Positions 1 to 64,000 of a DNA stretch of 64,000 nucleotides are shown here, piece by piece. Positions within the stretch are counted from its first letter, which is position 1. The number at the start of each line of letters is the position of its first letter. The stretch covers positions 112,778,001 through 112,842,000 of the forward strand of contig NC_135803.1 of assembly GCF_964213995.1 (NCBI RefSeq), in the 5' to 3' direction. A program made the translations under genes and the position numbers. The notes under the pieces were generated by a model that made no database searches, was not told where the DNA came from, and was given only the letters and a program-made list of their open reading frames with translations. The stretch comes from Mustelus asterias. Taxonomy: Eukaryota.

Positions 1-2645
1 AATTGCATCAGGTGATAAAAATCTGAGTGGAAGATAAAGCAAATTGTCTTGAAGTTACACAATTTGCTCACCCTTGTCGCAAATTAAAAATCTTATCAAG
101 AGATGGAGTTGTGGTTGATGATGAGTATTCAACATCATCATTGAGATTAAAGCAAAATGTAACAAATGTAAAAAGTATCAGCAGCCACTGTGAGACTCAA
201 TTGTAAGTCTTCCATTGGCAAGATACTTGAATTAAATCGTAACCATAGATCTAAAGGGCCAAAGAAACATTTTAATCTTACTTTTTATAGACTGAATCTG
301 GTTGCCATATGTTTTTACAGTAATATGTGGCAAGGACAAAAGGGTGCTTGTAGATAAAGACATGCAAAAAATGGATAGGATCCAGACTTGGTGCACTGCC
401 TAAATTTCTGACTGACAACTGGGGGTTGAATTTGCTAATGATGAGTTGAGAGACATGTGAAAATATGAACATTGTAGTCAAGAACACTGCAGCTGAAAGT
501 CCTTGGGAAACTGAAAGCAATCACACAGTGATCAATGGAATGTTTAATAAGATCTTAGTCAATAAACAAAAGTGCAAGTTAAAACTGCACTAGCATGAGC
601 AGTTCAAGCAAATAATTCACTTCAGATGACTGGGGATATAGTCCTTTATCAATTGGTTGATGAAAGGAATCCCAGCCTAGCTTCTGTTCCGTGTGATAGT
701 CCTCCTGCTCTAGAAAGTACCACAATTAATTCCACTTTTTCTGCACATGCAAATGCTTTATGTGCAGCAAGAAGAACATTCGTCAAGGCTGAAAATGTCA
801 CAGAGAAAATCTGGAGAATACTAAGCCATTGTATAAGATTGTCCATGATGAACTTTAATGCTGGGGACTTAGTATACACAAAAGAGAAAGCCATGAAGAG
901 TGGAAAGCTCTGGGTTAGGTGAGAGTGTCTGATGATAAGACTGGTAGCTAAACTATTTAAGATCCAGTTATCATGGGTAGTTGGGATTGATTACAAACTT
1001 TCCAAATCTGAGCAATTAATAGAATATGATGACGTACCCTGTAGCTGACATAATCATAAGTTTAACAGTTACTAGAAACCTAATGATACTGGTGTGAAAG
1101 ACAGGGTTATTGAGCCCAAAGGACAACTGCCTAGATTGGTACATAGGGTGACATACATACCATAAGGGTCTAGTGAATGGAGGGATGTGCGACTATTGCA
1201 GGGAGAACAAGGAAAGTTACTGGAAAGTTCAAATATTGGCTAAATGTCCAAGATAATGGACAAGATCTATAGACTTGTAGAATGGGGTGAAAGAGTGAAA
1301 AGTGAGAAAAGGCTATGCAAGTTCTCACAGTGGATTCTGGCACTAAATCTTGCACTGGAAAATAATAACATGCCGGTGATGGAAACTCTTATCGTTGGAG
1401 GGCAACATCCTGGAATAATAGTCCAGACAGACATCAAAGTGCAACGAGAGGCTGTGGCTCAACTAAATTAGGCAACAGGACAAGGGCTACAGAACAATCT
1501 AGAAACATTACTAGAAGATGAAGGCCTTATGATCAGGACGTGCCAACAAATTAAAGACAAAAAGAGTTGGATAGCTGGAAGGAAATTGATGTCTACTCTG
1601 AAGTGTCAGATAGAGGATTGCCAGCCTAATCACAGAGTAGTACAGGAAATGGTCCCCCCAGATGGAACTAATAACAGCAAAGTAAAACTAGTGGCTCAGG
1701 ATCTCAAAGGGCAACTTGGAGATCAAAATATTAGAGTGGATTCCCCAATAGTGGAAAAAAGTAATCCGGAAAATTTTTGTAGCTCTGTTGGCCACATTTG
1801 TGGGAATGTAGGTTGATCAATATAAAAACCATATTTTTATAGAGAGAAAAATTTAAGAGAAAAGTATTTTTGAAACAGCCTAAAGAGGCAGGTGATGTGG
1901 AAGGGAAGCTAAACAAATGTGTTTATGGATGAAATGATGCAGCAAGGATATAGTATTTCTCAGTTAGATCTGTTTTGCTGAAAGTATACTTTATTCAACT
2001 GAAAGCAGATATAGCAATCTTCTATTGGTACCGCAAAACAAAACTCCCAGGCATCTTTATGATGCATGTCAGTGATTTTCTATGAGGAGTTCCGTGTAAT
2101 TTGATTAATTTGTTACAGTTAAGACAAAAGATTGGAAGCCCCATTTCAGAACATTTAAATATATAGGTTTGGACATTAAGACCAAATTTGGAGTAATCTT
2201 CAATCAACAATCTTACCTTGAAAGTAGCCCAATAAATCATGCTTGGTCATGAGGCACAGCACAGGGACTTGAGCTTGATTCCGGTCTTGGGCGATTATGC
2301 GGAGTTTGCACGTTCTCCCTGTGTCCACATGGGTTTCCTTTGGGTGCTCCAGTTTCCTCCCACAGTCCAGATGTGTTCAGATTAGTTGGATTGGCCATGC
2401 TAAATTGCGCCTTGGTGTCCCAAGATGTGTTGGTTACATGGATTAGCCAAGGGAAATGTGTGGGGTTACGGGGATAGGGCGGGGAAGAGGACTTGGAAGC
2501 TACAGTCATGGTTTGATTTGTCAAACATTTTCAGGAAATTCTATGCAAAGGGTGGTCCTGAGAATAGTTGCCATTGAATGTTACAGAGATAATCATTCCC
2601 TGTGGGATAACATAGATTGACACAAAATGTGACTGAAAAAGATTT
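1..2645 (+). mobile_element. Decayed Ty1/Copia-type LTR retrotransposon internal region (integrase, RT, RNase H), interrupted by a SINE
   Basis: Frameshifted translations give the integrase core (KFLTDN.G.EFANDELRDM, NTAAESPW, NPSLASV..DSPPALESTT), then Copia RT motifs (VKLVAQ..IRVDSP, INIKTIFL, KLNKCVYG, GIFMMHVSDF) and an RNase H-like YRDNHSLWDN near 2580-2610. INT-before-RT order is diagnostic of Copia. No LTR seen. Confidence 0.8.
2255..2500 (+). mobile_element. HE1/V-type tRNA-derived SINE (degenerate)
   Basis: Carries the GGAGTTTGCACGTTCTCCCTGTGTC...GGGTGCTCCAGTTTCCTCCCACAGTCC core shared with the other SINE copies in the window. Confidence 0.8.
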
Positions 2646-2693
2646 AAGTACTGACTTTGCTTGCGTAAAAGAGCTGCTAAAAATAAAATAAAT

Positions 2694-2925
2694 GATTGTA
2701 TCACAGCTTGGTATGGCTTCTGCTCTGTCCAAGACCGCAAGAAACTACAAAGAGTCGTGAACAAAGCCCAGTCCATCATGCAAACCAGCCTCCCATCTGC
2801 TGACTATGTCGACACTTCCTGCTGCCTCGGAAAAGCAGCCAACATAATCAAGGACCCCACGCACCTCAGACACACTCTCTTCCACCTTCTTCCATTGGGA
2901 AAAAGATGCAAAATCTGAGGTCAGA
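2694..2925 (+). mobile_element. Rex1/Babar-type LINE, 3' RT fragment
   Basis: CITAWYG.CS.QDRKKLQRVV..AQSI...LPS...IIKDPTH..H.LF.LLP.GKR is the typical Rex1 C-terminus. Confidence 0.75.
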
Positions 2926-2929
2926 AATC

Positions 2930-3790
2930 TGGGTTGGCTTCCCTTAATTAATCCACATTTGTCCATGTGACTGATCATTTTATCCCTGATTCTGGTTTCT
3001 AAAAGCTTTCCTGCCACAGAGGTTAAAGTGACTGGTCTGTAGTTGTTGGGTCGATCCTTGCAACTCTCTACTTCAGAAGAATTTGCAATTCTCCAGTCCT
3101 CTGGTGCATTGTCCTCCCTTAGGAACACAGGAAAATAATAGCCAGTCCCCTCCACAATTTCAGTCCTCATTTTCCTCAAAAACCTCGGATGCATCCCATC
3201 CAGTCCTCATGACTTATCAACTTTTAAGTATAACAAGCTTTTCTAATACCTTTTATAGCCCACCCAATATTTCAACTATCTTCTCATTCAATCTGACTGT
3301 AGTAGCATATTAGTGAAGACTGCTGAAAAGTACTAATTTGGTACCTCAACCATTCCCACCCTCCATGAATAGCTTCCATTTCTTGTCCTGAATCAAGCCC
3401 CTCCTCAACCCCTTCACTGCTCTTTTGCTATTTATATGCCTGTAGAAGACTTTCAGATTCCTTTTTGTTCGCTGCCAATCTCTTTTCATCCTCTTAGCAT
3501 CTGTTATTCCTTTTCTCACTTGCCCTCTGAAACTTCGATACTCAGCCTAGTTCTCATTTGTATTGCTCACCTGCATCTGTCAGTATCTGTTTCATCTTAC
3601 TCAGTATCCGTGCCTCATCCAGGGAACTCTGGTTTTTCTTTTCCTACCTTTACATGAAACCTCAAATGTATCCAGACCACCTCCTCTCTAAAGGCAGCCC
3701 ACTGCAGTTTTGCCGACCAATCTTTCATTCCAATTTACACAGGACAGGCCCATTCTCAACCCTCCCTATCTAGATTAATATTTCTAATCT
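2930..3790 (-). mobile_element. CR1 LINE fragment (decayed)
   Basis: Minus-strand PEDWRIAN...NYRPVTLTSVAGKLLE..IRDK...H...GLIKGSQ. Confidence 0.75.
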
Positions 3791-4277
3791 AGATACCAAA
3801 ACAGCATTGAAAGCAGGCAGCCCATTTTCTCCCAATGTTTATTTGCTTTGAAATCAGTGGTTTCCAACTGTGTCTCTGTGAAGTACCTCGGGATATTTTT
3901 GTACGTTTAATTCACAGTATAAATACATGCTGTTGTTAAATTATGTACAATGAGAATTTAACTCTCAGTTTATTTCACTGTTACTGAGCTCTCCAAAGCT
4001 CAGATTCAGGTGCCAGCTTAGATTCTGGAACTGTGTTGAGTTAGCTGATCTCTGTGCAGATGGTGGTAGAAGGAGAATTATGGTACAACTGGCATTCCTC
4101 CTCCTGGGTTATAGTGAAGATACCTCCCTCCGCTCCAACTGCACTGAAATAATCGGTCTATAAACTACATATTTTGGGCAGCTTCACACATGCTGATGAA
4201 TCATGAGAAATAGGAATAGAAACAAAATCAAATTGAAACACTTTTGAATATGCTTACAAAGATACAACAATATTTTT

Positions 4278-4666
4278 GCACTGCAGGGGTGATCTTATGG
4301 AGGTCTTTAAAATAAGGAGGGGCATAAATCACCTAGATAGTCAACATCTTTTTCCAAAGGTAGGGGAGTCTAAAACTAGATGGCATAGATTTAAGGTGAG
4401 AGGGGAGAGATACAAAAGGGTCCAGAGGGGCAATTTTTTCACACAGAAGGTGGTGAGTGTCTGGAACAAGCTGCCAGAGGTAGCAGTCGAGACTGGTACA
4501 ATTTTGTCTTTTAAAAAGCTTTTAGATAGTAACATGGGTAAAATGGTATAGAGGGATGTGGGCCAAACGCAAGAAATTGGGACCTGCTTAGTGGTAAAAA
4601 GAAGGGCGGCATAGACAAGTTGGGCCGAAGAGCCTGTTTCCATGCTGTAAACCTCTATGACTCTAT
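4278..4666 (+). mobile_element. CR1 LINE 3' end
   Basis: RGDLMEVFKI...TRWHRFKVRGER...NFFTQKVVSVWNKLP followed by the CTCTATGACTCTAT tail. Confidence 0.9.
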
Positions 4667-6921
4667 ATTTCTGCACCACAATGCTTATCTCACTGTGCTT
4701 TCCTCTGCTCTAACCACTGGTGTTGAGTGAATGGGCTGTAACTGTAGCCCAGTAACAGGGCAATACTCACACATTATAATCCAATCAAATATGAAAATTG
4801 TATTAGAAGCTCACATAGCTAAAGAATATGGGGACTTAAAACTTTACAGATAGCTGCATTATGCAGGCGCACATCCCAACAGGAATAATTAACTGAATTT
4901 ATCTTTGACTCTGAACCACTTAAGGATCTATTTCCATGCAAAGTCGTATAACAATGGGATCCAAAAATAGTAAATGACATCCTGGTTGCCTGTAGAAAAC
5001 AGCAGACATTATGTAATGATGATTCCAAGGCTCTCCTCGACAGTTACTGCAAATTAGATAGTTTTAATGTAACTCATAAATGGCTTTATCCAATGGCTTT
5101 ACCCATGATTAGACATAGGAAATGGTGGATCCAGAGCAGGCTGAGAGAGATGATAGGGACAAATCTGGAATAACAACAATTACAGAGAAACTATTAGCCA
5201 TTGATTTCAATGTTCTTCAAATATAAGTATTACTAACTGAAGGATACTCTTCTAGCTGATTAGTTTTAAAACCAAGGCCCATAAATTACTGTTGGGGATA
5301 TGAGCAGTTGGTTTGAAGACTCAGGGTAGGATTTTCCCCACATTGCACTAAGTATTGTAACAGGCGTGAAAATCTGGTTTCTACCCTCTGGCCATAATGG
5401 TGGGTTTTTGCTCCGTATCGTCGGCTCCTCGGCTCATTAATTATCCACGTATGTGAAGTATGTTGTGTCGCTGGTGAGCGGCCTCTGATTCGCCCATTCC
5501 AATGTCCAATGTCAACTCACTGCTTCCTCACTCCGGCCGCCATATTTAAGGTGCAGCTGCACACAACCTTCCAGTGTTGGCACCCTAGGACTGCGCCACT
5601 GAAGGCATGGCCCTGAAACTGAGGAAAATGGCAGCCTCCAAGTTCAGTGACGCCTGACTGGAGTGGCTGCTGGACGCAGTCCAGGCCCACTGCAATGTCT
5701 TCTCATCCCATTCTGGAAGCAGGAGATCCAGCAAGATCAATCGACGTTGGAGGCAGTGGCCACGCTGGTCAGTGCCAACACAGTACAAAAGGCAGTGGCA
5801 GTGGTAGTCAGTGCCAACGCGGTAGGCAAGAGGTCAGCCATCCAGGAAGAGGATGAATAATCTGATCCGTGCCACCCGGGTAAGTCAATCACCTCATCAT
5901 TCCCAACTCACACACTCAAGGGACATCAGCGCTAACTCTCTCACACACCCTCAGATCTCCATCTGGGCTCATCTGTTCTGGAGGTCACATCCTCCTCCTG
6001 TCCACTGCTCCCCTTGCCACCCACACATGCCAAGCATTCTTATCATCTGCCCTAGCATGTATCTTTCTCATACTCTCTCTACCTGTCTTTCTGCAGAACA
6101 AGCTCACACACAATAATAGGGAGAGGTCCCAGACGAGGGGGTAGAGTGCTCAACGTCAAGGTCCTCACAGAGTTCAAGGTTCAGGCCATTGCGTTGGCCA
6201 GAGAGGACATCGATCAGGCCTGTGCCAATGGTGAGATGGGCAGTGCACACACAAATGAAGATCCTCCACCAGCTCATTTCTTAGACAATCACGGAGTGAG
6301 TGCTCTGACAAAGAGTCATCTAGACTTGAAACATTCGCTCTGTTCTCTCTCCACAGATTCTGTAAGACCTGCTGAGACTTTCCAGCATTTTCCATTTTTG
6401 ATACAGTGAATGCTTTGCCCTGTTTTAGAGTGACATGCCATGTACTAATTATCTCCTCTTTTTCTCATATGCACCTCTGGAAAGCACCCAGCAGCATGCA
6501 CATGTCTCATCTCCAGCTCCAAGGACACCTCAGATGAGGAACCAGAGAAGAACACCACAAAGACCCATCAGAGTGCTCACCCACACCCTCCACCAGCACA
6601 GAGACACACCTCGGTGGAACGTAGTTCTAAAGCAGCTTTGGGATCACAATCTGGCAAGCACAGCATACAATCTGGTCCACAGCAGGCAGAGGCAAAGACA
6701 TGCTAGGTAGCTGGCACTCGAGGCCAGGAATCTGTAAAGGCTGAGTCAGATGACCAGCCTCCAGATTCAGTCCCAGTTGGTGAAGCTGCAAGGGAATATC
6801 AGGAAGAGATGTTAGCTGCACTCAGATTGCAACATATGATGGAAGAGTCCATCTGCAGTCAGTCTGAAGTGAGAGTGCTGGTATACCAATGCACCAAGGT
6901 CCACCAAACACTGGAAGGTTG

Positions 6922-9004
6922 TGAAGTCGGTAAAAATACCTCTGGGGCTGGTATGAGTCAAAATACAGTCAGGCTTTATTCTCACAAGCTTGAGGGAGAA
7001 CCTGACCCCTTGAAAGCGGAAGCCAAAGTTCTCTCTGAACACAAGAAGCGTGGACATTTATACATCAGGGTTCCCAATACAAGCCATAAAGCAAAGTCCA
7101 GTTAACAGTCCTTGATCATAAATCATAGTTCCTTTAACAGCTTCTGATAGTCTCTGGATCATGGTTAGAGACTATCTGGTATCCTTGGGTCATAAAGCAC
7201 AATTCTCCTGGTAGTTGTAGTCAAGATGCAACCTCTGATCCCGCGCTCTTCCCGCAGCTTTTCCTTTGAAGTGACTGTGTGCGATTGCAGCTGTCCCAGT
7301 GGGAGTCCTCCTTCAAACGGCCATTCTCGCACTCTACCATTTGGTAGCTGCTTCCTTTGTTTAAATCATACACAAGCCTACGGGAAAGAAAGACTTACAA
7401 CCCAACATCTATATTTAACTGTCTGTTTTATCAGAATGATATAAACAAGCGAGGGAATCATGAACAAATGGCTTATACTACTACCAGGAGCAATATAAAC
7501 AAAGGGGAGACTAGCCATAAGGAAGGGTTATGTTTATGATACATTCCAGGTACAAAGTTCAACCGGTAATTATAGACCGGTTAGTCTTACTTCGGTGGTT
7601 GGTAAATTGATGGAAAAGGTCCTTGGGGATGGGATTTACGACCATTTAGAAAGATGCGGATTAATACGGGATAGTCAGCACGGATTCGTGAAGGGCAAGT
7701 CGTGCCTCACAAATTTGATTGAATTTTTTGAGGAGGTAACTAAGTGTGTTGATGAAGGTAGGGCAGTTGATATCATATACATGGATTTTAGTAAGGCGTT
7801 TGATAAGGTCCCCCATGGTCGGCTTATGATGAAAGTAAGGAGGTGTGGGATAGAGGGAAAGTTGGCCGACTGGATAGGTAACTGGCTATCTGATCGAAGA
7901 CAGAGGGTGGTGGTGGATGGAAAATTTTCGGACTGGAGGCAGGTTACTAGCGGAGTGCCACAGGGATCAGTGCTTGGTCCCCTGCTCTTTGTGATTTTTA
8001 TTAATGACTTAGAGGAGGGGGCTGAAGGGTGGATCAGTAAATTTGCTGATGACACCAAGATTGGTGGAGTAGTGGATGAGGTGGAGGGCTGTTGTAGGCT
8101 GCAAAGAGACATAGATAGGATGCAAAGCTGGGCTGAAAAATGGCAAATGGAGTTTAACCCTGATAAATGTGAGGTGATTCATTTTGGTAGGACTAATTTA
8201 AATGTGGATTACAGGGTCAAAGGTTGGGTTCTGAAGACTGTGGAGGAACAGAGAGATCTTGGAGTCCATATCCACAGATCTCTAAAGGTTGCCACTCAAG
8301 TGGATAGAGCTGTGAAGAAGACCTATAGTGTGTTAGCTTTTATTAACAGGGGGTTAGAGTTTAAGAGCCGTGGGGTTATGCTGCAACTGTACAGGACCTT
8401 GGTGAGACCACATTTGGAATATTGTGTGCAGTTCTGGTCACCTCACTATAAGAAGGATGTGGAAGCACTGGAAAGAGTGCGGAGGAGATTTACCAGGATG
8501 CTGCCTGGTTTGGAGGGTAGGTCTTATGAGGAAAGGTTGAGGGAGCTAGGGCTGTTCTCTCTGGAGCGGAGGAGGCTGAGGGGAGACTTAATAGAGGTTT
8601 ATAAAATGATGAAGGGGATAGATAGAGTGAACGTTCAAAGACTATTTCCTCGGGTGGATGGAGCTATTACAAGGGGGCATAACTATAGGGTTCGTGGTGG
8701 GAGATATAGGGAGGATCTCAGAGGTAGGTTCTTTACGCAGAGAGTGGTTGGGGTGTGGAATGGACTGCCTGCAGTGATAGTGGAGTCAGACACTTTAGGA
8801 ACATTTAAGCGGTTATTGGATAGGCACATGGAGCACACCAGGATGATAGGGAGTGGGATAGCTTGATCTTGGTTTCAGATAAAGCTCGGCACAACATCGT
8901 GGGTCGAAGGGCCTGTTCTGTACTGTTCTATGTTCTATGTTCTATGTTCTTTTGGGTACAAAATACTTTGAGTACAAAAAAACATTAACCCTTTCCCTTC
9001 TTCA
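6922..9004 (-). mobile_element. Solo LTR (ERV/Gypsy-like) split by a CR1 insertion
   Basis: TGAAG...CTTCA termini, 5-bp TSD GGTTG (6917-6921 and 9005-9009), minus-strand TATAAA near 7058 and AATAAA near 6976. Confidence 0.8.
7561..8949 (+). mobile_element. Young 5'-truncated CR1 LINE with an intact RT ORF segment (7595-8866)
   Basis: 423-aa open frame with QHGF, YMDFSKAFDKV, GVPQGSVLGP, KFADD and FFTQRVV, followed by a (GTTCTAT)n 3' tail. Confidence 0.95.
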
Positions 9005-9645
9005 GGTTGGCAGCTGCTATGGAGACCTTGGTCCAGGACACCTTCTTGCACTGCTGCAGGAGCAGGACTCCATCACTGTAGCCATTGGTGGTATCCATCA
9101 GTGTCAATGTGAGAGGGGCAGGGCATTTAGATCTCACTCCAATTGCCCCTTTCCTTATGGAGTTAGCTGGGGGCTGTCAGACACTCATAGGGAGGAGGAC
9201 TAGCAGCTTGACAACCTGGGGCCTTTACTAGGTGACTCTAAGGCTCTCCGGCTGTTTCCAATTCCCACTTCCTGTGACCCCTACACCTTCAGCTCCACAG
9301 GCCTAGGACAGTACACCTGCCCCACAGCAGGACACACAAAGCAGGCTGGGGCCCTCCAGGTCTTGACGCTCTAGTGGATACCCACCAAGGTCATCACAGA
9401 GAACAGAGTGTAGCAATGTTATATGTCCCTGTGGAACGAACCTTGTTCACATGCTTTGCAGGGTTATGTCAATTTTATTCTTGGCGGTATAAGACTGAGG
9501 CAGAAGTGTTCTCCTGACACATCTGCAATCTTGACAGTTGCGGGTACAGTGTCTAAGGAAACATGTGTTCGTGCATGGAGGAGGGTCATATATTATGCAA
9601 ATCCATGTGCTCTCTATCTCTCAGCAGGGTTTTAATGCCATGAGT

Positions 9646-10353
9646 TGTGATGTTAGTGTCCCTTTAAGAGATTTTAAAAAAAAATCATGATCTCTACAAC
9701 TCACAGTCAGTGTTTCTCAGCTCACAGCCTTAGATGATGTCATTGAAGGGAGGAGCAAAAAAAACTGTGTGCAGCTCAGGTGACAAGGGTTGTCTATAGT
9801 TTCATTTTGGCTACAATGTTAGAAACATAACTGAAAGAAGTCTCTATTTTCATTTTGAAAGTTTTACCAGTTAGCTGAAAGCACATCTTGTTTGCCATTC
9901 TGCAGTAAAGTCATTCTGGTGTTTTGGGAAGCTGTCTTGTCTTCAAACTGTTCTGAGTCTCAAGAGCATTGGACTGCAGAATTCAAATAACGACCTCGAT
10001 CCCAGTGTCACGTGAGCATTAATCTGTGCTGTGTTAAACCTGTTTAAAGTGTTTTGTTTACTGGATATTGGCTTCGATTGGGGCAACTTGTATATATTCA
10101 TTTAAGGGTTATACATTATCATGATTGTTTGTTTCTTGTTTGTAATTGATAAAAGTTCTTGCTAATTTTCTTACTATACATGTTAACTATATCCTTAAAT
10201 AAACTTTGTTTGATAAAAGCTCCCGAGTGGGTCACTTGAATCATACCTGAAATGAAACATCTCATGCTTATCCTAGCTAAATTCAAGATGCAAAACTTAT
10301 GATTCAGGCAGGTTTCATAAAACACTTTGAAGTTTCTGACCTGAACCATCACA
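9646..10353 (+). mobile_element. Solo LTR (708 bp)
   Basis: TGTGATG...CATCACA inverted termini, 4-bp TSD GAGT, AATAAA near 10198. Confidence 0.85.
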
Positions 10354-10904
10354 GAGTTCATATTCAAAGCTTTTATACATTGTGGTCCTCTTTCTGTCAA
10401 TGACTTGTCAGTGGATATGGCTTCAAGGTCTTTCTGCCTGTGTGTGAGAGTACTCACCCTTGAAATGATGACCAGTGCAGGATTCACATCAAGGTTTTTC
10501 CACCTCTTCCCCCTCAAACACCCCGTCCCTCCATCATCCCGCCTCCAAACAAACACCCCTAGACAATCCACCCCAAACAGCCTACTGCGTTGGGCATGTT
10601 TCTCCCTTCCTTACTTATCTAGAGATTTGAGCAGGTACTTTGACCTCCAGATGAAATAAAGATGGCTCAGGTAACTGCTGCAGAGCATAAACAAGGGAAA
10701 ATCACAGATAGCAGTGAACCTCTTCCCTCAAAGCCTTCACCTCTCCACACCTTAAAATGTATCTGTTCAAAGAAGATTCTAATCACCCCATTACAATTTC
10801 TCCTTTCTTGGCTTGATGTCGGTTTCTTTTCCTTCCACAAATTTACGTCTCTCCATGGGCCCTTTTTATGTTAAAGACACTGAATAACATGAAGGTTGGG
10901 ATAC

Positions 10905-11310
10905 CAGCCATTGCTCAGTCGGTCGCACTCACACCTCTGAGTCAGTAGAATGTAGGTTGAAGCTCTATTCCAGAGGAGAGAGCACAAAATTTGAACTGGA
11001 ACTCCAGTGCAGTACTGGGGGAGATCCGCACTGTTAGATTAGATGTGCTGAGTTTTGCATGAAATGTTCATCATATGCTCCACCAGCCTGTTCAAGTGAA
11101 TGTGAAAGATTCCGTTGCATTACTTATGACGTGACTAATATTTTGCTCCAAATCCCTAAGACAGATTATTTGGTCATTATTACATTGCCTTTTTGTGGGA
11201 TTTTGCTGTGTGCGATTTGGTTATCTCCTACATGACACCAATAACTGCAATTGAAAGGTAGCTAATTAGTTGTCATGTACTGTAGAATGTACTGAGCTTG
11301 TGTATCTTTC
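10905..11310 (+). mobile_element. Old Deu-domain SINE (SacSINE1/AmnSINE1-like)
   Basis: CAGTGCAGTACTG...ACAGATTATTTGGTCATTATTACATTGC...GTGGGATTTTGCTGTGTGCG matches the Deu-SINE layout, which is also seen at 46.6, 61.6 and 63.1 kb. Confidence 0.65.
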
Positions 11311-11650
11311 TTTGCAATCATTTATCATCTTCATTTTCACCAGCACTGTGCAAACAAATCTGAATCGCTGCATTGGAGGTCCAGGCATCATGAGTATGGC
11401 GTAGGCTCGATGGAGCAGCTGGTATTTTCCTGCCCATCAATTTTGTACGTATGAAGGAATAGGAAGCTAAAATAGTCATTTTAACCCATTTCTTAAACAT
11501 TAACTCCAGGAACAAATAAACAAAGAATGTACAATGTTCTCAATGCTCGTTCTTTGCAGAACTTGAAGAACTATGCCACAAACATACAAACAAACATTCA
11601 GACATTAAAAATTTGACTGACATTTCCAATAGTACCTAGAAATAGATAAC

Positions 11651-12832
11651 GAGCGTGATTTTACCACCTCGCTGTGCCCGTCAATCAGCATGGCAAACTG
11701 GGAAAATAGCATGAGATGTGAAGATTCGGCCAGAAAATGGTTTTCGAGCTTCCCAGCCCCTTTTCACTGGTGCAACCCCTTCGTGCCTAAAATGGGTGCA
11801 TAGCTTATTAGCATGAATTTGAATGGATTTCAGTGCCATTGGTGAGGCTGGCGCGCTAGTGCCCCCTCACCCCCAAATGCTTGCTATCTCTTCGGCATGA
11901 AGTCACGCTGGCGTTAATCACTACTGCTCTATGAAAGTATGGTTCAGGTGCAGCAGTAGTGAAGGGTAGCTAAGAGATAAGTACCACTGAGCATCAACCC
12001 TGGGTTACTGGGGTGGGGGAGGGGTTCTCTGCCACTGCCGTGGTGCAGGGTGGGGTGGGGGGCTTCCATGGGTGTGGGGGTTTGGGGGGTTTGTGCCGGT
12101 ATAGGAGTCCTCATGTCAAGAGTTACCGCTGGCTTGGGGGTTCACATCGAGTGCATTTCCCCTAACCACTGAACAACCCTCCAAGGGGTTGTTTATGAGG
12201 TCGACTCCCAACTCCACTAATGTCGCGATGATTATCCTGCCATCTGTCTGCTGGACAAGCTGACTGCTCACATTCCATCTCAGGCCTCACTAACTGTAAC
12301 AAGAACCAGGTCTGGCAGCTGTTGCCTCAAGCAAGGGAGCTCACCAGGTGTTAACACAGCTCCTCACAATGCATGGATTCTGCAGTGCTTCCTACGGTGG
12401 GAACCCATCTTGTGATAGTCACGAGGGTTTCGTCGCCATTGCTGGGATGCCAGTGTGCAGGGAACTATTAATGGAATGTACATTGCCCTGTGGGCCCCAT
12501 ACGATCAAAGGTGCCATTCAGCAACAGGAAGAGATTCCACTACCTTAATATTCAAATTGTGTGTGACCACCTTCTGAACATCTTGCAGATATGTACACAC
12601 TACCCGGGGAGCATGCACGACAGCTACATCCTGCGTAGCTTGGACATTGCCGTGGTCTTCGAGGACTAGCCCCAGTTGCCAGGATGGTTCATGGAGGACA
12701 AGGATTACCCGCTGAGATCATAGCTGATGACGCAGATGCTGAGGCTCCAGGCTGAAGCGGAGACTCATTACAATGAGGCCTATGCTGGCACTCGGTCTGT
12801 CATCAAGCAGTGCATTGGGCAACTGAAGATGC
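11651..12832 (+). mobile_element. Harbinger element fragment with HARBI1-like DDE transposase relic
   Basis: About 12420-12830 reads GFVAIAGMP..., NRKRFHYLNIQIVCDH, YPGSMHDSYIL, GWFMEDKDYPL, AETHYNEAYAGTRSVIKQCIGQLKM, with stops and frameshifts. Confidence 0.8.
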
Positions 12833-12851
12833 CTGTATGTGTGTGCACCTG

Positions 12852-13215
12852 TGTAATAACCTCAACGAGGCCCATGAGGTTGGCCTCTTGGAGTATGAGC
12901 TCCTTTATTGACGTAATTATTGCCTGCCCAATCAGAAATTACAGCTATATAAATATTGAGGACTGTCAGGGTTGCTGACATTCTGGATTCTTGAACTTGA
13001 ACTTGAAGCACTCTTAGGAGTAGTGGTAAGATTGTAAAGAAAGAAGGCGGGGTTTTACGGGCTCACTTATCCCGAAACCGTAAAATCCCGCCCAAGGTCA
13101 ATGGACCTTTCCATTGTCCGCACCCTGCCCGTTACGATTCCCATGGCGGGCAGTGAGGTAAAATTCTGGCCAGGGAATCTGGTGAAAGGACACTCGCCTC
13201 TGAGGAGTTATTTCA
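12852..13215 (+). mobile_element. Short solo LTR containing a MITE, inserted into a TG-rich simple repeat
   Basis: TGTAAT...TTTCA termini, 5-bp TSD ACCTG, CCAAT and TATATAAA boxes; related to the LTR at 15277. Confidence 0.8.
13046..13171. mobile_element. ~125-bp Harbinger-type MITE
   Basis: GGCGGGGTTTTAC...GTAAAATTCTGGCC termini; close relative at 39002-39133. Confidence 0.75.
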
Positions 13216-13310
13216 ACCTGTCTGCACCTGTGTGTGTATGTGCACCTGTGTGCATGTATGCCTGTGTGTGCACCTGTGTGCATGTATGCCTGTGTGTGTG
13301 CCTGTGTGCA
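13216..13310. repeat. Degenerate (TG/CA)-rich tandem repeat
   Basis: Repeated GTGCACCTGTGTGCATGTATGCCTGTGT units. Confidence 0.8.
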
Positions 13311-14069
13311 GTGCAGTTAGAAATCCTTCCCACATCCCCAATCCCCCACATTTTTGAATGTGAATAAACTAGCCTCTGAATTAATCATGACATGAGTTTC
13401 CTGTGTGTTATTATTAAACTATTAAACTGAAGGTTTGGAAAAACACACCACACTTTCCATTACATATAATTCAAAAACACCTCTGCTTAAGGATAGACAG
13501 AGAATGGATAAAGAATTTCTGTTTTTTTTCTCTCTTCCATCCATTACAGGATACTCACCTTTCCAATCCATAAGCATCAATTTGGTTAACCAGCCTTTAT
13601 GTACCTTGTCAAACACTTTCTTAAAATCCATATAGACAACATCCACCGCATTTCCTTTATCTTTCTTCTTTGTTCCTTCATCAACGGATTCAATTGGATT
13701 AGACCAGGCTCCCTTTAAAGAATTTAAATCTCTCCAAGTGCTTGTTGATTTTTGATATCGTGATGCTGAGGGCTATTTGGCCTCTGGTATCTGTGCAGAT
13801 TCTTTGTTAGAGTTAGCCAGTCAATCCCACCCCCCTGTTCTTTCCCCATAGCTTTGCACAGTTTTTTTCTCTTCAATCTATCCAGTATATTTTTGAATGT
13901 TACTGCTGAATCTTCTTCCACCTCCCTTCAGCCAGAAAACCCTCGTGTTACCTCTGGTACCTTTGCCAATTACCTTTAGTTTGTGTTGTCTCATAGCAAA
14001 CCCTTCTGCCGCCAGAAATAATTTACCTCTATTTATTCGAACAAAATGATTTATGATTTAGGACTCCTC

Positions 14070-14250
14070 TGAGTCCAAAGATGTGCAGGTTAGGTGGATT
14101 GGCAATACTAAATTGCCCCTTAGTATCAGGGGGACTAGCTAAGGCAAATGCATGGGGTTGTGGGGGTGGGGCCTGTGTGGGATTGTGGTCGGTGCAGACT
14201 CAATGGGCTGAATGGCCTCCTTCTGCTCTGTAGGATTCAATGGTTCCATG
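14070..14250 (+). mobile_element. 5'-truncated HE1/V-type SINE
   Basis: GTCCAAAGATGTGCAGGTTAGGTGGATTGG...GGCCTCCTTCTGCTCTGTAGGATTC. Confidence 0.8.
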
Positions 14251-15276
14251 AAATCGCCTCTCAATCCACTGTGCCCTTCACAAAACAACCCTGGCTTCAG
14301 CAGTCTGTCCGCATAACAGGTCCCTCACTTCTATTACTATTCTTGATAAAGATTTTCAAAATTAGGAGAGGATTAAATATGGAAAAATAATTTTCATTGG
14401 TTGCTGAGTCAGCAAGTAGAGGTCATAACTTTCAGGTCATCAAAATGTTGAAGGATGTGGTTGACCAGAAACAAGGAAAGCCTTTAAACAGGAACTACTT
14501 ATATATTAAAAAAATTTTTTAAAGCTCTAGTAAAATGGGCAGGATATAGGATGAAATAGATAACTTCGTGATCTGGCACAGACACAACGGAAGGAATGGC
14601 TTCCTCCTGTACTATAAAACTCTACTTAGTAACAAAGGACACAGCCATCAAACTGTTCTGAAATAACTTGATCAGTGAGCTAGAAAGCAAATCCCATAAT
14701 ACTATCCCTCAAGTTACTTACAAAACAGTAGTCTGTTAAGCCTGTCTGCATTTTAAATCAAGAATTGGTAGAAGACTGTGTATTTTTGAAAATTGCTACT
14801 TCTTGGCGATTCAAAACTAGCAAACTGAGAACAATTAAGGGTATGATTATACTGCCATTTTCTACTTCACAATAACATGATAGCATAACTCTGCACCAAT
14901 GCCTTGATTCAACTTCCTCAAGGGAAGTTTTATTTCACAGGCTTATAACTCCAACATAGTGTCATAAATAATAAACAAGGCTCAAATGGTCCAGTGGACT
15001 AAGCGGACATTTTTACAAACTGAAGCTAAGCTGTTTTTAATAGTTTCAGAAAGCTCAAAAATGTACCAAGAGGAGCAGAGCTGCCTGATGTGTCTCATAG
15101 GCATTCTCAGGCTCTTTGCAGGCTCCAGCCGAACTCTGTTGGTTCTGAAATTCATTCTGGAGTTCCACATCTCAGACCAAAATCTCAGTCCAAGTGCCAG
15201 CTGAACAGATAAATTAGCACTCGACAAAACAACAGTCCTTTCATTGAGCAATCCCCAGAAAAATACTGAGGATGCT

Positions 15277-15505
15277 TGTAATGACTTCAATCAAGCCATT
15301 GAGGTTGGCCAATGGAGTATGAACTCCCTGATTAAGGATCCAATTCATGGGCCAATCAGGGAGTCTTTGCATTGTACTTAACCAGGAGTGTCAGTTCCTC
15401 TGGCACCCCTGGAGGTCGTCTGCTAATTGATAGCACTCTGTGCACTGCTGTTTGTAAATAAAGGGATTTTAGTGAAGGGTCTTCGGCCTCTGCAGATTTA
15501 TTACA
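15277..15505 (+). mobile_element. Solo LTR (229 bp)
   Basis: TGTAAT...ATTACA termini, 5-bp TSD ATGCT, CCAAT boxes and AATAAA; inserted in a Penelope-derived repeat. Confidence 0.85.
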
Positions 15506-16459
15506 ATGCTGGAATCTGAAATAAAAATAGAATTCGGGAAAATCTCAGCAGGTCTGACAGCATCTGTGGAGAGAGAATAGAACCAACGTTTCGAGTCAAT
15601 CTAACCATTTTACAAACCACTCTTGTCTGCCTCAGGTTACATTCCCCATACTTGAAAAGGTATTGATCAGTTCCGAGCACGGGATTATCAGGCATTCTCA
15701 CCCAATATAAAACATTCTTGATCTGTAAAATAACAATGGGAGCTTGCAATTAGTTGGCCTTAGTTCTACTCATTGAGTTCCTTTTTTTTTCATGCAGTTT
15801 GCTCAATATCAGTGTAACTGGTGCAAAAGATCACAGAATTATAAGCACAAATTGCATTTGGCGCAACTTGAGTTTCCGAAACAAAAAACAGAAATATTCA
15901 ACATTTGTGGAGAGGGGAACAGAGTTCGTGGGCTGGATTTTTGTTTTGGAATTGGGACCCCGATGTTGGGTGAATTCCCACACCCCTGATGCGACTTTGG
16001 CAGGGATAGCCAATTAAGAGTCAAGAAGTGCACTCACCGTCCGACAAGAGGCTTTCCAGCAATGAGGCAGCAGCAGCAGCACTGTCCGAGGAACGAATTG
16101 CTGGTGCATATGAAGGAGACTGCAGCCTCAAAATGGAGGCGCAATCTGATGGGAAGTTAAAAAGGAAATCAATTTAAAAAGGCCACAGTTGCCAGGCTGT
16201 CAGCATGAAGAATTTTTCCACTGGGTGACCTGTAGCTGCAGTCTATGATATGTAGGGAGGGGGATCCTAGCAGGATGGGAGTGTGTTCCTGTTGCCAGGT
16301 AATATGGTTAGAGGGTTGGTTAGCTAACAAGAAATAGAGGTAAGTGTGTAATTTTTAGGTTAGCAAGCTGTAACTAGTGGAGTGCTGTGGTTTCAACCGT
16401 TTACAGTCTAAAGCAATGACTTGGAAGGGACCAAATGTATGGTAGCTATTTTTTAAAAA

Positions 16460-16803
16460 ATTCATTCGTGAGACATGGGCGACGCTGGCTGGCCAGCATT
16501 TATTATCCATCCCTAGTTGCCCTTGAAGGGCAGTTGAGAATCAACGACATTGCTGTGGCTCTGGAGTCACATGTAGGCCAGACCAGGTAAGGATGGCAGA
16601 TTTCCTTTCCTAAAGAACATTAGTGAACCAGATGGGTTTTTCTGACAATCGACAATGGTCATCGGTAGGTTCTTCATTCCAGATTTTAAAAAAATTCAAA
16701 TTCCACCATCTGCGACAGTGGGATTCGAACCTGGATCCCCAGAACATTAGCTGAGTTTCTGGATTAATTATCACATGATAATACCACTAGGCCATCACCT
16801 CCC
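16460..16803 (-). mobile_element. tRNA-derived SINE with L2-like tail, inside a decayed plus-strand CR1 (about 16290-17110)
   Basis: Minus strand has A box TGGCCTAGTGG, B box GGTTCGAATCC and tail ...ATAATAAATGCTGGCCAGCCAGCG...GAATGAAT; related copy at about 50620-50915. Confidence 0.75.
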
Positions 16804-17205
16804 TGATGACACAAAGGTGGCAGGGACTAGAAATAAGGGATGCCGTTTTAAATTAAGGTCTCCCATTTAAGATGGAGATGAGAACTTTTCCCTTGAAGTT
16901 TGTGATGGGATTCTCTTGCCAGGAGAGCAGTGGAGGAAGGGTCATTGAATATTTTTGAGGCCAAATTAGATAGATTCTTGACTGACAAGGGATTCAAAAG
17001 ATATAGGCAGGAAAGTAAAGGCCACAATCAGATCAACCATGATCTTATCAAATGGCAGAGCAGGCGTCAAGGGCTGAATTGTCTCCTGCTGTTCCTAATC
17101 TGTATGTTCGTACGTAAAAGGATTGCCTGATTGCAATGGTTCAAGGCAGATTTTGCATTCAGTGATACACAAATGAGTTTCAGCAGAAACTTAGGGAAAG
17201 AAAAC

Positions 17206-18322
17206 GGGGGCGATTCTCCCAAAAAAATTCTAAGTGTCGAATTTGTGTAAAAACGGGAGTAAATCACATTGTTTTTTCAGCATGAGTTTCAAAATGAATC
17301 GCCCACATTCTGTACACTGCAGAGTGCACTAGCACAAATTAGTCCAAGAATCTGTGGGCGGGGCCTATTCCTGCTGGAGAGGCCGGTAGCATAGCACTGT
17401 GTGGGCCACTGCACATGCACCGATCTGTTAGCGCCGAGGTCGGCGTATGCGCAGTGGCTCTGCACTGCCAGCCTCCCGATTGCTGGCCTGCTCGATCATT
17501 GGCAAGCCCCACGACCCTGCATTGCTGGCCCGCCGAACATGCCTGGGCCAGCCTTGAAACCCCACTCCCTCCACGCAACTCCGATCTCCCGATCCCTCCC
17601 CTTAATCCCCCCCTCCCCAGCCTGTCTTGATGTACCCCCCCCTGCACAGCCTCGTTTTCCCGACCCCCCCCCCCGCCCCGATCCCCCCAGCAGGCTGACC
17701 TCCCCCAACCCGAAGGCCTGACCCGATCGCTGGCCTCCCTCCCTTTGTCAAATGCAGAGTGGCAGTGGGAACCCCCCCACCCCCACCAATTGCCCTGTCT
17801 CCATCAGGTCACATACCTTGGCACTGCCCTATGCCTGATGGGGCAGTGCCAAGGTGTTCCCTGGGCATTGGCATGTTGCCCCTTGGGCAGTGCCGGGGAG
17901 CCAGGCTGGCACTGCCAAGGTGGTAATGCCCAAGGGGCACCCACCCAGAGCCCGACCCTCTGGGGGGGGCCTCGATGGCCCCCTGCACTCCAGTGGGGTC
18001 AGACCGCCCACTCCCTGCAAATGGGGAGCGACTGTAAACCCCGCTGGAGTGAAATAATCCTGGCGGCGGAGGAGACGCTAGCGGGCCTGGAAATTTCAGT
18101 CCCGGACCCGCTAATGATATTTAAGTGATATTAAAATTAGCATTTGCATGATTTATAAAGCTCTGCGCCGATTTCTGGTGCGGAGTTGATGGCACCGGAA
18201 ATCTGGCGCTCAGAGACTTGCAGAGGCCGTGGCGCCCAGCGGGGAGCCCGCGAAACGGCCTCTGCTCGAGTCTCCCGGCCCGCTGTGCTACAAAAACAGC
18301 GCAGTGGGACCGGGGAATCACC
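17206..18322 (+). mobile_element. ~1.1-kb GC-rich non-autonomous DNA transposon (Harbinger-type), copy A
   Basis: TIR GGGGCGATTCTCCC / GGGGAATCACC; colinear with copies at 31687 and 37997. Confidence 0.75.
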
Positions 18323-18445
18323 AATGTCTTTAAAAATGGAGATAACTGAATTGGCAATTGGACACAAATAAGAAAGTATGTCCCATTTAATACAAAACTT
18401 AGTCAGACAATAATGGAACTACATGCCACAGCTGACAACAGCGCT

Positions 18446-18451
18446 TTTATT
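18446..18451 (-). terminator. Candidate poly(A) signal of GXYLT2
   Basis: AATAAA at the distal end of an AT-rich stretch about 1.9 kb downstream of the stop codon. Alternative hexamers occur near 18565 and 18909. Confidence 0.35.
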
Positions 18452-19757
18452 AATGAAATAATATCTTATATTTAAAACAAACATGTATAAATATTGGGGA
18501 TTATATATCACATTACAACAAAAAAAAGAACTTGCATCTCAAATACAACTGTTCTTCGAATCAGTTTATTGTTCGGGTCGCAGTCTTTGGGAAAGTATAC
18601 AAGTGATTTTTCTTTAGGTACCACCTCTAACATGCTTTGAATAGCTGGCTCAATAAAGGACCATCTTCCTGGATGCTGCAGGATGATTCTAATGACCTGG
18701 AATGACATTTTTACCCATAAATACCTTCATGTTTTTTGTAATGTTTGGATATTCTCTATTCCAATAATTTGAGTACATGGCACGATTAAAAAAATATGTA
18801 CAAAATGTCAAATATCTAAAGCCTCACTTCCGAAAAAGCAAGAACATCCAGGATCTCAAACAAATCAAAGTGTTCTCCAGATATGGTTCACTCACTTAAT
18901 TTTAGTTATTTATTCAGGACTAAAATGTCTGCAAATCCTCCGTTGCTTGGCTGGTGGATTCAAATTTTTAGAGCGTGCTTTCTCTGAGAATCAAGTATTA
19001 GGACGTAATCCGATCACACAAGCTCGTGTGCTCACAGAAACTAAACTGCTGACATATTGTTAAAATTAAAACTTCACATGAGTGAAAAGACCCTTCAGAT
19101 CGGATTATGAATAATTGTCACAATTTTCATTGCTGGAGCAAAGAAAAATTCCTATTTTCTAAATGTTCACTTTCATCTCAGTATTTTTGGTGCCACATAA
19201 CCATCCCCTGCCTCAGTCCCTGCAGTTTGCTCCCTCTCCTCAAAGTGCTGGAGGTCCAATTCCATGGAATCTCCCCTATCTGACCATTTTGAGTCTCTAA
19301 TTATCAGTAGACTATTCAACCACAGAGGCCATCATCAGTCCAGCTCTGATGCAACATTAAGACTGCTGATTTCCAGTCTGACCCACAAGGATCCTACTTG
19401 CTTCCTCCCCCACCAAAAAAAGATATAAGGTCACCGAGGTCAACTGAAGAACCCAAATTGTGCTCCAGGTGACTCAGCACAGACAAGAAATTGAACCTGC
19501 GATCTTCTGGTCTGTATAGCTTAGTTTTATCTCAGGGCCGTCTCTACCCATGAGATGGTCAGGGAGTTGCTCGAAGAATAGACAGTTGTGCAGATAATTA
19601 CTTCACAGCATCTGTCTCAAGGAATGTTTTTGCACTGGCAAGTGCTCTAGTGTGAAAGACAATATTTGACTTGATAAAGAATAATACATTTCAGCACATT
19701 AATAATTCTAAAACAGATCTTATATATCCAATGTCGGTTTCTACAAGGAGAAACAAA

Positions 19758-19877
19758 GGGTGGGATTTTCCAGCCCCGCCCACCGCTGGGATGCTGCTGA
19801 AAGCCAATGGACTTCTGGCTGGGCCCTCGAATTTCCTGCCGAGGATCTTGCCATGACAGGGCTGGAAAACCCCAGCC
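19758..19877. mobile_element. Harbinger-type MITE in the presumed GXYLT2 3' UTR
   Basis: GGGTGGGATTTTCCAGCCC...GGGCTGGAAAACCCCAGCC inverted ends. Confidence 0.65.
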
Positions 19878-20373
19878 AAAAACACAAACCAACCATTGCC
19901 CACACGGTCCACAACACTCATTCTATTTCTTCAACCTCAGGATCCTCCTTCATGTTGAAAAGACATTTAGCAACAACAGATTCATGTGTTGTGGATACAA
20001 TCACCTTCTGAGCAGTTCTCTAAGACACCACCAAAGCAAGCATGATCTTACTGGTGCAGTTGGCTGGATTCATTATATTCCTCCTGGTTTCACAGTTAAC
20101 CAGCTGTATGGATTCATATAAGCGTACAAGACAAGATGAGTGATGTGTGCAACCTCACATCCCAAGATTGATGACAGGACCGCTCTTCTGCATGGTTAAA
20201 AAGTGCATTGAGGGTGAAAAGAAGTAACCATGTGAGGCTTTTGCTGCATAAAATCTGCACAGTCATAGGACAGAAACAAAAATGCATGGTGAAAAAAAAC
20301 TGGAAAATATAAATCTGAGCTTTGCCTTTGAGTTTCAGTGCAGCACACACAAAACTTCTTCCATCTTCACTCC

Positions 20374-20538
20374 TTATCCGACATGAATAACACGGAGCTC
20401 ATACGCTTTCCTCATGGCTTGTTCAACCTGCTTAAGGAACACTTGTGGAAGCCTCCCACATAAAGTGTGGACAGTTTTCAGGAAGTTGTTTTGGAGTGGG
20501 AAATAAAGGGACTGAAACAAATTCTCCTCAAAGGGAAA
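20374..20538 (-). CDS. GXYLT2: Glucoside xylosyltransferase 2, last coding exon
   Basis: tctttcag|[54 protein letters not shown]; phase 0; matches the GXYLT2 C-terminus. Confidence 0.93.
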
Positions 20539-20661
20539 CTGAAAGACAAAAAAAAATCATCAATGTTCCTGCTTTAACATAAATTTCAATAGTTTCAGAA
20601 CACATTTGTCAATGGAATTGGGCATCATATCTATGAGAAAGGGTAACTCATTACAATCACA

Positions 20662-20963
20662 GGGCAGAACACAGCGGCACAGTAGTTAGCATTGCCGCCT
20701 CCACAGCGCCAGGAACCCAGGTTCGATTCCCGGCTTGGGTCACTGTCTGTGCAGAATCTGCACGATCTCCCCGTGTTGGCGTGGGTGTCCTCCGGGTGCT
20801 CCGGTTTCCTCCCACAGTCTGAAAGACATGCTGGTTAGGTGCATTGGCCGTGCTAAATTCTCCCTCAGTGTACCCGAACAGGCGCCGGTGTGTGGTGACT
20901 AGAGGATTTTCACAGTAACTTCATTGCAGTGTTAATGTAAGCCTACTTGTGACACTCATAAAC
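20662..20963 (+). mobile_element. V-type SINE with alternative tail
   Basis: tRNA head (GGTTCGATTCCC B box) and V core, then tail GGATTTTCACAGTAACTTCATTGCAGTGTTAATGTAAGCCTACTTGTGAC; same type at 50091. Confidence 0.85.
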
Positions 20964-21579
20964 AAAGTTAACAGCAGTGCACTGTGCTCATATTTTTGAT
21001 CACGCATCTTCTGTGAAATTAATTGTTCCAGACGGTTTTCAGAAACTGAACATTCTGACATGAGTGCAGCACGATGACAATATCCTTGTCCTTGTGAAAA
21101 GACAATCAGGAAAATTGCCGTGATTGTTCTTTCAGGCACGAATAGTATACTGACAAGAAACCATTAATTATGCACCTTTGACTGCTCTTGTGCACAGTGT
21201 ATAGTGCTGACTGTTGAGCAGTCAACTGCCAAGTGCTCTGAATTATTAATTTTCAGCAGGATTTGTTAGTATCACCAGCATATAACCAACACAATGTACA
21301 GAAGTCAAATGCTTGCACAATCACAACAGTAAACTGCATTTTTTTCCCCACAAACTGAAAAAGCTGGAGCTACACAGCATCCATCAATCCCAAATATTTT
21401 CTATTCATTAATTGCAGCGGAAGGATCAAATGAGAAAGATTTTTTTTCCAAAATTAATGACGCAATCTTATCAGTTTTCACCACATCAGTTCAAGTAGAA
21501 ATCAAAGGTTGAGTTACAGTAAATCAGTAATGGAAAATGTTGTGGTTATGGGAATTTGAAATAAAATAGGAAATATTCA

Positions 21580-22385
21580 GCAACCTGCTTCCACTTCCTT
21601 TCCAAGATTCACATTTTCTTCTCTTCCCCTCTCTTTTCTGCATTTCAAAGGGACCATTCCCTCCTTCATGTCCAACAACCCCTCCTTCTCCCACTTCATC
21701 TTTCCATGCAAGCCACATACAATGCAATATCTGCCCTTTTAGCCCGGCCCCCACTTCCCGCTGCCCAAGGTCACAAACAGCCCTCCAGGTGAAACAGCAA
21801 TTTACTTCTTTTCACTTTGTATACTGTATTCACTGCTCACAATGGTCACCTCCACACCGGGGAGACCACGCATAGATTGAGTGGCCACTTTGTCGAACAC
21901 GTTGGCTCAGTCTGCTGGCATGACCTGGAACTTCCATTTGCCTGGTATTTTAACTCTCCACTTTGCTTCCCTGTCCTCTGAGCTCCGTCCTCAGCCTGCT
22001 TCAGTGTCCTGAGGCAGTTCAGTGCAGGCTCAAGGAATCTTTCAACTGGACCCTTCACAGCATTCTGTCCTCAACGCAGAGTTCAACCATTTTAGATTGT
22101 AACCTCTGCCCCATTTTGGTTTCCTTTTCTGGTTTTTGTTTTTCTCTTGTCTTTTTCTTTTGGAAAGCAGCTGTATGTTTCTGCCATTGACACCTCCTCT
22201 CAACAATATGTTTGTTTCTTTACTTGTCCTATTACTATTCCCTTTGGCCTTGTACCATGAACGCCTTTGTCATTTAATCTCTCCTTAATCACTTTTGATT
22301 TCCTCCCACGTTTCCCTCTCATTTGCTTAAAACCTATTACACCCCCAACTCTTTCTAGTTGTGATGAAAGGTTACTGATTTGGCA
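21580..22385 (+). mobile_element. Penelope-like element 3' fragment (GIY-YIG endonuclease relic plus pseudo-LTR)
   Basis: VYCIHCSQ..HLHTGETTHRLSGHFVEHV.SV...DL.LP.A.YFNSP, followed by a pyrimidine-rich tail ending in GTGATGAAAGGTTAC. Confidence 0.75.
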
Positions 22386-22479
22386 GCAGTGTGGTATTCC
22401 TAACGGTGTAACTGAAAACGTGCATGTCATTTCAGCTCTTCCCCATTTTGCACACGGTTATTACTGAAATTTAAAGTGC

Positions 22480-23420
22480 TGGCAGTGTGCACGAGAGACA
22501 GGTGAGATTCAGTGACGGAGGAAAGTTTTCAGTGGGGAAATCCACCATCAGCTGATATCGCTGCAGCTCCAGACAGGTTATTAAACAGCCTCCTGTTCAA
22601 ACACAGACTGTGCTTCACAGCCAGAATAGTGTCATTCAAAAGGACTCTTCACAAGATCTCCTGCCCTCCCCCCCATCAAATTCTTCATGGCAGAGCGTCG
22701 ATCAAGAGTTGCACCTCTGTTCAGTGAAGCCTCTCTGCAGGTCATTTCGCAGGTCGTCAAGGAAAGGAGGGGGATGCTCTTTCTTGTCCATGACATCAAA
22801 AGGCCCTCCAGCCAGACCAAGGCTGTCTGGACGGAGGTTTCAGAGGACGTCAGCAATCGCGGCATAAGAAATAAAACCTGGAAAGTACAGGAAACTGGTC
22901 AACGACTTGCTCCAATCCATCAGGGTAAGTGTACCATCTTCAACAGGAATCTCTCGTAGGCAGTCAACAATAAGGCATAAGTGAGAGTGGACAGCTCTGC
23001 CAGAAGAGTTATATTCGATATGCCTTAGTGCCACTTGGCAACTGAGACCACGCATGTGGAACTTTGGCGTTTGTTGTGGATGTATGTCGACAAATGGGGG
23101 TTAGGGGCCACTTGACATGTTACTAACCCTGCAGTTTGTCATGCAGATGATAAGCAGCCCCACAATTCTAATGGGAGGCGATGGACAGGAGAAGTTCCTG
23201 ACCTCAAGTTCCTGATAGATGCTGAGGAAGAGATCATCGAGATGGCTGGCAAGGCGTTAGCGTGATCAGCTGCAGACAGTGAGGTTCGACTGGAGAAAGA
23301 GGCAACCATGCTGCTGGTGACATTTGGGCTCACAGGATGGATTTGATCAAATGTGACTTGCTCAAACTGTTGTGATTCCTATAATGCTTCTGTTTGTTCC
23401 CATTGACAGCTCATCGCCAT
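22480..23420 (+). pseudogene. Harbinger Myb/SANT-like gene relic (two exons)
   Basis: MAERRSRVAPLFSEASLQVISQVVKERRGMLF...TKAVWTEVSEDVS, donor GTAAGT at 22925, acceptor near 23146, then DKQPHNS..RRWTGEVPDLKFLIDAEEEIIEMAG. Confidence 0.7.
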
Positions 23421-24218
23421 CCAAATCCCCACTTGCCTACTCTTACCCTGAGGCCTCCCATTAATCCCCTCCCCCCCGCAATGTTTTTATCTGTTCCCGT
23501 TCCCCAGCCTATGAAATGTCTGAATACTCGACCCAGACTGTAGAGCTGTCCCCATACCAAATCTGGCTCCTCCTCCCTCGCCATCCAGCACTGGACCCCA
23601 ACAATGAGAGCACCAACCTCACTCTTTAGGCCTATTATTCACTGTACCAATTCTGCCTGGATCCACATGTCCCTCCACCCCACCCTGCCCCCCTTAATTC
23701 CCAGCCCCCAAACGCTCATGACCACCACCCTCAGCATGCGAGGCCTTTCTCTCCGCCCCAGCTCCCTTTTATGGATTGCAAACATATCAAAAGTAGGAAC
23801 CTGCCACAGGCTGACTTGAAGTTGCTGACTTTAGTTCTGCATCTAAACCCGCCATCAGGTAACCAAAACTTTGCCTCCCACCTAATTCAGTCACCCGCAT
23901 TTCCTGTTCCTGCGTGCTCTGCAAATCCATCCCCACAACCCCTGCATCCCCCTAACCACCGCACCGCCCCCCCCCCCCCCCGCCCCCCCTCCCAATCCAC
24001 CCACCAACTCTGTCATTAGCTCTGTTCCTCTCTCCACAGGTGCTCCCAGATCTGTAGGGTATTTCCAGCATTTTCTCTTCTAAATCAGTAAGGGGCATGT
24101 AATCGCAGACAGGTCATTCAAAACTTCCATCCGCTGATAGGAATCAAGTCAAGCATTCCTGATCCAATTGTAGCTCTTCAGAAAGGAGACATATCACTTT
24201 TGTGATTGAAATACTTAC

Positions 24219-24391
24219 ATCACGTATGGCTTCATACATTACTTTGAAAGCAGGTTGTTTATCATCATGATAAACCCCACGGTTCCCATGGAGAATCGAA
24301 ACTCCCTGGTCCTCTGCTCCTCGACAGTTGCTGCCATACATACAGTGATCTGGTCTATAATTCCACTGACAAGGGAACACGTACAGATATT
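24219..24391 (-). CDS. GXYLT2: GXYLT2 internal coding exon (173 bp)
   Basis: ctgtag|(E)[57 protein letters not shown]|gtaagt. Confidence 0.95.
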
Positions 24392-24502
24392 CTACAGAAT
24401 CAAAAGAAACATGATTTTAATATCCTACCCAACTGAATTACCAGAGTTTGTGGCGTATTAGTCGACCTGGCTTTAGAGATGACCACATTTCTTTCGCCCT
24501 GT

Positions 24503-25245
24503 GGCCGGGATTCTCCCAGCCTGCTGTGCTGCTTGAGTAGTGCGGCAGATTGGGAGACAACAGTAGGGGGCCTTTAGCGGGATTTGCAACCGGTGTCCAG
24601 CCGGCCGCGAGTCTCAGAGACCCTTTTTCTTAGCGCAATAAGCTCCGTGCTGGAAATCGGTGCAAAGTTGATAACCATATGGAAATTACAATTCTCCGGG
24701 CCAGCTAGCATCTCCACCCCACCAAGAGAGGTTCCCACCAGTGGGGTTTACAGCCACTCCCCACTAACAGGGAACCTGTCCTTACCCCACTGGTGGGGAT
24801 AAGAGGTCAGGGGCAAGGAGGTGAGGTGTGGTTGGGCAGTGCCAGCCTGGTACCCTGGCACTGCCCTTGGCACTTCTCATTGGGCACCAGGCAGTGCCAA
24901 GGGTGCAGGGCAGGACCTGCTGCCACGTTGCACTGGGATCGGGCCTTACCATCGGTGGCAGAGGGGGTTCCGGTAGACCAGCAATTGGGGGAGGGCAGTA
25001 TCGGGAGACCAGTCATAAGGAGGGGGAGGCCATCCATCAGGGTGGTGGTTTGGGGATAAACAGGAGACCAGCAATTTGGAAGACGGCGATGGGGGGGGGG
25101 GGCAAGAGCGTATGGGCGATCTCCCTACTGACAGATTGGCGCATGCGCAGTGACCCACACAGCGCAATGCTGCTGGCATCTTGGGTGGGATTAGGCCCTG
25201 CCCCCACCCCCACAACTTTGCCACCGTGCTGCCCTCCACCATTTT
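24503..25245 (-). mobile_element. GC-rich Harbinger-type non-autonomous element, divergent and truncated relative
   Basis: GGCCGGGATTCTCCC end with subterminal hairpin; internal GCTAGCATCTCC...CAGTGGGGTTTACAG shared with the 31.7-kb copy. Confidence 0.6.
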
Positions 25246-26493
25246 AGTCTGAAATTCCAGGGAAACTTAAGTAAACAAGGTCCATTAACTCTACTTAAAA
25301 TAACCACTTGCAAGACTGAAATGAGTAATGAACCTACTCTTCTAGTATCTGAGCTGCATTCCCTCCAAACATACCAACTACCTGTAGCATAAAGCTGAAT
25401 TCTTAAACATTCCCCTCAGCCATATGAATTGCATTACTATCATCGCACCCATAAAGAGCAGAACCCACATTGCAAACAACAAAATGGCAACCATCTGCAG
25501 CCACACCAGAGGTTTACTTTTATATTCTGTGTATAAGGCAGCCCCCCCTTTCTGGAGCAATTTTTTGAGACTTGAAAGTTGACTTACGCTTAACATCTAC
25601 AGTTCTTATCATCGTTAAAGAAAATCTTTCTTATTGAATTCCTTAAACTTTGAGATTTAACATCTGAAAAGATTTGGAATGTTTCTCAAAAATCTTTTTA
25701 CATTCCATATACTTTAAACACAAAGGTTTCTTAACATTTATTTCTGCAGGTTGCTCCAGTGACTCAGGATGTACTAACCTTTAGGCTGCAGGTACAGCTT
25801 AAAATTAGTATGGGGCCCAGTGATTTAAACTCAGCTTGGTGCGCTGGAATTAATGTCAATATTCTTGGGTTTGGAAGGATTAAAAAGAAGAATTGACCGA
25901 GGTGTTGTTGCTGCGCACTGACAAATGAAGATAGTGATGTCCCCGACAGCTGGAGCATCTACTAACATTCAGCGTCTGGGGAGAGGAAGTTTTTATGGCC
26001 GAGGAGGGTCTGGGCCACCAGACAGAGAACTGGCAGGGAACGCTCGTCAGTCCTGTGGAGGAGCCTGATGAAATCATCTTTGGACATCGAATTAGCCACT
26101 TCTAGGCCTTCCCCATAACTGAGGTCCCCACCAGCAGAGATCCTGCCTGCCAAGGGCCTCCGATCAATCAGGGGCAGCTCGCCTTTACCGATAGGAGCAT
26201 TAACAGCCGAGGAGAGATGGGGGTCACGGAAGAGGGAGAAAGGGGTGGGAGGTAGGGTGCTGGGTGGATGTCAGCAGCTACAGCCCTGCCCAATGTCGGG
26301 TCCCTTCATTAGGCACAAATTGCCAAAGAGCCGGCTGTGCAGCCTCCATTTAATCCACCAGTCACCACTAAAATGCAGTGGGCCCAGGGATGATGAGCGT
26401 TAATTGATTTTATCAATGAGCCTAATGACAACCCACTGCTGGCACATTAGCCCCCTCCGTCTTAATCGGGGGAAGTTTTCCCACCCACACAAT

Positions 26494-26728
26494 AAAAACA
26501 GAAAAATGCTGGAAAATCTCAGCAGGTCTTACAGTATCTGTAGAGAGAGAGAGTAGAACCAATGTTTCGCGTCTAGATGACCCTTTAGCAGAGTTCTGAC
26601 AAAGGGTCACCCAGACTCGAAACGTTGGCTCTGTTCTCTCTCCACAGATGCTGTCAGACCTGCTGAGATTTTCCAGCATTTTTCTGTTTTTGTTTCAGAT
26701 TCCAGCATCCGCAGTATTTTGCGTTTAT
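26494..26728. mobile_element. Inverted (fold-back) pair of Penelope-derived pseudo-LTR repeats
   Basis: About 95-bp arms AAAAACAGAAAAATGCTGGAAAATCTCAGCAGGTC / GACCTGCTGAGATTTTCCAGCATTTTTCTGTTTTT; single arms also at about 6300-6405, 15506-15598 and 24015-24080. Confidence 0.75.
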
Positions 26729-27053
26729 CGAAGTTTTCTCAACGTTGGGAAAACTGACACAGGGTTTCTCCCATGATTAAGTGGATCCTGTCACCATAGT
26801 CCCCAGCATGATGGACTGCAGAAAATCCAGCCTGAGGTTTACACGAGGTTTAAGGTGATATTAGTCTGCCAGCATTCAGACTGACATCACTCACTGCTCT
26901 CAAGAGAAGGGAAGAGGAAAAAGGTTTTGCAAAGCGATTGTTTAAAAACTCCTAAATTTCAAATCATTCGTAAATGAGCGGCGAGCGGTTTATATTAATT
27001 GTGATATAACAAGTAGCATGCCAGCTAACCTATGTTTATCTGAGCATTTGTGA

Positions 27054-27397
27054 AATAGAATCATAGAATCCTACAGTGCAGAAGGAGGCCATTTTGCCCA
27101 TCGAGTCTGCACTGAACACAATCCCACCCAGGCCCTATCCCCATAACCCCCATGCATTTACCCTAGCTAGTCCCCCTGACACTACAGGGTAATTTATCAT
27201 GGCCAATCCATCTAACCTGCACATTTTTGGCCTGTGGGAGTAAACCGGAGCACCCGGAGAAAACCCACGCAGACACGGGGAGAATGTGCAAACTCTACAC
27301 AGACAGTGACCCAAGCCGGGAATTGAACCCGGGTCCCTGGTGCGATGAGGCAGCAGTGCTAACCACTGTGCTAACCACTATGCTACTGTGCCACCCC
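27054..27397 (-). mobile_element. Full-length HE1/V-type SINE
   Basis: Minus strand has tRNA head, V core and CR1-like ATTCTATG tail. Confidence 0.9.
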
Positions 27398-27404
27398 TCA
27401 ATAG

Positions 27405-29013
27405 TCTGTAAGTTGGGACTGAAGGTGGACAAGTCCCCGGGTCCGGATGGAATGCATCCCAGGGTATTGAAAGAAATGTCAGAGGTAATAGTGGATGCGT
27501 TAGTGATTATTTATCAAAACTCGTTGCATTCTGGGGTAGTGCCGGTTGATTGGAAAACGGCTAATGTTACGCCGCTGTTTAAAAAAGGAAGGAGACAAAA
27601 GGCGGGTAACTATAGGCCGGTCAGCTTAACGTCTGTAGTAGGGAAAATGCTGGAATCCATTATTAAAGAGGAGATAGCAGGGCATCTGGATAGAAATGGT
27701 TCGATCAATCAGACGCAGCATGGATTCATGAGGGGAAAGTCGTGCTTGACGAACATGTTGGATTTTTATGAAGATGTGACTAGGGCGGTTGATGGAGGAG
27801 AACCGGTGGATGCGGTGTTTTTGGATTTCCAAAAGGTGTTTGATAAGGTGCCCCATAAAAGGCTGCTGAAGAAGATTAGGGCACACGGAGTTGGGGGTAG
27901 TGTGTTAAAGTGGATTGGGGACTGGCTATCCGACAGGAAGCAAAGAGTCGGAATAAATGGGTGTTTTTCCGGTTGGAGGAAGGTAACTAGTGGCGTGCCA
28001 CAGGGATCGGTACTCGGGCCGCAACTATTTACCATTTATATAGATGATCTGGAGGAGGGGACGGAGTGTAGGGTAACGAAGTTTGCAGACGACACAAAGA
28101 TAAGTGGAAAAGTGAATCGTGTGGAGGACGGAGAAGATCTGCAGAGAGATTTGGACAGGCTGAGTGAGTGGGCGAGGATATGGCAAATGGAGTATAACGT
28201 TGATAAATGCGAGGTTATACACTTTGGAGGAAATAATAACAAATGGGATTACTATCTCAATGGAAACAAATTAAAACATGCTACCGTGCAAAGGGACCTG
28301 GGGGTCCTTGTGCATGAGACGCAAAAGCCCAGTCTGCAGGTACAACAGGTGATCAAGGAGGCAAATGGGATGTTGGCCTATATCGCGAGGGGGATGGAAT
28401 ATAAAAGCAGGGATGTCTTGATGCACCTGTACAGGGCATTGGTGAGGCCGCAGCTGGAATACTGTGTGCAGTATTGGTCCCCTTATATGAGGAAGGATAT
28501 ATTGGCATTGGAGGGAGTGCAGAGAAGGTTCACCAGGTTGATACCGGAGATGAGGGGTTTGGATTATGAGGAGAGGCTGAGGAGATTGGATTTGTACTCG
28601 TTGGAGTTTAGAAGGATGAGGGGGGATCTTATGGAGACTTATAAGATAATGCGGGGGCTGGATAGGGTGGAGGCGGAGAGATTCTTTCCACTTAGTCAGG
28701 AAGTTAAAACTAGAGGACACAGCCTCAAAATAAAGGGGGGTCGGTTTAAGACAGAGTTGAGGAGGAACTTCTTCTCCCAGAGGGTGGTGAATCTCTGGAA
28801 TTCTCTGCCCACTGAGGTGGTGGAGGCTATCTCGCTGAATATGTTTAAAGCGCGGATGGATGGATTCCTGATCGGTAAGGGAATTAAGGGTTATGGGGAT
28901 CAGGCGGGTAAGTGGTACTGATCCACGTCAGATCAGCCATGATCTTATTGAATGGCGGGGCAGGCTCGAGGGGCTAGATGGCCTACTCCTGCTCCTATTT
29001 CTTATGTTCTTAT
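27405..29013 (+). mobile_element. Young 5'-truncated CR1 LINE with ~500-aa intact RT frame (ends 28921)
   Basis: KSPGPDGMHPRVLKE, NYRPVSLTS, QHGF, GVPQGSVLGP, KFADD, WNSLP; TTCTTATGTTCTTAT tail. Confidence 0.95.
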
Positions 29014-29807
29014 AATCCAGCAAGAGGGAATTTTAATAAAAACTTGGTCGTGCCCTCAATCTAGTCGTGTAGCCTGATGCATCATCAGATCTTGGATTAT
29101 GTATATGCCAATTAGCTTTAATGCACTGGAAAAATCATTTTAAAAAAGGCGAGTTGCTATTTTCTTCATAATTACTGAGCACAACACAGTCAAGTTTATG
29201 ATTATCACTGTTCACCTGCCAGGCATTACTCATGCTTTGTTTCTGTGCTCCAAGACTGTCTTAATTAGATAATTGATTTAATTACTTGCTTTTCAATCTT
29301 TGATATGTGACACAGTTAATATGCTCAAGTGCAAAACATTAGTTATAACCTTGCATTCAAGTAGCAAGAATACTAAAATTAAGTCACTCGCTCTTAGGTA
29401 ACTCCTCTAAAGTTCTGATCTTCTGTCGGTTCATCAAAAACTACCATTTTGTTTTATTGAATCCCGACTCAGTGTCCTCGCCAGTTTTCAGAATCATTTG
29501 GATCCTAGCTGAATGAAGATCAGTCAGTGTTTGCTACTTTGCGAGCCAATGTGACTCAAGCGAATGCATGGTGTGTGCCTGGTCAGAAGCTGTCAAAGCG
29601 TTCTTCCAGCAGTAAAATGATCAAGTTATTCACCAACTTGCAGATAATACACGGGACCACACTGGGGAGCAGCCTCCATTTAAAACATCTGCATCCATTC
29701 ATTGCCCATTCCCATAAAGCCATAATAAAAATAGAAAACTAATAGACATTTGCTGTCTTTAAAAACCTTGGAAAATACAATTATAGCAGCAGGCTTTTAT
29801 TACTTAC

Positions 29808-29931
29808 CTGGGTTGTAGTGAAAGATTATATTTAATAGATCTTGGTCACCCCATGTGATATCATTCTTATATTTATGGTATAACGGATACAACAATTCTT
29901 CCCATCTTAGTCCAGTTGGAACCATACTGTT
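29808..29931 (-). CDS. GXYLT2: GXYLT2 internal coding exon (124 bp)
   Basis: catatag|[41 protein letters not shown](E)|gtaagt; contains the GT8 GDQDLLN motif. Absent from the ORF track. Confidence 0.95.
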
Positions 29932-30349
29932 CTATATGGACAGAAAACCAGAGATAGTAATCAGAATAAATGGAAAGTGACATTTCACTGACAACCCTAT
30001 TGGATTACAGTTCTGTTGAGAGCCATTGGATAAGGTACAAGGAACACAGAATCAATCAATCAAGAAATAACCACTTATTTTCCATTTAAAAATTACAAGG
30101 TGAAAATGGGATGAACACACTGCAGGAATTAAGAGAGACCCTATTAATGGTCTACAGTGACATGTCAGCTTCATAGCTGATATATCACTATAGACATATA
30201 AGTCTATAGCTTTACCAGCCATGATTGAATGGTGGAGCAGACTTGAGGGCCAAATGGCCTAATTCTACTTCTATATCTTAAGGTCTTCGGGTGACAAGGA
30301 GGGCACCCAGATTTTGGATGCAGCTTCAGGTTATTAAGAGAGGGGGTGG

Positions 30350-30975
30350 GGTGAGAGGGGACAGGAAATCTTGATGGCATCATGTGGAGATGTCGTTGAG
30401 GAAGTCAGTGCCAGGTGCTTAGCCATGGCTGCCTGAAAAATAGAGTAATGCTCTCACCAAAGCTGTCAAGGGGAGAAACACAGAAAATAGATGGAGGAGG
30501 AGGCCATTCGGCCCTTCAAGCCTGCTCCGCTACTCATTTTGATCATGGCTGATCATCAAATTCAATATCCTGATCCCGCCTTCCCCCCATATCCCTTGAT
30601 CACTTTAACCCCCCCAAGAGCTATAACTATAGGGAAACCTATTTAAATCTCCTCTAATGCCTCCACCACTACAGCCACACTACAGTTCCTTCCCCGCTTC
30701 CCTTTACTCTCAAACATTCACCACTCCACACTTTGCTCCAGCTTCTATCCTGACTTGCTCATAAACTTTTCAGCTACATCAACTAGGTTGTCACTAACAT
30801 GTTCTCTTCTTTCTACAGAAGGTTGCATGCCACAATCAGCAGGAGGCTGAAAATGGAAGAGGCCGTGATCATCAACGCACTCTGATCCCACTGGAGGAAA
30901 TGTACTAGCCATCAGGGAGAGGGAGTGAGTTACACCCATGATGAGTGGTGGCACTGGAGACGACATCATGCAGGG
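30350..30975 (+). pseudogene. Third Harbinger Myb/SANT-like relic (heavily decayed), with a CR1 tail inserted at about 30480-30630
   Basis: EEVSARCLA remnant, acceptor TTCTACAG at 30811-30818, then KVACHNQQEAENG...LIPLEE. Confidence 0.45.
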
Positions 30976-31686
30976 TTTCTTATGCCTTACACATTTTTTG
31001 CTTCACACGTTGATCTTATTTTACTCACTCTGCATGATGAACTGTAGCTACGTTCAACAGCTACAGATTTCTCTCTGCTCTCACTTTAGGCCAAAGTTAA
31101 TCTTTGTGCCCTCTTTCATTGCGGGTGCTGAAAACATAAGACCACTGTGCTGTTTCAGGAACAGGAGGTCAGCCTTCCTGAAGATGTCAGTTCACTCGCT
31201 CCAAACATGGCAAGCTCCAGCTTACAGCTGAAACCTTGTGTACCTTGCTTAGAGGGTAGGTTCGAGGAGTAGCCTTCTTATGGTGAATCAGCAGCTACTA
31301 GTGTACAGGAGCTGGGGGGTGGGCATAGGAAGCCACAGATGATAAATATAAAACTCACAAACACGCAACGTTGCTACGTACCTGTTTGTTTAATTTACCT
31401 AAAACAAAATAATTTTAAGCTTCTATTGCATTATAAGTCAATCTTGTAGCCATTTCTCTTTCATTTCATTGTTGTTCGCCATTTCCAAAACTTGACCACT
31501 CACCTCAGAAACATGACTCCCTGAGTCCCTGCTACATATTGTTCCAAGAAAGGGAAGTAATTTTCATGTGATGGATGTAAGTAGTTCAGAGTTATAGGAG
31601 CTAACGAATTACTTATTTGTACTTTTGTCATAAACAACACAATTACCGACTCATTAAGATCTGAACTACCTATTGTCACAAACAAT

Positions 31687-32688
31687 GGGGGCGATTCTCC
31701 CATCCCACTGCACTAAAAAGTTAGCGCAGCGGGATGGGAGATTCCAGCGGTGCCTGACACACAGGATCCGCACTGGGCGGCCCAGCCCGCTAGCATCTCC
31801 CAGCACCGGATTTCCAGCGGCGTCACATCCGCGCTGGAAATCGGCTGGGAAGTGCATAAATTATGATAAATTAATATTACCATATATTTTAAATGTGATT
31901 AGTGGACCCAGGACTGAAGTCTCCAGGCCCGCTAGCATCTCTCCCCCACCCTGCCAGAGTGTTTCACTCCAGTGGGGTTTACAGTAACTCCCCACTTTTG
32001 GGTAAGTAGCGGCCCGACCCCGCTGGAGTAAAAGGGGGCAATCGGGGTCCCCCTGAGGGCCAGGGGTGGGGGGGGGGGGAGGTGCCCCTGGGCATTGGCA
32101 CCTTGGCAGTGCCATAGTGAGCCCTGGCAGGGCAATTAGTAGGGGTGAGGGTCCCGCTGTCACTCCTCCATCGGGATTGGTGGGGGAGGGAGGGAGGCCA
32201 GTGATCGGGACTGGCCATTGGAGTGTGGGGGTTCAGGGATGCCGGGGAGGGGGGAAATGGGAGGGGCGGGTGGGGGGGAGCAGGGCTACGAGGGAGGTGG
32301 AGACTTGACCAGGCACAGTCGGGGGGGCCAGTGATCGGGCTGGGGGTGGGGGGATGTGTCGGAGGGCCGGTGTTGCGGGGGTCACAGGGCTGGCCAGCTA
32401 TTGAGTTGGCCAGCCATTGGGAGGCCAGCAGTGCGGGAACACTGCACTTGCGCCAATCACAGCACTATCAGATCAGCATGTGCGCAATGGCCCGCTCGGT
32501 GCTATGCTGCCAGCCTCCTGGGCAGGGATTGGCCCCACACACTGAATTCTGGAGTGAATCACGCTAGTGCTCCCTGCAGTGCACAGAGTGTGGGAGATTC
32601 ATTTTGAAACCCCGGCTGAAAAAACCAACAGGATTTACTCCAGTTTTTACGTGAATTCAACACTTAAGAATTTTTTTGGGAGCATTCT
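31687..32688 (-). mobile_element. ~1-kb GC-rich non-autonomous DNA transposon, copy C
   Basis: GGGGGCGATTCTCCC end; reverse-complement colinear with copies A and D. Confidence 0.75.
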
Positions 32689-32895
32689 GGGCAATAACTT
32701 GAACAACTGTATATGTACCACATGTACATACACAACATTCAAAGCAACCTTTTGTTCTGAATCCTACTTGGACACATCACACAAATCCTGTAATATGAAC
32801 CTGCCCAGGAAGACTCAGAATTACTTCAGGTTACAGTTGTAGAAAACTGAATTATCTATGAAGGATCTATGATGAATTGCTGTTTTATTTTAAAC

Positions 32896-33147
32896 CTTGA
32901 ATAGTTGATTTCTTATTCGAGTCAGATTCATTAGCATGACTCCTGAATTGACTCCAGCTGCTCCATAATAAGGATGCCGTGCAAACCGACTGTACCATCC
33001 AATTCTTGGGATTTCATGCTCTGGGGCCATGGCTGCAAGTTGTGTGGAGTTGAACAAATTCAGGAAAGACCAAACATCATCAACTGGTCTCAGGAAGAGA
33101 ACATCAGTATCTACGTACAGCAGAGAATCAACGTCTTTCAGAATCAT
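32896..33147 (-). CDS. GXYLT2: GXYLT2 internal coding exon (252 bp) with DxD motif
   Basis: taccag|[26 protein letters not shown]...[41 protein letters not shown]|gtttaa. Confidence 0.96.
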
Positions 33148-33677
33148 CTGGTATGGAAACAGAAGAAAACAGAAGCTTTAAAATATGCCTGCCGATAACT
33201 TGCTGCCGTTTACGCCGTCGGGATCCTCTGGTCCCACCGACGCATCCCCACCACAAGTTTCCCGGCGGCGAGGGGTGCATCCAATGGGAAGACCCATTGA
33301 CAACGGTGGGATCATAAGATCCCGCCACCAGCGAGCGACGCACCTTCTCCCACCGCCATGAAACACACTGCAGAGGAGGAACAAAATAAACTAAGCATGA
33401 CAATTCTTCAAGTTATCTCAAGTGCCTTAAGATCCCAAAATGTACTGTTAGAGCATTAAATCTAAAGGAATCTCCAGTTTTATAAAACCCTACGATTATT
33501 GAGACATTTCCAAAAGTGGACACATTAAATACACTCCTTATTTTTATTTGATTCCAATGAGCAAGATACTGCTGCTGCTCCATGTCACTATGTCGTGGCA
33601 TATATTTGTAAATTCTTAGGTCATTCCTGCTTTATACATGGCCATAACGTTATTATGCCCGTTTATTTAGAGAAGAT

Positions 33678-34443
33678 TGTTTGGGTCCCGGACCAGAACC
33701 CCAAATTACATTAGGACACCAGACTAGACGCCAACAATTTTTTCTATTTTAGCATAAATGTGATGATCAGATACTTCCTTCCAGGAATTATGCCATTGAC
33801 AAATTTGGGATCTTTTATTGTCAAACGAACTTTCTTTAATAACACGGTTTAAACATAACTCTAACAAATGAAACAGCTTAACTATTAACAGTTGAACAAT
33901 ATTTAAAAATGAAAAGCAAACAACTTTAATTTCTAACTTATCACTATTTCAGTTCCAAATAAGCAACATTCCTCTTAGAGCTTTACAATGCCACTTTAAA
34001 TACTTTAGCAACCATAAATATACTTGTTATAATGAGTTTAGACAGTCTTGAAGCTTTCAGAAAGAGATAGAGTTCCAGAAACCTGCAAAATCCTTTTAAC
34101 TTCAACCTGGCTTCAGCTGCAAACTAAATCAACTGTTTCCTGCAAAAGCTTCTTTTCCCCTCTGATACAGACCCCAGACTACACATAAACCACATCATCA
34201 CATGACCCTGTCAACGACTCTCATCCAAAATCCCAGAGAAACTTATGTAAACTAAAGTCCATTAGCTCTACTTAAACTAAACACTTGCAAGGTTGAAATG
34301 AGTAATTATCCTGCTCTCCCAAAATCTGAGCTGCATTCCTCCCAGGCAGACCGACTTCCCACAGCATAAAGCTGAATTTTTAAACATTCCCCTCAAACAC
34401 AAAAATATAACATATCTATATCAATTGCATTACCATCATCACA
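33678..34443 (-). mobile_element. Solo LTR (766 bp)
   Basis: TGT...ACA termini with 4-bp TSD AGAT; homologous to 60075-60887 and to a fragment at about 25250-25450. Orientation inferred. Confidence 0.8.
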
Positions 34444-34524
34444 AGATCAACATGACTCTGCCAGTGCCTCTTTATTGCAATTCAAAACCAAACACAAGTT
34501 AAAGCATTTCTTTCTTTAACCTAT

Positions 34525-34840
34525 GGGTGGCACAGTGGTTAGCACTGCTGCTTCACAATGCCAGGGATCCGGGTTCGATTCCCAGCTTGGGTCACTGTCT
34601 GTGTGGAGTTTGCACATTCTCCGCGTGTCTGCGTGGATTTCCTCCGGGTTCTCCGGTTTCCTCCCACAGTCCAAATATGTGCAGGTTAGGTGGATTGGCC
34701 ATGTTAAACTGCCCCTTAGTGACAAGGGGACTGGCTAGGGTAAATGCATGGGGTTATGGGAATAGGGCCTGGGTGGATTGTGGTCAGTACAGACTCAATG
34801 GGCCGAATGGCCTTCTTCTGCACTGTAGGATTCTATGACT
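34525..34840 (+). mobile_element. Full-length HE1/V-type SINE
   Basis: GGTGGCACAGTGGTTAGCAC A box, GGTTCGATTCCC B box, V core, GGATTCTATGA tail. Confidence 0.9.
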
Positions 34841-35268
34841 GGTTCTTCTCAGGTGAATGGCTCTTGGCTTTGTCATACCTGTATTATTTTTTCAGACGAG
34901 GTTGGGCATGCCCAATTTCAAAATGCCTCTCAGTATAGGAAACAGCAAGAGTATCTCGAGTGCACCACAATTAATGATATAATGTAGTCCTGACCCTATC
35001 CGGCTTTGGTGTGGAATCCAAACTGTGATGATGAGGAGAGATGACTATTTCAAATGGAGCTGTATTTCCCATTGTAAGGTGCTTAAATGCTACCACAAGC
35101 CTCCAACAGATTAATATTTTCTCTGATACTTTCGCACACAAGTGTTGTTACTTTGGTGTCTTAAGCGTCAGATCTAAATTTCAGAGCAGAATTATTCATT
35201 GCCAAAATCTTGAAATAGCTCTGCTCAGAATGAACGTAATAGAACAAAAGACAAAAATAGCAACCCAC

Positions 35269-35400
35269 TGGGAGAAAGAGGCGTTGAGCGGCACATGGTT
35301 TAAATAATTTTTTCCATTCCTGAGCCTTCCCTGCTGAAAATGTGATTGGGTAGATGTGATAGTCAACATGCGATTTGAAGGTAAAAGGCCAAGCTTTAAT
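35269..35400 (-). CDS. GXYLT2: GXYLT2 internal coding exon (132 bp)
   Basis: ttcaacag|[44 protein letters not shown]|gtgggt. Absent from the ORF track in this frame. Confidence 0.95.
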
Positions 35401-36010
35401 CTGTTGAAAATCAAAAACAAGGAATTACAATACAATACACAGGACTTCATTTTTTCCAAGACAGATTAGCAGAATTAAATAAATGCAAATAGATTCTGGA
35501 GAAAAGTGTGAAATTCGAGACAACATTTACAGAACAATGGTGCACCCATCGTCACCCAGCAAGCCGCAAATGTACATCGACTGATTCTGCAATGCACTGC
35601 ACATGTTCATTGTGCAACCTGTACTTTATCTGAATGTTAATTATTAAATCAGTGTGGTAAATTAACAAAATAAACTTGTTCACAATAACGCTAAAGTAAA
35701 TTGTGGAATTTCCCTGGTTGACTTGTAGGTTAACCGGAGATGTGTACTTTGGAACTTGCACTAGCATTACTGTTTATCTGTTACGCATTTTAATGGCTGC
35801 TTATCTCACTCATCTTTGACAGTTGTCAAACTTTTGTACTGGAAACTAGATGTTCAAATGGTTCTCATTTCCAGTTTCTTAGTCAGCTGCGGAAAATGCA
35901 GTTTTATCAACTGAAAAGTTCATTAAGAATGGGTTTCAAAGGCTTTTGCTGTATGAGATTATTACAGATTCACTACTCCAAGGTCTGCTGGCAGCATTTT
36001 TCAGAGTTAT

Positions 36011-36146
36011 GGGCCGGAATTCTCCGGTTTTGCACACCCCGCCATCGTGCGATTGAGAATGGAGAATTTGGCACCCAGCCAAATCGCCATTCACAGCAGC
36101 AGGACCGGAGAATCCCAGCTGGGGGCAAGGTCGGAGAAATGTGGCC
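36011..36146. mobile_element. Harbinger-type MITE
   Basis: GGGCCGGAATTCTCCG...CGGAGAAATGTGGCC inverted ends. Confidence 0.65.
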
Positions 36147-36580
36147 ATAGTGAACAGATGTCATTCAAGAAGATAGACCAAGTGTTAATTATTTGGCCAG
36201 ATGAGTCTACTGCTGGGCTACATAAAATGAATTTAACAGTACAAATAGCCAGCTCACAGAATCTGGATGAAAGTAAAAGATTAGCTGGAGTTTTCGTCAT
36301 CACACATGACAGGTACCACCTTCATCAACTGGGGCATGAAAGAGTGCCCAAAATCATTTTTGTTAAAGAAGTGACTGAAGTTGTCTGGTAATGTACTGGA
36401 GACCATCAGTGTCACATCCTGCACATAATATACTATTTGTTACATGCTTGGTATTGTCGTTGACTCCAGTTGCTAAGTTTCAACTGTTCTGCTTATATAA
36501 GAAAAGGAAGAGTATGCTTTTGAAAAGACTGCAGTGATTGAAGGAAATAAACACCAGGCTCCAAAGGAATTATCTTAAAA

Positions 36581-36690
36581 CTCTCTCTCTCTCTCTCTGG
36601 TTCTCTGTGCTGGCTTTGTCTCTCTGGCTCTGTGTGTCTCCGTCTCTCTCTCTCTCTCTGCTGGCTCTGTGTGTTTCTTCCTGCTCTTCT
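36581..36690. repeat. (CT)n-rich microsatellite
   Basis: Visible CT dinucleotide runs. Confidence 0.85.
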
Positions 36691-37235
36691 CTGCGAAATT
36701 AGAGATTTTTCCTATTTTTACGGGGTTACTCATTTACCTGTTTCTGTTTATTGCATAGGTTTATACAGGACAGGGGTTAAAATAATGTTTTATAAATGGT
36801 TTTTTAAACCGTCTAGCTTTATTTTGTCGAGGGTTACTTTCTGATATTTACGGTCTCAGTCATCATTCAAAGCAGTTAACGTGAGAAATTTAGGATATCA
36901 TTCCTCCTTAATATTTTCTCTCAAATTAGGACTTAAATGCAATTCCTAATTTACAGCTGAACTTATTCTTCCCTGACCACCTTTGCCCCACCCTAGAAAT
37001 GTAGCAATTTTGTGCCTTCAGCATTGGGATTTCCTCCTTCAGTATTGCCTTGCATTTGTATCTTTTTCCAATAAAAGCTGAATATACCTACATTGCAAAT
37101 CATACACTGATGGAACATCCTGTATTCACTTGTCATAGACTTATAAACAAAACCATTCTTGAGTTGTCAGCTATTTATTGCCTGTTCCTGCATTTTTTAA
37201 AATAAAAAGTTGTTCGCCAGCTTTTGCTAGTTTTC

Positions 37236-37585
37236 AAGCTTGGTTTTCTTGTGTCTGGTTTATGATATGGAGTCGATGGTAGCCATGATGTGGTCTGTAG
37301 AAACTTGATGTCTGTGTCAATATGCGCAATCTTCTTGGAGATCCTCTCCACTCTGAGCCGGCAGTTTGTGGTGTGGATGGTTGTAAAGACTTGTTATTCA
37401 GCCAGCCTACACTGTCTGGACTTACTCTTTGACACTCTTGATTACCTGTTAGTGTCAGCCTATCATCACTCTGCCTATATATTCTGTGCCTGTGCACCTC
37501 TCTCCACTTCACCTGATGAAGGAGCAGCACTCCGAAAACTTAAATAAACCCATTGGACTATAACTTGGTGTCGTGTGACCTCTCA
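37236..37585. mobile_element. Penelope-like element remnant (inverted ORF start plus pseudo-LTR with hammerhead-like core)
   Basis: Minus-strand ERISKKIAHIDTDIKFLQ; plus-strand CTGATGA-A-GGAG-CAGCA-CTCC-GAAA (37513-37537) followed by AATAAA. Confidence 0.65.
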
Positions 37586-37996
37586 TCTGGTATATGGTAG
37601 AGATTGTTTGCTGCTTACATTGCTTTCTCGTAACACACTTTTCCTTTCCTTCAATATTTTTCCTCCTCATCAGAAAGCAGTAAAATATTTCTCTAGCTCT
37701 CTGTCTATAACCTTGAATGAAACTCTGCTGAACATGTTATCTCTCACTTGCTTCTTCAGCTCGGCCTCCTGGACCCAGAGAACGTTGCTGGGTTGAAGTG
37801 ATTGACGGCGCAGTCTCCTGCTTTGGGCAACAGGACTGGCCAGGATAATTGCTCCTCGAGCACCAACCATGGGTTCATTCCCTCCTGCCCTCACTGCTCC
37901 TCCAATCGTAGATTCTGTCCCTGGAGATGCAGCGTGAGCGCGAGGGAGGGAATTTGTCAATGGAGAAGCTGGAGCAGTGAGCATGGGTGGGAAAGA

Positions 37997-38999
37997 GGGG
38001 GCGCTTCTCCCAAAAATGTTCTAAGCACTGAATTTGCGGGGAAATTGATGGAAATCAGAACTGTTTTTTCAGTGGGAGTTCAGAGTCGAATCTCCCACAC
38101 TCTGTGCAATGCAGAGGTCACAATTGTGAATCTCATTAAAAGCTCAGGGGTGCGGGGCCTGTTCACGCCAGAGTCTGACAGTTCCAGGCCTCTGCACATA
38201 CGCAGTGGCCCAGAACTGTCAGCCTTCAGTTTGCTGGCCAGCTCGATTGCTAGCCAGTGCGGGACCCTCGTGATACTGTCCCCTAAAAGCCCTCATGGCC
38301 CGATCGCAGCCCCCATGACCATTCCTGGGCCAGCCCCGATTCCCCCCCTCCCCTTGTCCAGGAGCGCCCGGATCTCCAGCACCCCCCGCCCCCCCTCCCC
38401 CCCCTCCCCCCCCCCCCCCCCGCCCCCAACAGTGATGATTCCCAACCCCCAGAAGATCCCCCTCCCCACAGGAGACAGACCTCACCGGCAGATCCATCCC
38501 CACCCAGCCCGCCCTGACCGCTGGCCTCCCTCCAGAGTGGCAGCGGGACCCCCCCACCCCCACCGATCACCCCAAGGACCCCGCCTCATAGGCCCTGCCC
38601 CCTTGGCACTGCCTGATGCCTGATCCCTGACCCCCTGGTGGGCCCTGATTGCCCCCCCTTCACTCCAGCGTGTCGGGCCGCTGGTTCCCCGAAAGTGGGG
38701 AGCTAGTCTGAACCCCGCTGGAGTGGAATTGTACTGGTGGGATGGGAGATGCTAGCGGGCCCAGAGACTTGAGTCCCGGGTCCAATAATCACATTTAAAT
38801 AAGATTAAAAATAGCTTTAAATGACTTACCTGCTGTTCCCACCGGTTTCCAGCGTGGTCCCGACTGCACCAGATATCCGGCGCTGGGTGATGTGCACGCG
38901 TCGGGAACGCATGCGCGAATCCCGCAAATTGGCCGACAAATGTTTCTCCCGGCTCGCTGCGCTAAAAAATTAGAGCAGCGGGATGGGAGAATCGTCCCC
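37997..38999 (+). mobile_element. ~1-kb GC-rich non-autonomous DNA transposon, copy D
   Basis: GGGGGCGCTTCTCCC...GGGAGAATCGTCCCC TIRs. Confidence 0.8.
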
Positions 39000-39001
39000 A
39001 G

Positions 39002-39133
39002 GGGATGGGATTTTACGACATCACTCGTCCCAAAATCGTAAAATCCCACCCGAGGTCAACGGACCTTTCCATTGTCCACCCACCTCCCGCTCCGATTCCT
39101 TTGGCAGGTGGGCAGGGCGGTAAAATTCCGCCC
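39002..39133. mobile_element. ~130-bp Harbinger-type MITE abutting copy D
   Basis: GGGATGGGATTTTAC...GTAAAATTCCGCCC; near-copy of 13046-13171. Confidence 0.75.
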
Positions 39134-41382
39134 AGAATCTATGCTTGGAGGAGTAGCTCCTCACAAATTCTGTCTCTTCTATTTTTGCTGTTCCTTGAAG
39201 TAAAATACCCAGAGGCAACTTTTCCTTCAATATTTTGAGGTTTTGCTTTTTTGTGAATTTGAGGGTGAGTTTGCCTGACATCTCAGTGTATTTTGGGTAT
39301 TCAGAGTAAGTCAGACAAGCATATGAGGGAGAAGGGAATAGAGGGTTACGCTCATGAATTTAGATGAGAGGAGGCTTGTCTCAGGACATTCGGCCCACCC
39401 AGTCCAAGCCTCCTCTCACCTAGATTTATCAGCTCAACCCTCTGTCCCCTTCTCCGTCATATGCTTGTCTGGCTTACCCTTCTACCCATCTATACCATTT
39501 GTTTCAACTGTGGTAGCGAGTTCCACATTCTTACCACGTGTGTGTTAAGAAGTTTTTTCTGAATTCCCCACCGAATTTCTTGATAAGTATTTTTTATTGA
39601 TGACCTTTAATTATGCACTTACCCACAAGTAGAAACATTCTCTCCATAGCATTTAGTCGTCTATTTTACTTTATGCACCACCATATAATTACCAACTTCT
39701 TTCATTTACCTAAAAGTACCACCCACTCCAACCCAAGGAAAGCATCCTTAGCTCCTGCAAAATTGTGACATGACTGTTTCCCTCATAACGGCCAGCTGAG
39801 CTTCTCTGAATAAGATCACAAATGGAGTGCAAACTGCATTGTATTATGGCCAGTCTGTGCTGGTGGTAAACTCCACTAGAAGTAGAATAAAGGCTCTTAC
39901 AAACTAATTTGACTTTCTTTCCTTCAAGGAAGCAAAGAGGGGAGGCCATTATCCCATAACAAAGTTGAATCCTTGCTGGAGCCAGTTTTCAAATATTTTC
40001 GAAAAGTCATCAACATTCTGAACATGTTGTGGCAGTGAAATTTATATCTCTATAATACTGAATTAGAACACAATTCACTGCATCTTTAATGCAGATCAGT
40101 CTTGACTTAATAATTCAGATCCTAGGCACTGCAAGCATTTTAATAATAAATATTTGTTTTTTTGGACAAATTATGAATTGTTCTATAGGTTGCAAACAAT
40201 GTCAAATATTCATGGTAGCATCTATTTATTGGCAAAATATTCCTTGTTCTGGGCAACATTAATCCTGGAAGTGTATTTAAGATAGTTTGTACTCAGTGGT
40301 ATTTAGTAGTTTAACTTCACTAATAAACTGAAGTAGTTCAATAAGTAGCAGAGATTGATCAACAATGATTAAGGTCACAATCCTTTTGTATATAAGCCTT
40401 ATGTTAAAACCAATCCTACAATAAGCAAATGTAAATTCATTCTCCCTCGCAACAGTTTGAGGTTGAACCAGTCTGTTTTCAATCATGCCGGACCCCACGG
40501 ACATCTCACATCATATCCACACCATCATTAAGGCCATTGCAACATCCCGGCCTTTTCCCCTGACTCTGCTCATCCTTTGCTGAAATTCTGATCCATGTCT
40601 TTGTTACCTCAGATTAGATGATTCCAATGCATTCCTGGCTGACAATCCAAACTCTATCTTCACAAAATCCAAAACTCTGCTGCCTGCGTCTTAGCTGGCA
40701 CTAAGCCCTGTTCATCCATTAGCTTTGTAGTTTGCCGGCATGCGCAGGCTCCCAGATAAACAATGCCTCAATTTCAAATTCTTCCTTGGTCTTGCTCCTT
40801 TTTGGCCTGAATTTTCAGGATGGCAAGGGCTCCTGAGAATGGTGGAGGTGCATTCCCTGCTGACTCCGACAGGTACACTGCCATTATATACTCAATTGAG
40901 AGGTGATTGGCAGCAGGGTCTGTCCTTGGACAGGTAAGTACTAGGAGTCCCAGAGCAGGATGTAGAGGGTACCTTGGGGAAGGTTGGGGGGAAGGGAGGG
41001 GTGGGTGTGTGTGTGTGTGTCTAGGGGGCGGAGTGTGATCCTGATGTCGGAGGAAGGCCAGGAGAGAGAAGCAAGTGCCAGAGCTCCCACAGTATTGAGG
41101 GGAGGGTGCCTCAATTCTGAAGTTCGCTTCATATTGAGGCAACCCCTTCCTCCGCCCATCCCACCCAAGATCATTAACTTTTTCTATTTGACAGCCTGGT
41201 CCAACCGGCATCCACCAGCCTAAAACACTAAGGCTGGGCCTGAATAGTGGCACTGGCGGGCTTCCCATCTGAGGCCCTGTCCACTGTCAGGGTCAGGACA
41301 GGTGGCTGTCCATGCATATTTTATCCCCCCACCCCGCACCCTCCCCACCGCCTCAGAACCTGCTGCGGGTGGATGGGGTGGG

Positions 41383-44300
41383 TGATGCACCTCAATGAGC
41401 ACCCGGAAACAAGGCTTTAGAACTGAAGGCTTTAATACATTAACAATGAAACTACTAACACAAATTCACCCGTTCAGACTGAAGGGGTCCTGCCGGAGCA
41501 GGGGGTCTTATACCCTGCCACCGGAGGCGGGACCCCACTGGAGTGTGCCATGATAACACTTAGGACAGGTAAACACCCTAACCCAACAACCCCAGTGGTG
41601 AACCAACGATGGTTCACCACATTCACCCCTCCTTTAGGAACCAAAGGTGGCGGGGTGGATGAAAACAGACAATGACAAAAAAAATAACAGGATTCACAAG
41701 TCCAGACGGTCTGGAGGACCACACCGACGCTGCGATCTTCTCAACACCGGTTGCGAAACCGGAGCAGGTGCTTGCGGTGGCTCTCTCAAAGCAACATCTG
41801 GCTGTCCCCTCAAAGACTCCCGGGCCGGCCGGCCCTGATGAGGCGATGGTGTAGGGGATCCTGGAACGTTTGGTGGTGGTGGTGGTGGTGATGATGGTGG
41901 CGCCGATCTCCGAGTCTCAGGCAAGCTGTACATGGGAGTAAAAGTGTTATGCACTGGTCCCGGTGCTGACCGCGCCACGTCTGGGGAAGTAATGAGGAGT
42001 AGTGGATCTGTGACTGGGGGAATAGGAGCGACAGGAGTTGCTACGTCCCCTGCGGGCGCCAGGTCTCTAATGGAGACAGTGTCCTCTCGCCCGTCAGGAT
42101 ATGCCACATAGGCATACTGAGGGTTGGCGTGGAGGAGTTGGACCGGTTCGACCAAGGGGTCGGACTTGCGAGCCCTCACATGGCGCCGCAGAAGGACGGG
42201 TCCTGGGTACGTCAACCAGGCTGGCAATGAGGTCCCCGAGGACGACTTCCGAGGGAATGAGAACATCCTCTCGTGGGGAGTAGCATTGGTTGCCGTACAC
42301 AGGAGGGAGCGGATAGAATGGAGCGCAGTTGGAAGGACCTCCTGCCACCGGGAGACTGGAAGGCCCTTGGATTTCAGTGCCAGTAGGACAGCCTTCCAGA
42401 CTGTAGCATTCTCCCTTTCCACCTGTCCGTTACCCCTAGGGTTGTAGCTCGTGGTTCTACTAGAGGCAATCCCGAATGAGAGCAGGAATTGCCTCAAGTC
42501 GTTGCTCATGAACGACGAGCCCCTGTCGCTATGAATATAGCAGGGGTACCCGAACAGGGTAAAAAGCTCACTGAATGCCTTGATGACGGTGGCAGTCGAC
42601 GTGTCCGCACAGGGGAAAACAAACGGAAACCGGGAAAATTCGTCTATTATGTTAAGAAAATAGACATTCCGATCCGTTGAGGGAAGGGGGCCCTTAAAAT
42701 CTACACTCAGCCTCTCAAAAGGGCGAGTGGCCTTGACCAAATGTGCCCGGTCTGGTCGATAAAAGTGTGGTTTGCATTCTGCGCAAATCCGACAACTTCT
42801 AGTAACTGACCTGACCTCCTCCACCGAGTAGGGTAGGTTGCGGGCTTTTATGAAGTGGTAGAGTCTGGTGACTCCAGGATGACACAGATCATTGTGGAGA
42901 GCCTTCAAGCGGTCCTCCTGCATGATGGCGCATGTTCCGCGCGAGAGGGCATCCGAGGGCTCATTGAGCTTCCCTGGACGATACATAATATCGTAATTAT
43001 AGGTGGAGAGCTCAATTCTCCACCGCAAGATCTTATCGTTCTTGATCTTGCCCCTCTGCGTGTTACTGAACATAAACGCCACGGATCGTTGATCCGTGAT
43101 CAGGGTGAACCGCTTACCTGCCAGGTAATGGCGCCAGTGTCTGACTGCCTCCACAATGGCCTGAGCCTCCTTTTCCACCGCTGAGTGCCGAATCTCTGGG
43201 CCTTGAAGGGTGCGGGAAAAAAACGCGACGGGCCTGCCTGCCTGGTTTAGTGTGGCGGCTAGGGCGAAGTCCGATGCATCACTCTCCACCTGGAAAGGGA
43301 TGGATTCATCCACCGCGTGCATCGTGGCTTTCGAGATGTCGCTTTTCAAAACCTTGAAGGCCAATTGGGCCTCCGGCGTAAGTGGGAAGGTCGTGGACTT
43401 AATGAGCGGACGAGCTTTGTCCGCGTAGTTGGGGACCCACTGTGCATAATACGAAAAGAACCCGAGGCATCTCCTCAGTGCTTTCGTGCTAGCGGGCAAG
43501 GGAAGTTCAGTGAGTGGGCGCATACGGTCTGGATCAGGGCCAATGACCCCGTTTTCCACCACGTATCCGAGGATGGCTAACCTACGCGTACGGAATACGC
43601 ACTTCTCCCTGTTATAGGTCAGATTCAGGCGAGATGCAGTGCGTAGAAAGTGTTGGAGATTCGTGTCGTGGTCCTGCTGGTCATGGCCGCAGATGGTGAC
43701 GTTATCCAGGTACGGGAAGGTAGCCCGCAACCCGTTCTGGTCCACCATTCGGTCCATAGCACGCTGGAAGACCGAGACCCCATTGGTGACACCAAATGGA
43801 ACCCTGAGGAATTGGTATAGACGACCATCCGCCTCAAAAGCCGTATATTGTCGGTCCTCTGGGCGGATGGGGAGTTGATGGTAGGCGGACTTAAGGTCTA
43901 TGGTAGAAAACACTCGGTACTGCGCAATCTGATTGACCATATCAGAAATGCGCGGGAGAGGATACGCATCCAGCTGCGTGTATCTATTAATGGTCTGACT
44001 ATAGTCGATGACCATCCGAGGTTTGTTCCCGCTTTTGACTACCACGACCTGCGCTCTCCACGGACTAGCACTGGCCTGTATGATCCCTTCCTTGAGGAGC
44101 CGCTGAACCTCAGATCTAATAAAGATCCGGTCCTCAGCGCTGTAACGCCTACTTTTAGTAGCGATGGGCTTGCAGCCAGGTACCAGATTTTAAAAAAGGG
44201 ATGGTGTCGTGATCTTCAGGGTGGATAGATTGCACGCGGGGCGCTTTGGGCAATTTGGAGGCTGCGGCTGGTTCCCTACTGCCAGTGAAGGGAGTGGCCC

Positions 44301-45947
44301 ACCGTACTGTAGGATCACACTCCTCATGTGGGCCATAAAGTTTAGTCCGAGGAGAATTGGCGCGCAAAGGTGAGGTAGCACAAGGAGCCTGTATTGCTCG
44401 TAAACTGTGCCCTGTACCTCAAGAGTTACCATACATCGTCCTTGGATCGGTACAGACCGGGACTGTGATGCCATGGAAATTGTCTGTTTGGCAGGGAGAA
44501 CCCGGAGTCCACACCTTTTAGCAGTTTCAGGGTGTATGAAACTTTCGGTGCTCCCACTGTCAAACAGACAATTCACAGTTCTGCCACTAACCTTTACCTC
44601 CATCATAGAATGTTCCAGTCTGTAATGCCTGGTCTGATCCAGAGAGATCGACGCCACCGTTGGCCCCTGGGCGTCACTGCATGCTGCCGATGTGGATGCT
44701 GAGGACCCCTGCTGGTCGCTCCTAGTCGTCGTGGACCATGATGGCCGCCCCCATGAATCGCATGTGGCCGAGGGCTCCAAGCGCAGCGACTCCTGGTGGT
44801 CTTCCTCCTCCTCTGTCTGCCACGATGGCGCCTTCCTGAGATCGCACGTGGTCGGACCTCGTGGGTACTGCAGCGCCGAAAGAGATGGTCTCCGTTCTGG
44901 AGGGTTACAAGCTGCACTGCCGTTTTTAGGTTTGGACCTGCAGACTTTGCCGTAGTGGCCTTTTTTACCGCACTGGCTGCAGATTGCCGTTCTTGCCGGA
45001 CACTGTTGCCGTGGATGCTTGGCCCCACCGCAAAAATAGCATCGCTGGCCACCTGGAGCTGCCGCCGTCGTCGAATCGATCTGGGAGCGCGGGTTCGCGG
45101 GGCGAGGAGGGAGCAGAGCTTGCTCCAACCACGTTGACTGCACGTGGTCCTCGGGGTACAGCGCCAAGCTCTTCGACGCCGCCTCCAACCTCACGGCCAT
45201 CCCCATTGCCTGGGTCAAGTTGAGTTTCCCCTTTTCTAATAATTTAAGTCTGATGTACGAGGACCCTACCCCTGCTACGAACGCGTCTCGGGCGAGGTCT
45301 TGCATGTACTGCTCGGCGGAGACATCCTTACAGTCACAACCCCTGGCAAGCTGCAGGAGTTCATTGGCGTAGTCTTCTATGGTCTCGCCCGACTGCCGAC
45401 GTCGTGTAGCGAGGAGATAACGAGCGTGAATCTCGTTGGGTGGCGTAATGTACCTATTCTTTAGGAGCTTGACGGCACCCTGGTAAGTGGAAGCTGCACG
45501 AATGGCTAGGTAAATCGTGTCGCTTACCCTTGCGTGGAGGACCTGGAGTCTATCACTGTCTGTAGTGATAGCTACCGAGGCTGCCAGGTAGTCCTCGAAG
45601 CACTTCCACCAATGTTCGAACGTGTTAGCTGCACCGACCGCACGTGGGTCCAGTGTCAGACGATCCGGTTTTAGGATCTGTTCCATATTCTCAGTTAATG
45701 TATTAAATTGATGCACCTCAATGAGCACCCGGAAACAAGGCTTTAGTACTGAAGGCTTTAATACATTAACAATGAAACTACTAACACAAATTCACCCGTT
45801 CAGACTGAAGGGGTCCTGCCGGAGCAGGGGGTCTTATACCCTGCCACCGGAGGCGGGACCCCACTGGAGTGTGCCATGATAACACTTAGGACAGGTAAAC
45901 ACCCTAACCCAACAACCCCAGTGGTGAACCAACGATGGTTCACCACA
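41383..45947 (-). mobile_element. Full-length Gypsy LTR retrotransposon 1
   Basis: 239-bp LTRs (41383-41621, 45709-45947) differing at 1 nt, TG...CA ends, 5-bp TSD GTGGG, PPT AAAGGAGGGGTGAA next to the 3' LTR. Confidence 0.97.
41694..45686 (-). CDS. Gypsy gag-pol polyprotein (Gag with 2 CCHC knuckles, PR, RT, RNase H, IN) with one in-frame TAA at 44190-44192
   Basis: MEQILKP start, CYFCGGAKHPRQQC and CSQCGKKGHYGKVC, LFDSGS, YLDN, ESDASD, IHSDRG and GQVER. Track ORFs 44190-45728 and 41694-44045 are in the same frame. Confidence 0.93.
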
Positions 45948-46649
45948 GTGGGGGACAGCATAAAATTCTGGCCTTTATCTCTGTAAATTCCTTTTGCTCC
46001 AGAACTCTCCAAGAAACCTGCTTCAGGTCTCTTGAGCATCCCTGATTTTAATGTCTGCATCATTAGATCCTGAGTCCGAAATTCCTTCCGTAAACCTCGC
46101 CACCTCTTTCTTCCTTTCAGAGGCTCCTTAAAGCCTCTACAACTACAGGAATATCTGTATGTGGTTCAGTGTGAAATTTTGTTTTACAATGATCCTGTGA
46201 AGCACCTTGGGATGTTGCATCATGTTAAAAGCACTATACAAATACAAGTTGCTGTTGTTATTAAGCTACTATTCTGTGAATGAAAGCCTATTCCATGGAG
46301 ATCAAAGTGCACGACACAAAGCTGGCTAATTTTTAAACAATGGAGCAACATGATGCTGGAAGAATCCGGCAGTGCTTTGTGAGAATTTATGGGAAGTACA
46401 AATATTTACAGGCAAAGACAGGTTGTTGGGCTCAGTATAGACTTTTGAAATTTTTGGTATTTTACCAACAACCACAGCTGAACATTCTGGCTGGATGATT
46501 AGTTAATTACCCAGTTATAATGGGACTGGATTTACTTCAAAAATAATGATAAGGTTAATGACCCTCACCATTATTTCCACACAAAATGGGATAGCATCTT
46601 CAGGCAAGCATAGAAACGTAGTTACTTCTATAAATACATAAATTATTGA

Positions 46650-47060
46650 TTCATGCAGAAGGCTGTGGGTTTAAGGCCCACTCCAGAAAGCTGAACAGAA
46701 AATCTAGGCTGGCACCCCAGTACTGAGGGTGCAGTGCAGCTGCCATCTTTTGGGTGACATGTTAAAACAAGGCCTGTTCAGCCTCTCAGGTAGACATGAA
46801 GATGACACTTGTTGAAAGAAATGGAGGGGACTCCCCCCGCCCCGCCCCCCCAGCCCTTGTGTCCTAGGCAGTATTTCCTCAATTATTAAAAACAGATTAT
46901 CATTAAAACAGATTACCTGGTCCTATCACACTGCTGTTTGTGAGAACCTGCTGTGTGCAAATTGTTGCCACATAACAGTTACTAGAATTCAAAGTGTTGT
47001 AAAGCGCTTTGGGACATTCTGAGGAAGTGAATGGCGATATGTAAATGCAAGACTTTCCGT
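46650..47060 (+). mobile_element. Deu-domain SINE
   Basis: CAGTACTGAGGG...CTCTCAGGTAGAC...AACAGATTACCTGGTC...GTAAAGCGCTTTGGGAC...GTAAATGCAAGACTTTC. Confidence 0.7.
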
Positions 47061-47189
47061 TCTCAGCTAATTCAGTATCGACCAGGGGGCAAATGTGGAA
47101 TTTTCCTGTTGTGCATGGCACAGCAGTTCAGTGTAGATACTGATTTTAAACACAGAGAGAATTTTACCGGCCACCTGTAGTTACTTGTA

Positions 47190-47737
47190 TTGTGTGCAGT
47201 ATTGGTCTTCTAGTCAGAGGAAGGACATTCTTGCTATTGAGGGAGTCCAGCGAAGGTCCACCAGACTGATTCCTGGAATGGCAGGACTGACATATGAAGA
47301 AAGACTGGATTGACTGGGCTTGTACTCACTGGAATTTAGAAGAATGAGAGGGGATCTCATCGAAGCATATAAAATCCTGATGGGACTGGACCGGCTAGAT
47401 ACGGGAAGAATGTTCCCGATGTTGGGGAAGTGCAGAACTCGGAGTCACAGTCTAAGAATCTGGGTTAAGCCACTCAGGACTGAGATGAGGAAGAACTGCT
47501 TCACTCAGAGTTGTGAACCTGTGGAATTCTCTACCACAGAAAGCTGTTGGGGCCGGTTTGTTAGGTGTGTTCAAGGGGGAGCTGGACGTGGCTCTTGTGG
47601 CTAAAGGGATCAAGGGGTATGGAGAGAAAGCGGGAGTGGGATACTGGAAGTGCATAATCAGCCATGATCATATTGAATGGTGGTGCAGGCTCGAAGGGCC
47701 GAATGGCCTACTCCTGCACCTATTTTCTATGTTTCTA
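47190..47737 (+). mobile_element. CR1 LINE 3' fragment
   Basis: LYSLEFRRMRGDLIEAYKI...NLWNSLP and TTTCTATGTTTCTA tail. Confidence 0.9.
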
Positions 47738-48213
47738 ATAATTGAGCAAATGTAAGTTTATTCAAACTGGTCGACTTTTGTCTGCTGAAGGATCTGAAAC
47801 TGCATCGTACAAACAGCAGTTGGTTACCAGGGCCACTGATCCACCAGCTTTTTGAAATATCAAGAGCACTGGGTTTCATTTCAGAAGTATATTCTACTGT
47901 GCAATTATCGACAACAACAGTCACCAAGCCAAAACATTGAACTATGAATGGAGAAACTGCAGTATATATGCACCAATATATAAGTAATTCGATTATCAAA
48001 AGAACGAGGGTGAAATTCAGAGACATGGCACAAACGTAGCATCAGAAAGCATAAAGTCAGAACATTAGAGGATGCAAAGCAACCGGATTAAAGCTGCATA
48101 AACGGTGACAAGGTACTTTTCTGAGATTATTATTTGCACCATTTAACAGACATTGCATAGATAGAGACAACATTTTCTAATAGCTTCCACAGCTTTTTGT
48201 TTGAGACACTTAC

Positions 48214-48406
48214 ACTTTTTTCAAATTGTGGCTGGAGAAAATCTTCAGCAAAAATGTGGAATTTTATCTTACTAAAGCTGAAGAGAATCACTGATTTTAA
48301 CATGGTCATGGTCTCTTCAAGCCGGTCTCCACAGGCCACCACTGCCAAGTGCATCCATTCTTCTCCATGCCATGTATGGAGGCGAAACAGTGGCTCATTA
48401 AAAATT
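48214..48406 (-). CDS. GXYLT2: GXYLT2 coding exon (193 bp; most 5' exon found in the window)
   Basis: gcctttag|.[64 protein letters not shown]|gtaagt. Confidence 0.94.
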
Positions 48407-48637
48407 CTAAAGGCAAACAGAATATTGATCAATTAAAATCTACCATTACAACTTGATATATGTGCACTGCCAGCTCAATCCTCTTCTTTCCTGCTTCTCT
48501 CATTGCCACATATGACAGAAGGTTCATATCATGTTCACTCTTTGATATCTCAGAATGAGTATAAGGATGGGCACAGAGCCTCAAACACATCAAAGTTTTA
48601 TGCCTTTGTCAATATTGAAAATGGTCAAATATTTTTT

Positions 48638-49784
48638 GACAGATCTTTGAAGGTGACGTCACAGGTGGAGAAGGTGGTGAAGAAGGCATATGGCATGCTT
48701 GCCTTTATAGGACGGGGCATAGAGTATAAAAGTTGGGGTCTGATGTTGCAGATGTATAGAACGTTGGTTCGGCCGCATTTGGAATACTGCGTCCAGTTCT
48801 GGTCGCCACACTACCAGAAGGACGTGGAGGCTTTGGAGAGAGTACAGAGGAGGTTTACCAGGATGTTGCCTGGTATGGAGGGGCTTGGTTATGAGGAGAG
48901 ATTGGGGAAACTGGGGTTGTTCTTGTTCTCCTTGGAAAGACGGAGGATGAGGGGAGACTTAATAGAGGTGTATAAAATTATGAAAGGCATAGATAGGGTG
49001 AACGGTGGGAAGCTTTTCCCCGGGTCGGTGGTGACGTTCACGAGGGGTCATAGGTTCAAGGTGAAGGGGGGGAGGTTTAACACAGATATCAGAAGGACAT
49101 ATTTTACACAGAGGGTCGTGGGGGCCTGGAATGTGTTGCCGGGCAAGGTGGTGGAGGCGGACACACTGGGAACGTTTAAGACTTATCTAGACAGCTATAT
49201 GAACGGAGTGGGAATGGAGGGATACAAAAGAGTGGTCTAGTTTGGACCAGGGAGCGGCGCGGGCTCATTGTTCTTTGTTTCTCGTTTCAAGGCTTCATTC
49301 TATGATCATCTTGCTGGTGCCAGTACAGAGCGAGACTGCGGATAGTTGGGAACCTGTCTCGGGGCCAGGGAATTCAGATGGTGTTCGTAAAGTAGAAGTG
49401 GAAATGAATAGGGTTGGGAAGCATTTTCTGATCAGGGCCAGTGTGATCTCCTGGACTCGTTTCGATCGCCTCAGGGGGTCGGAGAGGAATTTCCCAGATT
49501 TTTTTTCCCCATATTGGCCCTGGGGTTTTTCACTCTGGGTTTTCGCCTCTCCCTGGAGATCACATGGTCTGGAATGGGGGGGTGGGGGTGAGTTAATAGG
49601 TTGTGATGAACAAAGCATCGTAGCTGTGAGGGACAGCTCGGTGGATAGGATATTAGGATGTAGATAGGCTGGAAAATTGGGCGGGGATCCTGGATTCAGG
49701 ATTCAATCCTGGACCGGGGAGCGGCGCGGGCTTGGAGGGCCGAAGGGCCTGTTCCTGTGCTGTATTGTTCTTTGTTGTTCTTTG
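48638..49784 (+). mobile_element. Young 5'-truncated CR1 LINE with extended, composite 3' UTR
   Basis: Open RT C-terminus to 49240. GGACC.GGGAGCGGCGCGGGCT and ATTGTTCTTTG occur twice (about 49244-49277 and 49711-49784). Confidence 0.9.
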
Positions 49785-50090
49785 ACATCTGAACTGCCTT
49801 GTCGCACTAAACGATGAGGGATAATTTACAAAAGTATCCAGTTGTAGTTTTTATCTAAATATAAATTGCCTGCTGCAAATATCATTTAATAGTTTACAGA
49901 ATCATGGAACGGGACAGCAGAGAATAAGACAATCTGCCCTATCATTCCTGTGCCACCTCTGTGAATGAGCTCTCCTTTTAGCCCCATTTCCCTGTAGCTT
50001 GGCAAGTTTTACAACCTTAAGCATTCATCCAATTCCTTTTGAAAGCGACGATGATGGTGGGGTTTGCAATACTGACTGCAAGGTATGATT

Positions 50091-50400
50091 GGGCAGCATG
50101 GTGGCACAGTGGTTAGCATTGCTGCCTCACAGTGCCAGGGATCCAGGTTTGATTCCTGGCTTCGGTCACTGTCTGTGCGGAGTCTGCACCTTCTCTCCGT
50201 GTCTGCATGGGTTTCCTCTGGGTGCTCCGGTTTCCTCCCACAGTCTGAAAGCTGTGCTGGTTAGGTGCATTGGCCATACTAAAAGTTCTCCCTCAGTGTA
50301 CCTGAACAGGCACCGGAGTGTGGCGACGAGCGGATTTTCACAGTAACTTCATTGCAGTGTTAATGTAAGCCTACTTGTGACGCTAATAAAAAAATAAACT
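50091..50400 (+). mobile_element. V-type SINE with alternative tail
   Basis: Same head, core and tail as 20662-20963. Confidence 0.85.
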
Positions 50401-50999
50401 TTAAAATAATTTGGAAATTAAGACTGCTGCTGCTTGACTCGCCCATGGGACAGCGCTTCCAATTTTGGCACAAGTACCCAGAAGTTAGTGAGGAGGACTT
50501 TGCAGTGTCAACTGGGCAGTTGTGCCTTGTCACTTTTGGTGTCTAGGTCGATGCTGGGTGGTCCCTTGGGTTTTATTCCTTCTCAACTTTTCTTTCACAG
50601 TTTGATACAAATGAATGACTTGCTGGGCCATTGCAGTGGGCAATTAAGAGTCAATCACATTGCTGTGGCTGTGGAGTCACATCGGCCAGACCAGATAAGG
50701 GAAGATTTCCTTTCGTAAAGGACATTAGTGACCCAGATGAGTTTTTATGACGATCTGGAGTTTTGTGGTCACCATTACTGAAATTAATTCCAGGTTTATT
50801 AATGAACTGATTTTAAATTCCACCAGCGGGTGTAGTGATATTTGAACTCATGTCTCTGAAGCAGTAGTCCCAGCCTGTGGATTAATAGTCAGGTAACATT
50901 AACACTATGCCACTGTGAGAGCAAACATACGCAAGTTCCCAACTTGAGTTAGGAAAAAGCTGCCATGAGTGGATGCTAACCAGCACTTACCGCAAATGA

Positions 51000-51720
51000 G
51001 AGAATAGAACAGGGTACATTCTAAAGGATGAAAGGCTAGCGACAGTGGCTTCAGGGTCCAGGTACATCGATCATTAAAATTTAATTGGCAAGCTCAAAAA
51101 TATAATCAAAAACACAAATAAAATGCTAGCCTTCATATCTAGCGGAGTAGAACACAAGTGGGTAGAGGTTATGTTTCATCGGTACAAATCCCTGATTACA
51201 CTGCATCTGGGGTACTGTGGACAGCTCTCAGCATCACATCTTAGGGAGGATAAATTTGACCTTGGAGAGAGTACAATGTAGATTTATTAGAGTGACACCC
51301 GGACTCCGAGGCTAAGCCATGAGGAGAGATGAAACAAATTAGGCTTGTAGTTGCTGGAATGTAGAAGATTAAGGGGCGATTTCATCAAAGCTTTCAACAT
51401 ATAAAAGGGGACAGAGGGAGGGTGAATTTTGAGGAGTATAGGTTTAAGAGGTATCATCAAAAAATTAGAGCCAGATTTTTCAGAAGCAAAATGACAAAAC
51501 TTCCTCATGAAAAGTGTGGTGGCATTTCAGACTCTCTTCTGAAATGACAATTGACGCAAGATCAAATATTGATTTTAAAAAGATTGCTAGGCTTTTGTTA
51601 GTCAAAGTTATTGAGGGCCACGGGGCAAGGATGGCTAATCTGGAGTTAAATCACTATCAGCTCTGATCTCATAGCAGAAAGGACTTGAGTGGCTAATTGG
51701 CTTTTCCTGTTCCTATTCTC
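51000..51720 (+). mobile_element. Old CR1 3' fragment
   Basis: Decayed ECRRLRGDFIKAF and CR1-type tail. Confidence 0.65.
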
Positions 51721-52394
51721 CTGTGACCAAGTTGCAGTCAGCAACTATCCTTACAAACTTGATAAAAGCTGATAAAACCCTCCTTGCAAAGTTTCCCAAG
51801 CAGTGTGATGGAGGCAAAGAAATTCTGGGATAATTCAGGAGAGGAAACAGGAGACTACTATGGAAGGATAGATCAAATGAATTCCCTTCTTTGTACGTTT
51901 TAATTGTTAACCTGGCCAAACCACAAGGATCAGCTGAAAAACAAAGAAGTACAGTACTTGAATTAAAGAAAATCTATTGTGAATGGATGTGAGCTATTCA
52001 TTGACAAGAGAAAACAGGTTATGAGGGCAATGGCAATGTTTTCTCACACTTGCTATCTATAAACTTTCTTTAATATCATGAAGTGACTCTCAGGGCCTGA
52101 AGGCAAGAGATAATGGGGTTGAAAAGTAAATTGGCAGCCCATTTTGTGAATAAATGCACATTGAATAGTTTGATTGTTTCTCTTAATTTCAATCATTACC
52201 AACAAACATGGAATCCACAGCAACAAACCATTACATAGCGCAGTGTTTTTTTCCCTTACAAAGTGAATCTTAATCGGTTTTCTATTCCTTACTGAATTTA
52301 GGATTATAAAATCATAATAATCTTTCACTCTTTTGTTAATCAAGAATCTATCTGACTCTGCCTTAAAAATATTCAAAATCTCTACTTCCACTGC

Positions 52395-55300
52395 TGTGGT
52401 GAACCATCGTTGGTTCCCACTGGATAGTGCTGAGCCTGGGGCTGGCCAGTACTACAAGGATGTACATATGTTACTGTTGGGTTGTGCTATTGTTGCTGTT
52501 GGGGTTGGGGTGGGGTTGTTACACCTTTGTACTGTAGTGTTGTGGCACATCCCAGTCGGGCTCCGCCTCCTGGGAGAGGTATAAGAGTCCCTGCTCTGGC
52601 CGGGACCCCTTCAGTCTGGGATAGTGTACATAAGTTCTGGCAGCTTCATTACAGTAAATAAAAGCCTTTCATTTACTGAGCTTCAGGCCTCGTGTTTGAG
52701 TAGCGCATCAATTTTATTTACTGTCGTTAAACTCTCGTCGAAGTAAAAAAGAGAGAGAGTATGGAGCAAATTCTGAAGCCGGAACGCCTTACGCTAGATC
52801 CACGTGCGGTGGGCGCTTCTAACACCTTCGACCACTGGCTGAAGTGTTTCGAAGACTACCTGGCAGCCTCCGCAGCGGTCACCACAGATGATGACAGACT
52901 CCGGGTCCTCCATGCGAGGGTAAGCGACACTGTCTACCTCGCGATCCGTGCGGCCACCGATTATCCTAAGGCCCTCGAGCTTCTAAAGAAGCGCTATACC
53001 AAACCACCTAATGAGATACACGCTCGTTACCTCCTAGCCACTCGACGACGGCAGTCTGGCGAAACGATAGAGGACTATGCGAACGAGCTCCTACAGCTAG
53101 CCAGGGGCTGTGACTGCAAAGCTGTGTCGGCTGAGCAGAGCATGTACGACCTCGCCCGAGATGCGTTTGTGGCCGGGGTCGGATCATCGTACATTCGACT
53201 TAAACTGTTGGAGAAGGGTAACCTTAATCTTACCCAGGCCATCGAGTTAGCAGAGATGCTCGAGCCGGCCTCCAAAAGCTTAGTTTTATATCCGGAGGAC
53301 CATGTGGAGACAACGTGGCAGGAGCAGTCGCAAATCCCTCCTCGTCCCTCGGGTTCGAAATGCTGTGTAATGGCGTGCTCCCATTCGGGCCAGACGACGG
53401 CAGCAGCCCCGGGCGGCCTGCGGTGCTATTTCTGTGGAGGAGCGAAGCATACCCGGCAAAAGTGTCCCACTAAAGCTGTGTTGTGCACCGCATGCGGTAA
53501 AAAAGGGCGTTATTCAAAAGTGTGCCGATCTAAACCCAGGAACGGCAGTGCGGCCTGCGATTCTTCAGAGCTCGGGTCCTCGTCGTCGAAGTCGCCGCGG
53601 GGTTCGTCCACGTGCGAGACCAGGACGACGCCATTACAGTCGACGGAGTCGGAGGAGTATGACCACCAGGGGTCGCTGAGTTTGGCGCCCTCACCCACGT
53701 GCGATTCATGGGGGCAGCCATGTTGGTCGACACTGACCACGAACGACCAGCAGGGGTCCTCCTCATCGACTTCAGCTGCCTGCAGTGGCGCTCATGAACC
53801 AACGGTGGCGTCGATCATCCTGGACCAGGCCAAGCCTCATAGACTTGACAAATCTATGATGAATATCCAGGTAAATGACCACGTGATTTATTGTCTGTTT
53901 GACAGCGGGAGCACTGAGAGCTTTATCCACCCAGACACTGTGAAGCGGTGTGGACTCCAGATTCAACCTGCCAAACAGACAATCTCTATGGCATCAAGGT
54001 CGCGGTCTGTTGCCGTGCTAGGGAGTTGCGTGGTAACCTTGAAGGTGCAAGGCACAGTTTACGAGCGTTTCAAGCTCCTTGTGTTGCCGTATCTTTGCGC
54101 GCCAATACTTCTCGGACTAAACTTCATGGTCCACTTGAGGAGTGTAATCCTACAGTACGGTGGGCCACTCCCTTCACTGGCAATGGGAAAACAGCAGCAG
54201 CCTCCAAATTGCCCAACGTGCCCCGCCTGCAGCCTCCCGACGCTGAAGATCACCACACCCTCCTTGTTCCAGAATCTTGTGCCAGGCTGCAAGCCCATCG
54301 CGACTAAAAGTAGGCGTTACAGCGCTGAGGATCGGATCTTCATTAGATCTGAGGTTCAGCGGCTCCTCAAAGAAAGGATCATACAACCCAGCGCTAGTCC
54401 GTGGAGAGCGCAGGTCGTGGTGGTCAAGAGCGGGAACAAACCCCAGATGGTCATTGACTACAGTCAGACCATTAACCGATATACGCAGCTGGATGCATAT
54501 CCCCTCCCGCGCATATCTGATATGGTCAATCAGATTGCGCAGTACCGGGTGTTCTTCACCATAGACCTCAAGTCTGCCTACCACCAACTCCCCATTCGCC
54601 CAGAGGACCGACAATACATGGCTTTTGAGGCGGATGCTCGCTTGTATCACTTTCTCAGGGTTCCCTTTGGTGTCACCAATGGGGTCTCGGTCTTCCAGCG
54701 TGCTATGGACCGAATGGTGGACCAGAACGGGCTGCGGGCTACCTTCCCGTACCTGGATAATGTCACCATCTGCGGCCATGACCAGCAGGACCACGACACA
54801 AACCTCCTGAACTTCTTACGCACTGCATCTCGCCTGAACTTGACCTACAACAGGGAGAAGTGTGTGTTTCGTACGCGCCGTTTAGCCATCCTAGGATACG
54901 TGGTGGAAAACGGGGTAATTGGCCCTGATCCAGACCGTATGCGCCCCCTTTCTGAACTTCCCTTACCTGCTAGTGCAAAAGCACTGAGAAGATGCTTAGG
55001 CTTCTTCTCTTATTATGCGCAGTGGGTTCCCAACTACGCGGATAAAGGTCGTCCGCTCATTAAGTCCACGACTTTTCCCTTAACGCCAGAGGCCCGATTG
55101 GCCTTCGATAAATTGAAAGCCGACATCGCGAAAGCTACGATGCACGCTGTAGACAAGTCCATCCCCTTTCAGGTGGAGAGCGATGCATCTGATTTCGCCC
55201 TGGCCGCCACACTTAACCAGGCGGGCAGGCCCGTCGCATTTTTTTCCCGCACCCTCCAAGGCCCCGAAATTCGGCATTCAGCGGTGGAAAAGGAGGCCCA

Positions 55301-57131
55301 GGCCATTGTGGAGGCCGTCAGGCACTGGCGCCATTACTTGGCGGGAAAACGGTTCACCCTGGTCACGGACCAGCGGTCCGTGGCGTTCATGCTTAACAAC
55401 ACGCAGAGGGGCAAGATCAAGAATGACAAGATCTTGCGGTGGAGAATTGAACTCTCCACCTATAACTACGACATCATGTATCGTCCAGGGAAACTCAATG
55501 AGCCCTCGGATGCCCTCTTGCGTGGAACATGCGCGAGTATACAGGAGGACCGTTTGCACGCCCTCCATAATGACCTGTGCCATCCTGGGGTCACTCGGCT
55601 CTACCACTTTATAAAAGCCCGCAACCTGCCTTACTCGGTGGAGGACGTCAGGTCAGTAACAAGGAGCTGTCGGGTTTGCGCGGAATACAAACCGCACTTT
55701 TACCGACCTGACCGGGCACATTTAGTCAAGGCCACTCGTCCCTTCGAGAGACTGAGTGTCGATTTTAAGGGCCCCCTTCCCTCAACAGATCGGAATGTGT
55801 ACTTCCTCAATATCATTGACGAGTACTCTCGGTTCTCTTTTGTTGTTCCCTGCTCTGATACATCCGCTGCCACGGTTATCAAGGCATTCCGTGATCTCTT
55901 TACCCTGTTCGGGTACCCCAGCTACATCCATAGCGACAGGGGCTCGTCGTTCATGAGCGATGACTTGAGGCAATTCCTGCTCTCATACGGGATTGCCTCT
56001 AGTAGGACCACGAGCTACAACCCTAGGGGTAATGGACAGGTGGAACGCGAGAATGCTACAGTCTGGAAGGCTGTCTTACTGGCGTTGTAGTCAAAAGGTC
56101 TTCCAGTCTCCCGTTGGCAAGAGGTGCTCCCTGATGCGCTCCATTCTATTCACTCCCTCCTGTGTACGGCAACCAATGCTACTCCCCACGAGAGGATGTT
56201 CTCATTCCCTCGGAAGTCTTCCTCGGGGACCTCATTACCGTCTTGGTTGACGTACTCAGGACCCGTCCTCCTGCGGCGACATGTAAGGGCCCGCAAGTCC
56301 GACCCGTTGGTCGAACAGGTCCATCTCCTCCACGCCAACCCTCAGTATGCCTATGTGGCATACCCTGACGGGCGAGAGGACACGGTCTCGATCCGAGACC
56401 TGGCACTAGCAGGGGACGTAGCAACTCCTGTCGCTCCCATACCCCCTGTAACAAACCCTTTATCTCTTGTTTCTTCCCCGGACACGGCGCGGGCAGCATC
56501 GGGACCATTGCTTAACCATTTTACTCCCATGTACAGCTTGCCTGAGCCCAGAAGATGGTCGCCACCGCAGGGCGTGTCAGGATCCCCTGGACTACCGTCA
56601 CCTCAGGGTCAACCGGCCTGTGAGTCCGTGGAAGAACAGCTGGACGCCGCTTTGGGGAGAACGCCACCGCAAGTGCCTACTCCAGTGTCACCGCCGGTAT
56701 TGAGGAGGTCACAACGACGGTGCGGTCCCCCTGACCGTCTGAACTTATAGACTGCTGACACTTTATTCTGTTTTTTTGTACCCCGCCGGCCTTTGTTCTC
56801 AAAGGAGGGGTGAATGTGGTAAACCATCGTTGGTTCCCACTGGATAGTACTGAGCCAGGGTCTGGCCAGTACTACAAGGATGTACATATGTTACTGTTGG
56901 GTTGTGCTATTGTTGCTGTTGGGGTTGGGGTGGGGTTGTTACACCTTTGTACTGTAGTGTTGTGGCACATCCCAGTCGGGCTCCGCCTCCTGGGAGAGGT
57001 ATAAGAGTCCCTGCTCTGGCCGGGACCCCTTCAGTCTGGGATAGTGTATATAAGTTCTGGTAGATTCGTTAACAGTAAATAAAAGCCTTTCATTTACTGA
57101 GCTTCAAGCCTCGTGTCTGAATAGCGCATCA
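52395..57131 (+). mobile_element. Full-length Gypsy LTR retrotransposon 2
   Basis: LTRs 52395-52710 and 56815-57131, TG...CA ends, 5-bp TSD ACTGC, PPT AAAGGAGGGGTGAA at 56801-56814, TATAAGA and AATAAA in the LTR. Confidence 0.97.
52761..56750 (+). CDS. Gypsy single-ORF gag-pol polyprotein with one in-frame TAG at 56088-56090
   Basis: 1109-aa ORF with Gag CCHC, LFDSGS, YLDN, RNase H and the IN core, continuing in frame to PPDRLNL*; colinear with element 1. Confidence 0.94.
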
Positions 57132-60074
57132 ACTGCCTTTTGAGAAAAAGAGTTCCAGACTCACAAACCTCAGATAAAAAAATTCACCTCATCTCTGTCT
57201 TAATGAGCGGCCTCTTATTTATAATTGACCCCCTAATTCTAGATTCTCCCACAAGAGGAAACATCGTGTGCACATCCACCCTGTTAAGACCTCGCAGGAT
57301 CGTGAAGGTTTCAATCAAGTCACCTCTAATCTTCCAAACACAAGTAGATACAAACCCAACTTGCCCAACCCTTCCTCATAAGACTACCTGCCCGTTCCAG
57401 GTATTAGTCCAGTAAACCTTCTCTGAACTGCCTCTAATGCATTTACATCTTTCCTTCACACAGTACTCCAGGTGTAGTCTCATCAGTGCCCGGTACAACT
57501 GAAGCAAAACCTCCCTATGTTATCAATTCCCCTCACAAATAAACAATATCATTGTATTAGCTTTCCTAATTACTTGCTGTACCTGCATGCTAGCTTTTTG
57601 TGATTCATGTACTGGGATACCCAGGTCTCTCTGAATCTCATTGCTCTGCAATCTTTCACCATTTAGATAATAAGTTTTTTTAATTGTTCCTGTCAAAATC
57701 CCTTTGTCAGATCTTTGCTCACTCATTTAATCAATCTATGTCCCATGGCCTCCTTATGTCCTCGTTACAATTTAACTTCCTACCTACCGTTGTGCCGTCA
57801 GCAAATTTAGCAACCATATGTTTGATCCCTTCATCCAAATCATTTATGTAAATTGTAAAAAATTGAAGCCCCAGCACTGATCTTGTGGCACACCACTCGT
57901 TCTAACCTGCCAACCAGAGAAAGGCCTATTGATGCTAACTCTGTTTCCTGTTAGCGAGCCACACTTCTATCCATGCCAATGTTACCCTCTAATTCACCTG
58001 TGTCCATTTATCCACAGCACATGTGACTCTTTCAAGAACTCCAATAAACATGATATCCCTTTCACAAAACCTTGTTGACCCTGATTGCCTGGATTTGAAA
58101 AATGTCCTGCTGTAAAATATTTAATAGTAGCTTCGAATATTTTCCCTATTGCCGATATTAGGCTAACTGGCCTGTAGTTTCCTGATTTCTGACTCCTTCC
58201 CTTTCTGATTAAAGGAGTTAGATTTGCCATTTTCCAATCAAATGGAACCTCCCCCAATTATAGGGCATTTTGAAAAATTAAAACCAATGCACAAACTATC
58301 TTCCTAGCTACTTCTCTCAAGACCCTCGGATGAAGCCCAGGGATTTGTCAGTCCACAGTCCCAACAATTTGCTCAAATACCATTTCCCTGGAGATTGTAT
58401 TTTTCTGAGTTCCTCCCTCCCTTCCATTTCCGGACTTACAACTATTTCTGGGATGTTACTTGTATCCTCTACATGAAGATTGATGCAACATACCAGTTCA
58501 ATTCATCTGCCATCTCCCTACTTTCCATTACCACTTTTCTTGATGTATTTTCTATAGGACCAATGCTCACTTTGTTAATTCCTTTCTTATTTAAATAGTT
58601 ATAGAAACTCTTACTATCAGTCTTCATATTCCTAGTCATCTTCCCCTCGTACTCTAATATTTCCCTCTTTATTAATCTTTGTCATTCTTTGCTCTTCTTT
58701 ATATCCTGTTTAATCTTCTGACCCACCATCGATTGCAATTGTCTGCTTTTTCTTTAAGTTTGACACTTTCTTTAAAGTGGGCCTTCCACTTAGAACTTTT
58801 CTTTCTCACTGGAATGTATCGATTCTGTGCATTCTGAAATATCCCCTTAAATGTCTGCACTGCATCTCTGTTCACCTATTTCTTAATCTCATTTGTCAGT
58901 TCACTTTAGATAGCTGTGTTTTCATGTCTTCATAATTGCCCTTAAGTTTAATACTTGTCTTTGATGCATTCTTGTCTACCTCCAACTGAATGTGAAAATT
59001 CAATCATATTACGATCCCTGTTACCTAGGGATGTCATCATGATGAGGTTATCAATTAATTCTATCGTGTTGCACAATACCAGGTCTGGTAATGTTGGCTC
59101 ACTGGTTGGTTCCAGATTTTCTGGCTAAGAAACTATCTCAGAAACATTCTATGAATTCGTCATCTAGGCTACCTTTGCTCATCCGATTTTTCCAGTCTAT
59201 ATGTAGATTAAACCTCCCCCCCACCATGATTATTTCCATACCTTTCTGCCAATCTCCCACTATCTCCCCTTTTGTATTATGTTACACTGTGTGGTTACAA
59301 TTAAGGGCCACTCCCATAAGTGGCTTCTTGCCTTTATAATTTCTCATCTCAATCCAAACTGCTTCTATATCCTGGTTTCCTGGATTTTCCAGTGTTACAG
59401 GATGCCTGCTCTTCCCCTCGTCTGTTGTGGTACTTGCTGGACAGAGATTTTTTTTCCATGAACACCTGCTGTACTCCTTGGATCAGGAATTTCAGTGGTG
59501 TTAAAAACCCACAGAGATGCCCCAGGGTACATACATGATCTAGGGAATATTGGATGCAACCACTGCTTTAATTACTCTTCATTACATCCAAGGCTGTCTC
59601 ATCCTCAGTGACTGTCTGCCTTGGCTTCTGGCATGGCCCCCTCATCCACTGGTGCCACCACAGTTTTGAATGACTCCTTTCATGTTTGGTGTTCCCATTA
59701 TGAGCATGCTTCTCCTGCAGGCACAGACATACTCAGTGTCACTCCTGTCTGATGGTCCATTTGTGTCAATCACTCTGAGTCACTGTAAATGTGTACTACT
59801 GTGCCACTGGAAGGAGGGACAAGTTGATACAGCCATCTCAATGCAGCATTCACCCATTGGGTTTGGGTGCATGTGAACTGGGCACATGTGGACAATGGTG
59901 CCTAGTGTTGCCCTGTGGTTACCCACCTGGCCTCACACTTCATGGGTGCCTTTTAATTCATGCGGGACTTCCAGTTTGCAATTCTAAATGCCACTTGCCT
60001 TTCCAGACCTCAGCAGGTCTTTAAACCTTTTCCTGTGTTGGATCCAGGTTAGTGCTTCCTATGGCACTTAACGC

Positions 60075-60887
60075 TGTTAGGGTACAGAAACCCCAATGTT
60101 ATGAAGCTTGACTAGACCCCAACAATTTAAGCAATTTTCCTCTTATAAACTTAAACTCCTCTTCAAAAATCAGTTAGCAAACAACACAGGCTTACGTATT
60201 TTTTACTTATTAACAGTCCTTGAGATTTTAAACACCTCTGGAGGGAGAGAGAGAGAGACAGAGAGACACTTGTCTTCTGACAATCGCTAACAGCAGCCTC
60301 TAGAGAGAGAGAGAGAGGCCTCTTGCTTCTTTCAGGGCCAGGCAGAAATTGACTGTTTTAAAATAAATAAGAACTGTGCGTTTTTTCCTGCAATCTTAGC
60401 TCAGCTCAGCTCAATCACATGACTCTGCCTCCATCAATCAACCTATTCAAAACCCTACTCTAGGACAAAACCCAAGTAAATAAAAATGCATCAACTCAGA
60501 TTAAACAATCACTACCCTAGCTAAGATCAATAGTTAGCCTGCATTCTCAGCATGTAAGCTGCTTGGTGCAGACAAATCGGCACCATGAAAAGAGAGCTGA
60601 ATTTTAAACATATCCCTCACAAGAAACATGATATCAATACATTTCTTAGAGGCATAAGACTGTGGACTGTGGTTTCCTCCCACAGTCCAAAGATGTGCGG
60701 GCTAGGTTGATTGGCCATTCTAAATTGCCCCTTAGTGTCCCGGGATGCATAGGTTAGAGGGGTTAGTGGGTAAATATGTAGGAATATGTGGATAGGGCCT
60801 GGGTGGGATTGTGGTTGGTGCATTCTCGATGGGCCGAATGGCCTCTTTCTGCACTGTAGGATTCTATGATTCTATACTGTCACCACA
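60075..60887 (-). mobile_element. Solo LTR with an inserted truncated HE1 SINE (about 60660-60875)
   Basis: TGT...ACA ends, near-TSD ACGC/ACAC, homology to 33678-34443, internal (GA)n. Confidence 0.65.
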
Positions 60888-60889
60888 AC

Positions 60890-61250
60890 ACTCAAAACCA
60901 GCTGTGCTGGCCAGGACATGTCATTCGTATGCCTGACAGCAGATTCCCAAAAGCAACTGTGCTACTCAGGAGTGGCAAGAGATTCCCATAAGGATAATGG
61001 AAATACTTTAGGGATGATCTCAAAATATCCTAAAGAGATCAAACAGCCCTGGGAGACCCTGGCCTCTCACTGACCAAATGGAGAAGGTTCATTCAGGAAG
61101 ACACCAACATGTTGAATCTTTGTCGAGAACACACAGGCAATGTCGAGGCATTGGAGAAAGTGCACAAACCTCCAATAACTCACCTGCCCGACTCTTTAAT
61201 CACCACCTGCTCCACATGTGACAGAGTCTGCAGATTGTGCAATGGACTTA
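60890..61250 (+). mobile_element. RTE-type LINE 3' fragment
   Basis: QNQLCWPGHVIRMPDSRFPK and TCSTCDRVC..GL zinc-finger remnant. Confidence 0.65.
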
Positions 61251-61559
61251 GCAGTGTAGTAGAAGGGTATTCAGCATTGGAAGGGTTAATGGAAGACTGG
61301 ACAACAGTACTGCCCGTATGCAGCCTTTAGTTGGTTCTTCCTTGTGAAATCACCGAGGAAGTTCTACCACCTGCCTGTGTGTGCCACTAACCTGACTATC
61401 TCCCATCAATGCTTTCACTGAAAATTTCCAGCTAATCAGAGGGAGTCCGTTTGGATTTGTAAAGTGTGGATCCTGCCAATTACCCAAATATCTTGAATGA
61501 ATGCTGAACAATAGCAGGGACGTCTGTTGTACACAAAGCCAAGCTGTTTGCTTTGAAAG

Positions 61560-61960
61560 AACTTGCTGCTTTTAGCTTCATTCACAATCTCAAGGTGCCC
61601 CAAAGAGCTTCACAGCCAGTACAGCACAGCCAATGTTGTGATGTGAGAAACGGACCAGCCAACTTAGGCAAAGCAAGGTCACGCAAACAAGAATGAGATA
61701 AATAATCAGATCATCTGGAGATAAGTCTTGAGAAGGACACCGGAAATATTTTTTCGAAAGTACCATGGGATTCTTTTATGGACATGCAAGATGGCAGACA
61801 GGGCCTTGATCTAACATAACATCCAAAAGACAGTACCTCTGACTCTGATCTCAGTACCACACTGATTATCTGATATTACGGAATCAAGTTTCATCGAGAA
61901 GAGTGTGAACCTAAAACTCTTCAGCTAAAGACAAGATTGCTACCAATGAGCCAGTGCTGA
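61560..61960 (-). mobile_element. Old Deu-domain SINE
   Basis: Reverse-complement match to the 46.6-kb copy (TACCATGGGATTCTTTTATG, ATAATCAGATCATCTG). Confidence 0.55.
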
Positions 61961-63104
61961 CACCATGCAAGCCAGCTGTCAAAAAACACACACATTCAAA
62001 TTGCTGTAAGTCTCCTGCTCGCGTTCTGTCAGAATGCCAAAATTGATTGTGTGCACCATTGCTTGCTTACTGAGAAATATCATCTTTGTTTTTCATAGGA
62101 TTTGGCTTCAACATCAAAGCAACAGAGTATTGTATCTGGGCAGCAGTCCTCAAACATTCAGTATTTCCATCGCCACCTGCCACCTTCACACTGCAGCAGT
62201 AAAGCATTCATGAAATGTTTCGCAAAGGTTCAGTTAAAACATTTCAAAATGAGCAGTAATATTTTGCACTTAATATTCTTTGGAGCAGTGAAAGTGCTTT
62301 TTATGTCAAGCATGGTCCTGCCGATGATTTGCTTCTGTGTAATTACAAATCCTGTGGCACATTATTCATTTCATGTCAAAATATGAAGTTGTTTTGGCCC
62401 AATAAATAGAGATAGACGAGAACACTAATTGTAACAAATTGCAAATATGACTAAATTTAGTAATTGCCAGGCCCAATAACCTTGATGCACAAAACAAACA
62501 TCAAGGGAACAGAAAACATAGCAAAACTGGAATGGTGATTTTCCTGTGCAACAAACCTAAAAACAGGACAAAATAGCTGCTGCAACATAGTGTGAAACTT
62601 TCTGTCCACATTCTGAGATACGGATCTGCATAAATCTATGAGATGGGATTTCCCCACTGCTTCGTAATATGTCCATCTTAATTGGGCTCATCTCCCAAGT
62701 CATTGTGGAGTTCATCAATGCAATTGATCTGCTGGAGATGCTGCCTTTAGGATCATTTGGCAATGAAATGGATCCTGCAAAGTGACAGGGTGAAGCTGGG
62801 GGAAGGATGCTCATTCTGGATAGCTGAATGAAAACGGGCCAGATGGCTTTCCTCATTCATAATTATCCTGTCATCATTTTCGCCCTGCTCAATTTTCAGT
62901 TGGTTCATTTACTACATGTCACACAAGCAATCTGACAAAGTAAAATGAATGTGAAAGAAATCCATCCCTGGTTTGCAACACTTCAGTTAAATTACAAGAA
63001 ATGATAGCAAGTCTATTGTGTCAGAATGAGGTGCCTAAAATAAGGGTAAGAATTGCCACAACCTGATGTTAAACAAATGCACTTTCAAGATCTCATAACA
63101 TTGT

Positions 63105-63320
63105 TTTGAAGAGCAAGGGAATTATTCCTGCTGTTTTTAATCAACATTTATCCCTCAATCAACATCAGAGAAACAGACTATCTGGTCATTATCAGATTGT
63201 TGCTTGCCGTGTTTCCTATATTACAATGGCGACTACACTTCAAAAGTACTTAATTGGCTACAAAGTACTTTTGGGACATCTGGTGATTGTGAAAGATGCA
63301 GTAGAAGCACAATACCTTCT
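63105..63320 (+). mobile_element. Deu-domain SINE 3' half
   Basis: GAAGAGCAAGGGA...ATTTATCCCTCAA...TCTGGTCATTATC...GACTACACTTCAAAAGTACT. Confidence 0.7.
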
Positions 63321-63524
63321 TTCCAGAATTTCCAGCACTCTATTAAGATTATAGCTGGAGCACTGTGACCATTTTAGTTACTGAGACACAGGGAGAAGTT
63401 CAATTATTGGTGGTCACATGCGAAGAGCCATGAGGCGAACACCTAGGAACAAATCTGAGTTAAGAATAAAGAGAAGATGAATGCCCCTTTAGGCCTTGAA
63501 TGGGGTCATCTAAGAGGTGATCCT

Positions 63525-63870
63525 CATAGAAATCATAGAAACCCTACAGCATAGAAAGAGGCCATTCGGCCCATCGAGTCTGCACCGACCACAATCCCAC
63601 CCAGGCCCTACCCCCATATCCCTACATAGTTACTCACTAATCCCTCTAACCGACGCATCTCAGGACACCAAGGGCAATTTTTGCATGGCCAATCAACCTA
63701 ACCAGCACATCTTTGGACTGTGGGAGGAAACCGGAGCACCCGGAGGAAACCCACGCAGACAAGAGGAGAACGTGCAAACTCCACACAGACAGTGACCCAA
63801 GCCGGGAATCGAACCCAGGTCCCTGGAGCTGTGAAGCAGCAGTGCTAACCACTGTGCTACCGTGCCACCC
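63525..63870 (-). mobile_element. Full-length HE1/V-type SINE
   Basis: Minus strand GGGTGGCACGGTAGCACAGTGGTTAGCAC...GGTTCGATTCCC...TTTCTATG tail. Confidence 0.9.
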
Positions 63871-64000
63871 TATAAAGCCATAGTGGACAGCAAATCGTGT
63901 CTAGAAAATTAATAGAAACAAATTGCGAGAATAGGTTAAAACTCGTAAAAAACAAACTTAGGATTTATACCAGAAAGTACTTCTTCACACAAGGAAGGAG

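Follow-up and report, generated by a model that had tools for sequence, protein, structure and literature searches.

Self-priming of reverse transcription, in which an LTR retrotransposon uses its own RNA as primer, has been proven only for the Tf elements of fission yeast, and is otherwise predicted for their chromovirus kin and one plant Copia lineage. Experiments showed the primer of Tf1 to be the 11 nt at the 5' end of its RNA (PMC7175516, PMC4600332, PMC5341516, PMC11042837), and the primer site in Tf1 cDNA is described as a copy of the primer (PMC11042837). For sushi and Tcn1 elements self-priming was predicted from sequence in the account of PMC6317226, and the literature searched describes the phenomenon only for Tf1/sushi, Tcn1 and the plant Copia TAR lineage.

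The stretch of DNA analysed here (the window) comprises 64,000 nt of Mustelus asterias (NC_135803.1:112,778,001-112,842,000, GCF_964213995.1) and features two Ty3/Gypsy elements (Table 1). Both display gag followed by PR, RT, RH and IN in this order, LTRs on both sides, a polypurine tract and a target-site duplication. Their frames contain the RT motif YLDN and lack both a chromodomain and env, and the Ty3 polyprotein is the top match of the Gypsy elements among solved structures. As relatives with 87% identity across 2677 nt of pol, the two elements are not independent cases, and independent variation therefore comes from the family survey rather than from them.

Table 1. Coordinates of features of the two Gypsy elements (window positions).
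Feature	Position	Strand	Remarks
Element 1 5' LTR	45709..45947	-	239 nt, TG...CA; 1 difference from 3' LTR
Element 1 candidate TATA box (TATAAGA)	45832..45838	-	conserved across subfamilies
Element 1 initiator-like TCAGT	45801..45809	-	start predicted from spacing at 45806, 32 nt past TATA
Element 1 LTR partner segment	45757..45770	-	contains ATTAAA; predicted primer 3' end 45757
Element 1 loop, 49 nt	45708..45756	-	LTR remainder and one spacer A; irregular stem predicted
Element 1 primer-binding-site position	45694..45707	-	antisense to 45757-45770; no TGG
Element 1 gag-PR-RT-RH-IN frame	41694..45686	-	broken by a single in-frame stop, 44190-44192
Element 1 polypurine tract and spacer	41622..41640	-	
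Element 1 3' LTR	41383..41621	-	5-bp target-site duplication at both flanks
Element 2 5' LTR	52395..52710	+	316 nt, TG...CA
Element 2 candidate TATA box (TATAAGA)	52580..52586	+	
Element 2 initiator-like TCAGT	52610..52618	+	predicted start 52613, 33 nt past TATA
Element 2 LTR partner segment	52651..52663	+	contains AATAAA; predicted primer 3' end 52663
Element 2 loop, 48 nt	52664..52711	+	LTR remainder and one spacer A
Element 2 primer-binding-site position	52712..52724	+	antisense to 52651-52663; no TGG
Element 2 gag-PR-RT-RH-IN frame	52761..56750	+	broken by a single in-frame stop, 56088-56090
Element 2 polypurine tract and spacer	56796..56814	+	
Element 2 3' LTR	56815..57131	+	11 substitutions and 1 indel relative to 5' LTR; 5-bp target-site duplication intact

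An earlier note on this DNA had claimed that neither element has a tRNA primer site and that each carries an antisense copy of its own LTR in that place, and both observations are borne out. TGG follows neither 5' LTR, a TGG-led tRNA primer site is also absent from all 38 partner types surveyed below, and neither Rfam, searched over the primer-site region, nor ARAGORN gave any relevant match. An unrelated LTR element from the same genome (L307) does have such a site. Past the LTR-terminal CA and one A lies an exact reverse complement of an LTR segment, the partner, which pairs over 14 bp in element 1 and 13 bp in element 2. Across the 64 kb, these are the only perfect inverted repeats of at least 13 bp with a loop of 40-60 nt, and the pairing of element 1 occurs in 486 exact copies in the genome (G000).

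The survey comprises 38 distinct partner 14-mers, 22 from the same genome and 16 from distant metagenome relatives. The antisense arm starts one base past the LTR end in every type (CAA or CAT, 38/38), a count partly fixed by the anchoring rule, with the same offset where an LTR pair set the LTR ends independently. The pairing has an uneven 5' edge (12-19 bp), often starting on a pyrimidine, and a sharp 3' edge, the partner invariably ending in AAA followed by GC, AC or CC. In folding predictions the duplex dominates the ensemble in 29 of the 38 types, with a local hairpin competing in one fold window for element 2's type. Stems of variable form, which were compared with the retroviral U5-IR stem, are predicted directly after the partner in many types; the leader folding energies of elements 1 and 2 are unremarkable (z -1.4 and -0.3).

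Covariation, proposed earlier as a check on family members, was examined in both the own-genome and the metagenome sets, and pairing is kept with changed letters. Over positions 7-13 of the 38 types, 244 of 266 cells are paired, against a mean of 128 and a maximum of 162 in 5000 rounds of partner shuffling, and pairing drops away past position 13-16. Among 10 distant members aligned with MAFFT, 97% of cells are paired and 10 of 14 pairs have changed on both sides; none of 500 shuffles matched this pairing, and slid controls reached 27-49%. A G-C pair occupies position 10 in 33 of 38 types, with little variation across positions 1-6. The trait occurs on many branches, down to 46% identity, of an RT-RH tree that covers this lineage only and in which L176, whose RT stems from a nested, opposite-strand arrangement, was ignored. 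Mismatched copies exist, two of them sharing one identical mismatch, and the perfect run is shorter than 10 bp at 11 of 33 scorable metagenome gag starts, 5 of these 11 pairing with mismatches. Judged from these sequences, the putative self-priming trait is lineage-wide and extends over dozens of related families.

The same tracking is evident over short times. Between subfamilies 2% apart, primer sites differ at up to four adjacent letters, always following the LTR. Loss of pairing was looked for in 15 young copies, each about 3% or less in the body from its nearest differing neighbour, after setting aside L245, shifted by one base in the alignment, and L254, which was misaligned. Each of the 13 partner changes has its counterpart among 13 primer-site changes, and 0 of 195 cells are unpaired. 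Positions 7-11 account for 12 steps, a rate inflated by the choice of young copies partly for their differing partners, against 0.41 per site at pol third positions. Such fast and exact tracking fits primer copying better than slow selection, because a paired segment held by selection only should change slowly. The conclusion previously drawn, that the structure is under selection, thus stands as regards covariation; selection as its necessary cause does not, since copying of the primer into the plus strand gives the same pattern. A candidate for a direct footprint of rewriting, one parent's primer site between the other's flanks, was rejected: the A-like flanks of B-type copies are ancestral and shared with subfamily C.

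With no tRNA site and true covariation with the element's own LTR, self-priming is the best reading, as had been suggested. In the form that we consider slightly more probable than its negation, the primer is the element's own LTR-derived RNA, cut just past the terminal AAA, with transcription starting about 50 nt upstream. The 13-17 nt LTR segment would pair within the transcript with its antisense at the primer-site position, in an RNA begun at a TATA-initiator pair some 50 nt before the cut. Cleavage directly behind the partner's terminal AAA would then free the primer, presumably by the element's own RNase H, as in Tf1; an RNase H domain is present in the elements. The primer would be a 5' fragment of about 50 nt, paired through its last 13-17 nt only, and minus strong-stop DNA, also of about 50 nt, would jump to a short repeat that extends from the cut to the poly(A) site. 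The primer would be copied during plus-strand synthesis, so that the primer site is rewritten from the LTR in each cycle, and it is this copying that would keep partner and primer site in step.

The placement of the start rests on LTR motifs. TATAAGA precedes the paired segment by about 62-64 nt in elements 1 and 2, and a TATA motif followed 31-34 nt on by TCAGT is found in 17 of the 22 own-genome partner types, with 49-54 nt from TCAGT to the partner's 3' end; visual inspection of the metagenome LTRs showed no comparable pair. Contigs of X1-X4 displayed neither a transcript start nor a transcript end nor a loose poly(A) end, a result that favours neither side. Transcription thus likely starts some 50 nt upstream of the predicted cut and 35-40 nt before the paired segment, which agrees with the earlier proposal of a partner that is internal to the transcript and not located at its cap, and would make the primer internal. 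Under the most serious alternative, which we nevertheless consider unlikely, priming is plainly of the Tf1 type: the transcript starts at the first paired base, the primer is its first 13-17 nt, and the upstream TATA-initiator is misread or belongs to another transcript. Pairing, covariation and recombinant data fit this equally, and Tf2 is described as using alternative start sites, of which one permits replication (PMC5341516). In element 2's family a TATA-like stretch precedes the partner by about 25 nt, but it is missing in element 1's family and most others; the kept TATA-TCAGT spacing and the ragged, often pyrimidine-led 5' edge also speak against a start at the first paired base.

The partner holds AATAAA or ATTAAA in 22 of 22 own-genome types, in line with the earlier suggestion that the poly(A) hexamer is the conserved target. 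This does not extend to the metagenome, where 7 of 16 types show GTTAAA, TTTAAA, GCTAAA or GATAAA in place of a canonical hexamer and where in L129 AATAAA sits in the unpaired loop. Of the single switch envisaged for priming and poly(A) choice, the priming half is therefore retained and the poly(A) half weakened. The duplex, which covers the hexamer of the 5' LTR only, may curb early polyadenylation, possibly as a secondary use in this host group. In HIV-1, base pairing in the poly(A) hairpin conceals the AAUAAA of the 5' LTR; there, a local hairpin in a tRNA-primed virus is at work, whereas here the primer site itself would mask the signal. It seems improbable that masking, or a role as packaging structure, is the duplex's main function, with another RNA or a protein as primer. 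The full coverage of hexamers in this genome and a duplex able to form at the 5' LTR only would be expected in this case, but a mask would not need the fixed one-base offset of the antisense arm from the LTR end, the noncanonical hexamers of 7 metagenome types and the looped AATAAA of L129 speak against it, and no other primer site remains.

Recombinant copies bear on the position of the cut. The two LTRs of L266 are chimeric and identical to each other, its target duplication is intact, and a crossover lies within its body. The LTR sequence derives from the 3' parent through the end of the partner and, starting 11 nt beyond it, from the 5' parent. Such a switch point would be expected of strong-stop DNA that ends at the predicted cut. 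L266 is the only clean both-LTR recombinant and the one copy on which recombinant support for the cut rests, and it could also come from early strand transfer. The others are point changes or single-LTR patches; single LTRs frequently contain a short patch from another subfamily (L286, L288, L317, L318, L319, L326), and since two patch copies switch upstream of the partner, LTR chimeras can have other origins. Partners of one subfamily combined with primer sites of another were found in 3 and 1 copies, and element 2's partner with one altered primer-site letter in 11; searches of the genome for further combinations found no copies.

L266 also argues against an LTR RNA supplied otherwise, i.e. 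a trimmed 3' end of the genomic RNA or, in trans, a short transcript of a solo or 3' LTR, the template's 5' end staying uncut. On an uncut template, strong-stop DNA would extend through the partner to the cap, so that the recombinant should carry the 5' parent's partner; this one copy carries the 3' parent's. The partner does end in an A run resembling the start of a tail, solo LTRs are present, and covariation at the family level would persist, but element 1 has no poly(A) hexamer upstream of its partner, and we give this possibility little credence. Priming by a host RNA (tRNA fragment or snRNA), the LTR match being incidental or kept by inverted-repeat correction, is very improbable: half-tRNA primers are known from Copia lineages according to PMC6317226 and the near-constant positions 1-6 and G-C at position 10 might suit one, but the site has neither TGG nor an Rfam match and follows the LTR even at 2% divergence, where a host primer would restore one sequence.

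The placement of the lineage is less clear-cut. The LTR 5' end TGTGGYG of the CsRN1 clade (PMC3601003 Table 3) is present in this genome's members and missing in most metagenome relatives. The Gag of this lineage has two CCHC knuckles, presumably resembling those of the Mag lineage. The Gag of CsRN1, in contrast, has a CHCC motif. Neither the YLDN motif nor motif searches in the readable supplements of PMC6238403 and PMC8556966 led to a clade name, and no relatives were found in the viral contig collection searched. Own-genome loci matching SH3_Tf2-1 (16 of 48 taken) were tried as outgroups and proved too decayed for a tree.

Hundreds of young copies exist in this genome, and named protein relatives range from cnidarians to arthropods and cartilaginous fish. 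We tentatively propose, as a possibility still short of even likelihood, that a large non-chromovirus animal Gypsy lineage, most members of which carry YxDN, evolved its own tRNA-free priming, one duplex serving as marker of an internal cut by which a capped leader of ~50 nt becomes the primer, as poly(A) mask and, through the copying of the primer into its site, as a fast-changing lock-and-key private to each subfamily. If so, this would be a second Gypsy lineage with such priming, and elements would have escaped from host tRNA more than once and on a large scale. The geometry of an internal primer would be new, and overlap of primer and poly(A) signal would give the 5' LTR a simple way to avoid premature termination. 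Defence by tRNA fragments would not affect such elements, and they are overlooked by annotation tools requiring a tRNA site. The predictions are precise to the single base.

Absence of a TGG primer site is shared with Skipper, fungal GalEa and bivalve TRIMs, but in the descriptions consulted Skipper has no reported LTR-complementary segment, and GalEa and biv-TRIM have internal hairpins (PMC5006619, PMC6934838). The plant Copia TAR lineage (Houba, Osr-1), predicted to self-prime outside Tf1/sushi, provides a precedent for repeated origin; it belongs to another superfamily and kingdom, and PMC6317226 as consulted reports no poly(A)-signal link for it. Vertebrate sushi and plant and fungal Tcn1 chromoviruses share the complementarity of primer site and LTR within Gypsy (PMC6317226); unlike these, as there described, the LTRs of the present lineage are short (about 140-320 nt), its Gag carries two zinc knuckles, most members have YxDN, and a chromodomain is lacking. 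The closest likeness is to Tf1/Tf2 of Schizosaccharomyces pombe and Tj1 of S. japonicus, which in the accounts cited above also lack a tRNA site and pair the primer site with their own 5' LTR, where cleavage at the duplex's 3' edge would release a primer whose site is copied into cDNA. In contrast to Tf1 as described there, the duplex here spans 13-17 bp, is set off from the LTR end by one base and terminates in a conserved AAA plus GC, AC or CC; its predicted place is some 35-40 nt into the transcript, and in this host it overlies the poly(A) hexamer. Neither Chromo nor SH3_Tf2-1 domains were matched in the four window frames or in any of the 15 homologues scanned of 120 listed, and the best reading is tRNA-free self-priming of the Tf1 kind in a Gypsy lineage without a chromodomain.

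Two related Gypsy elements lie on opposite strands of the window, which covers G000:C3:112778001-112842000, both with short TG...CA LTRs, a polypurine tract, 5-bp target duplications and a single gag-PR-RT-RH-IN frame interrupted by one stop, and with neither env nor a chromodomain in the frames scanned. Their closest named proteins are from shark and ray (RT-RH identity 79–83%), which makes a cartilaginous fish the probable host. Past each 5′ LTR, one A is followed by the exact reverse complement (the primer site) of a segment of that LTR (the partner), and a re-reading of the sequence bore out the stem and loop lengths given in the earlier note. These two are the only perfect inverted repeats of 13 bp or more with a 40–60 nt loop in the whole 64 kb. 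In both elements the RT catalytic motif is YLDN instead of YxDD; YxDN is present in 79 of the 120 homologous proteins listed (P0001-P0120), and the literature search yielded nothing on this motif. Young copies of the family, nearly identical and with open frames, nonetheless number in the hundreds. Further long open frames and many dispersed repeats of 60–250 nt in the window are probably LINE and SINE pieces.

Coordinates of the two Gypsy elements, their paired segments and other long open frames in the window
Feature	Strand	Position	Remark
Element 1, 5′ LTR	-	45709-45947	
Element 1, partner	-	45757-45770	14 nt
Element 1, primer site	-	45694-45707	14 nt; 49 nt back to partner
Element 2, 5′ LTR	+	52395-52710	
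Element 2, partner	+	52651-52663	13 nt
Element 2, primer site	+	52712-52724	13 nt; 48 nt back to partner
Element 2, 3′ LTR	+	56815-57131	
Long open frame		7499-8866	
Long open frame		27167-28921	

A pattern combining LTR end, T-rich site and gag start has 806 matches in the same assembly (control, 0), and the exact pairing of element 1 occurs there 486 times. The retrieved copies form many subfamilies whose primer sites differ, each site being antisense to its own LTR; since the search patterns fixed the first six letters of the site, only positions 7 onward are informative. Searching for copies whose second position is not T produced 21 matches; the ones inspected proved to be point changes or chance hits further down, with no other kind of site among them. 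Pairing is perfect in four copies retrieved by protein alone, without the pattern (L257, L259, L261 and L262), and has two changes in a fifth (L260). Two copies with an internal deletion (L282 and L325, ~1.3 kb between LTR starts) keep pairing and target duplications and are possible non-autonomous forms. The genome also has elements primed by tRNA: an older LTR element (L307, G000:C18:36768200-36778100), whose RT lies downstream of a match to an integrase tail, shows a primer site of the TGG type.

A protein search scored 8000 candidates, of which 690 passed E 1e-100; the 120 matches listed include named proteins from cnidarians, sea cucumber, nematode, insect and crustacean, known here from proteins alone. 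An alignment of 43 homologues was used to draw 80 metagenome loci. Upstream DNA was long enough at 33 metagenome gag starts: 22 show uninterrupted pairing over 10–19 bp, five pair with mismatches (loci named L155, L157 by inspection, L162, L183, L187 and L204) and six were not called as paired. Where the LTR end was set independently by LTR pairs, the antisense arm still begins one base past CA. In the RT-RH tree the trait is found on many branches, whose identity to the family of element 1 is 46–65%. The duplex in L156, L176 and L191 ends one or two bases short of the gag start codon, and could influence translation too.

The covariation claimed in the earlier note holds across the family members retrieved from this genome and metagenome relatives. 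Under an anchoring rule that draws solely on the first four or five pairs, 226 of 250 gag starts (twice-retrieved loci counted twice) were anchored and 24 were not anchorable, yielding 38 distinct partner 14-mers, or types (22 from the own genome, 16 from metagenomes). At positions 7–13, 244 of 266 cells are paired (134/154 in the own genome, 110/112 in metagenomes); 5000 shuffles of partners among types average 128 and peak at 162. Five of the mismatches stem from copies selected for a change, in the search for a missing T at the second position. Pairing falls off beyond position 13–16. An unguided alignment of 10 members has 97% of cells paired, and in 10 of its 14 pairs both sides have changed; none of 500 shuffles was as high, and slid partners gave 27–49%. 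Judged from these comparisons, the antisense primer site is a real, lineage-wide feature.

Among 15 young copies, picked partly for differing partners so that the rate is inflated, the nearest neighbour with a different partner is 0.8–3% away in the body. Parsimony counts 13 steps in their partners and 13 corresponding ones in their primer sites, leaving 0 of 195 cells unpaired. For comparison, pol third positions taken five at a time gave at most 9 steps in any of 698 windows, against 12 for positions 7–11; even allowing for the inflated rate, the paired segment is clearly not slowed in evolution. Selection alone, to which the covariation had been ascribed, would require an exact second mutation each time, whereas copying would require none and would explain the tracking. 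In Tf1, according to PMC11042837, about half of the cDNA carries a primer site reverse-transcribed from the primer. We read the exact tracking as indirect support for the partner being the primer; direct traces of primer-site rewriting were looked for in candidate copies and not found.

Self-priming in some form is very probable. As the most likely mechanism we favour, with moderate confidence, internal self-priming, in which the partner would lie inside the transcript, be freed by a predicted cut right behind its terminal AAA, and serve as primer for reverse transcription. A distance of 31–34 nt from TATA box to initiator is textbook core-promoter spacing. This is the distance from TATA box to TCAGT in 17 of the 22 own-genome types; one has a spacing of 42 nt, three lack a match to the initiator and one lacks a match to TATA. 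As the initiator lies 49–54 nt from the partner's 3′ end, motif spacing would place the paired segment ~35–40 nt inside the RNA, which fits the earlier proposal of a partner inside the transcript rather than at the cap. Initiators in LTRs are treated in PMC3601003. Plain priming from the cap has Tf1 itself as precedent and, set against this predicted start, is unlikely.

It is improbable that the duplex acts only as a mask. All 22 own-genome duplexes cover a hexamer (AATAAA in 18, ATTAAA in 4), and masking of the 5′-LTR poly(A) signal is plausible in the own host because the antisense arm comes after the 5′ LTR only. Nine of the 16 metagenome types likewise cover AATAAA or ATTAAA, but the other seven cover GTTAAA (4), TTTAAA, GCTAAA or GATAAA, and in L129 AATAAA sits in the loop; the hexamer as a conserved target, as first described, thus stands for the own-genome types and not for these. 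Invariant across types is AAA at the partner's 3′ end, followed by GC, AC or CC, and partner position 10 is a G-C pair in 33 of 38 types, including all 16 from metagenomes, amid varying neighbours. Together these look closer to a cut-site signature than to a poly(A) signal. A short predicted stem often starts at the first base past the partner (loops of L127, L128, L129, L133, L140 and both window elements), as a G-C version in some families and an A-U version in others, and may help to mark the cut.

Evidence on the end of strong-stop DNA comes from one copy, L266, in a family where single-LTR patches are common. Subfamilies A and B recombined in this copy, which has two identical LTRs and an intact target duplication and crosses over ~0.6–0.8 kb into gag. 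Each of the nine diagnostic sites of its LTR up to the partner is of the 3′-parent type, and from 11 nt past the partner the LTR is of the 5′-parent type. If the primer came from outside and strong-stop DNA were full-length, the partner would be expected to derive from the 5′ parent, contrary to L266. Further searches of the own genome for such both-LTR recombinants added none. There is little chance that LTR RNA is provided from the 3′ end or in trans, and a host RNA as primer, for sites each antisense to their own LTR, is most improbable of all. In young copies with intact target duplications, the two LTRs often differ in short patches at sites marking other subfamilies (element 2 of the window, L099, L106, L275, L286, L288, L317-L319 and L326), pointing to gene conversion or intermolecular strand transfer as a frequent event.

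In the parts of the sources consulted, self-priming is named for Tf1, Tf2 and Tj1 (first 11 nt, RNase H cut), fungal and vertebrate Tf1/sushi elements, Tcn1 and Copia TAR (PMC6317226, PMC3601003, PMC5006619, PMC10680173, PMC6238403, PMC4600332, PMC2774666, PMC7472051, PMC5341516, PMC6934838, PMC9873768, PMC7175516, PMC13524379, PMC11042837; supplements of PMC6238403 and PMC8556966). They give no description of this Gypsy lineage or of a primer site over a poly(A) signal; an earlier mention is possible, Repbase notes, the primary Tf1/sushi papers and most subscription journals lying outside the scope of the survey. In everything that sequence can show, the lineage is like Tf1; it differs in having no chromodomain in the frames scanned and, probably, in the position of the primer, which in Tf1 is the first 11 nt and here is predicted to be internal.
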